The notes beneath the pieces are model-generated. The model searched no databases, was not told where the DNA came from, and saw nothing but the letters and a program-made list of their open reading frames with translations. 64,000 nt of DNA from a virus: positions 79,933 to 143,932 of the IMG/VR virus record IMGVR_UViG_3300042502_001732, one strand, 5' to 3'. Below are positions 1 to 64,000 of this stretch, one piece after another. How positions within the stretch are numbered: position 1 is the first letter of the stretch; each line of letters starts with the position of its first letter. The position numbers were made by a program, and so were the translations under genes.

Positions 1-1
1 T

Positions 2-307
2 CATGAATTAACTCATGAAATTTTACACCCCGCTGATAAAAGAAAAGAATTATCAAGTGAAATAAAAGAATTACAAGCGGAAGGTGTAACATATCTAGTA
101 TTGAAACATTATGGTCTTCCTACATCACACGCTGAAATATATCTAGCTCTTTGGGAAAAAGATCCAGAAAATGTAAAACAAAATGAAGAAATAATAAGAG
201 ACACTGCTAAAATGTTTATTGAATATATTGACAATGCTACTATGAATTCTTCAGAAGAATCTCCCGTTCAGGAATCTTATATAAACAGCTTGAAAGCAAT
301 GTGGTAA
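2..307 (+). CDS. 3' part of ArdC-like/zincin metallopeptidase-domain protein (starts before window)
   Basis: Frame is open from base 2: HELTHEILH (HExxH)...ELQAEGVTYLVLKHYGL...YLALW, the pattern of ArdC/LtrC-type C-terminal domains. Confidence 0.6.
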   Translation, partial: HELTHEILHPADKRKELSSEIKELQAEGVTYLVLKHYGLPTSHAEIYLALWEKDPENVKQNEEIIRDTAKMFIEYIDNATMNSSEESPVQESYINSLKAMW

Positions 308-308
308 T

Positions 309-1145
309 ATGAAAAGCTTTGAAAATTTTTACGAAAACTATACAAACGAGTCCGAATTAAATGAAGGATTCAAAGAGAATTTAATAAATTCATTACTGGC
401 ATTGTTTAGTATGGGAGCCGCTGTTTATGAAGGAAATTATGTTCTTAATTTCTTAAACAATCAACCAGCCCCAATGGAACAAAAAATCGATGCTTTAAAT
501 CAAGTAAAAGACCAAACAGACAATATAAAGATTAAAAAAGCCGTTGATGATGCCATTCAAAAAATAAATCAACCAGCTCAAAAAGTAAAAGAAAACATCA
601 CTGGGGAAAAATCTAAAATATTAGATCTCGCTGTAAAACTTACATTGCCAAGTGAAATATTAGGAACCAATATATATGATAAAGTGAACGATAGTTTTAT
701 GAGACCATATCTTGATGACAAAGGATATTGGACGATTGGGGTTGGTCATTTATTAGGTAGCGAAGCTAAGAAAAATTTTTGGATACAAAATAGAGCAAAG
801 CAAGGAAAATCAGCCACTTTATCAAGACCAGAGGCGCTGGCTCAATTTAAACAAGATCTTGAAAAACATCATAATCTAGCACAAAAGAAATTCCAAAAGG
901 AATGGCATAAATTTCCAAATGAACTCAAAGCGGTGTTAGTAGACATATCATTCAGAGGAGATCTTGAGAAAAAAGGATTAGGTGATTTCGCATTCGTTGA
1001 ACTTTTAAAACAAGGAAAATATAAACAAGCAGCGAAAGAATATTTGGATCACACTGAATATAAATCAAGAATGAAAAAGGATAAACCAGACGGTGTTGTG
1101 AAAAGAATGAACAGAAACGCTGCTATTATATCAAAAACGACATAA
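309..1145 (+). CDS. Lysozyme-like (GH24/T4-lysozyme-like) protein with N-terminal extension
   Basis: PYLDDKGYWTIGVGHLL motif; N-terminus MKSFENFYENY...LNE resembles T4 internal-protein leaders. Confidence 0.75.
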   Translation: MKSFENFYENYTNESELNEGFKENLINSLLALFSMGAAVYEGNYVLNFLNNQPAPMEQKIDALNQVKDQTDNIKIKKAVDDAIQKINQPAQKVKENITGEKSKILDLAVKLTLPSEILGTNIYDKVNDSFMRPYLDDKGYWTIGVGHLLGSEAKKNFWIQNRAKQGKSATLSRPEALAQFKQDLEKHHNLAQKKFQKEWHKFPNELKAVLVDISFRGDLEKKGLGDFAFVELLKQGKYKQAAKEYLDHTEYKSRMKKDKPDGVVKRMNRNAAIISKTT

Positions 1146-1192
1146 CATTAATTCTATTGACAATGTATTTTCATGTGGTAAGTATTATACAT

Positions 1193-1930
1193 ATGAAAAC
1201 AAAAAACATATTGTTGGCAGTCGCAGCATTTGCTGCATTCACAAGCGTACAAGCTGGTACAGTTGAACCTGTAACTGTTACAGCTGAAGAGTCCTCGACA
1301 CCATCCATTGTTGTTGAAACTGGATATTCTTCTGAAAGCGTGTGGCGCGGTGCTGACCTTGGCAGAGACGAAGCAAGTGCTGTTGTAACTACAACCACAG
1401 AATTACCAATTGGTGTTGGTCTTGATCTGGTCGCTGGTTATAGCAACGCTGACACTGAAGTAAAAGACGAAGAAACCGATCTTTCTGCAGTTTTCTCAAA
1501 AGAGATTGCTGATTATCTTGTTTCTTTGAGTTATACTTGGTATTCGCAAGACTTTGCCAAAGATGGTAGTGGACAAGCGCAAGAAGCTGGTCTTTCGGTT
1601 TCGCGTGAAGTTGGACCTGTTGATGTTACATTCACTCAATACCTTGCGATCAAGGGTGATAATAACTCATACAGCGAACTAGCAGCAACATACAGTGACG
1701 ATTTCGGTCTTCCTGTTGTGTTGGATTTCCGTTCTGAACTCGGCTATCTTGCTCAAGAAGGAAAATGCACTCATTTTGAAACTAGAATTTCAACCGATAT
1801 TCCAGTTTTGCAAGAAGTAACAGCAGTTCCGTTTGTTGCATATTCTCTTGGTCTTGATGACTCTGTAGGTGCGCATTCAGACATGCATAATGTTTTCTTC
1901 GGTGGGATCGAGTTTAAGCGCTCGTTCTGA
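1193..1930 (+). CDS. Outer-membrane beta-barrel protein (TorF-like putative porin), copy 1
   Basis: Signal peptide MKTKNILLAVAAFAAFTSVQA, amphipathic strands, C-terminal Phe (GGIEFKRSF); paralog at 49113-49853; start placed at MKTK. Confidence 0.7.
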   Translation: MKTKNILLAVAAFAAFTSVQAGTVEPVTVTAEESSTPSIVVETGYSSESVWRGADLGRDEASAVVTTTTELPIGVGLDLVAGYSNADTEVKDEETDLSAVFSKEIADYLVSLSYTWYSQDFAKDGSGQAQEAGLSVSREVGPVDVTFTQYLAIKGDNNSYSELAATYSDDFGLPVVLDFRSELGYLAQEGKCTHFETRISTDIPVLQEVTAVPFVAYSLGLDDSVGAHSDMHNVFFGGIEFKRSF

Positions 1931-1963
1931 TTTAGATATTCAAAAACCAAAATAAAAACCAAT

Positions 1964-1996
1964 ACCGTCTTGTGAGAAATCGCAAGGCGGTTTTTT
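1964..1996 (+). terminator. Rho-independent terminator
   Basis: ACCGTCTTGTGA-GAAA-TCGCAAGGCGGT hairpin followed by T-run. Confidence 0.8.
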
Positions 1997-2031
1997 AATG
2001 TAAAAATTTTATTATATATTAAATATTAAAT

Positions 2032-4095
2032 ATGCGCAAAGATTTTTCAGAATTGTCATTTTTATATGAAAATGTTCTTATAAATGAAATATCTCAAAAA
2101 TATGTGGATGTTATAAAAAAAGCTGCCAATGACCATGTGTTACCATTTGAAAATGTTTTTAACAATAAGTTGAGGATTATACTTCCCATCAAGGGAACTG
2201 AAACATACAATGCTATTTTAAATGATATTTCAAAAATAAAAGATTTTGATCGTTTCGATCCAGAAAAAAAAGAGGTCGTTAGAAAAATAAAACTCGATCC
2301 AAAATATGGCGGGGGAGAGAAAGAACAAAAAATAAACTTGGGAAGAGCGATCAATTCTTTAAAAATTGATCCAGAAACAAAAAAGAAATATTTAAATTGG
2401 TTTGCCAATTACGAATCCAACATACCAGAAATGAATGATCTTAAAAGATTTTCTGTGGTTGTTTCAAGAAGTCCAATTGATGTGTTGAGAATGTCTGATA
2501 TCAGCGATATAGAATCATGTCATAGTCAAGGCGGTGCGTATTTTCAATGTGCGATTCAAGAAGCTATAACAGGCGGGGCTGTGGCTTATGTTGTACACAC
2601 CAGAGATCTTAAAAAATTATCAGACGATGAGTTTCAAAATGAAGAAATATTCGAAGACAAAGAAAGAAACGTCAAAGGAATCGGCGTATGGTCTAGATTA
2701 AGAATAAGAAGATACGAAATAGAAGAAAACAACAATGATATCGGGATTCCAGAAGTCAGAATCTATGGTCGAAAAATACCAGGATTTTATGACACTGTGA
2801 AAAACTTTTTAACAAAATCTCAACAATACAGCGTTGATAATCTTTATAAATTATATAAAAATAAACAACTTAAAAAAACTGGTGGCTCTTATTCAGATTC
2901 CAGCGATAGTCAATTATTCAATAGAATGTACGACACTGATGTTTTTTATGGAAGCATTCGTCACGAAGACAATGATGAAAATGCGGGTAGAGAAGCGCAA
3001 TTCGAAGAAGAATTAGCAGGATTTCAAAACCGTTTCGAGTTTGAACATTGTAATGCGGGTTATAGTATTGATGGAGATGATGATTATGTTTATTATACAG
3101 CGTGGGGAGCAATCAATATAGATCTTGGAGAATATCAAGTGATTGATGATTTTGTAGAATTTGACAGCGAGTATGAGATAAGCCAATTAAAAAAATACAA
3201 CAAAGATTCTCAACACCAATGGGAAAGATCACTGCCATATAATTTTAAAAACAGAAACCAAGAATCCTCAATAAACACTTATAAAAATTTCCTAACAGAT
3301 TTTGAACAATACGATAGCACATCTTTCGTAGAAGACTCGTTGGCTTCGATAAGCATAAAAAGAAATTACAATGAAAAAACGGGAAATTGGGAAAAAAATC
3401 ATTCATCAATGTCGCTGGGAATATTATTCAACAACGAAGAAAGCACAGACGACACTGACGAGTATCTCTCTTTCTTGAGAGAGGTTGACAACATAGATGG
3501 AAACTACGAATCAATCAAAAAAGCATTATTAAAAGCTTTATTGAAAAACGGTTTGATAAAATCAGGACCAGATATGGAAAAATATACCACCATATCAAAA
3601 GAAAAAGAATTTGTAGAAGATATAAAGAACTTTGAATTTGATACGTCAGAAGACGCATTAACAACTGATATATTTTTGGGAAGATACACAGAGCTATCAA
3701 AAGATGTTGCTTACGCAAACATCAGCATGATATTTGGAGAAGCACTTGAAAAATATCTAGACACGTATTACAAATCACCGCAAATCAATACACAGCAAAC
3801 CACATTTGATAAGTTTTTTGAAAACCACTACAACGAAACGCTTGTTAATAAGTATGGAATAGAAAATATCAAATGCAGATACACCACCCAAGCATTCAAC
3901 ACCGAATTATACAACATGAGTTTGGAAATAAAATTCGAAGCATTGAACAGCAAAACCGCGCCAATTATCAAATTCCTAAATGATCACTATGATGATATAA
4001 CCAACATAGCCAAAATGTTTTTCTTAAAACTCGCCAAAATAGAAAACCAGGACACCAAAAGATTACAACAGGTGTATGGTAAGTTATTACAATAA
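2032..4095 (+). CDS. Large hypothetical protein with D-x3-L-x2-LY leader
   Basis: 687-aa ORF; leader MRKDFSELSFLYENVLINE shared with neighbouring genes. Confidence 0.75.
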   Translation: MRKDFSELSFLYENVLINEISQKYVDVIKKAANDHVLPFENVFNNKLRIILPIKGTETYNAILNDISKIKDFDRFDPEKKEVVRKIKLDPKYGGGEKEQKINLGRAINSLKIDPETKKKYLNWFANYESNIPEMNDLKRFSVVVSRSPIDVLRMSDISDIESCHSQGGAYFQCAIQEAITGGAVAYVVHTRDLKKLSDDEFQNEEIFEDKERNVKGIGVWSRLRIRRYEIEENNNDIGIPEVRIYGRKIPGFYDTVKNFLTKSQQYSVDNLYKLYKNKQLKKTGGSYSDSSDSQLFNRMYDTDVFYGSIRHEDNDENAGREAQFEEELAGFQNRFEFEHCNAGYSIDGDDDYVYYTAWGAINIDLGEYQVIDDFVEFDSEYEISQLKKYNKDSQHQWERSLPYNFKNRNQESSINTYKNFLTDFEQYDSTSFVEDSLASISIKRNYNEKTGNWEKNHSSMSLGILFNNEESTDDTDEYLSFLREVDNIDGNYESIKKALLKALLKNGLIKSGPDMEKYTTISKEKEFVEDIKNFEFDTSEDALTTDIFLGRYTELSKDVAYANISMIFGEALEKYLDTYYKSPQINTQQTTFDKFFENHYNETLVNKYGIENIKCRYTTQAFNTELYNMSLEIKFEALNSKTAPIIKFLNDHYDDITNIAKMFFLKLAKIENQDTKRLQQVYGKLLQ

Positions 4096-4506
4096 TCAAC
4101 CTTCCATAACTTCATCTAAATCATAAAAGCTATTTATAAAATTGATATTGGCTTTTTGGATTGGTGTGAATCTGTGTGTAACTTCTTTTTCGTAAAATGT
4201 TTTGTTCTGCGAAAAAACAATTCGAACCCATCCCAAAGAAAAAAGAGTATCGTATACTCCTTTTTTGGAAGAAGTCCCAATACTATCTAAAATTTGTTTT
4301 CCAACGATTTCATGTTGTCCAACACCACCACGCACCACTGCAAAATTACCATGGCGATCCATCCAAAACCCATAAGGTTTGTTCATAGGCAAACGAACAA
4401 TGCTGTTGTGTATTTTCAAGGTGTCTTGATCATCAAAAGCTTTTGTTTTACTTGCTTCTTCAATCATTTCAAGATAAATACTGTTTATATCTAAACGATA
4501 ATTCAT
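4096..4506 (-). CDS. Hypothetical protein (leader family)
   Basis: 136 aa; MNYRLDINSIYLEMIEE leader. Confidence 0.65.
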   Translation of the reverse strand: MNYRLDINSIYLEMIEEASKTKAFDDQDTLKIHNSIVRLPMNKPYGFWMDRHGNFAVVRGGVGQHEIVGKQILDSIGTSSKKGVYDTLFSLGWVRIVFSQNKTFYEKEVTHRFTPIQKANINFINSFYDLDEVMEG

Positions 4507-4514
4507 AATTTTAT

Positions 4515-4988
4515 TTAATATAATTCGTTTTGTATAGAAGATAAGTATTCTCCATCCAGAGTTTGGATTATTTTGGATTGCACAACAACACCAGGATTGA
4601 TGATAATCACCGAAAGGTTTTCGTTTCTAATGTCTCCTTCGCCTGTGTTCTTGTAAAACGCTACATCATAATCACCCAAACCTTCAACATAATCATAACC
4701 GTGATCAGAGCCATCGTCTGGCAACAACTTTGGATACACATCACCCGTTCTAATAATTAGCTCATAAAGATAATATGTGTCATACTTTCCTTCGTCATTG
4801 ATCATATAATCAGCGCGAATCAACGCTTGTTGACGAGTACCACAATGAGATCCCGAAACGTAATCTCGCTTATCACCACGAGCAGAACTACGAAAAACTT
4901 TTAAATATTCCACACCTTCAACGTCTTTAAACTTTGTATTTGCCGTTAATTCTTGAGTGTTATAGAAAGATTCCAAAAAGCTTTTCAT
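4515..4988 (-). CDS. ADP-ribosyltransferase-like protein (ART-PolyVal-like)
   Basis: Start MKSFLESFYN; HCGTRQQALIR and YDVAFYKNTGEG...SVIIINP resemble ART domains of polyvalent proteins. Confidence 0.5.
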   Translation of the reverse strand: MKSFLESFYNTQELTANTKFKDVEGVEYLKVFRSSARGDKRDYVSGSHCGTRQQALIRADYMINDEGKYDTYYLYELIIRTGDVYPKLLPDDGSDHGYDYVEGLGDYDVAFYKNTGEGDIRNENLSVIIINPGVVVQSKIIQTLDGEYLSSIQNELY

Positions 4989-5020
4989 AGGATTATTTAA
5001 TTGACTAAATATTTTAGATA

Positions 5021-5416
5021 ATGAAAAACAGAGATCAACTATTATTGACAAATATATATACAAGTTCTGTTTTGTCAGAAAGTATAACAGCAGCTGTTAA
5101 AAAAATTTCAATTGAAAACCTTTTACCAGATAAAGATAACATGGAAGTGGCTGTTGATTCTCTAAGAAAAGGCATGCGCAGTTCTGATAATAATCCTATA
5201 TCGGTTTATAAAAATAAAAATAAATATATAGTAGCAGACGGACATCATCGCTTGTTGCAATCCATAATCAACGGCGATGAATCCATCAACGCAAAAATCC
5301 TTCACTCAGACACACCAGTATCCACAACAGGAACAATCAAATTAGACTTATTCGACGGCGATTACTATGGACTGGATTCATCTCTAGAAAACGGATGGTT
5401 AATAAAAAGACTATGA
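5021..5416 (+). CDS. ParB/Srx-like domain protein
   Basis: PISV...YIVADGHHRL motif; leader MKNRDQLLLTNIY. Confidence 0.7.
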   Translation: MKNRDQLLLTNIYTSSVLSESITAAVKKISIENLLPDKDNMEVAVDSLRKGMRSSDNNPISVYKNKNKYIVADGHHRLLQSIINGDESINAKILHSDTPVSTTGTIKLDLFDGDYYGLDSSLENGWLIKRL

Positions 5417-6267
5417 AAAACGAAGACAGATATTTTTTAGAAGAACTCTATACAGAAATGGCATTGTCCAATCTACAAACGATTGGCAAATGGCAAGACG
5501 ATAAAAATAGACACGGATATGACAAAGCATCAGTAGGAATACTATCATCTCCCGCAGGATTAAAAAAATTAGAAGACACATTCAACAAAATAGGAGGATG
5601 GGACTTTAATCTATATTTCGTAAAATTACCAAACGCATGGAAACAAAGCGAAATGGGACTGGTTGATATCAACAACCTACCACAATTAATCAAAGTCGAA
5701 GCGGGAAAAGATTTCCCCATGCCAACAGACAGCGAAATAACAATCATATTCACAAACAACGCAGCGGCAGAAAAAGTACCATTAACACCATGGACAATAG
5801 CACACAGAATAGGACATTCTTTCGCAGCAACATTCAGAAGAGGAAACGATAAATCTATACAACACTATGATAACGAAATATCAAATATATTAAAAAAATT
5901 ATTAATGTGTTATAATATAAAACCAGAAGGAAATCTGTTATACTCCCAAGCTTATTATATAAGAGATCTATTTCAAAAAATAGGAAAGTTCCGTAGTGCT
6001 AGAATGGGTAAATTAAATCGCCCAGCAGAATTCTATCACGAAGCGTTCTCGTATTGGTTATTACACGATGGAGAACTAAACTTCAATGATCCCCCACAAT
6101 CACTGATAGACAGCAACAAACAAGCATGGGGAACACCAGTGGGTATGAATTATAGATTACAAGATGCAGAAACAGCAGAAGACTTATTATATCAATTAAA
6201 ATATGAATTAGAAGAGAAATTCAATTATATGATAGGAAGACACATCGGCACAACGTCGATTATGTGA
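5413..6267 (+). CDS. Hypothetical protein (leader family)
   Basis: Start MKNEDRYFLEELYTE; AHRIGH and FYHE are possible metal-binding motifs. Confidence 0.7.
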   Translation: MKNEDRYFLEELYTEMALSNLQTIGKWQDDKNRHGYDKASVGILSSPAGLKKLEDTFNKIGGWDFNLYFVKLPNAWKQSEMGLVDINNLPQLIKVEAGKDFPMPTDSEITIIFTNNAAAEKVPLTPWTIAHRIGHSFAATFRRGNDKSIQHYDNEISNILKKLLMCYNIKPEGNLLYSQAYYIRDLFQKIGKFRSARMGKLNRPAEFYHEAFSYWLLHDGELNFNDPPQSLIDSNKQAWGTPVGMNYRLQDAETAEDLLYQLKYELEEKFNYMIGRHIGTTSIM

Positions 6268-6271
6268 TCGG

Positions 6272-6472
6272 GCCTTATACAAAAAACCTATAAAAATATA
6301 AAAAAAAATATTTTAATAAAAATTGGCCTTATATAAAAACCTACAAAAAATACAAAAAATATTTTATATAGTAAAAAAGCCTTATAGTAAAACTTACAAA
6401 AAATACAAAAAATATTTTAATAGTAAAAAAGCCTTATATAAAAAACTTACAAAAAATACAAAAAATATTTTT
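6272..6472. repeat. Four AT-rich tandem repeats of 52-54 bp
   Basis: GCCTTATA..AAAAC(C/T)TA(C/T)AAAAA.. units start at 6272, 6326, 6379, 6431. Confidence 0.85.
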
Positions 6473-6489
6473 CCATGGCCCCCCCTTTC

Positions 6490-6539
6490 AAAAAAAACCT
6501 ACCAGCGTGTAGAAGCAAATTCTAACACGCTGGTAGGTA
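6490..6539 (-). terminator. Terminator ending the minus-strand gene block
   Basis: ACCTACCAGCGTGT...ACACGCTGGTAGGT inverted repeat with adjacent A-run. Confidence 0.75.
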
Positions 6540-6569
6540 TGGTTGTATGTTATTCTAGTTTCTTACTAC

Positions 6570-6797
6570 TCAGTAGTCAGCTAACTCACCGAATTCCTCT
6601 TCGACGAACTCTCGTGCGAACTCTCTGGCAGCGTCAGTGACTTCAGCAGCTAGGTCATAGCCGTTGTCGATCATCTCTTCGATCTCGTCGATGTAGTCGC
6701 AAAGTGATGCCGTGTCTGGCAGGTCTGATAGACTCATCATGGTGATGGCTTCGACTTCACGATTGATAATGTTGATTGCTTTTTGTCTGTTTGTCAT
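6570..6797 (-). CDS. Small acidic hypothetical protein
   Basis: 75 aa, motif A directly upstream. Confidence 0.65.
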   Translation of the reverse strand: MTNRQKAINIINREVEAITMMSLSDLPDTASLCDYIDEIEEMIDNGYDLAAEVTDAAREFAREFVEEEFGELADY

Positions 6798-7065
6798 GGC
6801 AAGGTTATGATAATCTAGTTTTTAACTGGTGATTGGCAAGCAGGAGACGATCAATCTCCCACTTGCCTTTACCATGCTACCTATTGAAACATTTGAATGA
6901 CTACAACCATCCAGATGGCAAGGTTGAGTCCAATGACGATACCGAGTAATTCTTTCATGATGTTAAGATATGTTGTCGCCCCCTCAACTTTCTACTGCGT
7001 TGCTACGGGATCTTGTGAGTAGGGGAAACCACCCCAGGGCGACAAAAGGATTATGTTCTAGTTTT

Positions 7066-7266
7066 TTACTGGTGGCCAGAGTAGTTTACTGGTTCGTCAG
7101 AGTCAACCTTGACGCACCAGCACTTCTTGGCTGTTTTCTTCTGGTAGTCAGTCCATGGCTTTGGGCCAAAGGCAGCTTCCCAAGCTGCCTTTTCTGTTGG
7201 GCCATCGCCCAGATTGCAATGTCGAAGGCAATTGATGCCCGATTGTCCTTTGATGATGTATTTCAT
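7066..7266 (-). CDS. Small hypothetical protein
   Basis: 66 aa, motif A upstream. Confidence 0.6.
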   Translation of the reverse strand: MKYIIKGQSGINCLRHCNLGDGPTEKAAWEAAFGPKPWTDYQKKTAKKCWCVKVDSDEPVNYSGHQ

Positions 7267-7291
7267 GGCGAAACTATTATGATCTAGTTTT

Positions 7292-7513
7292 TTACTGGTT
7301 GACTTTAGCTTCCCAGTTGAAAATGTCGGCTTGACTGATCTTGATGCCGTGCTTGTAAAACAAGTGGGACAACGCGAGTCGGCTCATGCCTTTCTTGCGG
7401 CACACTCTGATTGCCTTTCGATAAGGCTCACAGCGCTTCACAAAGGGAGCGGTGCGGCGTGGCATCGGAGTGTTGATGATTTGATTTGAGATGTGTGCGG
7501 ATGATAGTTTCAT
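7292..7513 (-). CDS. Small basic protein, possible HTH
   Basis: GMSRLALSH...ISQADIFNWE; motif A upstream. Confidence 0.55.
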   Translation of the reverse strand: MKLSSAHISNQIINTPMPRRTAPFVKRCEPYRKAIRVCRKKGMSRLALSHLFYKHGIKISQADIFNWEAKVNQ

Positions 7514-7552
7514 AGTAGTGGTGTGGTATTGGAATGATATTCTAGTTTTTTA

Positions 7553-7762
7553 TTAGTTAAATCGGCAAACCTCTTCAAAAATTCCTTCGTTGTTTTGGAC
7601 ATAAAAGGAACAATCGAGCATTTCCATTTCGTCGTCCACTTCGTCTTCCATTGGAGGGCCAAACTCAATCACATCGCAAATTGGAGTGAAGTGAAGCTCC
7701 TTGTGCTTGTCGATGTAGCAAAGGAACAAATTGTCTACTGTGTAATCTTCTAGTGTATTCAT
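7553..7762 (-). CDS. Small hypothetical protein
   Basis: Start re-set to MNTLEDY after motif A at about 7777. Confidence 0.55.
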   Translation of the reverse strand: MNTLEDYTVDNLFLCYIDKHKELHFTPICDVIEFGPPMEDEVDDEMEMLDCSFYVQNNEGIFEEVCRFN

Positions 7763-7787
7763 GGTATTGGAATGATATTCTAGTTTT

Positions 7788-7991
7788 TTAATACTCCCAT
7801 TCTGGCTCGTATCCATCAGCGAAACGATCTTCGTATGCCGCATCGAGCCATGCGTCTTCGTTGCCCTCGTTGGTGAGGTCATAGGGAAGCAGGTCGTCTT
7901 GCAGATTGTAATGGGGATCATACAATGCTTCATCGCCGTATTCTTCAACAAAGACATTGTATGGGATGGTATCGGGTTCAATAGTATTCAT
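7788..7991 (-). CDS. Small acidic hypothetical protein
   Basis: EDAWLDAAYEDRF; motif A upstream. Confidence 0.6.
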   Translation of the reverse strand: MNTIEPDTIPYNVFVEEYGDEALYDPHYNLQDDLLPYDLTNEGNEDAWLDAAYEDRFADGYEPEWEY

Positions 7992-8397
7992 GGTAGTGTT
8001 AGGATAATTTAGTTTCTTACTGGTGATCCTTTAGGCGGATCAATCCATCGCTTTTCTGGCAAGCCGATTGCCACGCACCGCCACGCTCTCCGTTGCGGCT
8101 TTTCTCTTGTGCCTATTTGATCGGTCGGCTTCCGTGTTCCTACTATGCGGGAACCTAACGCAAATTCATCATAACCTAGTTTTTAACTGGTCAGATTTCG
8201 ATGATGTCATCGTCATCGGCATAGGGATAAATCCCAGTATCGGGATCGTAAAGATCACCGAAAACGATTTGCAATTCCAAGGTATCAAGTAGGGCGAGTA
8301 GGTCAATCATGGCAGGGTCATCATAACCTAGTTTTTAACTAGTGGATTTGAGATAAAAAAAGGGGAGAGTGAAAAATCACTCTCCCCTTGTGGATTG

Positions 8398-8673
8398 TTA
8401 TGCGTTGGCTTTTGCCGCTTCCATTTCCGCGATCATCGCCTTGAGGCGTTCGATCTTGGCCGCAGTTTTGGTTTCAGCGCGTCCGTTGTGGATTGCCTTG
8501 GACTCGACCTCAAAAAGGTCAACGCCATCGGGAGTGAAGCGGTGGGACATTGCCACTTCGACAATGACGCGCAATGCTTCGCCGTCATTCTTCAACTCAA
8601 ATTCCTCTTTCAAGGATTGGATGAAGTCTTTGTCGCGGAGGGTGGGAACGATAGGATGCTGTTTATTTTTCAT
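8398..8673 (-). CDS. Hypothetical protein
   Basis: 91 aa, motif A upstream, hairpin terminator at 8358-8390 downstream. Confidence 0.65.
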   Translation of the reverse strand: MKNKQHPIVPTLRDKDFIQSLKEEFELKNDGEALRVIVEVAMSHRFTPDGVDLFEVESKAIHNGRAETKTAAKIERLKAMIAEMEAAKANA

Positions 8674-9682
8674 AGCAAGGTCAGTGTATTCTAGTTTCTA
8701 ACTGGTCTCAACCTTTCAGGCAGGTATCATTCCATCAATCTTCTTGGCGATTGATTGCCGTTTGGTGCTGGCATCATCATAACCTAGTTTCTAATTAGTC
8801 ATTGCAAATTCATCAATGAATGTTTCGAGAATGTCACTAGGTGCTTCAATGCTTATTGCGATAATCATGCGGTTAAATTTTATTTTAGTTTTTTATTAGT
8901 CTGGTGTATTTTTTAACTTATTATGAATAGATTGTTATGGTTAAGATTCCAGATTGGAATAAAAAGATTCCGCTGGAGGATAATAATAACACAAAATTAT
9001 CCTCCAGCGGATTTTACCACGATACTACACCTATAAAAAATTATATGATTTTAGGGAAATTAGTCACAAAACAATCCCTTGCGTATCTTTCTTTTGCGAT
9101 TCTTTGAAGGGGTATTTGCACAAGGCTTGAGCAAGCGCATAGGATTTTTGGATTTGACTGCTGTTAAAATCCCGTGGATGAAGTATCCAAGGATTAGAAT
9201 TGTTGTGAATCCAATTGAAAACCACACATAAAATGTGATGAATGTTTCGATTGTGAAGAATGATGTTGTTAGATATTCAATCATAATTTGATTATATAAT
9301 AAAGTTATTGATTGTCAAGAGAGTTGCATTGGTAGCCAAGGAATTAGTTATATGAAACGAACGCAAGAGATTTTCCTTGGCTACCTTTGCAAAATTATCG
9401 TATACCAGCAAGCGCATCAGCCACTATGCGTTTTATCAGACTTAATAATGTATGTAGAACTCACAAAGTTGTGATGACAAACTGATTATATTATCATCGC
9501 AACTTTATAAACATCATTTTATCATTTACCAGATGAGATTACTTCGTGTGTTTTGGGATTGATCATTCTCACCAGATAGTCAATGATGAATTGAGTTGAG
9601 TCTTCTCCTATTGGATGGCTACCTAGTTGGTTGCCCATGCGATAAGTTAGATAGTTTTCGTGGATGGTAAAGACTAGATGGT

Positions 9683-9988
9683 TCATTGTTTGGAATGTTT
9701 GATGTGAAAAGCCACAAAGTCTTCTGCGAGATTATCAATTAGTTCTTCAACAAAAGCACTGGCATCATCCATTGGGTGAAGTTCAAACTTTGAAACCGCA
9801 TCCCAAACTTCGATTTGCTTTTGATCTTCCTGCTGTTCTGATGTGCTGTATTCATCAGCGAGCAAAGCGAGAGAGAGTCTTTCAGCACTCCAATCTTTGG
9901 GCCATTTGGAAAGGAAATGACCTGCGGCGATTAGGTATGCTTCGGCGTGGAGGGGATTGTTAGTGTCGAGGAGGATGTAGTCTTGCAT
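9683..9988 (-). CDS. Hypothetical protein
   Basis: 101-aa ORF in co-directional block. Confidence 0.6.
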   Translation of the reverse strand: MQDYILLDTNNPLHAEAYLIAAGHFLSKWPKDWSAERLSLALLADEYSTSEQQEDQKQIEVWDAVSKFELHPMDDASAFVEELIDNLAEDFVAFHIKHSKQ

Positions 9989-10585
9989 GGCGTGAGGTTA
10001 GTTGTTTTGGGATTGCTTGTCAACAAGTTCTTTCGCGATTTCTTCTTTGAGGTCTTCCAGTAGATCAATGAAGTCAGAGAGTTCATCGTCCATAAGAAAC
10101 ATAGGAAGAATGCGGTCAATGATTGGTTCAGCAGGAAGCTCCCTTGTCAATTCGTAGTAACGCTTGAGTTTACAAGTATCGTGTGCGAACTCACCGATTT
10201 GTTTGATTGGTTGCATGGTTATTGTTCGATGAGGTTATTTTGTTTACAAAACTCGGCAATTACACCATTCATCTCCGTAAGAAAGTCGGAGATCATGAGT
10301 TCCTTGTCGAATGAGACTTCGTTGCCTTCGATGCAATATAAAAGGTCAACTTGGATTGTGGGTGGATTGATTGGTTGCATGGTGATTAGTCGTCAGCGTG
10401 GTGAGTTTCCATTAGTTCAGCAAGATAGCCGCGAATTTCATCAGCGGTTTCGCTTTCTCCTCCAGAGTATTCGTTAACAAGATCGAGAGCTTGATTGGCG
10501 ATTTCCTCAAGGGCTTCAATTGTGTTTAGTAGTTTTTCGATTGTGGTCATGTCAATAGTATAGTTTAGTTTCTTATTAGTGAAAG

Positions 10586-10686
10586 TGTGCTCCCCGCTAG
10601 GAGTCGAACCTAGGCTTCCAAGCTATCAGCAAAGCTATCCATGGTTTGCTTTGCTTTAGTGTTTGGTGTGCCAGCGCATCGGGGAG
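10586..10686 (-). ncRNA. tRNA-like ncRNA (acceptor stem + T-arm, no canonical D or anticodon arm), copy 1
   Basis: CTCCCCG/CGGGGAG stem; CTAGG-TTCGACT-CCTAG T-arm; motif A upstream; homologous to 60247-60409. Confidence 0.7.
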
Positions 10687-10713
10687 GTGAGCTTATTGTA
10701 AGTTAGTTTTTTA

Positions 10714-11196
10714 TTAGACGCTGGCAGGAATTTCTTCGTCCTCGTCGTATTCGACAAAGTTAAAGTTTTCTTTTGCAAACTCCGTGACATCAGCATCATC
10801 GACTTGGTTGTCGTCAATTTGACCTTCGGAGATGATAGCAGTCCCAGCAAACCAGCAACCGCTCTCAAAGTAGTCCAGCGTGAATTGATCGTTTGGAAAC
10901 ATTTCAGACAAAGCGGCAATGGCTTGAAGTGGTGGACTCCAAGCAGTCATAAAGGTTGCTTGAAAGTCTGCGATCTCGGAGATGAGTTGGTCAGCAACTT
11001 CACGCTGCTCTTCTTCGCTCAAGTCCCATTTGGTTCCCCAGTTTTCAAGTCTCCAATCATACCATCCATTGCCCTCAAGCAATTCGGGTGGCGTGGGTTT
11101 GATCTTCTCAAAAGAAAGACCATTTTCTTTTAGATAGCTTTCCAATTCTGGACTGCAATCCATGATCGACAATTTGTTTTCGCACCAGTTAGGCAT
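10714..11196 (-). CDS. DUF1281/YubB ferredoxin-like family protein
   Basis: MPNWCEN, WYDWRLENWGTKWD and TAWSPP motifs. Confidence 0.75.
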   Translation of the reverse strand: MPNWCENKLSIMDCSPELESYLKENGLSFEKIKPTPPELLEGNGWYDWRLENWGTKWDLSEEEQREVADQLISEIADFQATFMTAWSPPLQAIAALSEMFPNDQFTLDYFESGCWFAGTAIISEGQIDDNQVDDADVTEFAKENFNFVEYDEDEEIPASV

Positions 11197-11221
11197 AGTA
11201 GTAGTATAGTTTAGTTTCTTA

Positions 11222-11470
11222 TTAGTTGATCTTCATCAAAGAAAGAAGTTTCAATGTGATTGGCTTTTCAGCAACATGGAAGAAGAAACCATATTCCAAA
11301 ACCTCAATGTCGCCATCGACTTCGGCAAGAGAAATATAGTCATCGCCGTGATTATCAGCAACGAATGGGCCTTCGTCATCATAGCCGATAAAGTAAAGCG
11401 TATCGTTTAGATCGACAGCATAAGCGTCACCAAGTTCTTCGTGTAGTTGTTCAAGTGTGGTTGTTTGCAT
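11222..11470 (-). CDS. Hypothetical protein
   Basis: 82 aa, motif A upstream. Confidence 0.6.
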   Translation of the reverse strand: MQTTTLEQLHEELGDAYAVDLNDTLYFIGYDDEGPFVADNHGDDYISLAEVDGDIEVLEYGFFFHVAEKPITLKLLSLMKIN

Positions 11471-11830
11471 GTTGTTAGTAGTATAGTTTAGTTTCTTATT
11501 AGTGTATGGGAGTATCTCAAGTCTTCTTCGCTGTTGAAGGTGATGAAGTATTCAATTTCGGTCATATTAGGGTAGTTTGACATGGTATTAGTGGTGGTAT
11601 TTGTATTAGAGGAGATTGTGATCAATGTAGTCTTGAATGGATGGAATGCTTTCCATGTATTGCTGCAGATCAGCAATAATATCATCTAGATTCTCGCGGT
11701 TGTGAGTGTGGGGGCAACCAAGGTTGTTGTTGACAAGCTTGAGGATTTGCTCTGCGATTTCTTCGTGGGTTGGGTAGTGTTTCATATTGTTGCTTATATG
11801 GCTTTAGTGTAGGTTAGGAGTTGGGGTTAG

Positions 11831-12019
11831 TCAAATTTTTTCTGCATCCAAGTCGATGCCGTCATAGTCAACCCAGAAAGATCCTTCGATGTAGGAGCTT
11901 TCTTTGGGCAAAGGTCTTTCATCTTGTTCCGCGAGTTCAATCGCATCTTGCAATGATTCAGCTTCAATTTCCATGTATCCGTAAGATTCCCAGACACAGG
12001 GGATTTTGTATGTTTTCAT
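11831..12019 (-). CDS. Small hypothetical phage protein
   Basis: IEAESLQDAIELA...YIEGSF; motif A upstream. Confidence 0.6.
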   Translation of the reverse strand: MKTYKIPCVWESYGYMEIEAESLQDAIELAEQDERPLPKESSYIEGSFWVDYDGIDLDAEKI

Positions 12020-12216
12020 GTTGTTAGTAGTATAGTTTAGTTTCTTATTAGTCTACGAGAAACCTGCGCTTCCATTGTGATTCTTGCACTTGTTTATCAA
12101 GCCAAGATTGTTGTTGAAAGATGCGGATTCCATACACAGGTTTTTGTTTTGTAAAAAACAATGATATGATTTGGTCGAGTAGCTTCATGTTGTTATGATA
12201 GTTTAGTTTTTTATTA

Positions 12217-12567
12217 TTACCTTGCATTTAGAGCATACACAAGTCGGTTGTTAATAATGACACCATCGGCTTTGTCAATATACTTTGTTCCATCAAAGAA
12301 TCTTTCTTTTAGATATGGATTGTATCCTACGATTTGGTATTGATGTTGAGTGGGATCAAGTTCATTGGTAGGTTCTCCAATAATAAATGCGTGGACATTT
12401 TTCCTCTTTTGTTGCAACACTCTTTGTCTTCCTGCTTCACTCACCTTGAATGAAACATTCTTGAGATGTATTGCATCAACATGACGCATGACTTTCCACA
12501 CGCCATTGACTTTCTCTTGAACACTCAAGCGTTTTTTATGTAGATTGTAGTAGACGCGAACATTCAT
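12217..12567 (-). CDS. Conserved hypothetical phage protein
   Basis: VYYNLHK...FKVSEAGRQRV...KNVHAF motif set. Confidence 0.7.
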   Translation of the reverse strand: MNVRVYYNLHKKRLSVQEKVNGVWKVMRHVDAIHLKNVSFKVSEAGRQRVLQQKRKNVHAFIIGEPTNELDPTQHQYQIVGYNPYLKERFFDGTKYIDKADGVIINNRLVYALNAR

Positions 12568-12834
12568 AAGTTTATTGAGCTAGTTTTTGAAGGGCTTCAA
12601 GACAATCAAGGCGGGTCTTTTTTCCCGTGATTGCTTTGGCAGTTTTGAATACGAGATTGCGACTATGCCGCATTCCCATGATTTCAAGTTTCAATCCGCT
12701 GATAAGGACACGCAAGCGGTATCCATCAATTTGTTCTTTAGTAGTTAGTATCATAGCGACCTCAGTATATTCTAGTTTTTTATTATTAAAATAAGGGCAG
12801 TTTTATGTCATACCCAGGACATTGCTACTACTAC

Positions 12835-13338
12835 TTATGAAAGTTCCTCATAATCCTCTGTGCCAAGGATATTGTTAGATTTTACGGTGAAACATTCGGG
12901 GCGATTTTCTTCTGGATTCAGTAGCTTTTTGCGCTCGCTTTCAGTAAGAAACTCAGCGAATGTTCCTTTATCGACCACTTGCCCATCGACATAATAAGTC
13001 GAAGATGGAAAGTGATTGTTGCCAGTTGAAGGATAAAGCCTGATATATTCAGCATCTTTATGCTCAATAACATAGGGAAATTGTTTCCAATTACCCCATG
13101 GCAGACTTTGCACTTCCCCACGCTCGCCATTTTCAATGGCATCTTTGACGCTGGAAAGGTTAGCAAAGTTCACGCCAGCACGAACAACAGCACTTGTCAC
13201 TTTTTCAAGAATGACATTCTTATGAGCGGCGGCGGGTTTGGGATTGCTTTTCCAATAGGCTTTTACAAAAGAACCTTTCGTGTTGAGGATCTTATTGATA
13301 ACTTCAGTTGCGGTTAGTGATGCAGTATGTGTATTCAT
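12835..13338 (-). CDS. Hypothetical phage protein
   Basis: 167 aa, LPWGNW..FPYVIEHK; motif A upstream. Confidence 0.7.
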   Translation of the reverse strand: MNTHTASLTATEVINKILNTKGSFVKAYWKSNPKPAAAHKNVILEKVTSAVVRAGVNFANLSSVKDAIENGERGEVQSLPWGNWKQFPYVIEHKDAEYIRLYPSTGNNHFPSSTYYVDGQVVDKGTFAEFLTESERKKLLNPEENRPECFTVKSNNILGTEDYEELS

Positions 13339-13443
13339 AGCGACCTTAATATAATCTAGTTTCTTATTAGTGACAGTGTATTGGGGTTTGGTAACGAAAC
13401 AGATTTCATTACCAAAACCAATATATTCTAGTTTTTTATTAGT

Positions 13444-14961
13444 TTATTCAGCTTCTTTATTGCCACGAGTCGGGCAATCGGTGATATGAACAAGTTTGTT
13501 CTTTGCTCGCGTGATGGCAACATATGAGAGATTCTTTTCTTGTTCTTTCATCCAATCCAAAACCGCATACTTACTTGGTTGAAATTGACTCATACCAAGG
13601 ATATAACAGTTGTCAAATTCCAATCCTTTTGACTTGTGAATGCTTGACAGTGTGACTACATTCGGCTTTTTATAGTCGTCATTATCACTGAACATATCAC
13701 TGATAAGTTTTTGAAGAGATGCAACATCATGCTTGCCGAGGGTTTGGCATCGCTCAATGAGAATCATCATTGTATCAAATTTGTCTTCAAGCAGTGCAAG
13801 TTTTGCTTTACTAGCCTTTTCGCTTTCACGATCAAAATGCTTTTGAAGTCGAAGTGTAAACGTTGCCAAGTCTTTTACTTTCCACTTGCGAGTGAGTGTA
13901 ATAAGGTTTTGACCAATGTCTTTTCCTTCGATTCTACAACCAATGCCTTCACGAATAAGCGCAAACGCAAGAGCAACAAGCGGGGAATTATTGCGACATA
14001 TGATACCATCATTTTTATTAAGGTTTAATGACGGTGTAGATTTTACAAATTCATCATACTTAATTGAAGATATTTCCCCGTCGTTGTTATTTTCAAATGC
14101 TTCAATGTCTGCTACATATTCTTTAGCAGCGGTGATAATATTCTTTCCGCAGCGATAGCAAACACTCAGCGGAAGTTCAACAGCGTCAAACATAGTTTTG
14201 ATGAGTTCCATGCTATTGTTTTCAGCACCAGTAAACCCATAGATAGCTTGATTTGGATCACCAATAGCAATCAATCTACCACCTGGCTTAAGCATTTTCT
14301 TGAGCAAAAGCTTTCTACAAACATTGGTATCTTGTGCTTCATCAACAATAATCCAATCATATTGTATCATATCAACATCAAAAAGCAATGGGAAATAAAG
14401 CATATCACTGAAATCAATGCTTTTGACATCACGGTTATTAAGATCCAGTACCTTTTGGCATACATCAATAATCGTTTCCAAGCTCACATCAGCATCAATA
14501 TCAATATCATTATGCTGAATAATATTGACCCAAGCATTGATATCATCAACAGTGTTGCAACCAGAAACACCAAAACCGTATTCTTTTGCAAAGCGAACCA
14601 TATCCATGATTGCTTTACGACACTTCATAAGTTCCCCTTCTTGAGTGAAATACTCAACAAAGTTATAAACCTTGGAGTTATTAACACTCATTTTGCCTTT
14701 TGCTTTGGCAAGACTTTTCAATGATTCACTATGAAAAGTAGCAGCACTTGCATTGGGATAACCCATAGTAACAAGACGATTTTGCAATTCAGTTGCAATT
14801 TTCTTGTTGAAAGCAAGCATCAAAACATCACCGCTCATACGATCAACAGCATTGATAGCAGTAGTAGTTTTACCACTTCCCGCTTTAGCATTGACAATCG
14901 CATTGCCAGTTCCTTCAGATACCCATTTATATATATTTTCTTGATAAGTAGATGCAAACAT
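13444..14961 (-). CDS. UvrD/Rep-like SF1 helicase
   Basis: AKAGSGKTT Walker A, VDEAQD, GDPNQAIYGF, SIHKSKGLEF, YVAITRA. Confidence 0.92.
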   Translation of the reverse strand: MFASTYQENIYKWVSEGTGNAIVNAKAGSGKTTTAINAVDRMSGDVLMLAFNKKIATELQNRLVTMGYPNASAATFHSESLKSLAKAKGKMSVNNSKVYNFVEYFTQEGELMKCRKAIMDMVRFAKEYGFGVSGCNTVDDINAWVNIIQHNDIDIDADVSLETIIDVCQKVLDLNNRDVKSIDFSDMLYFPLLFDVDMIQYDWIIVDEAQDTNVCRKLLLKKMLKPGGRLIAIGDPNQAIYGFTGAENNSMELIKTMFDAVELPLSVCYRCGKNIITAAKEYVADIEAFENNNDGEISSIKYDEFVKSTPSLNLNKNDGIICRNNSPLVALAFALIREGIGCRIEGKDIGQNLITLTRKWKVKDLATFTLRLQKHFDRESEKASKAKLALLEDKFDTMMILIERCQTLGKHDVASLQKLISDMFSDNDDYKKPNVVTLSSIHKSKGLEFDNCYILGMSQFQPSKYAVLDWMKEQEKNLSYVAITRAKNKLVHITDCPTRGNKEAE

Positions 14962-15029
14962 GTGACAGCAGTATATTCTAGTTTTTTAGTAGTCTTTTTT
15001 CTACAATTCTAGTTTTTTAGTAGTGGATA

Positions 15030-15728
15030 TTACTCTGGATTCACAACAAATCCCGTATCATCTTTCTTGGCTTTGCCTTTATCAACAAGACCAACAACAC
15101 AATTACTAGGATCAAGAAAGCGAAGATCATTGGTATCACCATCAACAACAACCTTATTCTTGTAAGTAGCAGGAAGTTTTTTGCGAAAAACAACAGCAAC
15201 ATTGCCACCCATACTCATAATAAGATCAGTATGAGATTCATTGCTTTCACTACGAGAGAAAGTAAGATGATAATTCTTTGGAAAATTACCATTAACAAAC
15301 TCAATCATACGCTTTACATTCTTGGTATAATCATAAAATACAACATCGGGAAAGTGTTGCATCATATTCTTGCCTTGAAACAAGACATTTTCCCAAGGAA
15401 TATCACTTGTAAGATTGAATCTAAAGCAAGGAATCATATCATTCTTCTTTGCTTTTTTAACAGCACTTTGAATTTCTTTATACAATTTAAGCAAGAAATC
15501 TTGTTTATCATTAAAGAAATACTTGGTTTTATTGATACGAGATTGTTGAACATTTGAATAAACACCCATGCCAGCGGTATTAAGACAAGCAGCCGCACAA
15601 CCTATTGATGCAAATTGACAAGTGTTATAACCAGACAATTTAGCAGGAGCTAAATGAATACCATTTGAATAATAACCAAATGATTCACCTTTTTTGATTT
15701 TTGTATTTGCAGTAGTGAGTAGTTTCAT
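15030..15728 (-). CDS. Gp88-like phage protein (Cys-rich)
   Basis: CQFASIGCAAACLNTAG, RFNLTSDI, FYDYTK, DGDTNDLRFLD. Confidence 0.75.
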   Translation of the reverse strand: MKLLTTANTKIKKGESFGYYSNGIHLAPAKLSGYNTCQFASIGCAAACLNTAGMGVYSNVQQSRINKTKYFFNDKQDFLLKLYKEIQSAVKKAKKNDMIPCFRFNLTSDIPWENVLFQGKNMMQHFPDVVFYDYTKNVKRMIEFVNGNFPKNYHLTFSRSESNESHTDLIMSMGGNVAVVFRKKLPATYKNKVVVDGDTNDLRFLDPSNCVVGLVDKGKAKKDDTGFVVNPE

Positions 15729-17016
15729 AGCGACAACAATATAATCTAGTTTTTTATTAGTTTCGATTCAATCGTGATGATGAATATCAATAAAACAATA
15801 TGATGATTTATTGATATTGATTTCAATCATGCGAAATCATTATGATCTAGTTTCTTATTAGTTTTTATATCTTTTTCTATATTGATATATAAACTTATAT
15901 CTTCAACTATGATAATCTAGTTTTTTATTAGTCTTTTTATCCTTTCTACTATCTGTTTATCTTTGTTTTATTTTTTTAATTATTATTGTCTTTATCATTG
16001 ATAAAATTTGCTATATCATTATTAGTTACGCTACGCGACATGTTTTATTCCGTAACTCATTGATAATCAATGATTTTGTTTTTTTGGATACAGATCGTTG
16101 GATATATATTATATTGTGTTTATCTGGCGTATTTTGTTGATATATATCGTGTGTGTATCTGTGTGTGCTTGTGTGTATCTATGTGTATTTTGATACATTT
16201 TATGCGTATTTTGATATTGTTTTAGTATATTTTGGTGTATTTATACGCTATTTTTGTTTGTTTTTGATCCTCATTTCCTTTATGAGTTGATCGTATTCCC
16301 CGCTTCTGTATTGTTTTAAGATGATATCCACTGCAATGCAACAGGCTTTAAAATTATTTTTTTGGGTATTGTTTGATTGTTTCATGTGTGTGTTGTTGTT
16401 ATTGTGTGTATGCTTATTCACTAGCCATTATGCGTTTTATCAAATTTACATGTTTATATCAGATAAACAAAGTTGTGATATTTACAAAGTTATAATGGTG
16501 ACATTATTGTATTGATACCAATGTCAATGAACTGATATGTTATTGTCTATTTTTATTTTAGAATTTGGAAAAGTCCAACACTCTTTTGTATCGTTTATAA
16601 AACAAACCCAGTGTAAGTCATGTTCTTGGGAATAATCAATTACCAGATGTGCATATCCTTTTCCTTTGGGTGTTGTTACTGGTATTGTTGGGTTTAATTG
16701 TAATATCATAAGTTACATTTGTTTTTATAATTTATATTTGAATGTCTTACCATCTATGATATTGTCTTGTACCAATATATCAAGTGCCAAGGATTTATCT
16801 AGGATTTCGTAGGGATTATCTTTTGATTCCAACAACATATTGTTTCCTATCTTGTCGTTGATTACAGGATGGATTGTTATGTTTTGTATGTTTATTGTTT
16901 TGTCTTGCAGTAATGTGAACGTTATGTGTGCTAGATGAACATCTGCGTCTTCTTCGCTGGTTATCAATGATCGATGAATGTACTGCATATTTGATGTTTT
17001 GTTGTATCAAAGTTTG

Positions 17017-17265
17017 TTACTTTTTAATCTCTAGGATTTCCACCTTCACGATCTTGCGTGAGATTTCGTTGTGGAATACATAATCAGATCCCACATAATA
17101 ATCATCTACAATCTGTTGGATTGATTTATCTACCAGCATTACTAAAAGAACATTAAAGCCAGTAGTGAAGCGATCACCGTCTTCAATTGTGATATTCAGT
17201 GTAACTGTGATATATTCGCGTCTACTACAATCTTCATAAAAAACGCTTGAGTGTTCGTTGGTCAT
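17017..17265 (-). CDS. Hypothetical protein, paralog of 33894-34103
   Basis: Near-identical TLNITIE.GDRFTTGFNVLLVML core. Confidence 0.7.
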   Translation of the reverse strand: MTNEHSSVFYEDCSRREYITVTLNITIEDGDRFTTGFNVLLVMLVDKSIQQIVDDYYVGSDYVFHNEISRKIVKVEILEIKK

Positions 17266-17508
17266 ATTGTTATTGTATCAGAGTTTTATTACCAGTGGGT
17301 GTATTCTTTGATGATACCCTCTTCATTCAGATAGCGAGCACACACATAAGTCTGAACGCAACTATCATCACATGTCTCGAAAACATGAAACTTATCTTGC
17401 AACTCATACACAGCTTCGAGATACAATCTGCATGCTTCTTTTGCAGAGTCTAAGTTAGGATGAACATCATTAGGTGGCATAGTCATACTCTTATTGTATT
17501 AGTGTTCC

Positions 17509-17709
17509 TTAGTCCAATTCGTAGGTATCAACCTCGATGCCGATCTTACTTAGCTCGTGTACAGCGTGATTGCGATACCATTCTTGATTCCAAAGCATCT
17601 CAAGACCTCCTTTTTTGAAGTCGTCTGGAAGAAGAAGGGATGTCATCTCACTAGCTTTGATAAAGTCTTCTTCGCTGTTGAAGGTGATGAAGTATTCCAT
17701 TTCGGTCAT
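17509..17709 (-). CDS. Small hypothetical protein
   Basis: MTEMEYFITFNSEEDF; truncated copy near 11500-11565; weak similarity to 52839-53039. Confidence 0.65.
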   Translation of the reverse strand: MTEMEYFITFNSEEDFIKASEMTSLLLPDDFKKGGLEMLWNQEWYRNHAVHELSKIGIEVDTYELD

Positions 17710-17721
17710 ATTATTATTGTA

Positions 17722-17856
17722 TCAGTGTTCCTTGTTTATTTCCTTCTTACCATCCTTACGCACACGCTTATTCTGTATGCGTTTATAGTATTTGCGTAGA
17801 TGCTTCCACCATTGAACGGTCTTGACACCGCCTTTACTCTTTGATGAACTACTCAT
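17722..17856 (-). CDS. 44-aa basic peptide, copy 1 of 3
   Basis: MSSSSKSKGGVKTVQWWKHLRKYYKRIQNKRVRKDGKKEINKEH; below the ORF-track cutoff. Confidence 0.65.
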   Translation of the reverse strand: MSSSSKSKGGVKTVQWWKHLRKYYKRIQNKRVRKDGKKEINKEH

Positions 17857-17872
17857 TTGTTTATTGATAAAA

Positions 17873-18481
17873 TTAACTGACGGTTTGTTGTTCTAGTTGT
17901 TTGAGTTTGTTTTTCAAGCTGTTTAATTTGTTTTCAATCGAGCTGTTTTTATTTTCAACGAGTCGTATCATTGATCTACAGCATTTACAAAACTGATAGT
18001 ATGATGGTTTTGGATTGTTGCCTTGATATTTCAAGGAGTTTTGAATACGATTATGACTGGTGGTTTTGACGCGAATAATCCTTGAACAATCGCATGTGTA
18101 TTCGTATGTGTTTTGTCGTTTGGTTTTGGTAACACTGGTGTCATAGCTGTGGCAACGAATCGGTTCAGCATTGAAAACCTTTATCATAACATATTTCCAT
18201 TCTTTGCCATGACTCTTTACAAAACTACCAAACACCATTCTCTGAATATAATGAGCCATTTCATGAACAACAATCTCATGAAAGGTTTGTTTGTTATGCT
18301 CTGCCAAGTCAAGTTGGAACATCAATTCTCTGATTGATTGATTAAAAGACACAAGACAAGTTCCTGCTGTTGTGCCGTTTCTTTTAAAGATGATGTTGGT
18401 GGGTCTTGGAAAAACCCTGTTAAAGAATTTTTCAGCAATGAGGAAACATTCTTCAACCTTTTGTAGTATGGTGTCTTGCAT
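17873..18481 (-). CDS. SprT-like zinc metalloprotease
   Basis: HEMAH, HGKEWK, Y.CDC and CKCC. Confidence 0.85.
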   Translation of the reverse strand: MQDTILQKVEECFLIAEKFFNRVFPRPTNIIFKRNGTTAGTCLVSFNQSIRELMFQLDLAEHNKQTFHEIVVHEMAHYIQRMVFGSFVKSHGKEWKYVMIKVFNAEPIRCHSYDTSVTKTKRQNTYEYTCDCSRIIRVKTTSHNRIQNSLKYQGNNPKPSYYQFCKCCRSMIRLVENKNSSIENKLNSLKNKLKQLEQQTVS

Positions 18482-18585
18482 GACAACAGTATATTTTAGT
18501 TTTTTATTAGTTTCTTGAAATCCATCAAACGATGAAATGAATCTACAATCCTTTTATAAAAAAAACAATTTGACTAAATAATACT

Positions 18586-18891
18586 ATGACTACAAAAGAT
18601 CAATATAATTTAGCTAACTTGTATAAGGAATCATACGAAAATGATGACATTTCATTTGATGCTGATTTATCCGATGTTAATTTAACTTACAATGATGAAG
18701 AATCTGCACTTATTGAAAAATATGGCAAATTGGGAGAAAAGCTTGTAAATTACTTTCATGCACTTGAAAATGCACTTAAAAATCCCATGACTAATTTTGC
18801 AACTATTCAACACTTAACGGATAAAATCAATTCCATGCAACATGGTATGCGTATGGTAGATAGTAGAAACAAAGTTGATAGACATTCATAA
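18586..18891 (+). CDS. Hypothetical protein (leader family)
   Basis: MTTKDQYNLANLYKE leader; CTAAATA upstream. Confidence 0.65.
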   Translation: MTTKDQYNLANLYKESYENDDISFDADLSDVNLTYNDEESALIEKYGKLGEKLVNYFHALENALKNPMTNFATIQHLTDKINSMQHGMRMVDSRNKVDRHS

Positions 18892-19418
18892 ATTTTTAAA
18901 GTTATCCAATTAAGATTGCTTTACAATCGCTTTCTTCCTCCTCTTCAACAATCTCATGGTTGCCATAATACCATTCACTATTTACTCCTAGCTTTATAGA
19001 CTCTTCTCTACATACAGAACACGCATTTACTCCTCCTTCATATCCATTAACAACAACCATTGTTTCTGGATCGTATTCTTGAAGTTTTTCAATTAATTGT
19101 TTGACTTTCATCTTCAATTAAAAAAGAAAGGAAACGATTGTTTGACTAGGGAAAGAGTCAATTCTTCACAGATCAACCATTTGATAAGAACGATTGGGTA
19201 AAAGATGGCATCAATGATTCCCCAGAATAGACTATTGTTGTTTAGGTTATATCCCAGTACACCAACGATGTAAGCCAAGACATAACTATAATTAGAACGG
19301 TAATGATAAGTTTTGTTCATATTAAAAAAGATTAATAATTGCTTTAATGATGGTTACGAAAACCATTGTTAAGCACACTCCCATAAAGAGTGTGCAAAGA
19401 ATTAGGATTGGTGTTGAA

Positions 19419-19682
19419 TCAAAGTTTTTCATTTAAAAATGTTTCTATTTCTTCGAAAAATTCACCATCCCATTCACGATTTTTATTGATGGTTTCAAAT
19501 TCATCTGTTAAGTCTTCAGCAAGTTCATAAAGACCACCGTGTCCTTTTTCTTTAATAGTCTTTTCCAACAATTCACTGTGGTCTATTTCATGCGTATGCA
19601 TCGCATGTGCAACAGTGATTGCCGCAACTACTTCATAATGAGTCTCTTGCCAAGATGCAAATCCGTTTGGGAAATTTTTCAT
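19419..19682 (-). CDS. Hypothetical phage protein
   Basis: FPNGFASWQETHYEVV; motif A upstream. Confidence 0.65.
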   Translation of the reverse strand: MKNFPNGFASWQETHYEVVAAITVAHAMHTHEIDHSELLEKTIKEKGHGGLYELAEDLTDEFETINKNREWDGEFFEEIETFLNEKL

Positions 19683-19778
19683 AAATGTAATTTAGATGAG
19701 ATGATTGTATTTTAGTTTTTTATTAGAATTTTTTTATAAAAGATTATGAATCTATTCATAATATGGATAAATAATAAT

Positions 19779-20138
19779 ATGAAATGTTTAATTTGTGAGA
19801 AATCATTAGAGGGAAGACAGAAAAAATTTTGTAGTAGTAAATGTAAAAGTATGTTAGCTAATAATAAATTGCAAAATTATCAAGCACAGCAAACAAGGGG
19901 CAAGATAAGAAAAAAAAAGTTAATCGAAATGAAAGGAGGCTGTTGTGAAAAATGCGGTTATAATAAAAGTTTAGCAGCATTGTCTTTTCATCATTTGAAT
20001 CCAAATCTTAAAAAATTTCATTTAGATATTAGAAATCTTTCCAATAGGAAGTGGGAAATGATTATTGAAGAATTTAATGAATGTGAATTGTTGTGTTTTA
20101 ATTGTCATATGGAATTACATCATGGTTGCGAATGGTAG
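19779..20138 (+). CDS. Free-standing HNH endonuclease
   Basis: MKCLICE..KFCSSKC; CEKCGY..LSFHH..CELLCFNCHMELH; stop overlaps the tRNA 3' end. Confidence 0.85.
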   Translation: MKCLICEKSLEGRQKKFCSSKCKSMLANNKLQNYQAQQTRGKIRKKKLIEMKGGCCEKCGYNKSLAALSFHHLNPNLKKFHLDIRNLSNRKWEMIIEEFNECELLCFNCHMELHHGCEW

Positions 20139-20415
20139 GGGTGGAGGGATTCGAACCCCCACTCAATCGATTATGCTTACCACTATAGTTTTCACTACCC
20201 TTTCGGTTTGTGGTCTGGACTATCCCTTAATCTTCAGCATTACCTGTTAAGACTGAACTATTATAGTCTCTGCACGTCTCTCTTTCGAGATTTCGCTCAA
20301 GATTGGCATCAGCATTACCTGTTAAGCGTTCCTTGAATTTAAGTTCTGCTAACTTATTATTTCTAACAAGAAGACCCGTTAAAGTCGACTGCTTTGACCA
20401 TTAAGCTACACCCCT
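20133..20415 (-). tRNA. tRNA(CAU), probably Ile2, interrupted by a group I intron
   Basis: Exons 20383-20415 and 20133-20175 splice to AGGGGTG...GTCGA-CT-CAT-AA-TCGAT...CACCCCT-A-CCA. Confidence 0.9.
20176..20382 (-). mobile_element. 207-nt group I intron (IC3-like), no ORF
   Basis: Follows exon U33, ends in G; P1 GACU/GGUC with U-G wobble; AAATTC..GAA, GCAGAGACTA and GATAGTCCA core motifs. Confidence 0.88.
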
Positions 20416-21871
20416 TTATATAAAATTGAACAGCCTTTTATTGACTTGCTTAGGTCAGATTGCCGATATTATCGGAGTCTGTATTGATTTGTTTCGATGT
20501 TGACATCGACAAGATTGCGCTTTTCAAGAGCAAGAATAATGCGCTTGGCGTTCTTATCAAAAGAATGCCATCCATCAATCTTACTGATGAATGCAAACGC
20601 TTCTCTTTGATGTTTGCCCATCTTTTTAATGTTTGTTTCCATATTATTGCGTTTTTTGCTGTTATCGGTGAATCATCATCACCGCCGACTAATTTAAGAT
20701 ACCAACAATTTTCACTTTGTCAACATCTTGTCCCATAAGATAATCTAGTTTTTTATTAATTATTCTGAAAACATGCTGTTGTCGTTTTCGTATTCATCGG
20801 AAGAAAAAGTCTTTCTTAAAACTATTTCTGTAATATATTTGTCACACAGATGATTGATATAATCATCAAATTCTTTATCATTCAGAAAACCAACAGCCAC
20901 ATGCCCATTGGCAAGCATAACTTTTTCTATTGGTTTTTTATTATACATTATATAAACTTTTTATCAAGCGAATTCTACTTCGATTTCGTGTCCTGTTTCT
21001 GATTTGGTTTGTCCATCTAGAACAAGATAGATTGCGGCGTGGTATTTATCTTCATCAATATCATAGAAAAAGTTTAAATCAACAAATTCATTTATTACAT
21101 GCCACTCATCTTCTTCATGAGCGCGTTTAATTGTATACTGACCTTCTTGTGTGTCAAGAATAAGTTCTTGTTCTTTGACAATAAGTTTCATTTGTTTCTT
21201 TATTAGATGTGTTTAAGAACTTTTCCTACCATTCGAATAGCAACGATGAATTTTACCATCATCACCCGTTTTAAATAAAATCCATTCTCCTTTATTATGT
21301 TTTTGTTTAAGATAGTCTTTAACCCATTTAGGAAAATCTGTAAAACTATCAGCAGTCTTTATTTTATGTTCAAATGGAGTAGCGATAATACAAACATACC
21401 TAGCGGGTTTCATTTGTTTCTGTATTTACGGAGAAGTTGCTCGTCTGTCATGCGGGTAGTCAAGAATGTCTGGTGGAAAGTGACAGGGATGTTGCCATAC
21501 TCACCATCATCATGGATAAGAGTGTCGCCATTGTAGATATCAAAATCTGCACCCCAATAACTTTCATTAATAACTACTGGTGGGAATCTCTCACCATCAA
21601 TATTTGAGGTGATATTATGCTCAATGACTACTCGTCTTTTAGGATTAAAAAGATTAAAAATATTAAAAAACATATTATTAGTATTGGTTGTTGTGTTTAT
21701 CCATGATAGCGTTGAACCTCTCTTGAAATATATTTGAGGAATCATCAAATAGACTAATATCGGGTTTGAGTGAATTGATTGTTACTTGAGTGAGTTCTGA
21801 AAGATCCCGAATAGTTGCGAGCAATTGCTCAATTGTTTGTTCCACAGTATCCATATTATTTATTATTAGAT

Positions 21872-21946
21872 TGGTAGGCCGTGATGGAATCGAACCATCG
21901 ACTAAAAATTAGAAATTTCTTGTTATATCCCCTTAACTAACGGCCC
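21872..21946 (-). tRNA. tRNA-Arg(UCU)
   Basis: Cloverleaf with AGAAA-TT-TCT-AA-TTTTT; CCA encoded. Confidence 0.9.
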
Positions 21947-22202
21947 AAAATTATTAGAAGTTTTTAAAGTCGTGATCTGGGAAAATCTCTTTGATTTGTT
22001 CATGAAGGAGGCGTTGAAACTGTAGGAACTTATCTGTCAACTCCCAAAGATTATCCTTGCCAAGTTTTTCATAAGCAATATTAACTTCATTGATTAGTTC
22101 ATGACCACAGGAATCAAGAACAGATTCCATGTCTTCAAAGTTTGGTGCAAGTATTTTCATATATTCTTTCACTTGTGTTAGTTTATTTTAGTTTCTTATT
22201 AA

Positions 22203-22682
22203 TCACCAAGATGAAGTATAAAACAATCGTTCTTTATCCCAGTTGGTGTTGTCAATAAGATTAGAAATTTCATCAATTGCTTTTTCAATACGTTCCCAAT
22301 AGTATTCATCAACATCAGTTGATCCAAAAAAGAAACCAGAAACTGGCATCATTTCAGAAGGATCATTTTCTGATTTTGTATTCAGTAATGTTTCCAGCAA
22401 ATCAATTAAAACATCTTTGTCTAGTTCATAATGTGCGCAGTTGTCGATTCCTACTTGAACATGTGTGACAAACCAATTATGAAGCGCATTAAATTTGCGC
22501 CAATAGGCCACCTGATGAAAGATAGTATAATAGTCTTTAAAAGTATCTGGATATGGTTGATCTAATGGCAAAAACTCTACGATTTTTGGATCGTTTGGAT
22601 TGGGTTCCCTGTCGAGTTCGTGCAATTCGTCGATGGTGTGTTTGGTCTTTTTGACCTTAAAGATATACATGTCTAGTCCCAT
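22203..22682 (-). CDS. Conserved hypothetical phage protein
   Basis: MGLDMY...YWRKFNALHNWF...FFFGST...YTSSW. Confidence 0.75.
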   Translation of the reverse strand: MGLDMYIFKVKKTKHTIDELHELDREPNPNDPKIVEFLPLDQPYPDTFKDYYTIFHQVAYWRKFNALHNWFVTHVQVGIDNCAHYELDKDVLIDLLETLLNTKSENDPSEMMPVSGFFFGSTDVDEYYWERIEKAIDEISNLIDNTNWDKERLFYTSSW

Positions 22683-22894
22683 GGCTTTATTCTATTTTAG
22701 TTTTTTATTAGTATCGAAATTCAGTTTCATCAACTGCATCTTTCATTAGTTGTCGAAACAACACACGCCAAGACCTTTCGTTTAGAATTTCCATTCTTTG
22801 TTTATTGATTATTACTTTGCTTTCTTCAAGTTGATCTTTATAAGAAGCTACTTTCTTTTCGAGATATTTGATTCTGTTTTCAGTTTTTTTAGTA

Positions 22895-23095
22895 TCACTC
22901 ATAAGAAAATGTTTTTACTACTCTGTTTGGATTTTTCATAAGTTTCATAACCATATCTTCTGCGGCTTCCGCTGTCGCCCAAATTCCATAATCAAAATCT
23001 GTAATCCAAAAACAAAGAAACTTAAATTGAATTGCATAGTATATTCTAGCAGTTCGATTGTCTATGCGTTCTACAATTCTATATTGTTCACTCAT
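22895..23095 (-). CDS. YRIVERID-family small protein, copy 1
   Basis: Paralogs at 23609-23809 and 36643-36843. Confidence 0.7.
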   Translation of the reverse strand: MSEQYRIVERIDNRTARIYYAIQFKFLCFWITDFDYGIWATAEAAEDMVMKLMKNPNRVVKTFSYE

Positions 23096-23608
23096 TGTTT
23101 TCTAGAGTTCCTTACTTCAGCTGTATTGTACTTTCCACAAGTTCTGTCACATACAGAGATGGATTCTTGCCTGTTTCTAGTTTCGTTTCATACCAATCTT
23201 CAGCAACTTCTCGATCATCAAATTCTTGTTCTTTTCGCTCTGAATCAAAAGTCCAAGTGAGAATATACTTTACAACTCTATTGTTTTTAACTTTCGTCAT
23301 AATTTGCTTCAAGAGTATCAGTATGAACTACATCCTTCATTAGTTTTTGAAAGTTTCTTCGCCATTCTTGTTCATAATACAGAATGCGTTTTTGCTTATG
23401 TATTTCAGCATTAGCAACCAGTAAATCATCTTTCAAATCGTCTATCTTTTTTTGAAGACGTTTAATTTTTGCTTCGTATTTTTTATCGTCGTTCATACCT
23501 AATTATATCAGTGTTCCTTAATACCAAAAGTCTTCATCACTAGCCTTATAAATGATGTAGCATACTGCAAACATTGCGAGTGAGCCTAAAATTATTGCTA
23601 TCCACATA

Positions 23609-23809
23609 TCACTCATAAGAAAATGTTTTTACTACTCTGTTTGGATTTTTCATCAGTTTTATAACCATATCTTCTGCAGCTTCCGCTGTCGCCCAAATTC
23701 CATAATGATACTCTGTAAACCAAAAACAAAAAAACTTAAATTGAATTGCATAGTATATTCTAGCAGTTCGATTGTCTATGCGTTCTACAATTCTATATTG
23801 TTTACTCAT
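23609..23809 (-). CDS. YRIVERID-family small protein, copy 2
   Basis: Near-identical to 22895-23095. Confidence 0.7.
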   Translation of the reverse strand: MSKQYRIVERIDNRTARIYYAIQFKFFCFWFTEYHYGIWATAEAAEDMVIKLMKNPNRVVKTFSYE

Positions 23810-24212
23810 TATTTTCTCCTTCCACGGCGGCGAGAGCGTCGCAGGCTAATAAGTCAGCTTCAGTACTCACACGACCATCTAGCCTGTAATCTGCCATTAC
23901 AATCCGTAAAGCCTCCGCCAGCCTGTCGCGTTGCTCTGTCACGGCTTCGTGCTTGAGCGCCCACCCTTGAGCGGATGCGGTTGTTGTGCCGTGAGTGCAT
24001 ACGGAGGATGTCCGAGCTTCGTTGCGCTCTTCCAATAGCAACTTCATATTTGGGTGGGACAGATCGAGCATGGACTGCTTCAAGGCATCAAGCTCCTCTG
24101 CCAGCCTGTCGCGCTCCCTTTCGAGTTGGCGGGCAAATTCAAGTGGAATATTGTCGTGCATATCCCACGGATGGTTTTTGTATGCATAGTCTGTCTCTGG
24201 TGTATCACTCAT
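23802..24212 (-). CDS. Coiled-coil protein (MSDTPETD...ARQLERERD family)
   Basis: Shares LDLSHPNM.LLLEERNE with 35957-36460. Confidence 0.65.
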   Translation of the reverse strand: MSDTPETDYAYKNHPWDMHDNIPLEFARQLERERDRLAEELDALKQSMLDLSHPNMKLLLEERNEARTSSVCTHGTTTASAQGWALKHEAVTEQRDRLAEALRIVMADYRLDGRVSTEADLLACDALAAVEGENNE

Positions 24213-25500
24213 ATTATTATTCTATTATTATTCCTTAATACTAAAGATCGTCATCACTAGCTTTATAGATGATATAGCATACTGCAAATGTTGCCAGAGA
24301 TGCTAAAACTATTATTGCTATCCACATAATGATTATAGCCATACTCATAATTTTAGTTTATTAAATTTCTATATGAGGAGGTTGTTCATTTGTCCACACT
24401 ACTTCATCTCTCATTTGCTTAGGCTGTAGCAATTTATCAACGACTGCCATAGCTTCTTCTTTAGAGCTAAACCAGCTCTTATAATTAGCAACACCATCGA
24501 CGCCTAAAATAAAGGAGTTGTTAAGTATGTCAAGCCAGAAGCATAAAACCTTTCGCTCTACATGATAGGTCTCTTTGCTATCAAATCTTAATCTTCTTTT
24601 AATAATTCGATATGTTGCCATAATTTTAGTCTTCGTCGCTATAAGCCTCAGCTAGTTTCTTAGCCGCAATTTCATATACCTCAAAGAAAGTATCGCGATC
24701 TTCTTTGGAGAGATCAAGCAAACGCTCACCAATAGTTGAAAGCTCAGTACAATCCTCTTTAGGATTCCACTCTATTTGAGCAATTGAATTGCATACTTCT
24801 TCAATAGTAAAACAAGATTTGCCTATAGTACAGTTATCCTTTCTTATAACACCGTTACCACAATCTTCCCAGCCATCATTAAGATACTCTTCTAGCTTAC
24901 CATAATACCTACACGGATAGTATTGCACTATATCGAGTATATGATGCGCATTAGCAGGAGGCTTACCAATATAAGCAGGGCTCTTTGCTCCAAAGTTGTT
25001 AATTCTAATCTTCATAGTTTTGTTCAGGTATGTTATTGTTGAAGAGTTCACGCCAACGATTCACCGCAGCCTTTTCAGCAGTAAACAAATAATCGCGATC
25101 ATTCATATAATCAAAGTTATCCGTAAAATAGCCAAGTGCGTGATAGAGCGCATGTCCAGCATCAGTTAACTTTTGATTGAGTTCTCCTACAGGCTCGCAT
25201 GCATAACACGCTCCTTGAAAGCCATTGCGAAGTTTATAATTTTCTTCCTTGAGAGAATCAATCTCTTGTTGTAATTCAGCAAATCTGCAGTCAAGCACTT
25301 CACGCAATGAGTCTAGTCTATTCATGTTATGCTCCTGGTTTTGATCCAACTGCGATCTGAGATTTGAAAGATTCTCCACAAAATTCGAAACTCATCACAT
25401 CTCCGAATGGTCCTTCTTCGATGCCAGAAAATTTCACCTCGTCGGTTGAAATCCAACCCCATTGCCCAGCGCAAACCCAAGTTTTTTGTTTCATATTCAT

Positions 25501-25830
25501 TTATTCGATGACATCATTTACAGTTTCAACCTTTTCCCATCCAACCATCTTGCATTTATAGAGGGTGTCATTGATGCCAACTACGTCTCCGCGAGAGAGC
25601 GCATACAGTTTTGCATCAGCAAATGTCTGACGCACAAACATCTGCTCAGCGTCAAGAAAACTTTCTGGAGCATTGGTCGCTTCGAACAGCCATTCCAGCA
25701 TGTCATCGGCTCGCATGCAGCGAAATGTGATGTGTCGTTGGCGATCGTCAGCGTCATCGACAAATCGGTTATTGAGGCTACGATAGAGTGAAACTGTGGC
25801 TACGGCAGAGGTAATATCAGTGGTGGTCAT
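25501..25830 (-). CDS. Hypothetical protein
   Basis: Start re-set to MTTTDI downstream of motif B. Confidence 0.6.
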   Translation of the reverse strand: MTTTDITSAVATVSLYRSLNNRFVDDADDRQRHITFRCMRADDMLEWLFEATNAPESFLDAEQMFVRQTFADAKLYALSRGDVVGINDTLYKCKMVGWEKVETVNDVIE

Positions 25831-25934
25831 ATTGTTGCTTACAGGATTATTATACACTAAAACCCGCAAAAAGTACACAACTTTTTTCAAAAAAGTGAAA
25901 AAACTTCACTTTTTTCGACCTCCAGGGTCACATT

Positions 25935-27047
25935 TTAGTCAATTCCGGGTCCAGGTCTCAATCTGGTGACGTATGGAAAGCGTGGGATGCCATCTGGAGT
26001 CAGGTTGAAATAGGTGCATGTAGCATAGGTTCCACGAAGAGACTCAGCATCCTTTAAGAGCTCTTTCAAAAATGAGTGTGTACCTTTGATGTTGCTTCGG
26101 AATGTTTTGCCGTCTGGTCTTTGCAAGACCGCATAACCAGCCATGCCGCTTTTGTTACCGTTGCCTTCGCAAATTTCAACAATAAGATACTCACCATCCT
26201 GAAACTCTTTGCGCTTGAGCAGCGAGTCACTACGCTTACACTCGTATGGCGCGTCAACTCGTACCATCTGACCTTCATAGCCATCTTGCAAATAGTTTTC
26301 ATATGTCGCATCAAGTGAAATCTCGTCACACACCATAGTGGTAGGTACATTCACAATAATGTTTGGATTTAACTTGAATGCGTTTGCATAGTAAGCAGCC
26401 TGAGAAGAACGTGTCGAAAACTTTTTACTTGGGTCAACCGTATCATACCACCAAAATTGGATCTTATTGGCACACTCCTGTAGGTCTGCAGCGGATGGTT
26501 TGGTTTTTTTCACAAGACTACAAATACTATTAAAGTCATCCTTATATTTGTGAGTATAAAGCTCGCCATCAAGCACAAGATCTGGATGTGCCTTAAAAAG
26601 AGGAGCCAACTCCTGCAAGATATGCGGAATTGTGACCCAGGCCTTGCCATTTCGCGTAGTTGCCCTCTTTGCTGTGATGACTGCTCGTAAACCATCAAGC
26701 TTTGGTTGACTATAGACTGGATAGACGACACGACTTTTGCGATCTTCCCATTTTTTAGCAAGCATTGGCTCAATATAGAGACTGCGATCAATGTCAGCAA
26801 TTGACTCAAAACAACCACTTTCCTTTTTCTTTTTCCAGAGTGCTTGTGCCTCGAAAAGTGCTTGAGCTGAAATGTCGCGCTCATTTGCTCGGCCGACATT
26901 GGTGGCTTCACATGTGGTCCACAACGTGGTCACAATCTTGCCTCCGACCTTGCCATGATGGGTACGACACCGTCCATCTTCGATTTCAATCGTCCATTCT
27001 TGAATGCTCCCAGTCGATGTACGACTGTATAGTGTAGGTAATTTCAT
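25935..27047 (-). CDS. ATP-dependent DNA ligase
   Basis: QPKLDGLR (KxDG), LDGELY, GYEGQMVR, LLKRK, PRFP. Confidence 0.93.
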   Translation of the reverse strand: MKLPTLYSRTSTGSIQEWTIEIEDGRCRTHHGKVGGKIVTTLWTTCEATNVGRANERDISAQALFEAQALWKKKKESGCFESIADIDRSLYIEPMLAKKWEDRKSRVVYPVYSQPKLDGLRAVITAKRATTRNGKAWVTIPHILQELAPLFKAHPDLVLDGELYTHKYKDDFNSICSLVKKTKPSAADLQECANKIQFWWYDTVDPSKKFSTRSSQAAYYANAFKLNPNIIVNVPTTMVCDEISLDATYENYLQDGYEGQMVRVDAPYECKRSDSLLKRKEFQDGEYLIVEICEGNGNKSGMAGYAVLQRPDGKTFRSNIKGTHSFLKELLKDAESLRGTYATCTYFNLTPDGIPRFPYVTRLRPGPGID

Positions 27048-27321
27048 ACGATATAAAGTTGAAGTTTAGCGCATGCCACGAACATAGTCCTTTTCACGAA
27101 GTTTGTGATAGGTGCGTTCAAGAGTCTTCATTCCAGTATGGGTGCATACAATCCAACCGTCTGGTTGACGAGTAAACGTCCATGCTGCTCCAATGCCAAA
27201 TCGTCCTCGTTTTGTATAGATACCAAGGGCTTCGGCTGGGGTGCGAGCAAGTATTGTTGCTTCTCCACCAGTTTTCGTCTTTACAATGTATTCTTTGTCC
27301 ATATTTTTGTGTGTTGAGAGA

Positions 27322-27813
27322 TTAGAGAGCATAGACTCGGCTGTGTTTGCTCTTGCAGATGACCTCGCCTGTAAATTGACCTTCTAGATAACGGGCTCGT
27401 AGTGTGCCAGCAGCGGTGTCTTGGACTCGCTGCATAAGTAGAGCGCCTTCATAGTTAGAACTTTTGAATAGTCCACCAACTGGAATCGCGCTCAAAAACC
27501 AACGTAACTTTCGTGGTGTCGCCTTGGTTGGTTTGAAGAGGTGATGAAAGCGAACCGAAGTGGGGGACCAGCCAGAATGTTTGAGAACTTCAAGCACAAT
27601 GAGTGGTTCGTACCATTGCTCTTGAATTATGTCAGTGACACGATAGAGTGTGATGTCATCTGCAACGTTGCTGTCTTTGATGATGTCTCCAATGCGAACG
27701 TCTTGCTCAGAGATATGAGCTTCATAATCAGCGAGGGCAAGTTCTGCAGCCTCTGCTAATGTGGCGGAGTATTCTTCGGGACTGACTTCTGAGGCGTAGT
27801 AGGTGGTGGTCAT
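27322..27813 (-). CDS. Hypothetical protein
   Basis: Start re-set to MTTTYY downstream of motif B. Confidence 0.6.
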   Translation of the reverse strand: MTTTYYASEVSPEEYSATLAEAAELALADYEAHISEQDVRIGDIIKDSNVADDITLYRVTDIIQEQWYEPLIVLEVLKHSGWSPTSVRFHHLFKPTKATPRKLRWFLSAIPVGGLFKSSNYEGALLMQRVQDTAAGTLRARYLEGQFTGEVICKSKHSRVYAL

Positions 27814-27942
27814 ATTGTTGCTTACATGGTTATTATAGCATAAACCACGACAAAAGTACACAACTTTTTTCAAAAAAGTGAAAAAAGGTCCCGGGCAGTG
27901 TCCCCGTATAGAGAAAATGACCTCCTGGAGGCCTAAAAAAGC

Positions 27943-28545
27943 TCACAATTGAGGGATATCTGTACGGAGATATCGAAAAAGCTCTAGGGTTTGACGAATA
28001 TCATAGGCAGCATCATGCGCGGCAGACTCATCCCATCCTAATTCAGCACATTGACACAGGGTTCCAAGTTTGAAATTTGGGAGAGCGCCTCGTACCCTCA
28101 TTGTCATCCATGCGGCGGCTTGCATCACACAGATTGGTGGGTTCCAAAACCAACTGCCAAAAAACTGATCTCCATTTTTCTCAAAAAACCTACGAATAAA
28201 ATCAATATCAAAAGCAGCGTTATATGCAACAAAGTGAAGCTTGTCCTTTTTATCAAACTTATCACAATGACGTCCTAACATTTCAACTAGTTGCGAATAT
28301 GCCTCTCGAGCAGAAAGAGGCAAATCACTTAAACTTTGGAGAGTCATTCCTGTTTTTGTGAGTGCTTCGTCCTGAACGCATTCTAGAGACAGTGGACGAA
28401 ATCTCAAATCGCATTCTTCAAGAACGTTAAGATTTGTGTCAGTGATTATTCCACTAATTTGAAATATTTCATTCCGGTCACGATCAAGACCAGTTGTCTC
28501 TACGTCAAGAAAAAAATGTTTGTATCCTGTGTATTGTGTGCTCAT
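27943..28545 (-). CDS. DEDDh 3'-5' exonuclease (DnaQ-like)
   Basis: DVETTG, YNAAFD, HDAAYD. Confidence 0.9.
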   Translation of the reverse strand: MSTQYTGYKHFFLDVETTGLDRDRNEIFQISGIITDTNLNVLEECDLRFRPLSLECVQDEALTKTGMTLQSLSDLPLSAREAYSQLVEMLGRHCDKFDKKDKLHFVAYNAAFDIDFIRRFFEKNGDQFFGSWFWNPPICVMQAAAWMTMRVRGALPNFKLGTLCQCAELGWDESAAHDAAYDIRQTLELFRYLRTDIPQL

Positions 28546-29075
28546 GATTGTTTATAATGATATAGTTTATGAGAAAGTTGAATGTTTGATAGTAAGAGGT
28601 GAGCCTCTGGAGTTGCTGGCCGGCCTATATGAGTTGAAAATATATTATGCACCACATTTGCGACAGAGATGTCGTCATCTGTATCTAAAGAAGACGCATG
28701 TGTTTCAAACTGGAAAGCCGATCGATATCCAGTTTCTGTTTTAGGATTTTGCGCGGCATACATCCAAGTTTGAGACTCTGGGTCCGAACAAACATATTCC
28801 CATAATTTTCCATAGTTGCACCATATTGCACTGATAATATATTCACGCACATTTATAGCGGTGTTGTTATAGTTTTTATACAGCGAGCACAACAATATTC
28901 CAGAACTTATAATCTCGTGAGTGTGGTTACATAGACCTCCAACATATGAGTATGGAGAGTCTGGTTCCAGACTCAAAGGACATGTCAAAAAGGTTGGTGA
29001 GTCAAGTACCGGGAGACAATAATCCACAGTATTTGAGTCCTCACACAGCTTTTTAAGTTCATCTAGTGTTAACAT
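28542..29075 (-). CDS. Degenerate HD-domain (YhaM-like) protein
   Basis: YVGGLCNHTHE; CNYGK in place of HD.GK; PATPEA. Confidence 0.4.
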   Translation of the reverse strand: MLTLDELKKLCEDSNTVDYCLPVLDSPTFLTCPLSLEPDSPYSYVGGLCNHTHEIISSGILLCSLYKNYNNTAINVREYIISAIWCNYGKLWEYVCSDPESQTWMYAAQNPKTETGYRSAFQFETHASSLDTDDDISVANVVHNIFSTHIGRPATPEAHLLLSNIQLSHKLYHYKQS

Positions 29076-30574
29076 ATTTTTTTAAAATTCAGCCGCATAT
29101 GGCATGCCATCACCACCTCTAAACACATAACCATTTACATATTGAGGATCAGGATCAAACCCATGTGCAACCGGAGTAATTGTTGGCCGGCGATATGAGC
29201 GATAACAATTGTATGGTCGGTACGTAGATAATGAGTGTGAACCAGAATATCTATAGTAACCAACCGATGAATAGCCGGTTGGAGTATATTCGACAACACA
29301 ACTCGTTAAACAAATTGATAGCAGTGCAACTATTAAACGTTTCATATTAAAGGCTTTCATCAACATTTACAAACCCTTCATCAATCAAGTAAGAAACTAT
29401 AGTTTGTAGTGTCACCAAATCTGGAAGTGGATCCAATGTAAAACAGCCATTGACATAATAGACATCATGACCGCGAAGGTGAGCAATAAAATTTGATTTG
29501 TCATTCATGCAGTCAAAAAGATATACAGTGTCATAAGAATCAAAATGATCATAGTAATGCCCTGTAAAGCTTTAGGCGACAACATTTCGACTATGCATAA
29601 TGCTGCAAAAATTTTTAGATTATGAAAATCTTTATTAAAAATTTTAGTAATTGCCCAATCCGTCCACAGCACTTGTAGATATATTCCAAATGCTACAATT
29701 GCAAAAAAAGCAACTATGAATGCAAACGCCAGCGGCTTAGATATAACTTTCATATGACTTAAGACTGAGCACTAGCCAATTCCTTCAACTCATTTTCTAA
29801 AACATCAACTACTCTCTCGAGCGTGAGGTTTTCAGTTTGAAGGTCAAGTGCTTCGGCATAGCGGCCATCGGGCAAAATCTCAGCAATATCCTGTAGATTA
29901 GAGGCAATATCAGCATTAAACTGAGCGATTAGTTTCTGTAGTGTATTTTTCATAGATTAGTCTTCAAGTGTAAATGCAACCAAGCACAGCATTGCGGCAA
30001 AAATAGGGGAGCCCCCAATGAGTGCAAATAATGCACCAATATAGAGCAATTTACGATGATTGCTGTTTGACATATTTTCTATACGTTCTAGTAGTGTTTT
30101 CATGCAGGTGTTTTCTTATTACGTTTTTTAGCCTCAATGCTGGCAATCTCTTCCTCCAAGGACCGTATGATGCCGTCATAGCTATGAATAACGGCACCGA
30201 CATTATAACCGGCTCGTTTAATAAAAAACCCGCCAGAACCGTCTACCAGGGCTTCACGACTTTTGAGGTGAAGCTCAAGGTCAGTCTTTAGTGTTTCGAG
30301 GTGTGTCATATTGTTGCTTACATGACTATTATACCACAAAACTCACGATTTGTACACAACCTTTTTCACAAAAGTGCATAAAATTCTCGACAAAATAAGA
30401 AAAATGTCTAATCTGGCATTAACTCAACACTATTTATCCGTTCCGGAACCTTCGGGCATAGTTTGGATAGGTCCTTATTTATGCTTGTCTTTTTTGGGGT
30501 TTTCTATGTACCATAGATTTATCTATATAGAAAACCATAGAAAACCCCCAAAAAAGTGAAAAAAGTTTATTTTT

Positions 30575-31336
30575 TTATGCTTCAAGCACCTGTACAATAT
30601 AGCGTAATATCTTGCTGCGTACAATTTCACTATCTCCAAACTTAAAGGTGTGTATGTTATTTTCTACAGCAGATGTATTGTTAAATCGAGAATAAACATC
30701 TGGATAGCCTGAAAGTTTACCAATATCTGACTGCTTAAGATCTCCGCAGATTACATATTTTGTATTTTTACCAAAACGGGTAAGTATCGTTACAAGCTCT
30801 GAACGTGTTAGGTTTTGTGCCTCGTCGACAATCACAACACTATCATTGAATGTAAGGCCGCGTACAAAATTTACTGGAGTGGCACTCACAACATTTGCAT
30901 TGCGAAGTTGCAGACAAGTACTCTCGTCTGTAATCTCGCGTATTTTTTCTAGACATGGCATTGCATATGGTAAAAACTTATCGTCAACCTCACCAGGCAA
31001 TGCACCAATGCTACGAGACGCGCTTTCAATTACGCTGCGTATATAGTTTATATGCTTAATCTTTTTGTCCTTAAAGAGTTCCAAGGCGGCAAGTACAGCA
31101 ATATAACTTTTAGCGCTTCCTGCAGGACCGTCAACAAATGCCATATTTGTATCGTCTGCCTTTATACAGTCATAAAATGCCTTGTGCGCCTCATTAAAGT
31201 GAAACGGCTTTTTGACTTTAAAATTAAAGCAGAAATTTAAAGCAATCGAGGACTCAATGTTAGTTGAGTCCTCGGCGAAAAGATCAGGTTTTGAAGCAGT
31301 AGCTTTTTTCTTTTTTTCTCGTTTGGCAGTGGCCAT
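30575..31336 (-). CDS. phoH: PhoH-family ATPase
   Basis: GPAGSAKS, LPGEVDDKF, FVRGLTF, DEAQN, GDLKQSD, IVRS. Confidence 0.92.
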   Translation of the reverse strand: MATAKREKKKKATASKPDLFAEDSTNIESSIALNFCFNFKVKKPFHFNEAHKAFYDCIKADDTNMAFVDGPAGSAKSYIAVLAALELFKDKKIKHINYIRSVIESASRSIGALPGEVDDKFLPYAMPCLEKIREITDESTCLQLRNANVVSATPVNFVRGLTFNDSVVIVDEAQNLTRSELVTILTRFGKNTKYVICGDLKQSDIGKLSGYPDVYSRFNNTSAVENNIHTFKFGDSEIVRSKILRYIVQVLEA

Positions 31337-31398
31337 AATTTTATTTGTGTGTTGTTATTGTTGGTGTTACCATGGTATAATACATCACTCCATTAAAA

Positions 31399-32163
31399 TT
31401 AAGATTTTTTAGGTACGTCTGTGTCTAATTCGCTGCTGAGTGCAAGTGTGGTTGCGCGTTGTGAGTCATAACGTGCGCTTTCGATCCATGTTCCATTAAA
31501 GGTTGTCATTCCATTTTTAACCTTTAATAACTTTGTTGCTGTTTTAGCATCATAGCCTTTGTGCTGCACCACATAGTCAATGAGTGGTACTTCTGTTCCA
31601 GCTATAGCAAATATTGGAGCAGGAGTAACTGTTTTAACTTCACTACCTTGTACAAGTGAGATGAACCAATCCTTTTTAACCTTTTTGCCAGGACAGGTTT
31701 TACTTGTCTTTGGGTCATCGCGATGAAACTTTAATGTGTTTTCATTAACTGGCATGTCTAGCCAATTGAAGAGCGCCTTTGTAATTGCAGCTGTATTTTT
31801 TATGCATGCTAATCCACGACCAGTTAGTGGATCTTCACTGTCATAGTCTCCAAGTATTTCGATGCCTATAGAGTTACGATTAAATGAAACTGCATGTATG
31901 CCAGGAACATTCAGTGGGGTCATGCCAAAGATTTGATCCTCGTCAACAAAAAGATGCGGTCCACGATTCCAACCGAGTGATTGGTAATATGCCTTTATGT
32001 TTAAGATATGTTGAGCGAGCAGACCACTCTTGCGCTGCGCCAATGAAGGTGCACCTGTGTGGTGTATAGTAACGCTCTTTACATATGCAGGCTTTTTAAG
32101 CGTGCTTAGATATTCTTTAAATGACTCTACTGTCCAAACTTTACCAACGTTTGCGTATGACAT
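31399..32163 (-). CDS. N-acetylmuramoyl-L-alanine amidase (endolysin)
   Basis: IHHT, GPHLF, GIHA..N..SIGIE, FHRD..KTCPG. Confidence 0.88.
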   Translation of the reverse strand: MSYANVGKVWTVESFKEYLSTLKKPAYVKSVTIHHTGAPSLAQRKSGLLAQHILNIKAYYQSLGWNRGPHLFVDEDQIFGMTPLNVPGIHAVSFNRNSIGIEILGDYDSEDPLTGRGLACIKNTAAITKALFNWLDMPVNENTLKFHRDDPKTSKTCPGKKVKKDWFISLVQGSEVKTVTPAPIFAIAGTEVPLIDYVVQHKGYDAKTATKLLKVKNGMTTFNGTWIESARYDSQRATTLALSSELDTDVPKKS

Positions 32164-32168
32164 AACTT

Positions 32169-32408
32169 TTATTTATTAGAATTTCCTATAATTATTGCTC
32201 TGCGATAGCTATAGTCGCTATGAAATTTTTGACCACGCCCAATGAGTGTTCCTTCAGCAAAGGTGTATTGTTTTCCTTCAATGAGGGTAACTGTCACCGG
32301 ATCATAGAGCGCCGAGGCGTTCAAGCTTTCGTTTTTTTCTCGTTGCGAGTCGTTCAATCCGCAACTTTGCAGCAGGATCACCAGTGGCAGCAAGCTTATC
32401 AATTTCAT
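32169..32408 (-). CDS. Lipoprotein, putative o-spanin
   Basis: Lipobox LQSC; overlaps the upstream membrane gene in another frame. Confidence 0.6.
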   Translation of the reverse strand: MKLISLLPLVILLQSCGLNDSQREKNESLNASALYDPVTVTLIEGKQYTFAEGTLIGRGQKFHSDYSYRRAIIIGNSNK

Positions 32409-32502
32409 CTTCGATTCGATCTATTTCAGACTCTCGTTGCCATGCCACCCATGATGCATAGGCATTGCATGCAGCGGCAATGGCAATGAGCAGTGTGTTC
32501 AT
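32302..32502 (-). CDS. Putative i-spanin-like protein
   Basis: N-terminal hydrophobic segment plus coiled coil; position in lysis cassette. Confidence 0.5.
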   Translation of the reverse strand: MNTLLIAIAAACNAYASWVAWQRESEIDRIEDEIDKLAATGDPAAKLRIERLATRKKRKLERLGAL

Positions 32503-32691
32503 TTATTCACCTTTATCTTTAGCCTTGCCAAAGTTTAATGCAAGAAAGTCAATGACTGCATAGAGCTTTGCAATGGCTGTTCCAGGAGCAGGCGTGGGAG
32601 TTGCTGCAGCGATTGCACTAGCAAGAGCAATAACAGCGGTTGCGATTCCAAACCAGCTTTGTGTCTGTACGAAGTTTATGAGTAGTTCCAT
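32503..32691 (-). CDS. Putative holin
   Basis: ALASAIAAATPTP...LALNFGKAKD; TATAAATA at 32741-32748. Confidence 0.6.
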   Translation of the reverse strand: MELLINFVQTQSWFGIATAVIALASAIAAATPTPAPGTAIAKLYAVIDFLALNFGKAKDKGE

Positions 32692-33005
32692 ATGCTTTAG
32701 TATTTGTTATTAGGCATAATATAGAGTCATTCACTAGTTGTATTTATACAAAAAGGCATATCAAAAAATGATATGCCTCTCTGATTTTATGTATGCTTAA
32801 ACAGGTGTTTAAAACCCGTTTAGTTTATCATATTCGCTTTTTAGATATTTTTTTACTGTATATTTTAGATGCAACCCTGAATTTTTCAGAGTCTTTTGTT
32901 TTATATATTCTTTTATTGCCGCGTTGTCACTTTGAAAAAAGCATGCGCTTGACCCATCAGACCACTTCATAATTATTACGATAGTGTCTTCTCGAGTCCC
33001 CTCTT

Positions 33006-33260
33006 TCATGCCCCATTGTATATTTTAGAGATGATGCCCTCAAAAGCTTTTACCTTGTCTAGCCGATTTGGCCAGTAAATATAATCCTTTTCTGGGTTTT
33101 TCTTTAGATTTGAGACAAGAGGCAAGATAGATTTATAGAGTGAATCAAGACGAGTCTGAAGTTCAATCACTTCATCTTCCTTTGCATTTGCTGCACGAAC
33201 TACCTCTAGTTCATCTTCTGCAACAGCAGTAAACCCAAAATCAAATACTTCGTCTGACAT
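33006..33260 (-). CDS. Conserved hypothetical protein of T4-like phages
   Basis: Start MSDEVFDFGFTAV; NLKKNPEKDYIYWPNR. Confidence 0.65.
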   Translation of the reverse strand: MSDEVFDFGFTAVAEDELEVVRAANAKEDEVIELQTRLDSLYKSILPLVSNLKKNPEKDYIYWPNRLDKVKAFEGIISKIYNGA

Positions 33261-33261
33261 A

Positions 33262-33591
33262 TCAAACCTTGGTTTGCGGTTTCTTACGAATTGCTGTCTT
33301 TTTATTTGCTCCCTTGACTGGTTGCTTTTTTGTCGCTGCTTTTTTAGCAGCATCTGCAGCAGCTTGCTTTATAGTTGGCTGTTTTTTTGCAGGATTTTTA
33401 TATACCGCTTTCTTTTTTGGTGCAGTTTGGTTTTTTACAACGGGCACTTCTACTGGTGTTGGCATTTTAAGCGGCTTCAGTTTACGCATCGCAATATACT
33501 CAGAGAAGAGTCGGCATGCAACGTAAAACAGGCTGCAAATCGCGCCAAGACTAAGGGTATATGCTAATATTGTAGTTATTGTTGTCATCAT
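33262..33591 (-). CDS. Membrane-anchored protein with Lys/Ala-rich tail
   Basis: N-terminal TM segment; AAKKAATKK low-complexity tail. Confidence 0.6.
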   Translation of the reverse strand: MMTTITTILAYTLSLGAICSLFYVACRLFSEYIAMRKLKPLKMPTPVEVPVVKNQTAPKKKAVYKNPAKKQPTIKQAAADAAKKAATKKQPVKGANKKTAIRKKPQTKV

Positions 33592-33893
33592 ATATTTTGT
33601 ATTTATCGTGGTTCTATAGTCATTTATAGATTTTTTATAGTAATTTTACGTTAGTTGTCCTCCAACCCATTCTTTGCTCCATACTGATATAGAGTCGGGT
33701 GTATAACAACCTTCTGGGATTGATGATGCCGCTTTGTTGTATTTTCCTGCTAACACATCACACAGGTGATTCCATTCTTCTGCATCAAAAACCATCTCTT
33801 TGCCTTCTTTATAGATACAAATTTTTTCTGGCTTATAAGAGCCGTCCCATTCTCTTAAAAGATTTGCTAGTACACTAATCATATTTGAGTTTC

Positions 33894-34103
33894 TTATTTC
33901 TTAATCTCTAGGATTTCCACCTTCACAATCTTTCGTGAAATCTCATTATGGAACGTATAGTCAGATCCAACATAGTAATCATCTACAATCTCTTGGATTG
34001 ATCTATCTATCAGCATTACTAAAAGAACATTAAAGCCAGTAGTGAAGCGGTCGCCGCCTTCAATTGTGATATTCAGTGTAGCTGTGATGTATTCGTTGGT
34101 CAT
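33894..34103 (-). CDS. Hypothetical protein, paralog of 17017-17265
   Basis: Near-identical core sequence. Confidence 0.7.
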   Translation of the reverse strand: MTNEYITATLNITIEGGDRFTTGFNVLLVMLIDRSIQEIVDDYYVGSDYTFHNEISRKIVKVEILEIKK

Positions 34104-34114
34104 ACCTTATTGTA

Positions 34115-34249
34115 TCAGAGTTCCTTCCGTATTTCCTTCTTACCATCCTTACGTACACGCTTATTTTGCACACGGCTCCAGTACTTGCGTAGATGCTTCC
34201 ACCATTGAACGGTCTTGACACCGCCTTTACTCTTTGCTGAACTGCTCAT
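34115..34249 (-). CDS. 44-aa basic peptide, copy 2
   Basis: MSSSAKSKGGVKTVQWWKHLRKYW. Confidence 0.65.
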   Translation of the reverse strand: MSSSAKSKGGVKTVQWWKHLRKYWSRVQNKRVRKDGKKEIRKEL

Positions 34250-34420
34250 ACTATCGGAGTTCCTTACGAACTATTTTCATTTGCTCATCATAAGCACCTG
34301 CGCGTCTCTCTTCCAGGACCTTATCAACAATATCACAACATTTTTCGAAGAGCTTGAAGCTCTCTTCAAACAGCTTTTGTTTGTCTTCTTTCATAGATTT
34401 ATCGAGTGTAATGGTTAGAT

Positions 34421-34723
34421 TTATTTAAGAACTGCATCGATTTTAGACAACATGCTCGCCGGAACTTTCCATCGACCGCCACTAGTTTGAACCGTGACAA
34501 ACTTAACGGCAATCTTGACAACATGTCCAGTGGTCGCACCTCCACTTCGTGGGTTTGTAAATTGAACATTGTCGCCGATATGAAGAGAAGCTTTGGTCTT
34601 TTGAGCAAGGCGAGTGCGGGCAAAGGTGATGGCTTGGATTATGCTATTGAGATCATCATTTGCAAAGCCTCCAGAGATGATGGCTGTATTGATGTCTTGT
34701 ACGCTGAGCGATGCTGTTTTCAT
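34421..34723 (-). CDS. Hypothetical phage protein (SH3-like C-terminus)
   Basis: LHIGDNVQF...WKVPASML. Confidence 0.65.
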   Translation of the reverse strand: MKTASLSVQDINTAIISGGFANDDLNSIIQAITFARTRLAQKTKASLHIGDNVQFTNPRSGGATTGHVVKIAVKFVTVQTSGGRWKVPASMLSKIDAVLK

Positions 34724-35400
34724 AGGTGGTGTGGTTTGTTGCTTACGTGGTTAGTTTCTTAGTCGATCGAGTCGTTCAACTCTTTGATGAGTTGAGCACG
34801 AGTGGTGATTTCGTCTTCGCGAGGGTCAAGTCTGAGCCAGTTGCCAAATTTGTCTTCAGCGATGAGGGTGATTTTGTTGACTTTGGTGACTGTCATGGAT
34901 TTGCGCTTGCATTCAGAGGTACGACCGTCGAACATCGAATATTGGAGGACGATTTCGTCTCCTACCTTGTAGGTTGCTTCTTGTTGCGGTGCTGTTTTAA
35001 TCAGTTTCATTTGGTATCGAATTGTTGCTTACATGGTTATTATAGCATAAACCGCGACAAAAGTACACAACTTTTTTCATAAAAGTGAAAAAAGGTCCCG
35101 GACGGTGTCCCCGTATAGAGAAAATGACCTCAGCAAGGCCATTCTGGGCGTGGTTTTGGCCACACAACCTCTAATCCGCGACACTTGAGAGCCTCAATCT
35201 CTTCGATCTTCGTGTATACCTCGAGTGCCTCTTCAAACGTGTCCCATCTTTTACCGCTTCTGTAAAAACTCGAGTCGACGTCAAATGGGTCAATGTCATT
35301 CCACATCCATAACGACTTGCGTTGAATATAGTATTTTTCATGTGACAGTTTTGTGTTTCTGTCGCGATAGTCTCTTACGATTCTGTATTTTGGCATAAGT

Positions 35401-35529
35401 TTATTCTTGTGTTTGTTTTTTCCCATCAGCGCGTACACGCTTGTTTTAAACGCGCTTCCAATATTTTCGAAGATGTTTCCACCATTGAACGGTTGGCACG
35501 CTACCTTTACTTTTTGCTGAGCTGCTCAT
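35401..35529 (-). pseudogene. Basic peptide copy 3 with in-frame TAA
   Basis: KRV*NKRV where copies 1 and 2 have Gln (CAG/CAA); TAA at 35446-35448. Confidence 0.6.
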
Positions 35530-35956
35530 GATTTTTACTAGGGTTGATCGTTTTTACTGTGCAGTGAAAGTTTGTTATGCAGTAAACAGTTAAGGTCACT
35601 GCTTAGCTCATTGATAGGGCGGCAGTTCCCACTTTTGCGGCACAAATGTCTTGCATGAAAAGTTATCGGTGCAAACGGTTAATGTATCATCATACTCTTT
35701 GAGTTTTTCCTTTAGTATCATAACCTCTGCTTCAAGACGATTAGCATCAAGTCGATAGCGCTCAGTAGTTTCTTTTGCTTGCTTTAGTTTCCATCGCACA
35801 CTGATAATATCATTGACTGCATTGGTCGCTTCTGCGATTGCATTGTCGCGCTCGCGTTCTAGTTTGCATGCATGTTCTGACATCTCTTCCCATGCTTCAT
35901 GATATGGGGTGTCTGACATAATTTGCGCATCCCATAGGGCGTCTGTTTCTAGTGTT

Positions 35957-36460
35957 TCACTCATGATCGCCTCCTTTTGTATCGGCAGTTTGCCTTTTCT
36001 GATAGCGATTAAAGAACGGTTTGAAACTGTTTGCATAATTGATAAGGTCTTTCAAACCCTTCGCCAGCTTATCACGTTCACTCTCTGCTTTCTTTAGATC
36101 TTTCTTTGCTTTCTTTAGATCCTTATCAATCAACTTCGCGCCAATTACTGCGGCATTGTAAAGTTTAACTGCTTCATTATAACGTTCAAATGCTGCATCC
36201 CGTTGATTGCATACCTCATTGCGTTCTTCTAACAGCAATTGCATATTGGGATGAGACAAATCCAGAATTGATTCTTTAAGCGTATCAAGTTGCTCCTGCA
36301 TACGATGCTCTCGTAGCACAGCAGTTTCATAGTTGTTGACTGCTTCATCGCGTTGCTGTTCTAGCTTACGAGCAACTGTTGCTGGCACAAAATAGTCACC
36401 TTCATCTGGATTGAATCCTAGAAAGATTTGATTTGCATCTGTGTCCGGTGTATTACTCAT
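35957..36460 (-). CDS. Coiled-coil protein, paralog of 23802-24212
   Basis: MSNTPDTD...ARKLEQQRD...LDLSHPNM. Confidence 0.65.
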   Translation of the reverse strand: MSNTPDTDANQIFLGFNPDEGDYFVPATVARKLEQQRDEAVNNYETAVLREHRMQEQLDTLKESILDLSHPNMQLLLEERNEVCNQRDAAFERYNEAVKLYNAAVIGAKLIDKDLKKAKKDLKKAESERDKLAKGLKDLINYANSFKPFFNRYQKRQTADTKGGDHE

Positions 36461-36642
36461 GATCTATTTTATTGACTGCGCATTGTAGTATCGTTGTAAC
36501 GGTTACATGCTGTTTAATCTGTGGTTTTGTTCCCATTTTTAGTTTCTCAACGTAAAAATCTAAAGCAATGTCCTGATCAAAAAAGATTGCATTTTTAAAC
36601 ACTTTATTTTTGTTTAGCCAAAGCACTTCGTATTTTATATCT

Positions 36643-36843
36643 TCACTCATAAGAAAATGTTTTTACTATTCTGTTTGGGTTTTTCATCAGTTTTATAACC
36701 ATATCTTCTGCGGCTTCTGCTGTTGCCCAAATTCCATAACTAAAATCTGTGATCCAAAACCAAAGAAACTTCTCTTGAATTGCATAGTATGTTCTAGCAG
36801 TTGGAACGTCTATACGTTCTACTATTCTATATAGTTCTTTCAT
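36643..36843 (-). CDS. YRIVERID-family small protein, copy 3
   Basis: YGIWATAEAAEDMVIKLMKNPNR shared with copies 1 and 2. Confidence 0.7.
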   Translation of the reverse strand: MKELYRIVERIDVPTARTYYAIQEKFLWFWITDFSYGIWATAEAAEDMVIKLMKNPNRIVKTFSYE

Positions 36844-36847
36844 AAGT

Positions 36848-37096
36848 TTATTCTACTACAGTTTCGGTCCACGTTCTGTATTGACGTTGCAGTCCTCGCT
36901 TCTTGTATTCTCTTTCGATGGTGTCATCGATATACGCGCTGCCATCTGCACCGATTACTTCGGCACCGCATGAACAGCAACGAAGAATAGGAATGTCTTT
37001 AATGGTAATGCTACCAAGAACATGTTCATCATAAGTTTCGGTGACGAACACCCGCTGCAGTGTGCCATTGCATTCCCAACATTTTTCATTTTTCAT
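36848..37096 (-). CDS. YgiT/MqsA-type zinc-finger protein
   Basis: CWEC...ITIKDIPILRCCSCG. Confidence 0.6.
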   Translation of the reverse strand: MKNEKCWECNGTLQRVFVTETYDEHVLGSITIKDIPILRCCSCGAEVIGADGSAYIDDTIEREYKKRGLQRQYRTWTETVVE

Positions 37097-37118
37097 CTAA
37101 TAAAGGTCTCCTTCAAAT

Positions 37119-38072
37119 TTATGCCTCCCAACTTGTAACGAGCATTGATTCTACGCTCGGGATATCAAGTAAGTTTCTTCCACCGGAGTAAGAAACCGCA
37201 CTTTGAAGGTCCTGTTCTATCTCGAGCAATTTTTCTGCATAGGTCATTGTGTCAAGATCTAGTGCACGCTTAACTCCTTCAACGTTTCGATATTCACCCT
37301 TGTTGTATTGAGAAGCACTTCCAAAATAAACTTTTTGACCGTCAATCATTTCAGCCGGTGAATCAATACATCGACTAAATAGACCACCAACCATAACCAT
37401 CTCTGCTCCGGCGTGAATTGATTTTACAATGTCGGCATGCTCACGAACTCCGCCATCTGCAATTATTGGTGGATCATCGAGTTCTCGCACACGATCAATG
37501 AGTGTGATACAACTATACATTGGAAAAGTAAAGCCAGTTTTGTTTTTTGTGCTGCACACACCTCCACCGCCAATACCAACTTTTACAGCATCTGCCCCCC
37601 ATTCAACAAGCCTGCGATAGCCTTCGGGAGTGCAGACATTGCCGGCAATAATTTTTGTATCAAGAGACAGCGAAGAAATATGACTCAACATCTCTTTCAT
37701 AAGAATGCTATCACCATGAGCAATGTCGATTGTGACATAGTCTAACTTTAAATCTTCTGCTGCGATCTGCTCAAGTAGATATTTGTCAACTTCTTGCACA
37801 CCTACGCTGATGCTGACTGTTTTCCAACCTTGGGCAGCGCGAACAAATTCAAGGTTATCGACACCGAAACGATGCATGACATAGAAATAGCCATGCTCAC
37901 TCAGCCATTTTGCATGTGATTCGTTTATGACACATACCATATTCGAAGGCACAACTGGCAATTTAAATTGTGATCCTAAAAATACTGTAGAAACTTCAGC
38001 TCTTTGACGAGTCTTTAGGCTACTATAGCGAGGCAGCAAACATATGTCTTTATATTGATATGCAGTTTTCAT
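37119..38072 (-). CDS. guaC: GMP reductase
   Basis: DIAHG, IAGNV, KVGIGGGGVCST, IIADGG, YFGSAS, NVEG. Confidence 0.9.
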   Translation of the reverse strand: MKTAYQYKDICLLPRYSSLKTRQRAEVSTVFLGSQFKLPVVPSNMVCVINESHAKWLSEHGYFYVMHRFGVDNLEFVRAAQGWKTVSISVGVQEVDKYLLEQIAAEDLKLDYVTIDIAHGDSILMKEMLSHISSLSLDTKIIAGNVCTPEGYRRLVEWGADAVKVGIGGGGVCSTKNKTGFTFPMYSCITLIDRVRELDDPPIIADGGVREHADIVKSIHAGAEMVMVGGLFSRCIDSPAEMIDGQKVYFGSASQYNKGEYRNVEGVKRALDLDTMTYAEKLLEIEQDLQSAVSYSGGRNLLDIPSVESMLVTSWEA

Positions 38073-38632
38073 TTGTCGTATTTTTCAAAAATTATAAGTG
38101 TGCCAATTGCAAGTGAAGTCATGAGAATACAATAGAGTACTATGGTTAAATCATTCATAGTCATATCCTATTTTATGAGTCTCGATCCAGCGATAATTTC
38201 TTTTATCACCTACACGCTCAATAGTCATATGACCATTTTCATATGCTTCACGATGTGTTTCATTAACACCCATCCAAAAACCAGCAATCATACACAAAGC
38301 AGTATGAATGACCAATAAAATTACAATAACAATATTCATAATTTAAGAATTCATCACCTTCAATAAATCTCTTCTATTTTCAATATAAAATTGTTCATCG
38401 GCAATTTTTACTAGCATACCTTTTTCTCCCATATCATTGTCATAGATGTACCACATAATCCAACTATATGGATCAATAATATCTACTGTATCTTCAAATG
38501 CTTTCCAAACTGTATTGTAGATTGGACCATCTGGGTCTAAACACCCGACTTCGACTGCAGAGTCGATCACGCGCTTCAATGCAATATATGAATCTAAAAT
38601 TTTATTTAGTTCTTCAATAGTCAGTTGTTTAT

Positions 38633-39304
38633 TCATCTTATTTCTCCGATTTCTAGTTCGTCTAATATTGTACTCACACATCCATCAAAGTCAACTGAAG
38701 AAGAGGTATGAAAATGACCAGCGTAATGGCGACTCGCACCACAAAGTTTTAAAAGTATATCATGATCTTTGCGTTCTTGTACACACTCATCCCAAAGAGT
38801 AGAGTCACGATCACACCAACCTGAGATTCCAGACTTATCACACGGTCCATTCCATGTTGGAGCACTGTGCGTAATGAGTACATCACATCGCTTTATCTTA
38901 GAAACATCCAAGACAAACTTTTCATCTGCCCAGTATGAAATGCCCTGTGCTCTCATACGTCGATCGACACTGACAGCGCCACCAACAAACAAAAATTCTT
39001 TATCATCTAGAGTCATTGATGTATAATCTGGAAGCAACTTGAAATTACTCATGCTTATCTTTCCATCAAAATATGCTGGGTCATCATGATTGCCGCGAAT
39101 GCCTAAAAAATCGATGTTTCGACTTTTGAAAAAGGTGTTGATATATTCAAACTGACGATCCTGTTGCTTCTCGAGTTTAAAACCGACTCCAAGGTCACCA
39201 ACACCGATCAAGACAAAATCACGAATATCGCCAGCTTTTATCTTAAGAAAAAGCGCATCCCACTTGCCATGAATGTCTCCTACTACAAAGATTGGCTTGT
39301 TCAT
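38633..39304 (-). CDS. Calcineurin-like metallophosphoesterase
   Basis: GDIHG, GDLG, GNHD, THSAP, GHFH. Confidence 0.88.
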   Translation of the reverse strand: MNKPIFVVGDIHGKWDALFLKIKAGDIRDFVLIGVGDLGVGFKLEKQQDRQFEYINTFFKSRNIDFLGIRGNHDDPAYFDGKISMSNFKLLPDYTSMTLDDKEFLFVGGAVSVDRRMRAQGISYWADEKFVLDVSKIKRCDVLITHSAPTWNGPCDKSGISGWCDRDSTLWDECVQERKDHDILLKLCGASRHYAGHFHTSSSVDFDGCVSTILDELEIGEIR

Positions 39305-39855
39305 AATTATTATTTACTCTACTCTATTAGCTATTGACGCACTCCAATCCAAAATGAACTGAGCATCTTCTTCACTCAATACCACCTCTCTGCCATCCGT
39401 GAGATTAGCAATTGGAGTATTGCCATCATACCAAAATCCTTGTACTGTATTAATATCAATCATATTGTTGCTTACGTGGTTATTATTAGGCATATTGAAG
39501 CAGCGCTTCTGGCGAGTTTGCATACTCTTCAAGAATTTCATAAAGTTCCTGTAGAGCTTCTTGATGAGAGTAGTATTCCTCAATGCTTATTTCCCATTTG
39601 TCGCGAAGAAGTCTAGTATTGGTAAACGTTCCAGTGATAAACTTATCTCCTTCTTTTACTACTTCGGTGGTGAAATACTCACCATTTGACATCTTGATCT
39701 CTACTGTTCCGTAATGTTTGTCGTCGTTGGTCATTCTGGTATCGAATTGTTGCTTACATGGTTATTATAGCATAAACCGCGGCAAAAGTACACAACTTTT
39801 TTCATAAAAGTGAAAAAAGTCCCCAAAGTTAAGCCCCGTATAGAGAAACAGACCT

Positions 39856-40773
39856 TTAGGAGGCAAAAAAGGTGCTCAGAATATGAGCAATTGCATTGTC
39901 TTTTGCCTTGAGTTCGACTTCCCAGGTGACGTCACGATTTGCAGAGACTACATGTGGGAGATGGGTTGCATAGTCAGTATGACTACGAGTGCTGCCAATA
40001 CCTTCGCTCCAATGAAACACAGGAGTATATTTTCCCCAACTTTGGCGAAATCGAGAGATGCTTTGAGACGAGTCGCATGACGGGTTGCACGTGTCATGAA
40101 GATTGTCATAGACGAGTGGAAGATGCCCTGCAAAATGTGTGTAGAGATTCTCGCAATTCCAGTATGCCTTGTCTTCGTTTTCTAACACAAGTCGATGACG
40201 AACGCCACGACTACAACGGGCGAGATTTGCACAAAAGCGAGACACATACTCGCCAATAGTTTCACGCTTAAAGTCAGGGCTCTTGTTGAGATGCAGACAC
40301 ATTGGAGAACTATAGTTTGCTTTACATCCCATCATATCAAGCACATATGACTGATGGTCAAGTTCGCGAATAGTCTTGTCTACAACATCAGGGTTATAAC
40401 TTGATAGGACATTAAACTGATCGGGATGTGAGCTGCATGTGATGTCATGCTGCCGAGCAAATTCACCAGCCTTCGCAAGGTTGCTTGCGATATCATCAAA
40501 CCCATGCAGGTCGTCGTAGCGCAACTCGAGCGTATGATCAGTAAGCAACGGGAAAATTGAACTCGACACACGATAGTGACGAGCACCTGAGTCGATGCAT
40601 GCCTGGAGTGTACGCAAGATGTGCTGCGAATTATGAAGTATACGCTCGGATAGTACTTGCAACCCACGCTCACGACCAAGAGTTACAAACTGCTTGCGAG
40701 TCATCGTCTTTGCTGAGATCTTTTGGTATGTCAGTCTTTCACTTATGCAAACTAGTCCCAGTCGTGGTGTCAT
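39856..40773 (-). CDS. uvsE: UV-damage endonuclease
   Basis: RLGLVC, YRVSS, HPDQF, LENED, DNLHD, HWSE, EVELKAKD. Confidence 0.9.
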   Translation of the reverse strand: MTPRLGLVCISERLTYQKISAKTMTRKQFVTLGRERGLQVLSERILHNSQHILRTLQACIDSGARHYRVSSSIFPLLTDHTLELRYDDLHGFDDIASNLAKAGEFARQHDITCSSHPDQFNVLSSYNPDVVDKTIRELDHQSYVLDMMGCKANYSSPMCLHLNKSPDFKRETIGEYVSRFCANLARCSRGVRHRLVLENEDKAYWNCENLYTHFAGHLPLVYDNLHDTCNPSCDSSQSISRFRQSWGKYTPVFHWSEGIGSTRSHTDYATHLPHVVSANRDVTWEVELKAKDNAIAHILSTFFAS

Positions 40774-40815
40774 GATGTATTATACCCTAAAAGCGTCAAT
40801 TTGTAAACAAAAAAA

Positions 40816-41142
40816 TGGTGGATGTGTGGAGGATCGAACTCCAGTCCATGACTTCTCGGCAATATACTTCTACAATTTATTGATTGATGTTAGGACAATC
40901 ACAACCTAGATTGTTGTCGAGCAATCCCGCATCAATATTCGAATCGATGAGTCTATTATATTTTCGATATACAACTATCCGACCCTACTCTGTACCAACG
41001 CATGTTATCGGAGTTGATGCGTTGGTGCGGTTATGCCGCGAGAGCTAGTGTATCTTTTTCGTTTTTCTCTTGCACTTAGAGTCGTGCAGACTGTGCATTG
41101 CATATATTGCTTCAAATGTCATGTCGAAACCATGTCACACCC
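40816..41142 (-). ncRNA. ssrA: tmRNA
   Basis: GGGTGTG/CACATCC-ACCA with G3-U70; D-loop GGTTTCGAC; tag frame ...EKDTLALAA-stop. Confidence 0.9.
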
Positions 41143-41371
41143 GTTTAAGTTATTATTTTATTTATCTCATTATGTATATTATCATCTAGACCTCCCCATG
41201 ACCAATATTGTTTACAAACAGTTGGTACATCACTAGGATACATCCAAGTAAACGCATCTTGCATGAAATTTACGTGCCAATTGACCAAGTGTATTAAATT
41301 CACTAATACGAACAAGTCTCAATCTTGGCATCATGATGTATTATACACCAAATCTACTTATTTGTACACAA

Positions 41372-42025
41372 CTATTGTGATCGTACTAAATTCAACAATT
41401 GTGTTTTATTATGCAACCCTACTGTAAAATTTGCATGAAATGCTAAGGCATCACTATCTAAAACAAAATGCGGAGAATCTGGACTCCAAAGGCCGAGTTC
41501 TAGATTGCCATATGTCGTAAATTTGAGACTAAGTGGAATATATTTTAAACCTGAATGCGGTAACATCTCATTTATTACAGTTTGGTCACATTCCTTTGCT
41601 GCATAATATTCTTTATTACAAATGAGAGCTTCTTTTACATTATTAAAAAAGTTAATAGTTTCAGGACATACCCGACATACAAAAAGTCCGGCACATAATG
41701 CGTTTTTGCTATCTTGTTGAAATGCAATATGAGAGTCTCCAAGTTCTTCTAACATTGTAGTTACTATGTTGCCTCTTACGCATATATCACTATCTAGATA
41801 TATGAGTGCATCACCATATTGCAAAGCCTCAAGTTCAGTGATAATATGGTGTGTTTTATTATAACATGCATTAAAAAATGCCTCACTTTGAAAGTCTCCT
41901 TCGCAACTATTATCAAGATATGCAATCTTACATTCATGTTTGCAATGTAACAAAATTTCATTATAAAGCTTTTCAGTAAAGTTTTGATGACGAGCCGAAC
42001 AAACTGTTAAAAGCAAAACTTTCAT
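41372..42025 (-). CDS. Nucleotide-diphospho-sugar transferase
   Basis: YLDSDI (DxD), CAGLF, DQTVIN, FHAN. Confidence 0.8.
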   Translation of the reverse strand: MKVLLLTVCSARHQNFTEKLYNEILLHCKHECKIAYLDNSCEGDFQSEAFFNACYNKTHHIITELEALQYGDALIYLDSDICVRGNIVTTMLEELGDSHIAFQQDSKNALCAGLFVCRVCPETINFFNNVKEALICNKEYYAAKECDQTVINEMLPHSGLKYIPLSLKFTTYGNLELGLWSPDSPHFVLDSDALAFHANFTVGLHNKTQLLNLVRSQ

Positions 42026-42717
42026 GCCAGTAATGTTTCAATGTCTTTGATTATATCATCTTGCAATCCTCCCCATGACCAATATTGCTTACAATATTCT
42101 GGAACTTCGCTTGGGTGACACCATGAAAATGCTTCAGGATAAACTTTATGCGCCCATTGACCAAGAGTATTAAACTCACTAAATTCATTACGCTGTTGTT
42201 GGCATATCCATTGTTCAAGGCTGCAACTATGTTTTTTCATTATCCATGCTCTAAACTCGTTATATATCCATCGTGGATATATAATTGGATGTCTTCTCAT
42301 ATATTCATAACTATCATACCAACCAAGAGTCTTTTCAGAGATCGCATTCCATGGACTATTAGAACATTCTTCGCGAAGCATAATAGGTTTGTTATCTTTA
42401 AAAAAACAAGTTGGTGAAAAATCTTTATAAAAAATACAGTCACTATCAACATGAAGAATATAGTCAGATAAACACCACGTGTCTGCATGTAATTTAGTAA
42501 TCTGTTGCGCAAGATAGCCATCACATTGATCAACTGTGCCATGTACATTCTCTGCTGTAAGGTGAGCGAGCAGTTGAACATCAGATTCTGGGACTACAAG
42601 ATGAAGAGTTTCAAACTCTTTACCATATTTATGTATACTTTTTAAAGAATGCCACAACCATTTAAAGTCATTGCGATACGAACGTATGAGTATATCAGTT
42701 TTCATTGCGGTATGCAA
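42022..42717 (-). CDS. Glycosyltransferase-like protein
   Basis: GYLAQQITKL, VDSD, FSEFNTLG. Confidence 0.65.
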   Translation of the reverse strand: MHTAMKTDILIRSYRNDFKWLWHSLKSIHKYGKEFETLHLVVPESDVQLLAHLTAENVHGTVDQCDGYLAQQITKLHADTWCLSDYILHVDSDCIFYKDFSPTCFFKDNKPIMLREECSNSPWNAISEKTLGWYDSYEYMRRHPIIYPRWIYNEFRAWIMKKHSCSLEQWICQQQRNEFSEFNTLGQWAHKVYPEAFSWCHPSEVPEYCKQYWSWGGLQDDIIKDIETLLA

Positions 42718-43358
42718 AGTATGTCATATTGTTCACCAACTTCAGGGAATGGTATTATGTCATAACCAAATTGAGACAGAAAGTTTTCAATATCATGCGC
42801 AGTTTTGCCATTTTGCGCAAGGGCACCGACATTAATTTCAATCCAAAAAACTGGACGATATTTTGAAATTGTTTCTTTTGCTCCTTCTAAAGCATTGAGT
42901 TCATAACCCTCAATATCAAGCTTAAAAAAATCAAGAGCAGACAGGTTTAGTGAGTCTAGTGTTATAGTTTTTATGCAAAATGAACCATCACCAGACTGTT
43001 GTGATATTCGGCCAGCTCCAGCATTATTATCTACTGAATAGTTTACTTCTTCGTCACAGTTTGATAGTCCACAATTAAATAAATTTGCTGAACCGCAATT
43101 ATATTGTAAACATTCAAAGGCTGCAGGATTTGGTTCAAATGCATAAACGTCTCCATTTTTACCAACTGCATCACAATATGCAAGTGTGTGGTCGCCTATA
43201 AATGCACCAGCATCAACAACTGTATAACCAGGTTGTATATATTCTAAAATGATTGGCAACGCGTAGCGATCATGATCGAGGCGGCCACTTTCTTCAACCC
43301 AACGTGATATATGAGTATCATTCTCTAAAATCGCAATGTTTTCACGCGTTATTTTCAT
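42702..43358 (-). CDS. FkbM-family methyltransferase
   Basis: VDAGAFIG, AFEPNP, FKLDIEGYE. Confidence 0.88.
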   Translation of the reverse strand: MKITRENIAILENDTHISRWVEESGRLDHDRYALPIILEYIQPGYTVVDAGAFIGDHTLAYCDAVGKNGDVYAFEPNPAAFECLQYNCGSANLFNCGLSNCDEEVNYSVDNNAGAGRISQQSGDGSFCIKTITLDSLNLSALDFFKLDIEGYELNALEGAKETISKYRPVFWIEINVGALAQNGKTAHDIENFLSQFGYDIIPFPEVGEQYDILCIPQ

Positions 43359-43384
43359 ATATTTTATTTATAATAAATAATAAC

Positions 43385-44197
43385 ATGCTCATACACACAT
43401 ACTTTGCAAAAGAAAGGGGGATGGGATTGGGTGATTTTATACGAGGGTCAATCGCGGCAAATCAACTATGCGTGGAATATAGTATACCATTTGAAATTGA
43501 TTTTAGGCAGCACCCAATTGGTCAATATTTACAAAATCAATGTTCGGTTACACCTCCAAATACAAATAAAATTTTAGATTTACAAGACATTCAAAATGCC
43601 ACTCTACGGGCACTACAAACCAATCTTAAAAATCAAATAAATCTAAAAAATTTACGGCGGGATAATTTACATATTTACACAAATGTATGGCCAGTATTTA
43701 AACTACCAAGGCGAATAGTAGAGTCTGTTAGAAAATATTTGCAACCAACTGAAGAGTGTGAACGCGCAATAGTTGCTGCATTAGATTCGTTGACAGATTA
43801 TGAAGTTATTCATGTTCGCGTCGGTGACATACTTTCATTTGGCACTCAAATAGGAGACACTGTTGACTATACAATGGAACAACTTATTGATAGGTTATCT
43901 GTTGTAAAAACTATACAAGATTCTACTACACGTCCATGCATAATAATGTCAGACTCGGCTGAATGTAAGCGCATCTTAGCAGAAAAATATGGTTTGAGAT
44001 GCACTTCTACGGTTCCAAGTCATATGGCACTTGAAAATGATTCTGCGCTTGACACACTAGTAGATTTTTTTATCCTATCACGAGCACGACATATACATCA
44101 GTTTAGTGTGCATCATTGGGGCTCAGGATTTAGTGACTCAGTACACTGGCTCTATCGAGTGCCAATTACAAAACATAAGCTATCTCCCACAAACTAA
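43385..44197 (+). CDS. Fucosyltransferase-like (NodZ/GT11-like) protein
   Basis: GLGDFIRG, IHVRVGD, DFFILS, SGFS; start re-set to MLIHTY. Confidence 0.65.
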   Translation: MLIHTYFAKERGMGLGDFIRGSIAANQLCVEYSIPFEIDFRQHPIGQYLQNQCSVTPPNTNKILDLQDIQNATLRALQTNLKNQINLKNLRRDNLHIYTNVWPVFKLPRRIVESVRKYLQPTEECERAIVAALDSLTDYEVIHVRVGDILSFGTQIGDTVDYTMEQLIDRLSVVKTIQDSTTRPCIIMSDSAECKRILAEKYGLRCTSTVPSHMALENDSALDTLVDFFILSRARHIHQFSVHHWGSGFSDSVHWLYRVPITKHKLSPTN

Positions 44198-44516
44198 TTT
44201 AGCAAGCACTGCAGAAAAGCGATAATCATCAACTGTCGCATCACGCACTTCACTCGTAGTGTCCCAACTATGAGTTGTGTGGTATGTTTCTGTCTTTAAT
44301 ACTTTATTGTTTGCAGTGTCAATATAGTAGTTTGATTGCCAGTCATATACTTCTCGCAGTTTATTAAGAGTAATTTGAAGAATTGTGCAATCATCGAGTT
44401 CAAACTGAGCACCATTTTTATCCTTGATTTTCATGTTGTTATTATAACAATCTTTTTTAATTTGTAAATATAAAAGTAGCCAGCGCAATACAACACTGGC
44501 TACTCGCTATTAACCT

Positions 44517-44735
44517 TTATGCTCCGTGCACAAATGCATAGAGTTCTTCTGCTCTTTCGATAACCTTAGATACAGCTGGTAGTGTGACATCTACAGTAGA
44601 CAAGTCTGATGTTTCCTGTCCGTCCTGATAAATCGTCTCTTTTTGACAATTTAATGCCTCATGATATTGCGTCATAATATCGCCATGAGCGAGTTGCAAT
44701 ACCTCTAGTCGTATTTCGTATGCGTTTTTATTCAT
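44517..44735 (-). CDS. Conserved hypothetical protein of T4-like phages
   Basis: NAYEIRLEVL...RAEELYAFV. Confidence 0.7.
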   Translation of the reverse strand: MNKNAYEIRLEVLQLAHGDIMTQYHEALNCQKETIYQDGQETSDLSTVDVTLPAVSKVIERAEELYAFVHGA

Positions 44736-44803
44736 TTTATTGTGTGTGTTTGTGTGTGTTAAGTATAGAAGACAACCGCGTCCTCTATAGAGTTATATAT
44801 ACG

Positions 44804-44839
44804 AGAAAAGCCACTCAGAGTGACCCGAGTGGCTTTTCT
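44804..44839. terminator. Bidirectional terminator
   Basis: AGAAAAGCCACTC...GAGTGGCTTTTCT. Confidence 0.8.
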
Positions 44840-44859
44840 ATATTATTTTTTAATTAGTA

Positions 44860-46923
44860 TTAGTGTATCAATGCAAGATGTGTGACTTTGTCGTATAGAT
44901 GGGGCACAACATACCATTGCTCTGCATCAGATATATCTTTTGGAGATTCGAGTGCACCAATCTCAAGAAGATCTGTTCCCCATGCAACTGATACTGCTTT
45001 CCACTCGCTGCCTAATTTCATGTGTGACATAAGTTTGCTGCTAGAGATTCGATCAAAATCAGTCTTTGCAAGCAGTTTATATGGGTCGAGTTGATAGAGT
45101 TCGCGGTCTTGAATAAAGAAGATATATTTTCCTTTTACTGGAGTAATTTTAGCGGCTTCTTCGAGAGACTCGCCTTCTACTTCTATGTTTTCCAGGCGAA
45201 CTGGACGCTTTGCATAGGCATCAGCTGCTGTAGAAATATGATCTGCTACAGTTTTCCATGCATTTGCATTTGACTTTCCATCTTTTCCTGCTTGTGACAT
45301 ATTAGCGATGCCTTGCGCGTTGTCTGCGAGTGCCTGTAAGAAAACTAGATAGTCTTTAGGGCTTAGCATATCAATTGATGTTATAAGCTTTTGTACAGCT
45401 GGTGTTGGAACAGCTTCTTCGAGTGTCTCTTCCTCCTTAACAAGATTTTTATAGACTCCACCTGGACCAGACAATTTGCTGCCGGCTGGACGATATTTAC
45501 CAAGTTTATACTTTTTATTATAGTCATCGCGACTCATAGTTCCAGCATTTACTCGGGCCATGTCAACTTGCTTGCGGCGCTTGAGTGCCGCATCTGCTGC
45601 TTCATCCATCTTTTCATCGGGGCAATCAGACTCTTCTTTGTATGTGCCGACATGAGGAAGTTTTGGCTCTTTGATGCCCTTTGACTTTTGCTTGAGATAT
45701 TCTTCAGCGTGATCCTTTGCCTCTTGAGGTGCATTGTATCTAACCGCACTTTGGTATATAACTCTTTTAGTTTTCTTATCAATAATTGTCGGACGATATC
45801 CGCCAAACTGACTCTTTTCTGAAGTTGGGAGATAGTCACCAAGCCAGTTGATTGCTTCATCAATTGTTTTTTCTTCAATGCTCTCTTCTTCTTTATAGAC
45901 TGGATTGCTTTTCTGAGATTTGTTGAGGTCTGGATAATACTTGCGCACTGCTTCAATTGCTTTTTTAGCAATTTCTTTTGTCTTTTTAGCACCATTTGGT
46001 TGCATAATTTCAAACCACATATCTTCAACATAGTCATAAATCTTTGGAAAACGATCAAAGATGTCTTCATGACTTAAACGAATAGACACACTTGTGACGT
46101 CCCAAAGTTTTGAATCTGGGGCGTCGACTATGCTTTGTAATTCGTCGATGAGGTCGGCTGGCTTGCGTAATGGCTTGTATGCTTCAGCAACGTCCTTTTC
46201 TTCAAGTTCAGTCTCTTCCTTTAGTTTGATTGTTTTAAGAAGTAAAAATTCTGAGCTGCCCATCTTGCGTTGATTAAACGCAATTGTTGTCTTTGGAAGA
46301 TCTTTTGCCTTGAATGTAATGCTGTTAGTCCCAATTTCTAACACCTTGCCAAAGTTTGTAGTGTCGCCAACCTTTAGGGTGTCGACGATTGACTTGACGT
46401 CTTCGACTCCTTCTTCAAGAGTATCAGCGCTTTCACGAATGGTATTGTTATAGATGTCATTTATCAATGCATACTCATCATCGCTTAATAATGTTTTGAG
46501 ACGTGCACTATAAGCTCTAACTAGCTTTTTACGCTCTTCGTTATTCTTTTTAGCTTCTTCTGTAGATTTTGATGAATAAGGAAAAGATTTAATTTGTGAA
46601 ATAAGCTCTTTTGATTTGCTGTCCTTTAAGATTTTATCAAGTGTGCTCTTTAAGAATTGTGCAGACTCCTTTGCGTCTCTTTCGTCTGCTTTATCTGAAA
46701 GATATCTTTTTATTGCGCCACCAAATATAGCAGCTACACCAATTCCTCCTCCAATTACTAATGCTGCTACAATATCAATAATGTCTTTTACATACATTGA
46801 TTGGATAAGGTTCCAATCAATTGCTTCGTCAAGAGTATCAGACTCTTGCAGTTGAGTTTTGCCAGTTAGAATTGCTGTAGCTGCAGCATACATCGGGTCT
46901 TGGTGATAGTGGAAGTTATTCAT
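44860..46923 (-). CDS. Multi-module late protein with D(P/S)L..AA..IL leader
   Basis: 687 aa; TATAAATA at 46933-46940; repeated acidic LxE linkers. Confidence 0.8.
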   Translation of the reverse strand: MNNFHYHQDPMYAAATAILTGKTQLQESDTLDEAIDWNLIQSMYVKDIIDIVAALVIGGGIGVAAIFGGAIKRYLSDKADERDAKESAQFLKSTLDKILKDSKSKELISQIKSFPYSSKSTEEAKKNNEERKKLVRAYSARLKTLLSDDEYALINDIYNNTIRESADTLEEGVEDVKSIVDTLKVGDTTNFGKVLEIGTNSITFKAKDLPKTTIAFNQRKMGSSEFLLLKTIKLKEETELEEKDVAEAYKPLRKPADLIDELQSIVDAPDSKLWDVTSVSIRLSHEDIFDRFPKIYDYVEDMWFEIMQPNGAKKTKEIAKKAIEAVRKYYPDLNKSQKSNPVYKEEESIEEKTIDEAINWLGDYLPTSEKSQFGGYRPTIIDKKTKRVIYQSAVRYNAPQEAKDHAEEYLKQKSKGIKEPKLPHVGTYKEESDCPDEKMDEAADAALKRRKQVDMARVNAGTMSRDDYNKKYKLGKYRPAGSKLSGPGGVYKNLVKEEETLEEAVPTPAVQKLITSIDMLSPKDYLVFLQALADNAQGIANMSQAGKDGKSNANAWKTVADHISTAADAYAKRPVRLENIEVEGESLEEAAKITPVKGKYIFFIQDRELYQLDPYKLLAKTDFDRISSSKLMSHMKLGSEWKAVSVAWGTDLLEIGALESPKDISDAEQWYVVPHLYDKVTHLALIH

Positions 46924-46941
46924 GTGTTAATTTATTTATAT

Positions 46942-47385
46942 TTAGTTTAGTTCGTTAATTTCTAATTTTTGATCGAAGGTTTTGAAATAGTATTTGCTGT
47001 CGCTGTGTTGCTTTGCAATCTCATAGACCTTTTCAGCAGACGTCTTTGGATTTGCGATGTGTGTTACGTCTTGACTATAGACATTAAAATAACTTTCGCC
47101 ATCTTCTTTTTCGATTGTATAGAATGTGGTCTTGGTAATCCACCCTTTGTTCGACTGCTTGAAAATCATAATAGCAATTGTGTCAGCGTCTTCTTGAGCT
47201 GCAGAAAATCCACCATTTTTACCAAATACATGATTGTTTTTTGACTTTATCATTGCAGCACCCTTAGAAGCTTTAAGTTCTTTAAGGGCAGACGCATGCG
47301 ATGCATCTTCTGTTAATGATTCTCTGCCGAGTATCTTTGCTGCAGCGGCATACAACGGGTCTTGGTTGTAATGAAAATTATTCAT
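46942..47385 (-). CDS. Leader-family protein
   Basis: MNNFHYNQDPLYAAAAKIL...LTE. Confidence 0.75.
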   Translation of the reverse strand: MNNFHYNQDPLYAAAAKILGRESLTEDASHASALKELKASKGAAMIKSKNNHVFGKNGGFSAAQEDADTIAIMIFKQSNKGWITKTTFYTIEKEDGESYFNVYSQDVTHIANPKTSAEKVYEIAKQHSDSKYYFKTFDQKLEINELN

Positions 47386-47394
47386 ATGTCTTAT

Positions 47395-47892
47395 TTATTC
47401 TGCTTCCTTTGTGCTCTCAATATAGTCACGAGCACTGACAACATATTCTTCTGCCTTTACAAGATTTGCTTGAACGTGCTCTGGTAAATTTTCGTCGTCG
47501 CTTAGCATGTCATGCAATCCTTTTGCGTTGCGAATGATTGTGCGAAGTGCGGTCTTTGCCATGCTGCCTTCAGCGTCATACTCGCCTGCGTCTTGTTCGG
47601 CAGCTTCCTTTACGTTTCCATACTGATATGAAACAGGAACACTTTCTCCATCTTTAAAAGTTTTTGCAGAAGACTTTATGGAATTTAATGCAGTTATAAG
47701 TGAGTTGATCTTCTTTGGATCAAAGTCATCGCCACGTTTTATTGAATCAACAAATTGTTGAAATGATTTGCCTAGCGTGTATAATTCATTGTTGATGACA
47801 TGTCCAGGCAAACGCATAAAAGACTCTTGTAAGTCTTCGGGCTTGCCTTGAAGGATTCTTGTTGCTGCTTCTATAAGCGGGTTTTTATGCAT
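47395..47892 (-). CDS. Leader-family protein
   Basis: MHKNPLIEAATRIL...LQE; EYDAEGSMAK...LPEHVQ module. Confidence 0.75.
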   Translation of the reverse strand: MHKNPLIEAATRILQGKPEDLQESFMRLPGHVINNELYTLGKSFQQFVDSIKRGDDFDPKKINSLITALNSIKSSAKTFKDGESVPVSYQYGNVKEAAEQDAGEYDAEGSMAKTALRTIIRNAKGLHDMLSDDENLPEHVQANLVKAEEYVVSARDYIESTKEAE

Positions 47893-48454
47893 ATCTTTCG
47901 TTTCTATTTTTCCAAATTTGTGCTGCCTTGTAGATTAATGCAGAGATGTTGCTTGATTCTTTATAACCAGAACTTTCTCCTCCGTCAAAATATCCATCAA
48001 GCGCAAATAAGAAATCTTCCATTTCATCTTCATCCAGATTGCGCACTGCTCCCATTGCCTTTTTAGCAAGTGGAAATTTAGCGGTGTAATATTCCTGTAG
48101 TGTCTCACCTTTATCTTCAACACCTTCATTATAACCATACTTTTCACCGGTCTTTAATCCGCTTGCTGCTCTTGCTGCGTCATAGAGGTGATCACTTATT
48201 TTTTTAATGACGCCTCTTGGATTGCCTTTGTGATCACGTGATGATGCATATTTTGTCATCTCGTCCATATGATCTGCAAATGCAAGTAAAAATTCTTGCA
48301 TTTGACTTCTATTTAAATTGTCAATTTCTGCTAATAGGCGTTTTATAATTGCGCTCTGTGCTTCTTGAAGACACCCGTCTGAGGTCTTGCCCTCCAGAAT
48401 CGTTGCTGCAGCACTCACAAGAGAGTCATTTTTATAGTTGTCAAAGGGTTGCAT
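47885..48454 (-). CDS. Leader-family protein with two helical repeat modules
   Basis: NDSLVSAAATIL...LQE; TATAAATA at 48462-48469. Confidence 0.75.
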   Translation of the reverse strand: MQPFDNYKNDSLVSAAATILEGKTSDGCLQEAQSAIIKRLLAEIDNLNRSQMQEFLLAFADHMDEMTKYASSRDHKGNPRGVIKKISDHLYDAARAASGLKTGEKYGYNEGVEDKGETLQEYYTAKFPLAKKAMGAVRNLDEDEMEDFLFALDGYFDGGESSGYKESSNISALIYKAAQIWKNRNERYA

Positions 48455-48508
48455 ATAAGACTATTTATACAATTTCATAATTCGAAAAATGTATAAATAA
48501 GATAGATT

Positions 48509-48967
48509 ATGAATAATTTCACATCATACAAAGAAGACCCATTGGTTTCTGCCGCTGCACATGTGTTGTCTCAAGAACAATTAAGCGAAGGCATTGTAAC
48601 CTTTCCGAGCTATCGTGCCAAAGGCAAAGGCATCTACATTGGAAAAGATCTCATAAGCAAAGACGATTTTGGTTCATTTGTCGATACTGTAAACAGACAA
48701 GTAGACAAGTTTCCACTCTTTGGAAAATATCTTGAAGTTCACTCTGGCTCTGACAGCATTCGCGGAGAGTGTGTTGGCTATGCTCATATTCATGGCGCGC
48801 CAATGCTGCTCATTCGCGACAGCAACTATAAAGAAGTATGGATTGATGCAGATCGTGCTCAACGTGAGATTTATGCATTTACTCCAGCTAAAAAGGATGT
48901 CACTACAACCGGCACCGGATCAAGTGATAATCCAATGCTTTACAGCTTTGGCAAGACTAACTATTAA
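48509..48967 (+). CDS. Leader-family protein
   Basis: EDPLVSAAAHVL...LSE; TATAAATA at 48492-48499. Confidence 0.75.
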   Translation: MNNFTSYKEDPLVSAAAHVLSQEQLSEGIVTFPSYRAKGKGIYIGKDLISKDDFGSFVDTVNRQVDKFPLFGKYLEVHSGSDSIRGECVGYAHIHGAPMLLIRDSNYKEVWIDADRAQREIYAFTPAKKDVTTTGTGSSDNPMLYSFGKTNY

Positions 48968-48969
48968 GT

Positions 48970-49053
48970 TGGTGGGCAAGGAGGGACTTGAACCCTCACG
49001 CATCACTGCACGGGCTTCTAAAACCCGCGTGGCTACCATTACACCACTTGCCC
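48970..49053 (-). tRNA. tRNA-Leu(UAG)
   Basis: CGGGT-TT-TAG-AA-GCCCG, long V-arm, CCA. Confidence 0.9.
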
Positions 49054-49057
49054 AAAT

Positions 49058-49094
49058 AAAAAACGGAGCCAACATAGAGAAGGCTCCGTTTTTG
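49058..49094. terminator. Bidirectional terminator
   Basis: AAAAACGGAGCC...GGCTCCGTTTTT. Confidence 0.8.
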
Positions 49095-49112
49095 TTTTAT
49101 ATTCTTATAATA

Positions 49113-49853
49113 TTAGAATGTCTTCTTAAACTCAATTCCACCGAAGAAAAGATTCTTCATGTCTGAATGCACACCAACCGAGTCATCAAGACCAAGTGAG
49201 TATGAGACAAACGGAACAGCGGTCACGCCTTGCACAACTGGAATGTCAGTCGACACAGTGGTCTCAAAGTGAGTACACTGTCCTTCTTGAGCGAGATAGC
49301 CAAGCTCAGCGCGAAAGTCAAGCATCAATGAAGATCCAAAATCATCACTGTATGTTGCAGCAAGTTCGCTATAGCTGTTATTGTCACCAACAAGTCCGAC
49401 ATACTGAGTAAGCGAAAGATCGATTGGACCAACTGCACGTGATACAGTCAAGCCAGCTTCTTGCGATTGTCCTTCCTGTCCTGCATAGTCTTGCGAATAC
49501 CAGGTATAGCTCAAAGATACGAGATAGTCAGCAACACTCTTAGAAAAGATTGCAGAGAGCTCAGTAGCTTCGTCCTTCCCAGTTGTTTCAGCGTTTGCAT
49601 AGTCAGCGCTAAGTGCCAACGAAACGTCCGCAGGAAGTTCAGTTGTCGTTTTGACGATTGCATTTGCTTCATTTGCACCTAGATCAGCACCACGCCAAAC
49701 CTTATCAGAAGAGTAGCCAGTTTCAAGCGTCACCGGCGTGAATGCTGAAGGAGCGTCTTCGATTGGGCCTGCATAGGCATAGTTAAGAGCAGCAAGTGCT
49801 GCAATAAGTCCGACTTTAACGATTTGTGTTTGTTTTTTCATATTATAGTTCAT
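49113..49853 (-). CDS. Outer-membrane beta-barrel protein, copy 2
   Basis: Signal peptide; ETGYSS..VWRGADLG; FFGGIEFKKTF; paralog of 1193-1930. Confidence 0.7.
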   Translation of the reverse strand: MNYNMKKQTQIVKVGLIAALAALNYAYAGPIEDAPSAFTPVTLETGYSSDKVWRGADLGANEANAIVKTTTELPADVSLALSADYANAETTGKDEATELSAIFSKSVADYLVSLSYTWYSQDYAGQEGQSQEAGLTVSRAVGPIDLSLTQYVGLVGDNNSYSELAATYSDDFGSSLMLDFRAELGYLAQEGQCTHFETTVSTDIPVVQGVTAVPFVSYSLGLDDSVGVHSDMKNLFFGGIEFKKTF

Positions 49854-49874
49854 TTTGTTTTTCAGGGGGAGAAG

Positions 49875-49949
49875 TGGTGGGGAGTGAGGGATTCAAACCC
49901 CCGGCCGACTCGGTGTAAACGAGATGCTCTATCGCTGAGCTAACTCCCC
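49875..49949 (-). tRNA. tRNA-Val(UAC)
   Basis: CTCG-TT-TAC-AC-CGAG; slightly atypical D- and T-loops. Confidence 0.85.
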
Positions 49950-49969
49950 ATAAAAGTATCTATATGTGT

Positions 49970-50059
49970 TGGCGGAACGTGTAGGATTTGAACCTACGGT
50001 AGAGTTGCCCCTACATTTCCTTAGCAGGGAAACACTTTCGACCACTCAGTCAACGTTCC
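49970..50059 (-). tRNA. tRNA-Ser(GCU)
   Basis: TTTCC-CT-GCT-AA-GGAAA, long V-arm, G73. Confidence 0.92.
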
Positions 50060-50063
50060 AAAA

Positions 50064-50154
50064 TGGCGGGTAGAGTAGGATTCGAACCCACGGAGGCGAT
50101 TAAACCTCTCTCGATTTCAAGTCGAGCGCCTTAGACCAACTCAGCCATCTACCC
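50064..50154 (-). tRNA. tRNA-Ser(UGA)
   Basis: CTCGA-CT-TGA-AA-TCGAG, long V-arm. Confidence 0.92.
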
Positions 50155-50160
50155 TAAAAT

Positions 50161-50958
50161 TTATAAGCCGTCAGACAGGTCATAGATGCGATTTGAAACA
50201 TCAACTGACTTGTCTTTCATGAGTGTTTTGGAAAGTGTGCTGTTGTATGACAGCAGCAGTGCAATTGCAAGTGGATCAAACACAGCAATGATTATGCATA
50301 TAAAGGCCATTACGATTGTATCGAGCGGCAGATTAAACTGATCGGCAATAAACTTAAACGTTCCAATGTCTTTTGATGCCGACATCTTGAGTTTTAGCTC
50401 TTGTATTTGTGTGTCAAGCTCTCTCTTGCTGTCTTGCAGTTGAACTATTCTCTCGCGCTGTGCTTGCATTTCAGCCGCTGTTCTTTCAATATCGGCATAG
50501 ATTGGTCGTGCATTTGCCGCAGACATCTTTGGCAAGCGTTCTTCTTGTGACCGCCGCGCAGCGTTTAGTGTCTCTATTCGTGAGTTGATTTGTGAGACTT
50601 CAGAGTCGATGCCGCTCTTACGTTCTTGAAGAGACCCAACCTGGGAGTCGATGTTAGAAAATTGTATTGAGTTTACAGCATAGGCAGACGATAGATAACC
50701 AAAAATACCGAGTGAAGTTATACACATGAGTACGAGTGTCGCAGTGACGAGATAGCCCTTTAAGAGCGCTGATGTGTATGCCCAATAGTGATGCAAATAG
50801 GTCGTCGCTACAAGTTTGCCAATCTCTAGTGCACTTGCCATGATGAGCACTGAAACATAGCTACCACTAAAGAGTGTAGCAATGCCAAGTACTGAAAACC
50901 ATGCGGCACATCCAGCCACAAGTAGACTAGTAATGAATAGCAGTGCACGTAAAACCAT
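50161..50958 (-). CDS. Membrane/coiled-coil phage protein
   Basis: Three N-terminal TMs (MASALEIGKLV), coiled coil, C-terminal TM with FDPLA. Confidence 0.75.
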   Translation of the reverse strand: MVLRALLFITSLLVAGCAAWFSVLGIATLFSGSYVSVLIMASALEIGKLVATTYLHHYWAYTSALLKGYLVTATLVLMCITSLGIFGYLSSAYAVNSIQFSNIDSQVGSLQERKSGIDSEVSQINSRIETLNAARRSQEERLPKMSAANARPIYADIERTAAEMQAQRERIVQLQDSKRELDTQIQELKLKMSASKDIGTFKFIADQFNLPLDTIVMAFICIIIAVFDPLAIALLLSYNSTLSKTLMKDKSVDVSNRIYDLSDGL

Positions 50959-50974
50959 GTCATGATATTTATAA

Positions 50975-50994
50975 TGGTGGGCCCGGTTGGGTTC
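50975..50994 (-). pseudogene. 3' remnant of a disrupted tRNA
   Basis: GAAC-CCAAC-CGGGCCC-A-CCA; acceptor strand pairs with the 5' half at 51636-51668. Confidence 0.75.
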
Positions 50995-51004
50995 TTATTA
51001 AAAA

Positions 51005-51080
51005 TGGTAGGCCCGCTCGGATTCGAACCGAGGGTCACCCGATTATGAGTCGGACGCTTTCACCGCTAAGCTACGAGCCT
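51005..51080 (-). tRNA. tRNA(CAU), probably Ile2
   Basis: TCCGA-CT-CAT-AA-TCGGG; AGGCTCG/CGGGCCT acceptor. Confidence 0.88.
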
Positions 51081-51090
51081 TTATAGAAAT

Positions 51091-51615
51091 TTAGTTCTTA
51101 GAAATATTTCGATTTTTTAAAGAATTTGAAATTTTTTGTTTTGTTTCTTCGCTCATCGGCTTTCTTAATTTTGCTGCTTTCGAAATATTTTGCTTTGCAG
51201 TTTCACTAAGTTTTCTACCTTTTGATGAAGAACCACCACGTTTTCCAGCATCAATAAATTTTTGTTTATTATCACTGGAATTTAAAGTTTTTTTAATTTG
51301 TGAAATAGTTTCATTTGAATGAGATTTGCCTTTAAAATGTGATCCACCTTCACCGCCGACTCCCATGTTATAAGTGTCCTTGCAATTTACAAATTCTTCA
51401 GTAATCAATTCTCTTTCTTTTGCATTCATCTCCTCTTCTGTTTGGAAAATAAACAATATTTCTTTTTGAAAATTTTCCTTACCATATTTTAATATAGCTT
51501 CCTTGATTGCCTTTCCGGAACCATAATACGAATCATTTGGATTAGCAGTTTGATGTTTACCTATATAAAATTTATTATTGATTAGATTTGTAGTTTTATA
51601 GATTGTATAGAACAT
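51091..51615 (-). CDS. GIY-YIG (Seg-like) homing endonuclease with NUMOD3-like repeats
   Basis: YTIYKTTNLINNKFYIGKH, YYGSG, HSNETI/LSETAK/MSEETK; start MFYTIY after TATAAATA at 51621. Confidence 0.88.
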   Translation of the reverse strand: MFYTIYKTTNLINNKFYIGKHQTANPNDSYYGSGKAIKEAILKYGKENFQKEILFIFQTEEEMNAKERELITEEFVNCKDTYNMGVGGEGGSHFKGKSHSNETISQIKKTLNSSDNKQKFIDAGKRGGSSSKGRKLSETAKQNISKAAKLRKPMSEETKQKISNSLKNRNISKN

Positions 51616-51635
51616 AATTCTATTTATACAATCAT

Positions 51636-51668
51636 AGACCCCTGCTCTTACCGCTGAGCTACAAGCCC
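51636..51668 (-). pseudogene. 5' half of a tRNA (positions 1-33)
   Basis: GGGCTTG-TA-GCTC-AGCGGTAA-GAGC-A-GGGGT-CT, then break. Confidence 0.85.
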
Positions 51669-51873
51669 CTTTCATTATAAAACTGGTCCGTTTTCTTTTT
51701 GTTCGTGATCTATGTATTGCCCAATATGTTGATGAACATTCAGCGATCGACGAAATGATTCATGCTCAAGTTTGGCTATTCGCTCTCTAAGTTCATTCAT
51801 CTCAGAGAGTAGCGCTTCTACTTCGGCGTCAATCAAACTTTTAATATGTTCTGTATTCATAATCTTTTAAAGA

Positions 51874-51958
51874 TGGTAGCTATGGTCGGACTCGAACCGA
51901 CAAGCCATAAGGCAACGAATTTTAAGTTCGCAATGTTTACCAATTTCATCACACAGCC
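51874..51958 (-). tRNA. tRNA-Leu(UAA)
   Basis: GCGAA-CT-TAA-AA-TTCGT, V-arm, CCA. Confidence 0.9.
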
Positions 51959-52047
51959 ATAGAAAATTTAGAGGTTGTCGACGAGATAATTGTTCGACTT
52001 TAGGGACCTCATGCTCCTGTAAGCGATACCACCACAGTACCGAAATT

Positions 52048-52680
52048 TTATTTATTAGAGATATTATAATTCTTACATGATTCTAAAGAATTTAGAATAA
52101 CAATATTGTCATATTGATTTAACAAACATTTTAATTTTTCATTTTGAACTTTAATTGCTTGGGGATTTTTTGGATCTAGATATAGATTATATTCTGGAAG
52201 ATAAAAATCTGGAAAATAATTATGTGTTATACCATCTTTATCAATCCATGGCAATGGACTTGGTCTAAGCCAAGTAATATTACATTCATCTAAACGTTTA
52301 GCGAGTTCTAATTCCCATGAAGAATCTAACATTATTCCATTATATTCAATAATTCCTCTTCTTAATCTTCTATGAGGTGAAGAAAGCGCCTTTTCTTTCA
52401 TCAATTGTTTAGATTTTTCAGTATGTTTTCTTCCTTTCCAATAGTTATTATTAATTAACGGCGAAACTATTTGCTTTCCCTCAGATTTTGCTTTATCATA
52501 TTGATTAGTAATTCCAGATTCTTTTTTCGCTAAATTCATAGCAGCAACAGCCTTTAATGAACCATTTTTATATTCAGTTCTTTTTGGGTTTTCTTTACAC
52601 CATCTACTATGGTTTGCCATCCATCCACTTGGTTTATCGCACAAATCAAATTCTTCTTTACAGTGTTTACATTTATTCAT
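52048..52680 (-). CDS. PD-(D/E)xK-type putative homing endonuclease
   Basis: N-terminal CKHC..H..WC; HTEKSK; DSSWE...YFPDFYLPEYNLYLDPK. Confidence 0.8.
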   Translation of the reverse strand: MNKCKHCKEEFDLCDKPSGWMANHSRWCKENPKRTEYKNGSLKAVAAMNLAKKESGITNQYDKAKSEGKQIVSPLINNNYWKGRKHTEKSKQLMKEKALSSPHRRLRRGIIEYNGIMLDSSWELELAKRLDECNITWLRPSPLPWIDKDGITHNYFPDFYLPEYNLYLDPKNPQAIKVQNEKLKCLLNQYDNIVILNSLESCKNYNISNK

Positions 52681-52696
52681 AATAGTGTTTTTAAAT

Positions 52697-52771
52697 TGGT
52701 GGGTATACTAGGATTCGAACCTAGGCGAAGGATTTAGAAGACCCTGATGCTATCCATTACATTATATACCC
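52697..52771 (-). tRNA. tRNA-Arg(UCU)
   Basis: AGGGT-CT-TCT-AA-ATCCT; D-loop GGATA. Confidence 0.88.
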
Positions 52772-52792
52772 ATACACTATTATTTATAAATT

Positions 52793-52827
52793 AAATCCCT
52801 TGCTCTAATCCACTGAGCTACGTTCCC
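52793..52827 (-). pseudogene. 5' half of an Arg-type tRNA truncated in the anticodon
   Basis: GGGAACG-TA-GCTC-AGTGGATTA-GAGC-A-AGGGA-TT-T, then TATAAATA at 52781-52788. Confidence 0.82.
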
Positions 52828-53513
52828 GTTTTTCATATTTAATTAAAGTCAAAGGTGTCTACTGTAATGTCATGTTGCTTAAGAAGACGAACCGCGTTGT
52901 CACGTTTACGTTTGCTGTTCCAGAAAAGCTCAATCTCTGCAGCATCGGCATCGTTATAGGTGTGAATGTCGCTTAACGCCATTGCTTCCATATAGCATTC
53001 ATCATTGTGAAATACAATCGAATATTGTTTTGTTTTCATGCGGTCTTAGTCGATGTCCTGTTTCATATTGTATTGGAGTTTCTCAAAAGATCAGACTTCA
53101 GCATTGACCTCACATTCATTTATAACATAATCATCATACGCAGTATTTTCATAACGATTGTTGACACGATCAGCATCAACCTTAGCCTTATAGGCATCTA
53201 GTGCGCAATTTGCTTTTTTAAGTGAGCTATAAGCTCCTAATACGACGTCGCCTTCATAGTCTACGCGTCCTAATAAGAGAAATATTGAAGATTTGTTTTT
53301 CATATTGTGGTTGGTGTTGCTTACATGGTTATTATAGCATAAAACGCACAGAAAGTACACAACTTTTTTCATAAAAGTGAAAAAAGATCCCGAAGTTAAG
53401 CCTGGTATAGAGAAAATTTGCCCATGACAGATTGCTGCTACACTCACCCAGGGCTGGGGCTATCTAGAAACCACATCTAGCTGCGTCATACTTTATCGCG
53501 TATGAATACGAAT

Positions 53514-53582
53514 TACGAGGGGGAGGAATTTAACCTCCACTCTAGACTATGGGCCTAGCGATCTCCGTATGATCCCTCTCGC
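53514..53582 (-). tRNA. Degenerate tRNA-like element with CAU loop
   Basis: CTAGG-CC-CAT-AG-TCTAG; GGAGG-TTAAATT-CCTCC; imperfect acceptor; no CCA. Confidence 0.45.
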
Positions 53583-53882
53583 AAAGTGTTTTCCCCACTA
53601 CCGAATAATTGACCAGAGTCAACTTGAAGAAACGCAGTGACTATTTCATCTTGGTGGCTAATTCCAAGACTAGTTTAATGTGCGTCGGATTACATTCGGC
53701 GTCACCGGGTTGCCATCCCGTTCTTAGCCTCAATGCTCATTGTAGGATCAATGCCTACAATGGCAGGGAAAAATGGTGGGGTATTCTCGTATCATGTTTA
53801 AACCATGCGCTGTCTAGTGTGCACCCATCAAGCGTAGAGGGCATGAGGAGAATAAAGCCGCTAAGCTCTGCCCCATTGAAAT

Positions 53883-53956
53883 TGGTGCGTCATGTGAGGG
53901 TCGAACTCACGCCTTCAGAGTGGAAGTCTAATGTGCTGCCGTAACACTTATGACGC
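53883..53956 (-). tRNA. tRNA-Gly(UCC)
   Basis: TTAGA-CT-TCC-AC-TCTGA. Confidence 0.88.
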
Positions 53957-53962
53957 AAAAAA

Positions 53963-54065
53963 TAGACAATGTAGATGGAATCGAACCATCGCCTCGGCGT
54001 TGTCGCCTATCCTATCGGACAAGAAACCCTTTGCTTGGGGCGTGCTACCACTACACTATACATTG
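53963..54065 (-). ncRNA. tRNA-like RNA with expanded anticodon/variable region
   Basis: Perfect CAATGTA/TACATTG acceptor, normal D- and T-arms, about 50-nt centre. Confidence 0.6.
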
Positions 54066-54071
54066 AAAGAC

Positions 54072-54497
54072 TTAACGTTTGATCAGGTCAGACACAGCAC
54101 GTGTCATTTTACCAATGTCAGCCATTGTTGGAAAGACACTGTTCGGGCTGTCGCCACCTCTAATTGAGAGGATTGGCTTGTGTGTGCCGGTTTTGGCGAG
54201 TGCCATATTGCCGCGAATATAGTCATCAGCACCCATCTTGCCCATGCTCATAGTGAGCGTATACTCTTGTCCACCAATCTCAAACGAGACACCAGTATAG
54301 CCAGAGTCGAAAAATTTGGCGTGTGTGATTGACCCACGGGGCGTGTCGGCAGAATTTAAAATTGTTTGCAGATAATCTTGAACGCTTTCTGGAACAGACC
54401 GTCCAAAGCCAGTGACTGGTGCAATAGCGACCTTTTCGAGAATTTGCTTTGCAGCTTCAACTAGACTGTCTGGTTGTGTAGAATTAAATGCGTTCAT
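54072..54497 (-). CDS. Leader-family protein
   Basis: QPDSLVEAAKQILE; TATAAATA at 54503-54510. Confidence 0.7.
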   Translation of the reverse strand: MNAFNSTQPDSLVEAAKQILEKVAIAPVTGFGRSVPESVQDYLQTILNSADTPRGSITHAKFFDSGYTGVSFEIGGQEYTLTMSMGKMGADDYIRGNMALAKTGTHKPILSIRGGDSPNSVFPTMADIGKMTRAVSDLIKR

Positions 54498-54514
54498 ACT
54501 ACTATTTATAAAAA

Positions 54515-54600
54515 TGGTGGGCAGAGCTGGATTCGAACCAGCGTAGGCGTTAGCCAGCAGATTTACAGTCTGCCCCCTTTAGCCACTCGGGCATCTACCC
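54515..54600 (-). tRNA. tRNA-Tyr(GUA)
   Basis: GCAGA-CT-GTA-AA-TCTGC, V-arm. Confidence 0.92.
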
Positions 54601-54708
54601 ATTTAGCAATGTATGGTTATTGACCCACACGGAATCTAGTATTTTATATACTAAGTTAAAACTGTTTTTGTATCTCTATTCTTTACCCCTTAAAAGGCAA
54701 AAATATAT

Positions 54709-55077
54709 CTACCAAATAGAACCAGGTTTAGAGTTGGGTCTATTTTTATCCCAAAAATGCTTACCAGCAGCAGTTTGATCTGAGCTACGATATATTTTAT
54801 AACCACGTTTCGATAAAATATCATAAACCATTTTTGCTAGTCCCTTACCTCTGTGCTCTTTAGATACCCAAATATCTATAGCTTTTAAATTTTTATTATC
54901 GTGTTTAAATGTAAATGTACCGATTTTTATTCTATCATCAATAAGATATACATATATCTCATCCAAGTAACTATCGATATCTATTTTAATATCATGGGTT
55001 ATTTTTTTACTAAAAATTGATTTGAGTTTATCAATAAAACTTTCTCGTATAAAATACTGTTTAAATGATATAATCAT
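54709..55077 (-). CDS. GNAT-family acetyltransferase with SFKQY leader
   Basis: VSKEHRGKGLA acetyl-CoA loop; QTAAGKHFW; MIISFKQYFIRE. Confidence 0.7.
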   Translation of the reverse strand: MIISFKQYFIRESFIDKLKSIFSKKITHDIKIDIDSYLDEIYVYLIDDRIKIGTFTFKHDNKNLKAIDIWVSKEHRGKGLAKMVYDILSKRGYKIYRSSDQTAAGKHFWDKNRPNSKPGSIW

Positions 55078-55236
55078 AATACTATTTATGCGAAAGTGAT
55101 GAGCTTTTATTCTTGTGCCATGCTCAGGGCTTAACAGGTGTTGTTGCTACATCAAAGGAGTTATGCTTGTTTAGCGTTCTAAAGTCACATCCTATGAAAC
55201 GCAATTGCCGCTATGCGAACCGCCCATTAAAAAAAT

Positions 55237-55316
55237 TGGTTGCGGGGGTGGGAGTCGAACCCACACCGAAGCCTAGCTTATGAGACTAGTTCAGCACCAC
55301 TACTGACTGCCCCGCG
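55237..55316 (-). tRNA. tRNA-Met(CAU), initiator-like
   Basis: C1-A72 mismatch (CGCGGGG/CCCCGCA); CTAGT-CT-CAT-AA-GCTAG. Confidence 0.8.
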
Positions 55317-55328
55317 ATTGAAAATTGA

Positions 55329-55439
55329 GCCGTCTAGAGAGGCGACATAGACACATTCCCGTACGCACCCGCATATGCAGTCCTGCACGTCATTTGTGTC
55401 TATGTACCGGGCATGGAGCCCGTGCACCTCTCTAGCGGC
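55329..55439 (-). ncRNA. Structured ncRNA of about 110 nt between tRNAs
   Basis: Stems GCCG.CTAGAGAGG/CCTCTCTAG.CGGC, ACATAGACACA/TGTGTCTATGT, CGGGC/GCCCG. Confidence 0.6.
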
Positions 55440-55444
55440 AAAGT

Positions 55445-55519
55445 TGGTAGAGGTACAAGGATTCGAACCTCGACAAACAGAATCAAAATCTGTGGTGCTA
55501 ACCGTTACACTATACCTCT
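55445..55519 (-). tRNA. tRNA-Gln(UUG)
   Basis: ACAGA-TT-TTG-AT-TCTGT. Confidence 0.9.
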
Positions 55520-55520
55520 A

Positions 55521-55594
55521 TGGCACGTCACCACAGATTCGAACTGTGACAAAAGGTTTTGGAGACCTTTGTGCTACCGTTACACCAATGACGT
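55521..55594 (-). tRNA. tRNA-Trp(CCA)
   Basis: AAGGT-CT-CCA-AA-ACCTT. Confidence 0.9.
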
Positions 55595-55598
55595 ATAA

Positions 55599-55674
<76 letters not shown>

Positions 55675-55684
55675 TAATAAAAAA

Positions 55685-55759
55685 TGGTCGGGTAATTGAG
55701 AATCGAACTCAACTAAACTTGCTCCCAAAGCAAGCGCCTCGCCAGTCGGCCTTTACCCG
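55685..55759 (-). tRNA. tRNA-Pro(UGG)
   Basis: CTTGC-TT-TGG-GA-GCAAG. Confidence 0.88.
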
Positions 55760-55767
55760 TAAAAATA

Positions 55768-55845
55768 TGGTACACCCAGTTAGACTCGAACTAACGACCC
55801 CACAATTATCAATCGTGTGCTCTAACCAAACTGAGCTATGGATGC
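55768..55845 (-). tRNA. tRNA-Ile(GAU)
   Basis: CACGA-TT-GAT-AA-TTGTG. Confidence 0.9.
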
Positions 55846-55854
55846 ACTTTAAAC

Positions 55855-55941
55855 TGGAGCCGAAAGTGGGATTCGAACCCACGATGATGTTTCCAAACCG
55901 GATTACAAATCCGGTGCAATCGACCACTATGCGACTTCGGC
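55855..55941 (-). tRNA. tRNA-Thr(UGU) with 15-nt variable region
   Basis: CCGGA-TT-TGT-AA-TCCGG; V = TTTGGAAACATCATC. Confidence 0.85.
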
Positions 55942-56631
55942 GTGATTGTATAAATCAATAAATTTTTTAAAAAGATTGCTATTGTATGCTATACCAACAG
56001 AATTAAATGCTCTACTTAAACATTTATGTTTTTCATATTCTAATTTTAGATTATCAAAGTTGTCTTTAATGATATTTGGTTTCGAATTATTCTCACATTG
56101 TTTGCAACAATATTTTTTCTTTTTCTTATTTGAAAATGTTGAATTGCAAGCTGCGCATGTAAAATGTTTTTGTTTCTTTTTTACAGTTCTTCCAAATTTC
56201 CATTCTTCGGAAACAATATAATCTTTAGAAACTTTCAAATTAACAATACCATTTGTTATCCATTTTGTATCATACTGACTATTGCATTCTCCCTTTGAAG
56301 TAATTTTAAATCGATGAGATGCATATTTAATAAATTCTTTACGTGCCCATTCATACATACGACCACTTTTAATGCATGGTCGATCACACGTTTTTGAAGA
56401 TTTCATTTGCATTGCCCAAAGAGCATATGCAGTTTGGCTGCATCGATTAAATTTTGAAAGAAGCAAATGCGCAATATAATGTTCACGACCAGATAGTGCT
56501 ACAATGTTTGATTCATCATCAGTGCCTCCCAATGATTTTGGGACTATATGATGACGTTCAATATAGCCACACGTTAAGATATTTTGACGCCTATATTCTA
56601 TTAGGCGATTATATATCTGTTTGTAATCCAT
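55927..56631 (-). CDS. HNH (Mob-like) homing endonuclease
   Basis: ERHHIVPKSLGGTDDESNIV.L..REHYIAH; TKWITNG; TATAAATA at 56637-56644; stop lies inside tRNA-Thr. Confidence 0.88.
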   Translation of the reverse strand: MDYKQIYNRLIEYRRQNILTCGYIERHHIVPKSLGGTDDESNIVALSGREHYIAHLLLSKFNRCSQTAYALWAMQMKSSKTCDRPCIKSGRMYEWARKEFIKYASHRFKITSKGECNSQYDTKWITNGIVNLKVSKDYIVSEEWKFGRTVKKKQKHFTCAACNSTFSNKKKKKYCCKQCENNSKPNIIKDNFDNLKLEYEKHKCLSRAFNSVGIAYNSNLFKKFIDLYNHAEVA

Positions 56632-56683
56632 AAGTTTATTTATACAAAACGAACATTTAACTTACAAATTACAATAAAAAAAT

Positions 56684-56758
56684 TGGCTCCGACTCGTGGG
56701 ATCGAACCACGGACCCGATGATTAACAGTCATCTGCTCTGCCGCTGAGCTAAGTCGGA
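56684..56758 (-). tRNA. tRNA-Asn(GUU)
   Basis: GATGA-CT-GTT-AA-TCATC. Confidence 0.92.
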
Positions 56759-57384
56759 TTGTGAAATTATTTATAGTGAGGAATTTTAGAGACAAACTCC
56801 TCAAAATTTTCCGTATCAATGTCTATATATTCTTCATTGAGAGTAAGACGACCCCTGTGCCAGGCATTCCATTCTAGATCTTCTTGCAGCGTCTCTGATG
56901 TATGAATCTTTACTAGACTGTTTTCTCCAGAAATGTCGCATGCAGACAAGGCGTCTTCGTACTGTTCATGCCAATCAAGACCACCGCATTCAGAATCTTC
57001 GCTCACGAGTTCAACGAGTTCTTCGTCAGAGAGACCTGCATATTCATCATAGAGTTCTCTCAACTTTTCAGTGTCAACGCTAAATAACTTTCCAGTGTGT
57101 ACAGTTTCAGTCGTCCATTTTTCGATGTATATTTTCATAGTATTATTCGTCAAGTGAATTTAACCAACGCTTCTCACGTACGCGTTGGGCATGAGTAGAC
57201 CACATGCGACCTAGCGTGAATCCTAGAGCATGCATTTCAAAATAGTTTTGAAAGCGTGAATGATCGCGAGTGACTCTAAACTTGTGTTCACCGCTCTTAA
57301 GCGGTAGTTTTACTGAAAGGTAAAATTGACCGACCTTGATGTATGTTGAGGTGCGAATGACTATTTTCATTGTATATTATTTAT

Positions 57385-57459
57385 TGGTACTCACACGGGG
57401 AATCGAACCCCGATTGTACGGATGAAAACCGTAAGTCCTAACCGTTAGACGATATGAGC
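57385..57459 (-). tRNA. tRNA-Glu(UUC)
   Basis: TACGG-TT-TTC-AT-CCGTA. Confidence 0.9.
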
Positions 57460-57471
57460 AGGTGTTGTAGA

Positions 57472-57545
57472 TGGACGCACGTTCCAGTAACGCTCTGGAC
57501 TAGGCGGTTTTGCAGACCACTGCATAACTTCTCTGCCAACGTGCG
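57472..57545 (-). tRNA. tRNA-Cys(GCA), atypical T-loop
   Basis: GTGGT-CT-GCA-AA-ACCGC; U73; T-loop AGCGTTA. Confidence 0.8.
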
Positions 57546-57549
57546 AAAG

Positions 57550-57645
57550 TGGTACTAGAGGTGGGACTCGAACCCACATACGGCTCGATGACCGATTCTA
57601 CCCCCTTATAAAGAAGGACCTTTAACCAATTCAGGACACTCTAGC
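57550..57645 (-). tRNA. tRNA(UAU), Ile anticodon, with 23-nt variable arm
   Basis: GCTAGAG/CTCTAGT-A-CCA; CCTTC-TT-TAT-AA-GGGGG; V = TAGAATCGGTCATCGAGCCGTAT. Confidence 0.8.
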
Positions 57646-58341
57646 ATTAAAAATTTGTTCTTGAATTTTATCCCATGTAAGCATTGTTTTATCGAGAATT
57701 AAAACTCGTATTGAATGGGTCTGTTCAACAATTTTAATTTTTTCGCAATCACTAAACCCCATAGATGGATTAATGTTATTGATAAGAAAATCATTTTTAG
57801 GATCTAGATATACATCAAAATCTGGCAGATAAAAATCTGGTGTATATTGTCTACTTTTATTGAATGGATCGATATAATCGAATTTTTTTGGCTTTATCCA
57901 TCTTATGGAATTACTATCTAAAGATTTTGCAACACATACTTCATAAGAAGAACCAAATTTATGTCCATTATATTCGCATTTAGTATTAACAAATTTACCA
58001 CCAAGACCACGACGTTTAGCATGATCTGACATATTTTTTCTTAATTCTGAAGTGCTCCTAGCTTTAGCTGATGCAGACATCTTTTGTCGCGTTTCATTAG
58101 AAACTTCCACTGCAATTGGTTTTGGCAAATTTAATTTAATTGCTTTAGTATACTGATTTGTTCCATTTCCTTTGCGGGCATTCATAGATTCCATCCAACG
58201 AATAGTTTTACCATTTGGTAGTTTTTCACTTGGAGGTAATTTATCTTTTATTTTTCCATTTTCACATGCCCTTGCATGTCTAGAATAGGCAAATTTTGAA
58301 ATTTCTCTATTACATACTGGGCACAAGGAATGGTCATTCAT
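57631..58341 (-). CDS. PD-(D/E)xK-type putative homing endonuclease
   Basis: CPVC..H..AC; SNETRQKMS; GSSYE...YTPDFYLPDFDVYLDPK; TATAAATA at 58347-58354; stop lies inside the tRNA. Confidence 0.8.
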   Translation of the reverse strand: MNDHSLCPVCNREISKFAYSRHARACENGKIKDKLPPSEKLPNGKTIRWMESMNARKGNGTNQYTKAIKLNLPKPIAVEVSNETRQKMSASAKARSTSELRKNMSDHAKRRGLGGKFVNTKCEYNGHKFGSSYEVCVAKSLDSNSIRWIKPKKFDYIDPFNKSRQYTPDFYLPDFDVYLDPKNDFLINNINPSMGFSDCEKIKIVEQTHSIRVLILDKTMLTWDKIQEQIFNARVS

Positions 58342-58363
58342 ATAGTTATTTATAAAAATGAGC

Positions 58364-58396
58364 AAAGAATCCGCTCTACCACTGAGCTACAGGAGG
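58364..58396 (-). pseudogene. 5' half of a tRNA truncated in the anticodon
   Basis: CCTCCTG-TA-GCTC-AGTGGTA-GAGC-G-GATTC-TT-T. Confidence 0.82.
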
Positions 58397-58674
58397 GAAA
58401 AATTTATCGGTTAATCATATTGGCATGTCGATGAGGAGCGCAATGCGCTGCAACTACAATCGACTATGACTTTTTATAGGGACCGAAAACTCCTATATAC
58501 AAACCTTTGACATCGCATCACTGAGTGATCCAAGCCGTACAACCACGGACGTTCTCAACTTTCAGTAGCAGTTGATGTGGCATTTAGTTATGAAACTTTT
58601 GTTTCTTGTTGCTTACAGAGACATTATACACTAAACTCTCTCATATGTAAACATCTTTTTTATCTATAAGTGAT

Positions 58675-59271
58675 TTATTTATATTGTAAAAAATCCTTCC
58701 ATTCATCGCGAATCGTAACTTTTTCACTAAGCGCGCTAAACTCGATGTCTTTTAGCATCTTAGGTTTTACCTCTGAGCCATGAATGTTGAAATATGGAAA
58801 CTTGTTTGATTTTTTGGTATTGCACTTTTTGCAAGACAGAACGATATTGTCGTCGTTGTTGCCGCCTCCACGACTGCGAGGAATGAGATGATCACGAGTC
58901 GCAGAAGTGTATGGAATTTTCTTTAAGCAATATTGACATTCTCCTCCATAGATATAATACAGCTGACGAAGGTTGATTGCGCGCGGCTGCTTTTTGCCTT
59001 GCTTGTAGTGACCAAAATAGCCTGGCACCACTACAATTGTAGGAATTGCCCACAATGTGTCGACGCTTCTCAGCGCAGGATTGTTTGGACTGAGATGATC
59101 ATCGTTTGCTATCCAGCTGCTCCAGTCTCGTATGTTTCCATACTGGTCATAGGCTTTTACGCCTCCAACCATCATGTTTCGAATTGCAGACCGAGCAGAA
59201 AAAAATCCACATGGTTGAAAGCCTGCAGTCAATACGAGTGTAGTCTTATGAGAGGGAAAAACTGGAATCAT
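58675..59271 (-). CDS. HNH endonuclease (McrA-like)
   Basis: TLVLTAGFQP; CQYC..TRDHLIPRSRGG..NIVLSCKKCNTKK. Confidence 0.85.
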   Translation of the reverse strand: MIPVFPSHKTTLVLTAGFQPCGFFSARSAIRNMMVGGVKAYDQYGNIRDWSSWIANDDHLSPNNPALRSVDTLWAIPTIVVVPGYFGHYKQGKKQPRAINLRQLYYIYGGECQYCLKKIPYTSATRDHLIPRSRGGGNNDDNIVLSCKKCNTKKSNKFPYFNIHGSEVKPKMLKDIEFSALSEKVTIRDEWKDFLQYK

Positions 59272-60246
59272 GAACAGACGAGAGTATAACCACCAAACTT
59301 AGAGCGCACGACGTTGTTTACATAGACTGCAATGTGTGATGCATCTTCTAAACGAATTCTAGTGTGGCTGCGAAAGATTGAGCGACGACTAGAAATAGAA
59401 TATTTGTGACGATTTGGATTATTTTTTCCAAGGCGGCCATAGAGGTCAACTCGTTTAAATTTTCCAACATAGTCTGGAGACTCCATCTCTTTCAAACGCT
59501 CTCTCAAATTATGAGTTTTTACCTCACGCCTCAAATGAAAGATTATTGTTTTTCCAACCTCGTTATTTTCAACCTTTAGTATTGTTCGTTGTGTGTTCAT
59601 ATTAGTTAAAGAAAAGATAGACTGCTTTGAACAGAGCGCTGATGAATCCAATCATACAGACTCCAAAAAATAGTGATATCAAGATGGCTAGTGGATAAAA
59701 ATGCGATAGTTTCATGGTTTGGTGTTTGTTGTTTAAAAGTATCCTCAGTGCTTTACAGCTTCAATTGGGGCTGAGGAGCCTCCCAGGTTTCTATCACCTC
59801 CGAATTGAACGGACTTTTGAATAATATTCTTATAGGCCACTACCAGGTCATGACTACTGGCTTTGCGATAGAGAAGGTTTTAAAATCTTATGTCGTTATT
59901 CTATTTGTATTTGTTGTTGTTTTTTTTGGAAATGGCACCGCAGGCTATGGAATTGCACCATGAAACTTTTTAACGCTCTCCCTGCGGACAAGAGGCTCGT
60001 TCCTTTTATCTCTGATTTCGTTTGCAACCTCCATCAGTAAATTTGTTTTTTGAAAATTTCCCGTGCCTAACTTTTGTTGCTGATGAAACACGGGCATGTT
60101 CGGTTTCCTTACTATTGCTGAGCAATCCTGGGGTCTTCCTATCATCAGAAACGGCTGTGTGAGTCCATCTGCACATTTAATTTTCTTATCTTCTCGAGCT
60201 GCAGTCTCTTACGATTGGGGCATTACCTTAAATTTGTTTTTGAAAG

Positions 60247-60409
60247 TGGTGTCCCCCGCGAGGAGTCGAACCTCGTCTCCCAGAGTTCATTCTAGATCAT
60301 TGACTAAGCTATTCATGTTTCGGTGGCGTTAACTCCAACCGGTCACATGCCCGGGATTCACTTAGTGTTTGTTCTAGAAGATCTACTGGCGGGCCAATAC
60401 TTCAGGGGA
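60247..60409 (-). ncRNA. tRNA-like ncRNA, copy 2
   Basis: TCCCCTG/CGGGGGA-CACCA; CGAGG-TTCGACT-CCTCG; long central hairpin. Confidence 0.75.
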
Positions 60410-60850
60410 AAATTGTTTTTTGAAAGTGGTGAGCAGTTTTAAGAGATGCTCAACTCTCTAGAGCGGTTTAACGAGTGCCCGAAGCTCAAAGCTTTTTAAA
60501 AGATGTTCAACTCTTGTGATTACCAACTACCGTTCATGGTTTGGATAAAGATGACGAACCAAACTGCTGCATTGATTCCGATGAAAATTCCTAATGTTTC
60601 TTTCATATTGTGTTGTGTTGCTTACATGGTCATTATACACTAAAATGCAGAGAAAGTACACAACTTTTTTCAAAAAAGTGAAAAAAGGCCCCGAAGTTAG
60701 GCCCCGTATAGAGAAATCTAGTGCTCCCAAGGTCTAAAAATGTCAAATTTACGACTTTTTATGCAAAAAATACCCACCAAAGTGTGCATCGTTGAGAGGC
60801 ATGGTGGGTCTGCTCGAGAGTTATATTTGACAAAAATCAAAAGAGTTTAT

Positions 60851-61096
60851 TTACTCCTTTGGTATAGCTGTTTTAATTAGTGCACGATGTTCAAGGCGAG
60901 CCTTCGTGTTATCTTTCAATGATACAATAATATCATTTTCTTCCAATATATCCAATATCGCTTGTATTGAGTCATAAAGATGACCAATATCTTCTTCACT
61001 AAATTGTGGATAATTAGATTGTCTTTTACGAAGCCAGTCGTAGTTAGATTGCTCTTCTTGTAATATATTGATTTGTTCTTGATTTTCTATGTTCAT
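60851..61096 (-). CDS. Small protein downstream of fibre gene (possible assembly chaperone)
   Basis: R..NYP...E.IG.LY...IKTAIPK pattern; position. Confidence 0.5.
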   Translation of the reverse strand: MNIENQEQINILQEEQSNYDWLRKRQSNYPQFSEEDIGHLYDSIQAILDILEENDIIVSLKDNTKARLEHRALIKTAIPKE

Positions 61097-61109
61097 GACT
61101 AATTATTTA

Positions 61110-63212
61110 TTATGATATTTGTAAACCAGCTGGTTTTACTAAAGTACTAAATGCATTATTTGGAGAAGTTAATTGACCAGTTGCTTTTATAATAAATGCT
61201 GCTGTTGTTGAGGCTGGTACACTAACACCAATTGTACCACCAAAGTTATTACCATATAAAACTATTTCAGGCCAGACAAGTAAATATCTATTGGTAGCTA
61301 CTTGTCTGCCACTAATTGAAAATTTTGGAATGGTATATGTAACTGGTCCTAATGGTAATACAGGATTTGTAATTCCGGCTGCAACTGCACTAAAAGCGAC
61401 AGGCGAATTGACGCGTGCTGTCGGCGAATCTGACCATTGCGCGTTAATGTAAATAAACAAATTAGTAGCACTGGCCAAATTTGTTACATTTGAGTAATCA
61501 TATCTAACTGATAGATTATATATGTCTACACTTGTAACATTCATAACGCTTGAAACGTTAGCCAAAGAATCCCATACAAGATGTATATTATATGGGTGCG
61601 TAAATACGCCATTTGTACGACCAATAGGATTATACGTTGTAGTATTTAATCCACCCACATAATTAATATCTTGCGTAGCAACTACAACAGAAGTTGAAGG
61701 CACCTGTTTAATTACTAAAGAACCGTTTGATATTCCTAAAGTATCATCATCTACTTTAACACCCAAATTGCCCTGTGAGTCAACTGCAAATGCACCACTA
61801 CTATTATATTTGATATAGTTACCAGCAATTATACCGTCACGTGCAACTAATTTACTAACTACAACAGTACCAGACACTGAATCTAAATAATAACCAGCTG
61901 TGCCAACGTTTATAGTACGTACTCCAGTATCTGGGTTTGTAAGTATTTGCCCATTAAAATTATCACTTTGTATATTTTTAGTCAACACAAAATCTGTTAC
62001 CAAATTGCTAGCAGCAATTATATTTGATGCTAGCATACTATTAGATGCGATAGCACCAGCAGCAATTTTACCCGCCGTAATAGCTCCAGCATCAATTGTA
62101 ACAGCAGTAATAGCATTGGCAGCAATCTTACCTGCAGTAATGGCATCAGCTGCAATAGCATTGGCAGTAATAGCATTGGCAGCAATTTTACCTGCAGTAA
62201 TGGCATCAGCTGCAATAGCATTGGCAGTAATGGCATTAGCTGCAATAGCATTGGCAGTAATGGCATTAGCTGCTATTTTATCAGCAATAATAGCATTAGC
62301 TGCAATTCTATCAGCAGTAATAGTTTCTGCGGCAATTTTATCAGCAGTAATAGTTCCAGCAGCAATCTTACCAGCAGTAATAGCTCCAGCAGCAATCTTT
62401 TCAGCAATAATAGCATTAACTGCAATCATGTCTGCAGTAATAGAACCAGCACTTATTGATATTGCTGAAAATACATCAGCTGCTATTTTATCAGCAGTAA
62501 TGGCATTGGCAGCAATAGCATTGGCAGTAATAGCTCCAGCAGCAATCTTACCAGCAGTAATAGCATTAGCTGCTATTTTATCAGCAGTAATGGCATTAGC
62601 TGCTATTTTATCAGCAGTAATGGCATTAGCTGCAATAGCATTGGCAGTAATGGCATCAGCTGCTATTTTAGCAGCAGTAATAGCTCCTGCTGCAATAGCA
62701 TTGGCAGTAATGGCATCAGCTGCTATTTTATCAGCAGTAATAGAACCAGCACTTATTGATATTGCTGAAAATACACCTGTTGCAATTTTATCAGCAGTAA
62801 TAGCTCCAGCATCAATCTTTTCAGCAGTAATAGCATTGGCAGCAATCTTTTCAGCAGTAATAGCATTGGCAGCAATCTTACCAGCAGTAATGGCATTGGC
62901 AGCAATCTTTTCAGCAATAATAGCATTAGGTGCTATTTTATCAGCAGTAATAGAACCAGCACTTATTGATATTGCTGATAATACACCTGTTGCTATTTTA
63001 TCAGCTGTAATAGCTCCTGCTGCAATTTTATCTGCAGTAATAATATTAGCAGACAATGCGTTTGTTATTGCACTATCTATAAATTGTTTGGCAGTTATTC
63101 TTTTATTTGTACCAGAATCTGACATACTCCTATCACTTGTATCTACTACTTGAATTAAGTAATTTGATGCAAGTCCGGTCAATAATGGGTCTAATTGGGA
63201 AGTCTTTGCCAT
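61110..63212 (-). CDS. Tail-fibre/virion protein with AITADKIAAN-type repeats
   Basis: Long run of 10-aa repeats; beta-rich C-terminus; TATAAATA at 63219-63226. Confidence 0.75.
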   Translation of the reverse strand: MAKTSQLDPLLTGLASNYLIQVVDTSDRSMSDSGTNKRITAKQFIDSAITNALSANIITADKIAAGAITADKIATGVLSAISISAGSITADKIAPNAIIAEKIAANAITAGKIAANAITAEKIAANAITAEKIDAGAITADKIATGVFSAISISAGSITADKIAADAITANAIAAGAITAAKIAADAITANAIAANAITADKIAANAITADKIAANAITAGKIAAGAITANAIAANAITADKIAADVFSAISISAGSITADMIAVNAIIAEKIAAGAITAGKIAAGTITADKIAAETITADRIAANAIIADKIAANAITANAIAANAITANAIAADAITAGKIAANAITANAIAADAITAGKIAANAITAVTIDAGAITAGKIAAGAIASNSMLASNIIAASNLVTDFVLTKNIQSDNFNGQILTNPDTGVRTINVGTAGYYLDSVSGTVVVSKLVARDGIIAGNYIKYNSSGAFAVDSQGNLGVKVDDDTLGISNGSLVIKQVPSTSVVVATQDINYVGGLNTTTYNPIGRTNGVFTHPYNIHLVWDSLANVSSVMNVTSVDIYNLSVRYDYSNVTNLASATNLFIYINAQWSDSPTARVNSPVAFSAVAAGITNPVLPLGPVTYTIPKFSISGRQVATNRYLLVWPEIVLYGNNFGGTIGVSVPASTTAAFIIKATGQLTSPNNAFSTLVKPAGLQIS

Positions 63213-63221
63213 ATAGTCTAT

Positions 63222-63833
63222 TTATACTTTTTTCTTCTTCTCTTCAGCGCGTATGCGACTCTGTATCTTTTTGCCGCGCTTTTCCAAACGATCAAGTACC
63301 TGATGTGCGTCCATCCAGATGTCTTTGTCTTCAAGCATCTCTTTAATCTCGCCTTCGGTAAGAAAGTCTGAATACATATCTTTGAAAAGATTTGCACTCC
63401 AGTTGCGTTCATGAACCATGCCATGATACATCTCACCGCCTTTGCCAGCAGTGCCAGCACTATAGTTATGAAATAGGAACATGCTATGATCTGTAATCAT
63501 ATACTCATCGGCCATCAAAAAGATCAGAGTTGCAGCACTCATGCATGCCCCTTCAACACTTACCATAATATGGGCTTCAGTTTCAGAGAGTGCCTGCATA
63601 AATTGAATGGTAGTAAACAGGTTACCTCCTGGGCAATTGATATGAATCTTTACTACATCGGATGGACGACTATTGCGTATATCATGAAACCATTGTATAT
63701 AGTCACTTGCATCACCAATCTCTTCAGAAAGATAATACTCTTTGACTGCACCATAGTCGCTCGTAAAGCAATCATTTGCGCCGCCTTTTAGTAGATCCAG
63801 TAAGCCCTTATTTTGTATGTTGTGTTTATGCAT
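63222..63833 (-). CDS. ClpP-like peptidase
   Basis: IHINCPGG, GACMSAATLIF, MFLFH, DIWM; start probably MHKHN. Confidence 0.82.
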   Translation of the reverse strand: MHKHNIQNKGLLDLLKGGANDCFTSDYGAVKEYYLSEEIGDASDYIQWFHDIRNSRPSDVVKIHINCPGGNLFTTIQFMQALSETEAHIMVSVEGACMSAATLIFLMADEYMITDHSMFLFHNYSAGTAGKGGEMYHGMVHERNWSANLFKDMYSDFLTEGEIKEMLEDKDIWMDAHQVLDRLEKRGKKIQSRIRAEEKKKKV

Positions 63834-63999
63834 GTCCAAATAGTTTTTTGGTATTATATTCATTTATAGTCTTAAAAAGTTCATCCGTCCAACAATCTCG
63901 TTTTTGCACAAAAACCAGTGGTTGCGAACTGTTTTCTACAGCCATAACGATTACTCCTTGACTTACTGGTGTGCCTGTACGCTCTTCACACATAATAGC
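63826..63999 (-). CDS. C-terminus of a probable PD-(D/E)xK exonuclease (runs off window)
   Basis: AIMCEERTGTPVSQGVIVMAVE..PLVFV resembles T4-like phage exonuclease C-termini. Confidence 0.5.
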   Translation of the reverse strand, partial: AIMCEERTGTPVSQGVIVMAVENSSQPLVFVQKRDCWTDELFKTINEYNTKKLFGHA

Positions 64000-64000
64000 A

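Follow-up and report, generated by a model that had tools for sequence, protein, structure and literature searches.

In the tRNA cluster of phages T4/T6, the free-standing GIY-YIG homing endonuclease SegB cleaves tRNA genes in related phages, and adjacent tRNA genes are transferred with it by co-conversion (PMC2330249; PMC13096335). According to a review, homing endonucleases owe their entry into conserved genes for proteins and RNAs to an association with self-splicing sequences (PMC3943268). The PD-(D/E)xK homing endonuclease I-Ssp6803I belongs to a group I intron that lies in cyanobacterial tRNA-fMet; I-Bth0305I is an EDxHD enzyme with a Vsr-like fold (PMC3943268; PMC3239194). With regard to tRNA shape, the (8/4) allo-tRNAs are the only described long-arm tRNAs with UAU as a predominant anticodon (PMC5389517).

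The locus analysed here lies in a 64,000-nt stretch of DNA (the window) from an uncultured lake phage. Like segB, it contains a free-standing nuclease gene within a phage tRNA array that is present or absent among close relatives. Unlike SegB, the nuclease belongs to the PD-(D/E)XK family and is predicted to cut, the gene of the resident tRNA has been physically disrupted at the anticodon, and the cassette carries a spare tRNA of the same anticodon but different structure. As with I-Ssp6803I, a restriction-enzyme-fold nuclease is tied to the anticodon loop of a tRNA gene, but the cassette has neither intron ribozyme nor 3' exon, and the damage would be repaired by a spare gene and not by splicing. 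With I-Bth0305I it shares the phage-type modular build of a nuclease domain and an extended DNA-binding region (structural match, Z 7.4), whereas its motifs are E...PD...DxK and not EDxHD. In the Aeromonas phage Aeh1, insertion of mobE splits nrdA (genes-in-pieces) and the protein pieces reassemble. There, too, a free-standing homing endonuclease gene sits inside a host gene without an intron; a split tRNA, however, cannot reassemble, and a spare gene is supplied.

The tRNA of the cassette resembles class II tRNAs and allo-tRNAs in its long variable arm (V-arm) with a stem-loop, its 3-bp-type D stem and its large D loop. It differs from the Leu, Ser and Tyr class II tRNAs in its UAU anticodon and in a V stem of only 4 bp that follows a 6-nt linker. 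In contrast to the allo-tRNAs, it has a 7-bp acceptor and a 5-bp T stem (both covarying) instead of 8/4 or 9/3, and the discriminator A73; an eighth acceptor pair would be U-C, and the 12-bp branch of allo-tRNAs is not formed. The phage setting and the linked nuclease gene set it apart from both groups. Minor tRNA-Ile(UAU) species that read AUA without lysidine occur in Mycoplasma mobile and in a Bacillus subtilis suppressor and are ordinary class I tRNAs. The phage tRNA shares with them UAU, A37, A38, A73 and a potential TilS-independent route to AUA, but it is class-II-shaped. Such a shape with an Ile anticodon is not expected in bacteria.

We consider it probable (roughly 0.75) that a homing-endonuclease cassette has invaded the phage's ordinary tRNA-Ile(UAU) gene and brought its own replacement. 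The locus would represent another solution to the invasion of a conserved gene, in which the element wrecks an RNA gene and brings a spare without a self-splicing intron.

Structure of the locus

The resident tRNA-Ile(UAU) gene, the first of the tRNA array, is, by comparison with an intact allele, cut off exactly between anticodon bases 34 and 35 (Table 1). Its orphan 5' half is identical at 33/33 positions to L086:4876-4908, an intact tRNA at the same site in a close relative. The first base of this half (58396) was the outer coordinate of an earlier sequence-only reading and belongs to the same structure. Given the 33-nt 5' half and the intact allele of L086 at the same site, 58363-57546 is a cassette that replaces the 3' 42 nt of the tRNA; altogether it stands in for 50 nt of L086, namely these 42 nt and an 8-nt spacer. 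Its order in the window is TATAAATA motif, nuclease, long-arm tRNA.

Table 1. Features of the cassette locus and its upstream region, with positions in the window
Feature	Position	Strand	Basis or remark
Free-standing homing-endonuclease-like gene, 236 aa	57631-58341	(-)	PHROG, fold, motif residues
Long-arm, class-II-shaped tRNA(UAU)	57550-57645	(-)	7/5 acceptor/T stems, A73, encoded CCA
Variable region, 23 nt	57578-57600	(-)	Counted between anticodon stem and T stem
Anticodon UAU	57608-57610	(-)	Loop UUUAUAA, closing stem CCUUC/GGGGG (two U-G pairs)
Overlap of nuclease ORF and tRNA, 15 nt	57631-57645	(-)	Last four codons and TGA = tRNA nucleotides 1-15
Cassette extent relative to intact allele	57546-58363	(-)	818 nt; L086 homology ends at 58364 and returns at 57545 (blastn)
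TATAAATA motif, T4-late-promoter-like	58347-58354	(-)	5 nt 5' of nuclease ATG
Weak terminator-like hairpin across the break	58360-58376	(-)	GAGCGGA/TTTGCTC, then ATTTTT; function speculative
Orphan 5' half of ordinary 75-nt tRNA-Ile(UAU)	58364-58396	(-)	First 33 nt, through anticodon base U34
Conserved leader RNA, ~225 nt	58397-58622	(-)	Promoter to first tRNA; resident, outside the cassette
Sigma-70-like promoter TTTACA-17-TATAAT	58623-58651	(-)	Head of tRNA array; 11/12 matches; function inferred

No matching tRNA 3' half was found within 7 mismatches of the 42 nt in the whole 144-kb contig, and in an Rfam search of 57546-58680 at E up to 10 neither a group I intron nor any other ribozyme came up. 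With neither an Rfam intron nor a 3' half in window or contig, an intron-containing or split tRNA was ruled out. Likewise, the nuclease gene, with its own start and without 3' exon or Rfam intron, is not part of an intein or a self-splicing intron. The break in the resident tRNA lies at 34/35 in the window and at 26-29 in another contig (L103). The terminator-like hairpin across it is not significant, with one site against 0.7 expected in the window.

Derivation of the long-arm tRNA from the old tRNA by insertion of a V-arm was rejected, as only an anticodon-arm core of 13-15 bp is common to both. The TTC-TTTATAA-GGG core is common to the long-arm tRNA and the ordinary allele. The core TTCTTTATAAGGG is found in both alleles and, therefore, any discrimination between them must depend on flanking bases.

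The long-arm tRNA(UAU)

ARAGORN assigned the gene as tRNA-Ile(tat) with 96 nt including the encoded CCA. The Rfam tRNA model scored it at 40.8 bits (gathering score 29) and placed a 20-nt insertion in its variable region. This region runs from UAGAAU through a 4-bp stem CGGU/GCCG with the loop CAUCGA to UAU. Its stem covaries among variants (CGGU/GCCG, CGGC/GCCG, CCGA/UCGG and CCGG/CCGG). All 24/24 pairs of the tRNA were kept in 5 distinct homologues (100%). Compensatory changes were observed at five pairs, two of them in the V-arm stem, and fall in the acceptor, anticodon, V and T stems; the covariation score was reached by 0/500 shuffles. The tRNA is thus under purifying selection, its pairs being conserved by compensation. 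It carries a canonical T loop, G18G19, U8 and A14, and the D loop has 11 or 9 nt depending on the variant. The variable arm is that of a class II tRNA (>10 nt with a stem-loop; here 23 nt, a 4-bp stem and two covarying pairs), while the anticodon is UAU in 9/9 distinct long-arm variants and in none of them Leu, Ser, Tyr or Sec. The tRNA with UAU anticodon and 23-nt variable arm that had been proposed from the letters alone is therefore real according to ARAGORN, Rfam and covariation.

A donor was sought among class II tRNAs, but in local alignments to 273 unique tRNAs the similarity was confined to generic class II features of the D and T arms, and a 99-nt tRNA-Pro and short tRNA-Leu matched best. 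When the tRNA body was looked for under other anticodons with a 5'-end pattern, only UAU tRNAs and three chance matches in coding DNA were returned. The GAATC in the V region could have been left over from the anticodon stem of the old tRNA, but it is not conserved in the 93-nt variants and the acceptor is mismatched, so that it was judged a coincidence.

The nuclease

The nuclease ORF extends over 57631-58365(-), and its likely start is the ATG at 58341, 5 nt 3' of the TATAAATA motif. A C2HC zinc finger and NUMOD-like helices make up the N-terminal part of the protein and a PD-(D/E)XK nuclease the C-terminal part. It matched PHROG 15137 'endonuclease' at 4e-16. The sequence motifs (E...PD...DxK) are T7-endonuclease-I-like, and E134, D169, D180 and K182 are invariant in 14 homologues. 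In the AF2 model (pLDDT 82.5), residues 116-236 matched Bax1, TnsA, Vsr and I-Bth0305I at Z 7.4-8.0 in VIA-align. Foldseek returned nothing at E 0.001 or better and a sequence search of solved structures only marginal matches to T7 endonuclease I, and the fold assignment is that of VIA-align and the motif. The enzyme is thus an intact PD-(D/E)XK nuclease, predicted to cleave, and, judged by its sequence, it has the intact catalytic residues of Seg/Mob-type free-standing homing endonucleases. It belongs to a large, unnamed family that occurs in phage tRNA arrays and of which some members carry NUMOD3 or zinc fingers. Two homologues, P0002 and P0003, are 79% and 61% identical to it.

Allele states among related phages

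Nuclease orthologues (at least 49% identity) always adjoined a long-arm tRNA(UAU) and never the ordinary 75-80-nt allele. The latter was found without a nuclease orthologue in 14 contigs, behind a conserved HNH gene and the leader; the relatives are metagenomic contigs, some duplicated between collections, and such counts are not phylogenetically independent. Nuclease and long-arm tRNA thus form one linked unit. Two orders of the cassette were observed, namely half, promoter, nuclease and tRNA (window, L085 and L155) and tRNA, fossil half, promoter and nuclease (L089, L090, L062, L152, L154, L160, L161, L103, L106 and L158). The long-arm tRNA stands alone at the locus in L087, L088, L083, L084, L157, L159 and L163. 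In L162 the tRNA, the fossil half and the promoter are kept and another ORF takes the place of the nuclease. Intact target, invaded and post-nuclease states are all preserved in close relatives.

The nuclease is present in the window, L085 and L155 and absent in L086, L087, L088, L083 and L084, with flanks that are 91-97% identical. By these comparisons the gene is present or absent at one locus among close relatives in the manner of a free-standing homing endonuclease. An independent invasion is shown by L103, where the cassette is preceded by a pristine 26-nt remnant of the ordinary allele of this clade; the cassette has entered at least two different phage clades. The backbones that carry it are 75%, 78%, 83% and 95-100% identical in the HNH marker. 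L103 and L102 also differ downstream of the cassette. Horizontal spread with co-conversion of flanking markers is thus indicated by comparative data and not by a cross.

Long-arm tRNAs also occur without the nuclease, identical over 96 nt in L024, L004 and L157 and near-identical in L019, L077, L159 and L163. The sequence-only reading had named the common occurrence of identical long-arm tRNAs without an adjacent nuclease as evidence against itself, and with L024, L004 and L157 this is literally the case. All these contigs are best read as derivatives that probably lost the nuclease; in principle, a contig that has only the long-arm tRNA may also have lacked it from the outset.

Proposed mechanism

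The nuclease would be made late in infection and would cut co-infecting relatives in their ordinary tRNA-Ile(UAU) gene, close to the anticodon, the target site being deduced solely from the break position of the resident gene. The break would then be repaired from the cassette-bearing genome, with homology provided by the leader and the tRNA 5' half and by the downstream region. The long-arm tRNA may escape cutting as it differs from the target everywhere outside the 13-15 bp core, and its V-arm would shift the T arm 18 bp away. It would restore AUA decoding, most likely as Ile. Among the points against homing, the two cassette orders, with the nuclease before or after the tRNA, would need rearrangements, and the TATAAATA motif is only 5 nt from the ATG and, if it is a promoter, would therefore give a leaderless mRNA.

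The nuclease ORF, which has no stop of its own, borrows the TGA from the tRNA D arm. It had already been noted that the endonuclease ORF ends inside the tRNA, and the TGA indeed lies 15 nt within it. The ORF ends with ...N A R V S stop (AAT GCT AGA GTG TCC TGA), where A-R-V-S and TGA coincide with the 5' strand of the acceptor and the first part of the D arm. The same -15 junction was found in other nuclease/tRNA pairs, from three nuclease families. The borrowed stop is probably a common by-product of tight packing in these tRNA arrays. Lower nuclease expression could be a further consequence, since a non-stop mRNA would be left once RNase P has cut at the 5' end of the tRNA.

Charging and AUA decoding

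AUA accounts for 29 per 1000 codons and for 37% of the Ile codons in this genome of 33.6% GC, which makes charging with Ile likelier than with Leu. Charging with any amino acid other than Ile is disfavoured, since the long-arm tRNA replaces a tRNA of the same anticodon in a genome with very heavy AUA use; the purifying selection on it is a further, indirect hint of a role as tRNA-Ile. It shows the features of AUA-reading tRNA-Ile, namely an N-A-U anticodon, A37 and A38 in the loop UUUAUAA and the discriminator A73. Stem determinants of the E. coli IleRS are C4-G69 and C29-G41. The long-arm tRNA has A4-U69 and U29-G41 instead, although the rules of the host IleRS may differ, and the ordinary allele has C4-G69 but also U29-G41. 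E. coli tRNA-Leu identity is made up of A73, U8-A14, A15-U48, G18-U55 and G19-C56 (summarised in PMC2377443), and all of these are present in the long-arm tRNA (alignment A2).

Alternative explanations

The V-arm itself could be the immunity determinant, if the nuclease needs the anticodon arm together with a half-site in the adjacent V-loop and T-stem that is displaced by 18 extra bases. The break at 34/35 implies a target that should span the anticodon arm and its 3' side, and the V-arm begins 5 nt after the anticodon-arm core common to both alleles. SegB recognises a T-stem-loop motif (PMC2330249). Long variable regions were also enriched in tRNAs with class I anticodons beside nucleases (10/44 compared to 10/207 unique tRNAs, Fisher p 5e-4), in a sample picked through this tRNA and this nuclease and with rows that are not independent. 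Among these are 86-88-nt tRNA-Thr(UGU) that adjoin paralogues of this nuclease or lie next to the HNH gene of the window. Against this, the acceptor, D and T arms differ from the target too and no single feature stands out, several nuclease-adjacent tRNA-Thr have normal length, and there are long-arm tRNA-Pro, Met and Cys that have no nuclease next to them. We regard this role of the V-arm as rather unlikely. The earlier interpretation had joined it to the linkage of nuclease and tRNA: the linkage is borne out by the orthologues that always adjoin the long-arm tRNA and by the cassette in the broken allele, whereas disruption of the target by the V-arm is unproven, because the long-arm tRNA differs from the old tRNA everywhere but in the core and this overall divergence explains immunity equally well. 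A long arm that mainly counters tRNA-targeting defences of the host (anticodon nucleases or V-loop cutters), with the nuclease as a hitch-hiker, is an unlikely explanation. It would fit the retention of a foldable long-arm tRNA after loss of the nuclease, but leaves unexplained why the nuclease lies at the anticodon break of the resident tRNA and why it is absent beside the ordinary allele; it is compatible with the homing cassette and not exclusive of it. Decay to a pseudogene, or a cloverleaf formed by chance, is a very improbable explanation of the long-arm tRNA. An extra nucleotide between its acceptor and D stems, the modest Rfam score and an MFE z-score of only -1.28 would be in line with decay, while compensatory changes preserve every stem in variants of three phage clades, the encoded CCA and the canonical positions listed above are all there, and contigs that lost the nuclease still keep the tRNA.

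Charging with Leu, or with Leu and Ile, would mean that AUA is partly read as Leu. Besides the full E. coli LeuRS identity set, this would agree with a bacterial LeuRS that does not read the anticodon, with D and T arms that resemble the phage's own tRNA-Leu, tRNA-Tyr and tRNA-Ser, and with G1-U72 and A73 common to the long-arm tRNA and the phage tRNA-Leu(UAA). However, the phage tRNA-Ile(GAU) also has G1-U72 and A73, the D-loop length varies between variants, and the 6-nt linker sets the V stem apart, unlike in the phage tRNA-Leu. Moreover, the tRNA replaces a class I tRNA with the same anticodon and keeps the unusual anticodon arm of the ordinary allele (U29-G41, U30-G40, C31-G39 and loop UUUAUAA), which argues for the same role in decoding and charging. 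With AUA at 3% of all codons, Leu would change most proteins, and flanks 91-97% identical between the alleles leave no time for recoding. Leu charging is hence quite improbable. For the overlap, regulatory coupling is conceivable though doubtful: RNase P would remove the nuclease stop, and only unprocessed transcripts would release the protein. The stop 15 nt inside the tRNA agrees with this, as does the finding that PD-(D/E)XK, HNH and GIY-YIG ORFs end inside the next tRNA or at most 11 nt from it in most contexts, -15 being the commonest junction among the nuclease ORF/tRNA contexts. Yet tight packing and stop triplets at the conserved tRNA positions 8-10 and 13-15 give the same pattern, many -15 junctions are homologous and so not independent, and the empty site of L087 already has AAT ahead of the tRNA.

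Implications

The long-arm tRNA is a natural substrate for two questions, the tolerance of IleRS for a long variable arm and possible mischarging by LeuRS. The locus also suggests a testable reason for the many oddly shaped tRNAs in phage arrays. Tentatively, tRNA-targeting homing endonucleases may select rewired spare tRNAs, here class-II-shaped and accepted by IleRS, with long-arm Thr, Pro, Asn, Met and Cys tRNAs as parallels in arrays of related phages. If this were true, nuclease pressure and not translation would be a main driver of unconventional phage tRNA shapes, and class I synthetase systems would tolerate a long variable arm in nature. No published description of endonuclease and spare-tRNA cassettes, or of this reason for odd tRNA shapes, was found in the literature.

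Phage and upstream elements

The phage showed no nucleotide match to named phages beyond tRNA-Glu, and its helicase is at most 40% identical to those of isolates. One 3-kb copy was binned in a Flavobacterium MAG, which is only a weak hint of the host. The sigma-70-like promoter at the head of the array is conserved in relatives. The leader is conserved in the window, L086, L089, L091 and L102 with several conserved hairpins and matched no Rfam family. The TATAAATA motif occurs 16 times in the window compared to 5.8 expected, 15 times on the coding strand, and 9 of the motifs are followed after 5-9 nt by the ATG of an ORF of at least 141 aa. It is also found 3' of the fossil halves in L089, L103 and L162.

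The interrupted tRNA-Ile(UAU) gene

The window covers the final 64 kb of an IMG/VR virus record that is 143.9 kb long, has a GC content of 33.6% and for which no close cultured relative was found. Upstream of the long-arm tRNA(UAU) and its nuclease gene lies the start of another tRNA. This half is identical (33/33) to the intact 75-nt tRNA-Ile(UAU) of L086 (L numbers denote related phage contigs used for comparison), where the flanks are 94–95% identical to those of the window and the ordinary tRNA sits behind a promoter and a ~225-nt leader that the window shares. The homology breaks off at 58364 and picks up again at 57545. The intervening 818 nt, hereafter the cassette, comprise the motif TATAAATA, the gene for the nuclease and that for the long-arm tRNA; they stand in place of the ordinary tRNA's final 42 nt and 8 nt of spacer. 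The missing 3' half was found nowhere in the 144-kb contig, and no intron family was detected at the locus with Rfam.

Features of the locus and of related contigs (window coordinates unless a contig is named)
Feature	Position	Strand	Remarks
abiF RNA motif	60772-60808	-	Rfam, 47.1 bits vs gathering score 37; shortly upstream of array region
HNH gene	58675-59271		conserved
Promoter and leader	58397-58651	-	near-consensus sigma-70 promoter, then ~225-nt leader
tRNA half	58396-58364	-	33 nt, ends after first anticodon base
Nuclease ORF	57631-58365	-	ends N-A-R-V-S-stop
Long-arm tRNA	57550-57645	-	96 nt, encoded CCA, anticodon UAU (ARAGORN)
tRNA-Cys(GCA)	57472-57545	-	ARAGORN call, no Rfam detection even at E 1; D arm and T loop (AGCGTTA) non-canonical; resident, also in L086, outside cassette
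HNH homing-endonuclease gene	55927-56631 (within 55855-56644)	-	TATAAATA ahead; ends 15 nt inside downstream tRNA
tRNA-like element	53966-54065	-	100 nt, Rfam 43 bits; missed by ARAGORN
tRNA-like element	53514-53582	-	69 nt, Rfam 28.6 bits, slightly below threshold; missed by ARAGORN
Nuclease paralogue	52048-52680	-	30% identical, same PD...DPK core; in the tRNA array
GIY-YIG homing endonuclease	51091-51675	-	PHROG 314, 2.5e-44; in the tRNA array
TATAAATA sites (examples)	63219-63226, 56637-56644, 54503-54510, 51621-51628, 46933-46940	-
Ordinary tRNA-Ile(UAU)	L086:4876-4950, L102:7629-7703		C1-G72 pair
Long-arm tRNA locus	L162:3000-3827	-	93-nt long-arm tRNA, then fossil half and GTATAAATA
Array head	L163 (NZ_JBIKRX010000153.1):1940-2035		96-nt tRNA, no nuclease, 3-kb contig
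Other long-arm class I tRNAs	L098:6047-6145, L107:6454-6552, L097:4340-4433, L138:1982-2068 and 2686-2772, L098:7441-7527
Short tRNA-Leu	L098:6967-7043, L007:4410-4486

Allele series among relatives

Comparison of the loci behind the conserved HNH gene and the leader revealed five states. The ordinary tRNA(UAU) of 75 or 80 nt is present in 14 contigs. The order tRNA half, motif, nuclease and long tRNA occurs in the window, L085 and L155, while two groups with nucleases 58% and 49–51% identical to the window's carry the long tRNA followed by a degenerate fossil half, motif and nuclease. The long tRNA stands alone in L087, L088, L157, L159 and L163 and is preceded by tRNA-Met in L083 and L084. 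In L162, where the motif and fossil half persist next to the long tRNA, a different small ORF follows; this ORF, in the nuclease's place, starts like a lipoprotein signal (MKFNILCVLICAILGTSC).

In the loci compared, every nuclease orthologue has the long-arm tRNA as its neighbour and none adjoins the ordinary allele. The fossil halves all stop at one place (~position 34), right before (T/G)ATAAATA. L103 also retains 26 pristine nt of its own clade's ordinary allele ahead of the cassette, an allele still complete in its sister L102; together with the series, this pair shows the ordinary allele to be the ancestral state of at least two clades. The sequences point to a separate entry of the cassette into each of these clades with later loss of the nuclease in some lines, as is usual for homing endonuclease genes.

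The nuclease

The ORF matches PHROG 15137 ("endonuclease", 4e-16) and, marginally, T7 endonuclease I. Residues E134, D169, D180 and K182 (SSYE...PDF...LDPK) are invariant in 14 homologues and mirror the E/D/E/K site of T7 endonuclease I. In an AlphaFold model (pLDDT 82.5), residues 116–236 align with Bax1, TnsA, Vsr and the homing endonuclease I-Bth0305I (Z 7.4–8.0), and nearly all rows of the structural-match list are PD-(D/E)XK nucleases. The N-terminal 115 residues contain a CxxC...H...C finger and helices, and this part scores as NUMOD3 or C2H2 fingers in some relatives. Such a modular build, a finger/helix part and a nuclease domain, is typical of phage homing endonucleases (PMC3943268). 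The ORF is thus a predicted nuclease of the homing-endonuclease type. Its family comprises at least 317 clusters at 90% identity, none with a name, and its members in IMG/VR lie in tRNA arrays, with a place directly upstream of tRNA-Thr(UGU) the most frequent.

Structure and conservation of the long-arm tRNA

The UAU anticodon and the 23-nt variable region claimed in the sequence-only reading were both correct according to ARAGORN and direct reading. The tRNA scored 40.8 bits with Rfam (threshold 29), which placed 20 inserted nt in its variable region. Its 7-bp acceptor stem (G1-U72) is followed by 3 nt, a 3-bp D stem with the loop GAAUUGGUUAA, an anticodon stem CCUUC/GGGGG with the loop UUUAUAA, the variable region, a canonical T arm (GUGGG UUCGAGU CCCAC) and A73 plus CCA. 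About two dozen contigs proved to carry this tRNA when IMG/VR, JGI metagenomes and GTDB genomes were scanned for its pattern and synteny searches were run. Nine different versions occur among them (96, 94 or 93 nt), and every one has the anticodon UAU. In five distinct sequences, the cloverleaf and the 4-bp V stem were paired in 120/120 cells, and five pairs had changed on both sides (one each in acceptor, anticodon and T stem, two in the V stem). The covariation score was reached by 0/500 shuffles, and slid controls were only 42–53% paired. The kept pairing and covariation argue for a selected, class-II-shaped tRNA with 7/5 stems and, in these five variants, rule out a pseudogene. An allo-tRNA was ruled out as well, as those have 8/4 or 9/3 stems (PMC5389517).

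Proposed homing and amino acid charging

The locus probably belongs to intron-less homing in phage tRNA clusters, a kind already known. The PD-(D/E)XK enzyme would cut within the ordinary tRNA-Ile(UAU) gene, close to its anticodon, and repair from a cassette-bearing genome would install the nuclease together with a spare tRNA. The closest tested precedent is SegB, which lies in the T4 tRNA cluster, cuts the tRNA genes of relatives and carries neighbouring tRNA genes along (PMC2330249), whereas we infer the mechanism here from anatomy. Linkage to tRNA genes is widespread among SegB homologues (PMC13096335). The ordinary tRNA-Ile(UAU) allele of L086 and L102 is itself atypical: besides the C1-G72 pair, its T loops (ATCATTC or GTCAGCA) are without the customary TTCRA motif, which SegB-type enzymes recognise. 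A literature search returned no description of a cassette that pairs a nuclease with a spare tRNA, or of a tRNA-Ile with a class II shape. Spare and target share only TTCTTTATAAGGG (13 nt; up to 15 nt with some alleles), and the nuclease would therefore have to recognise bases flanking this core; on both sides these are different.

The long-arm tRNA has kept both the anticodon of the target and the unusual build of its anticodon stem, in which C-G follows two U-G pairs; it took the target's place in otherwise nearly identical backbones and is under purifying selection even after nuclease loss, which favours the same job, namely reading AUA as Ile. From sequence and context, charging with Ile has a probability of about 0.7. 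Charging with Leu, or mixed charging, would draw on the complete E. coli Leu identity set of this tRNA (A73, U8-A14, A15-U48, G18-U55 and G19-C56; PMC2377443) and on the fact that bacterial LeuRS ignores the anticodon; next to the retained anticodon arm and replacement of the target, we consider it improbable. Other outcomes share the remainder.

Variable-arm length

The V-arm had been proposed to disrupt the nuclease target. This is a less likely reading: derivation of the long-arm tRNA from the old tRNA by insertion was rejected since they have only the short core in common, so the V-arm is not separable as an immunity feature. Among unique tRNAs with class I anticodons from all fetched loci, 10/44 next to a nuclease homologue were at least 84 nt long vs 10/207 elsewhere (Fisher p 5e-4), a lead from a sample that was picked via this tRNA and nuclease and has non-independent rows. 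The long tRNAs near nucleases include 86–88-nt tRNA-Thr(UGU) beside nuclease paralogues and the window's HNH homing-endonuclease gene (55927-56631); counterexamples are tRNA-Pro, Met and Cys that have the long arm but no nuclease next to them, and normal-length tRNA-Thr beside nucleases.

The tRNA downstream of that HNH gene is an 87-nt tRNA-Thr(UGU) with a ~15-nt variable region. L083, L084 and L087 lack the gene and have an unrelated 75-nt tRNA-Thr directly after tRNA-Asn, and similar 86–88-nt tRNA-Thr adjoin PD-(D/E)XK nucleases in L132, L135, L140 and L147. Related phage arrays also contain long-arm tRNA-Pro (99 nt), Met (87 and 94 nt), Cys (87 nt) and Asn (87–89 nt) as well as 77-nt tRNA-Leu(UAA/UAG) without a long arm. 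The length of the variable arm seems to change unusually easily in these phages.

Array, overlap and leader

ARAGORN called 21 tRNA genes in the window, all on the minus strand, 20 of them in an array (48970-57645) with small ORFs in between. The long-arm tRNA is the first of the array and is preceded by the nuclease ORF; a UAU tRNA heads the array because AUA is so heavily used (37% of the genome's Ile codons, 29 per 1000 codons). Counting the paralogue and the GIY-YIG gene, there are at least four nuclease genes from three families in the array. The L163 contig was binned in a Lake Mendota Flavobacterium MAG, a weak hint at a Flavobacterium host or else a binning artefact.

The ORF does end inside the tRNA, as read from sequence earlier: its last four codons and TGA are tRNA nucleotides 1–15, with TGA at 13–15. 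Most PD-(D/E)XK, HNH and GIY-YIG ORFs in this dataset end inside the tRNA that follows or at most 11 nt from it. They most often overlap it by 15 nt because tRNA positions 13–15 often read T-R-R, and AAT is already present before the tRNA in the empty site of L087. Such an overlap is thus nothing unusual in these arrays. RNase P cleavage could possibly remove the nuclease stop codon, a speculative regulatory effect.

The leader has several conserved hairpins and the conserved cores ACGTCCGTGGTTGTACGGCTTGGATC and ATAGGAGTTTTCGGTCCCTAT, stands before the first tRNA in several clades and had no Rfam match. TATAAATA is enriched in the window (16 seen vs 5.8 expected; 15 on the minus strand) and lies 5–9 nt ahead of the ATG of an ORF of at least 141 aa at nine sites. 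If it is a T4-type late promoter, the mRNAs at those nine sites would be leaderless or nearly so.
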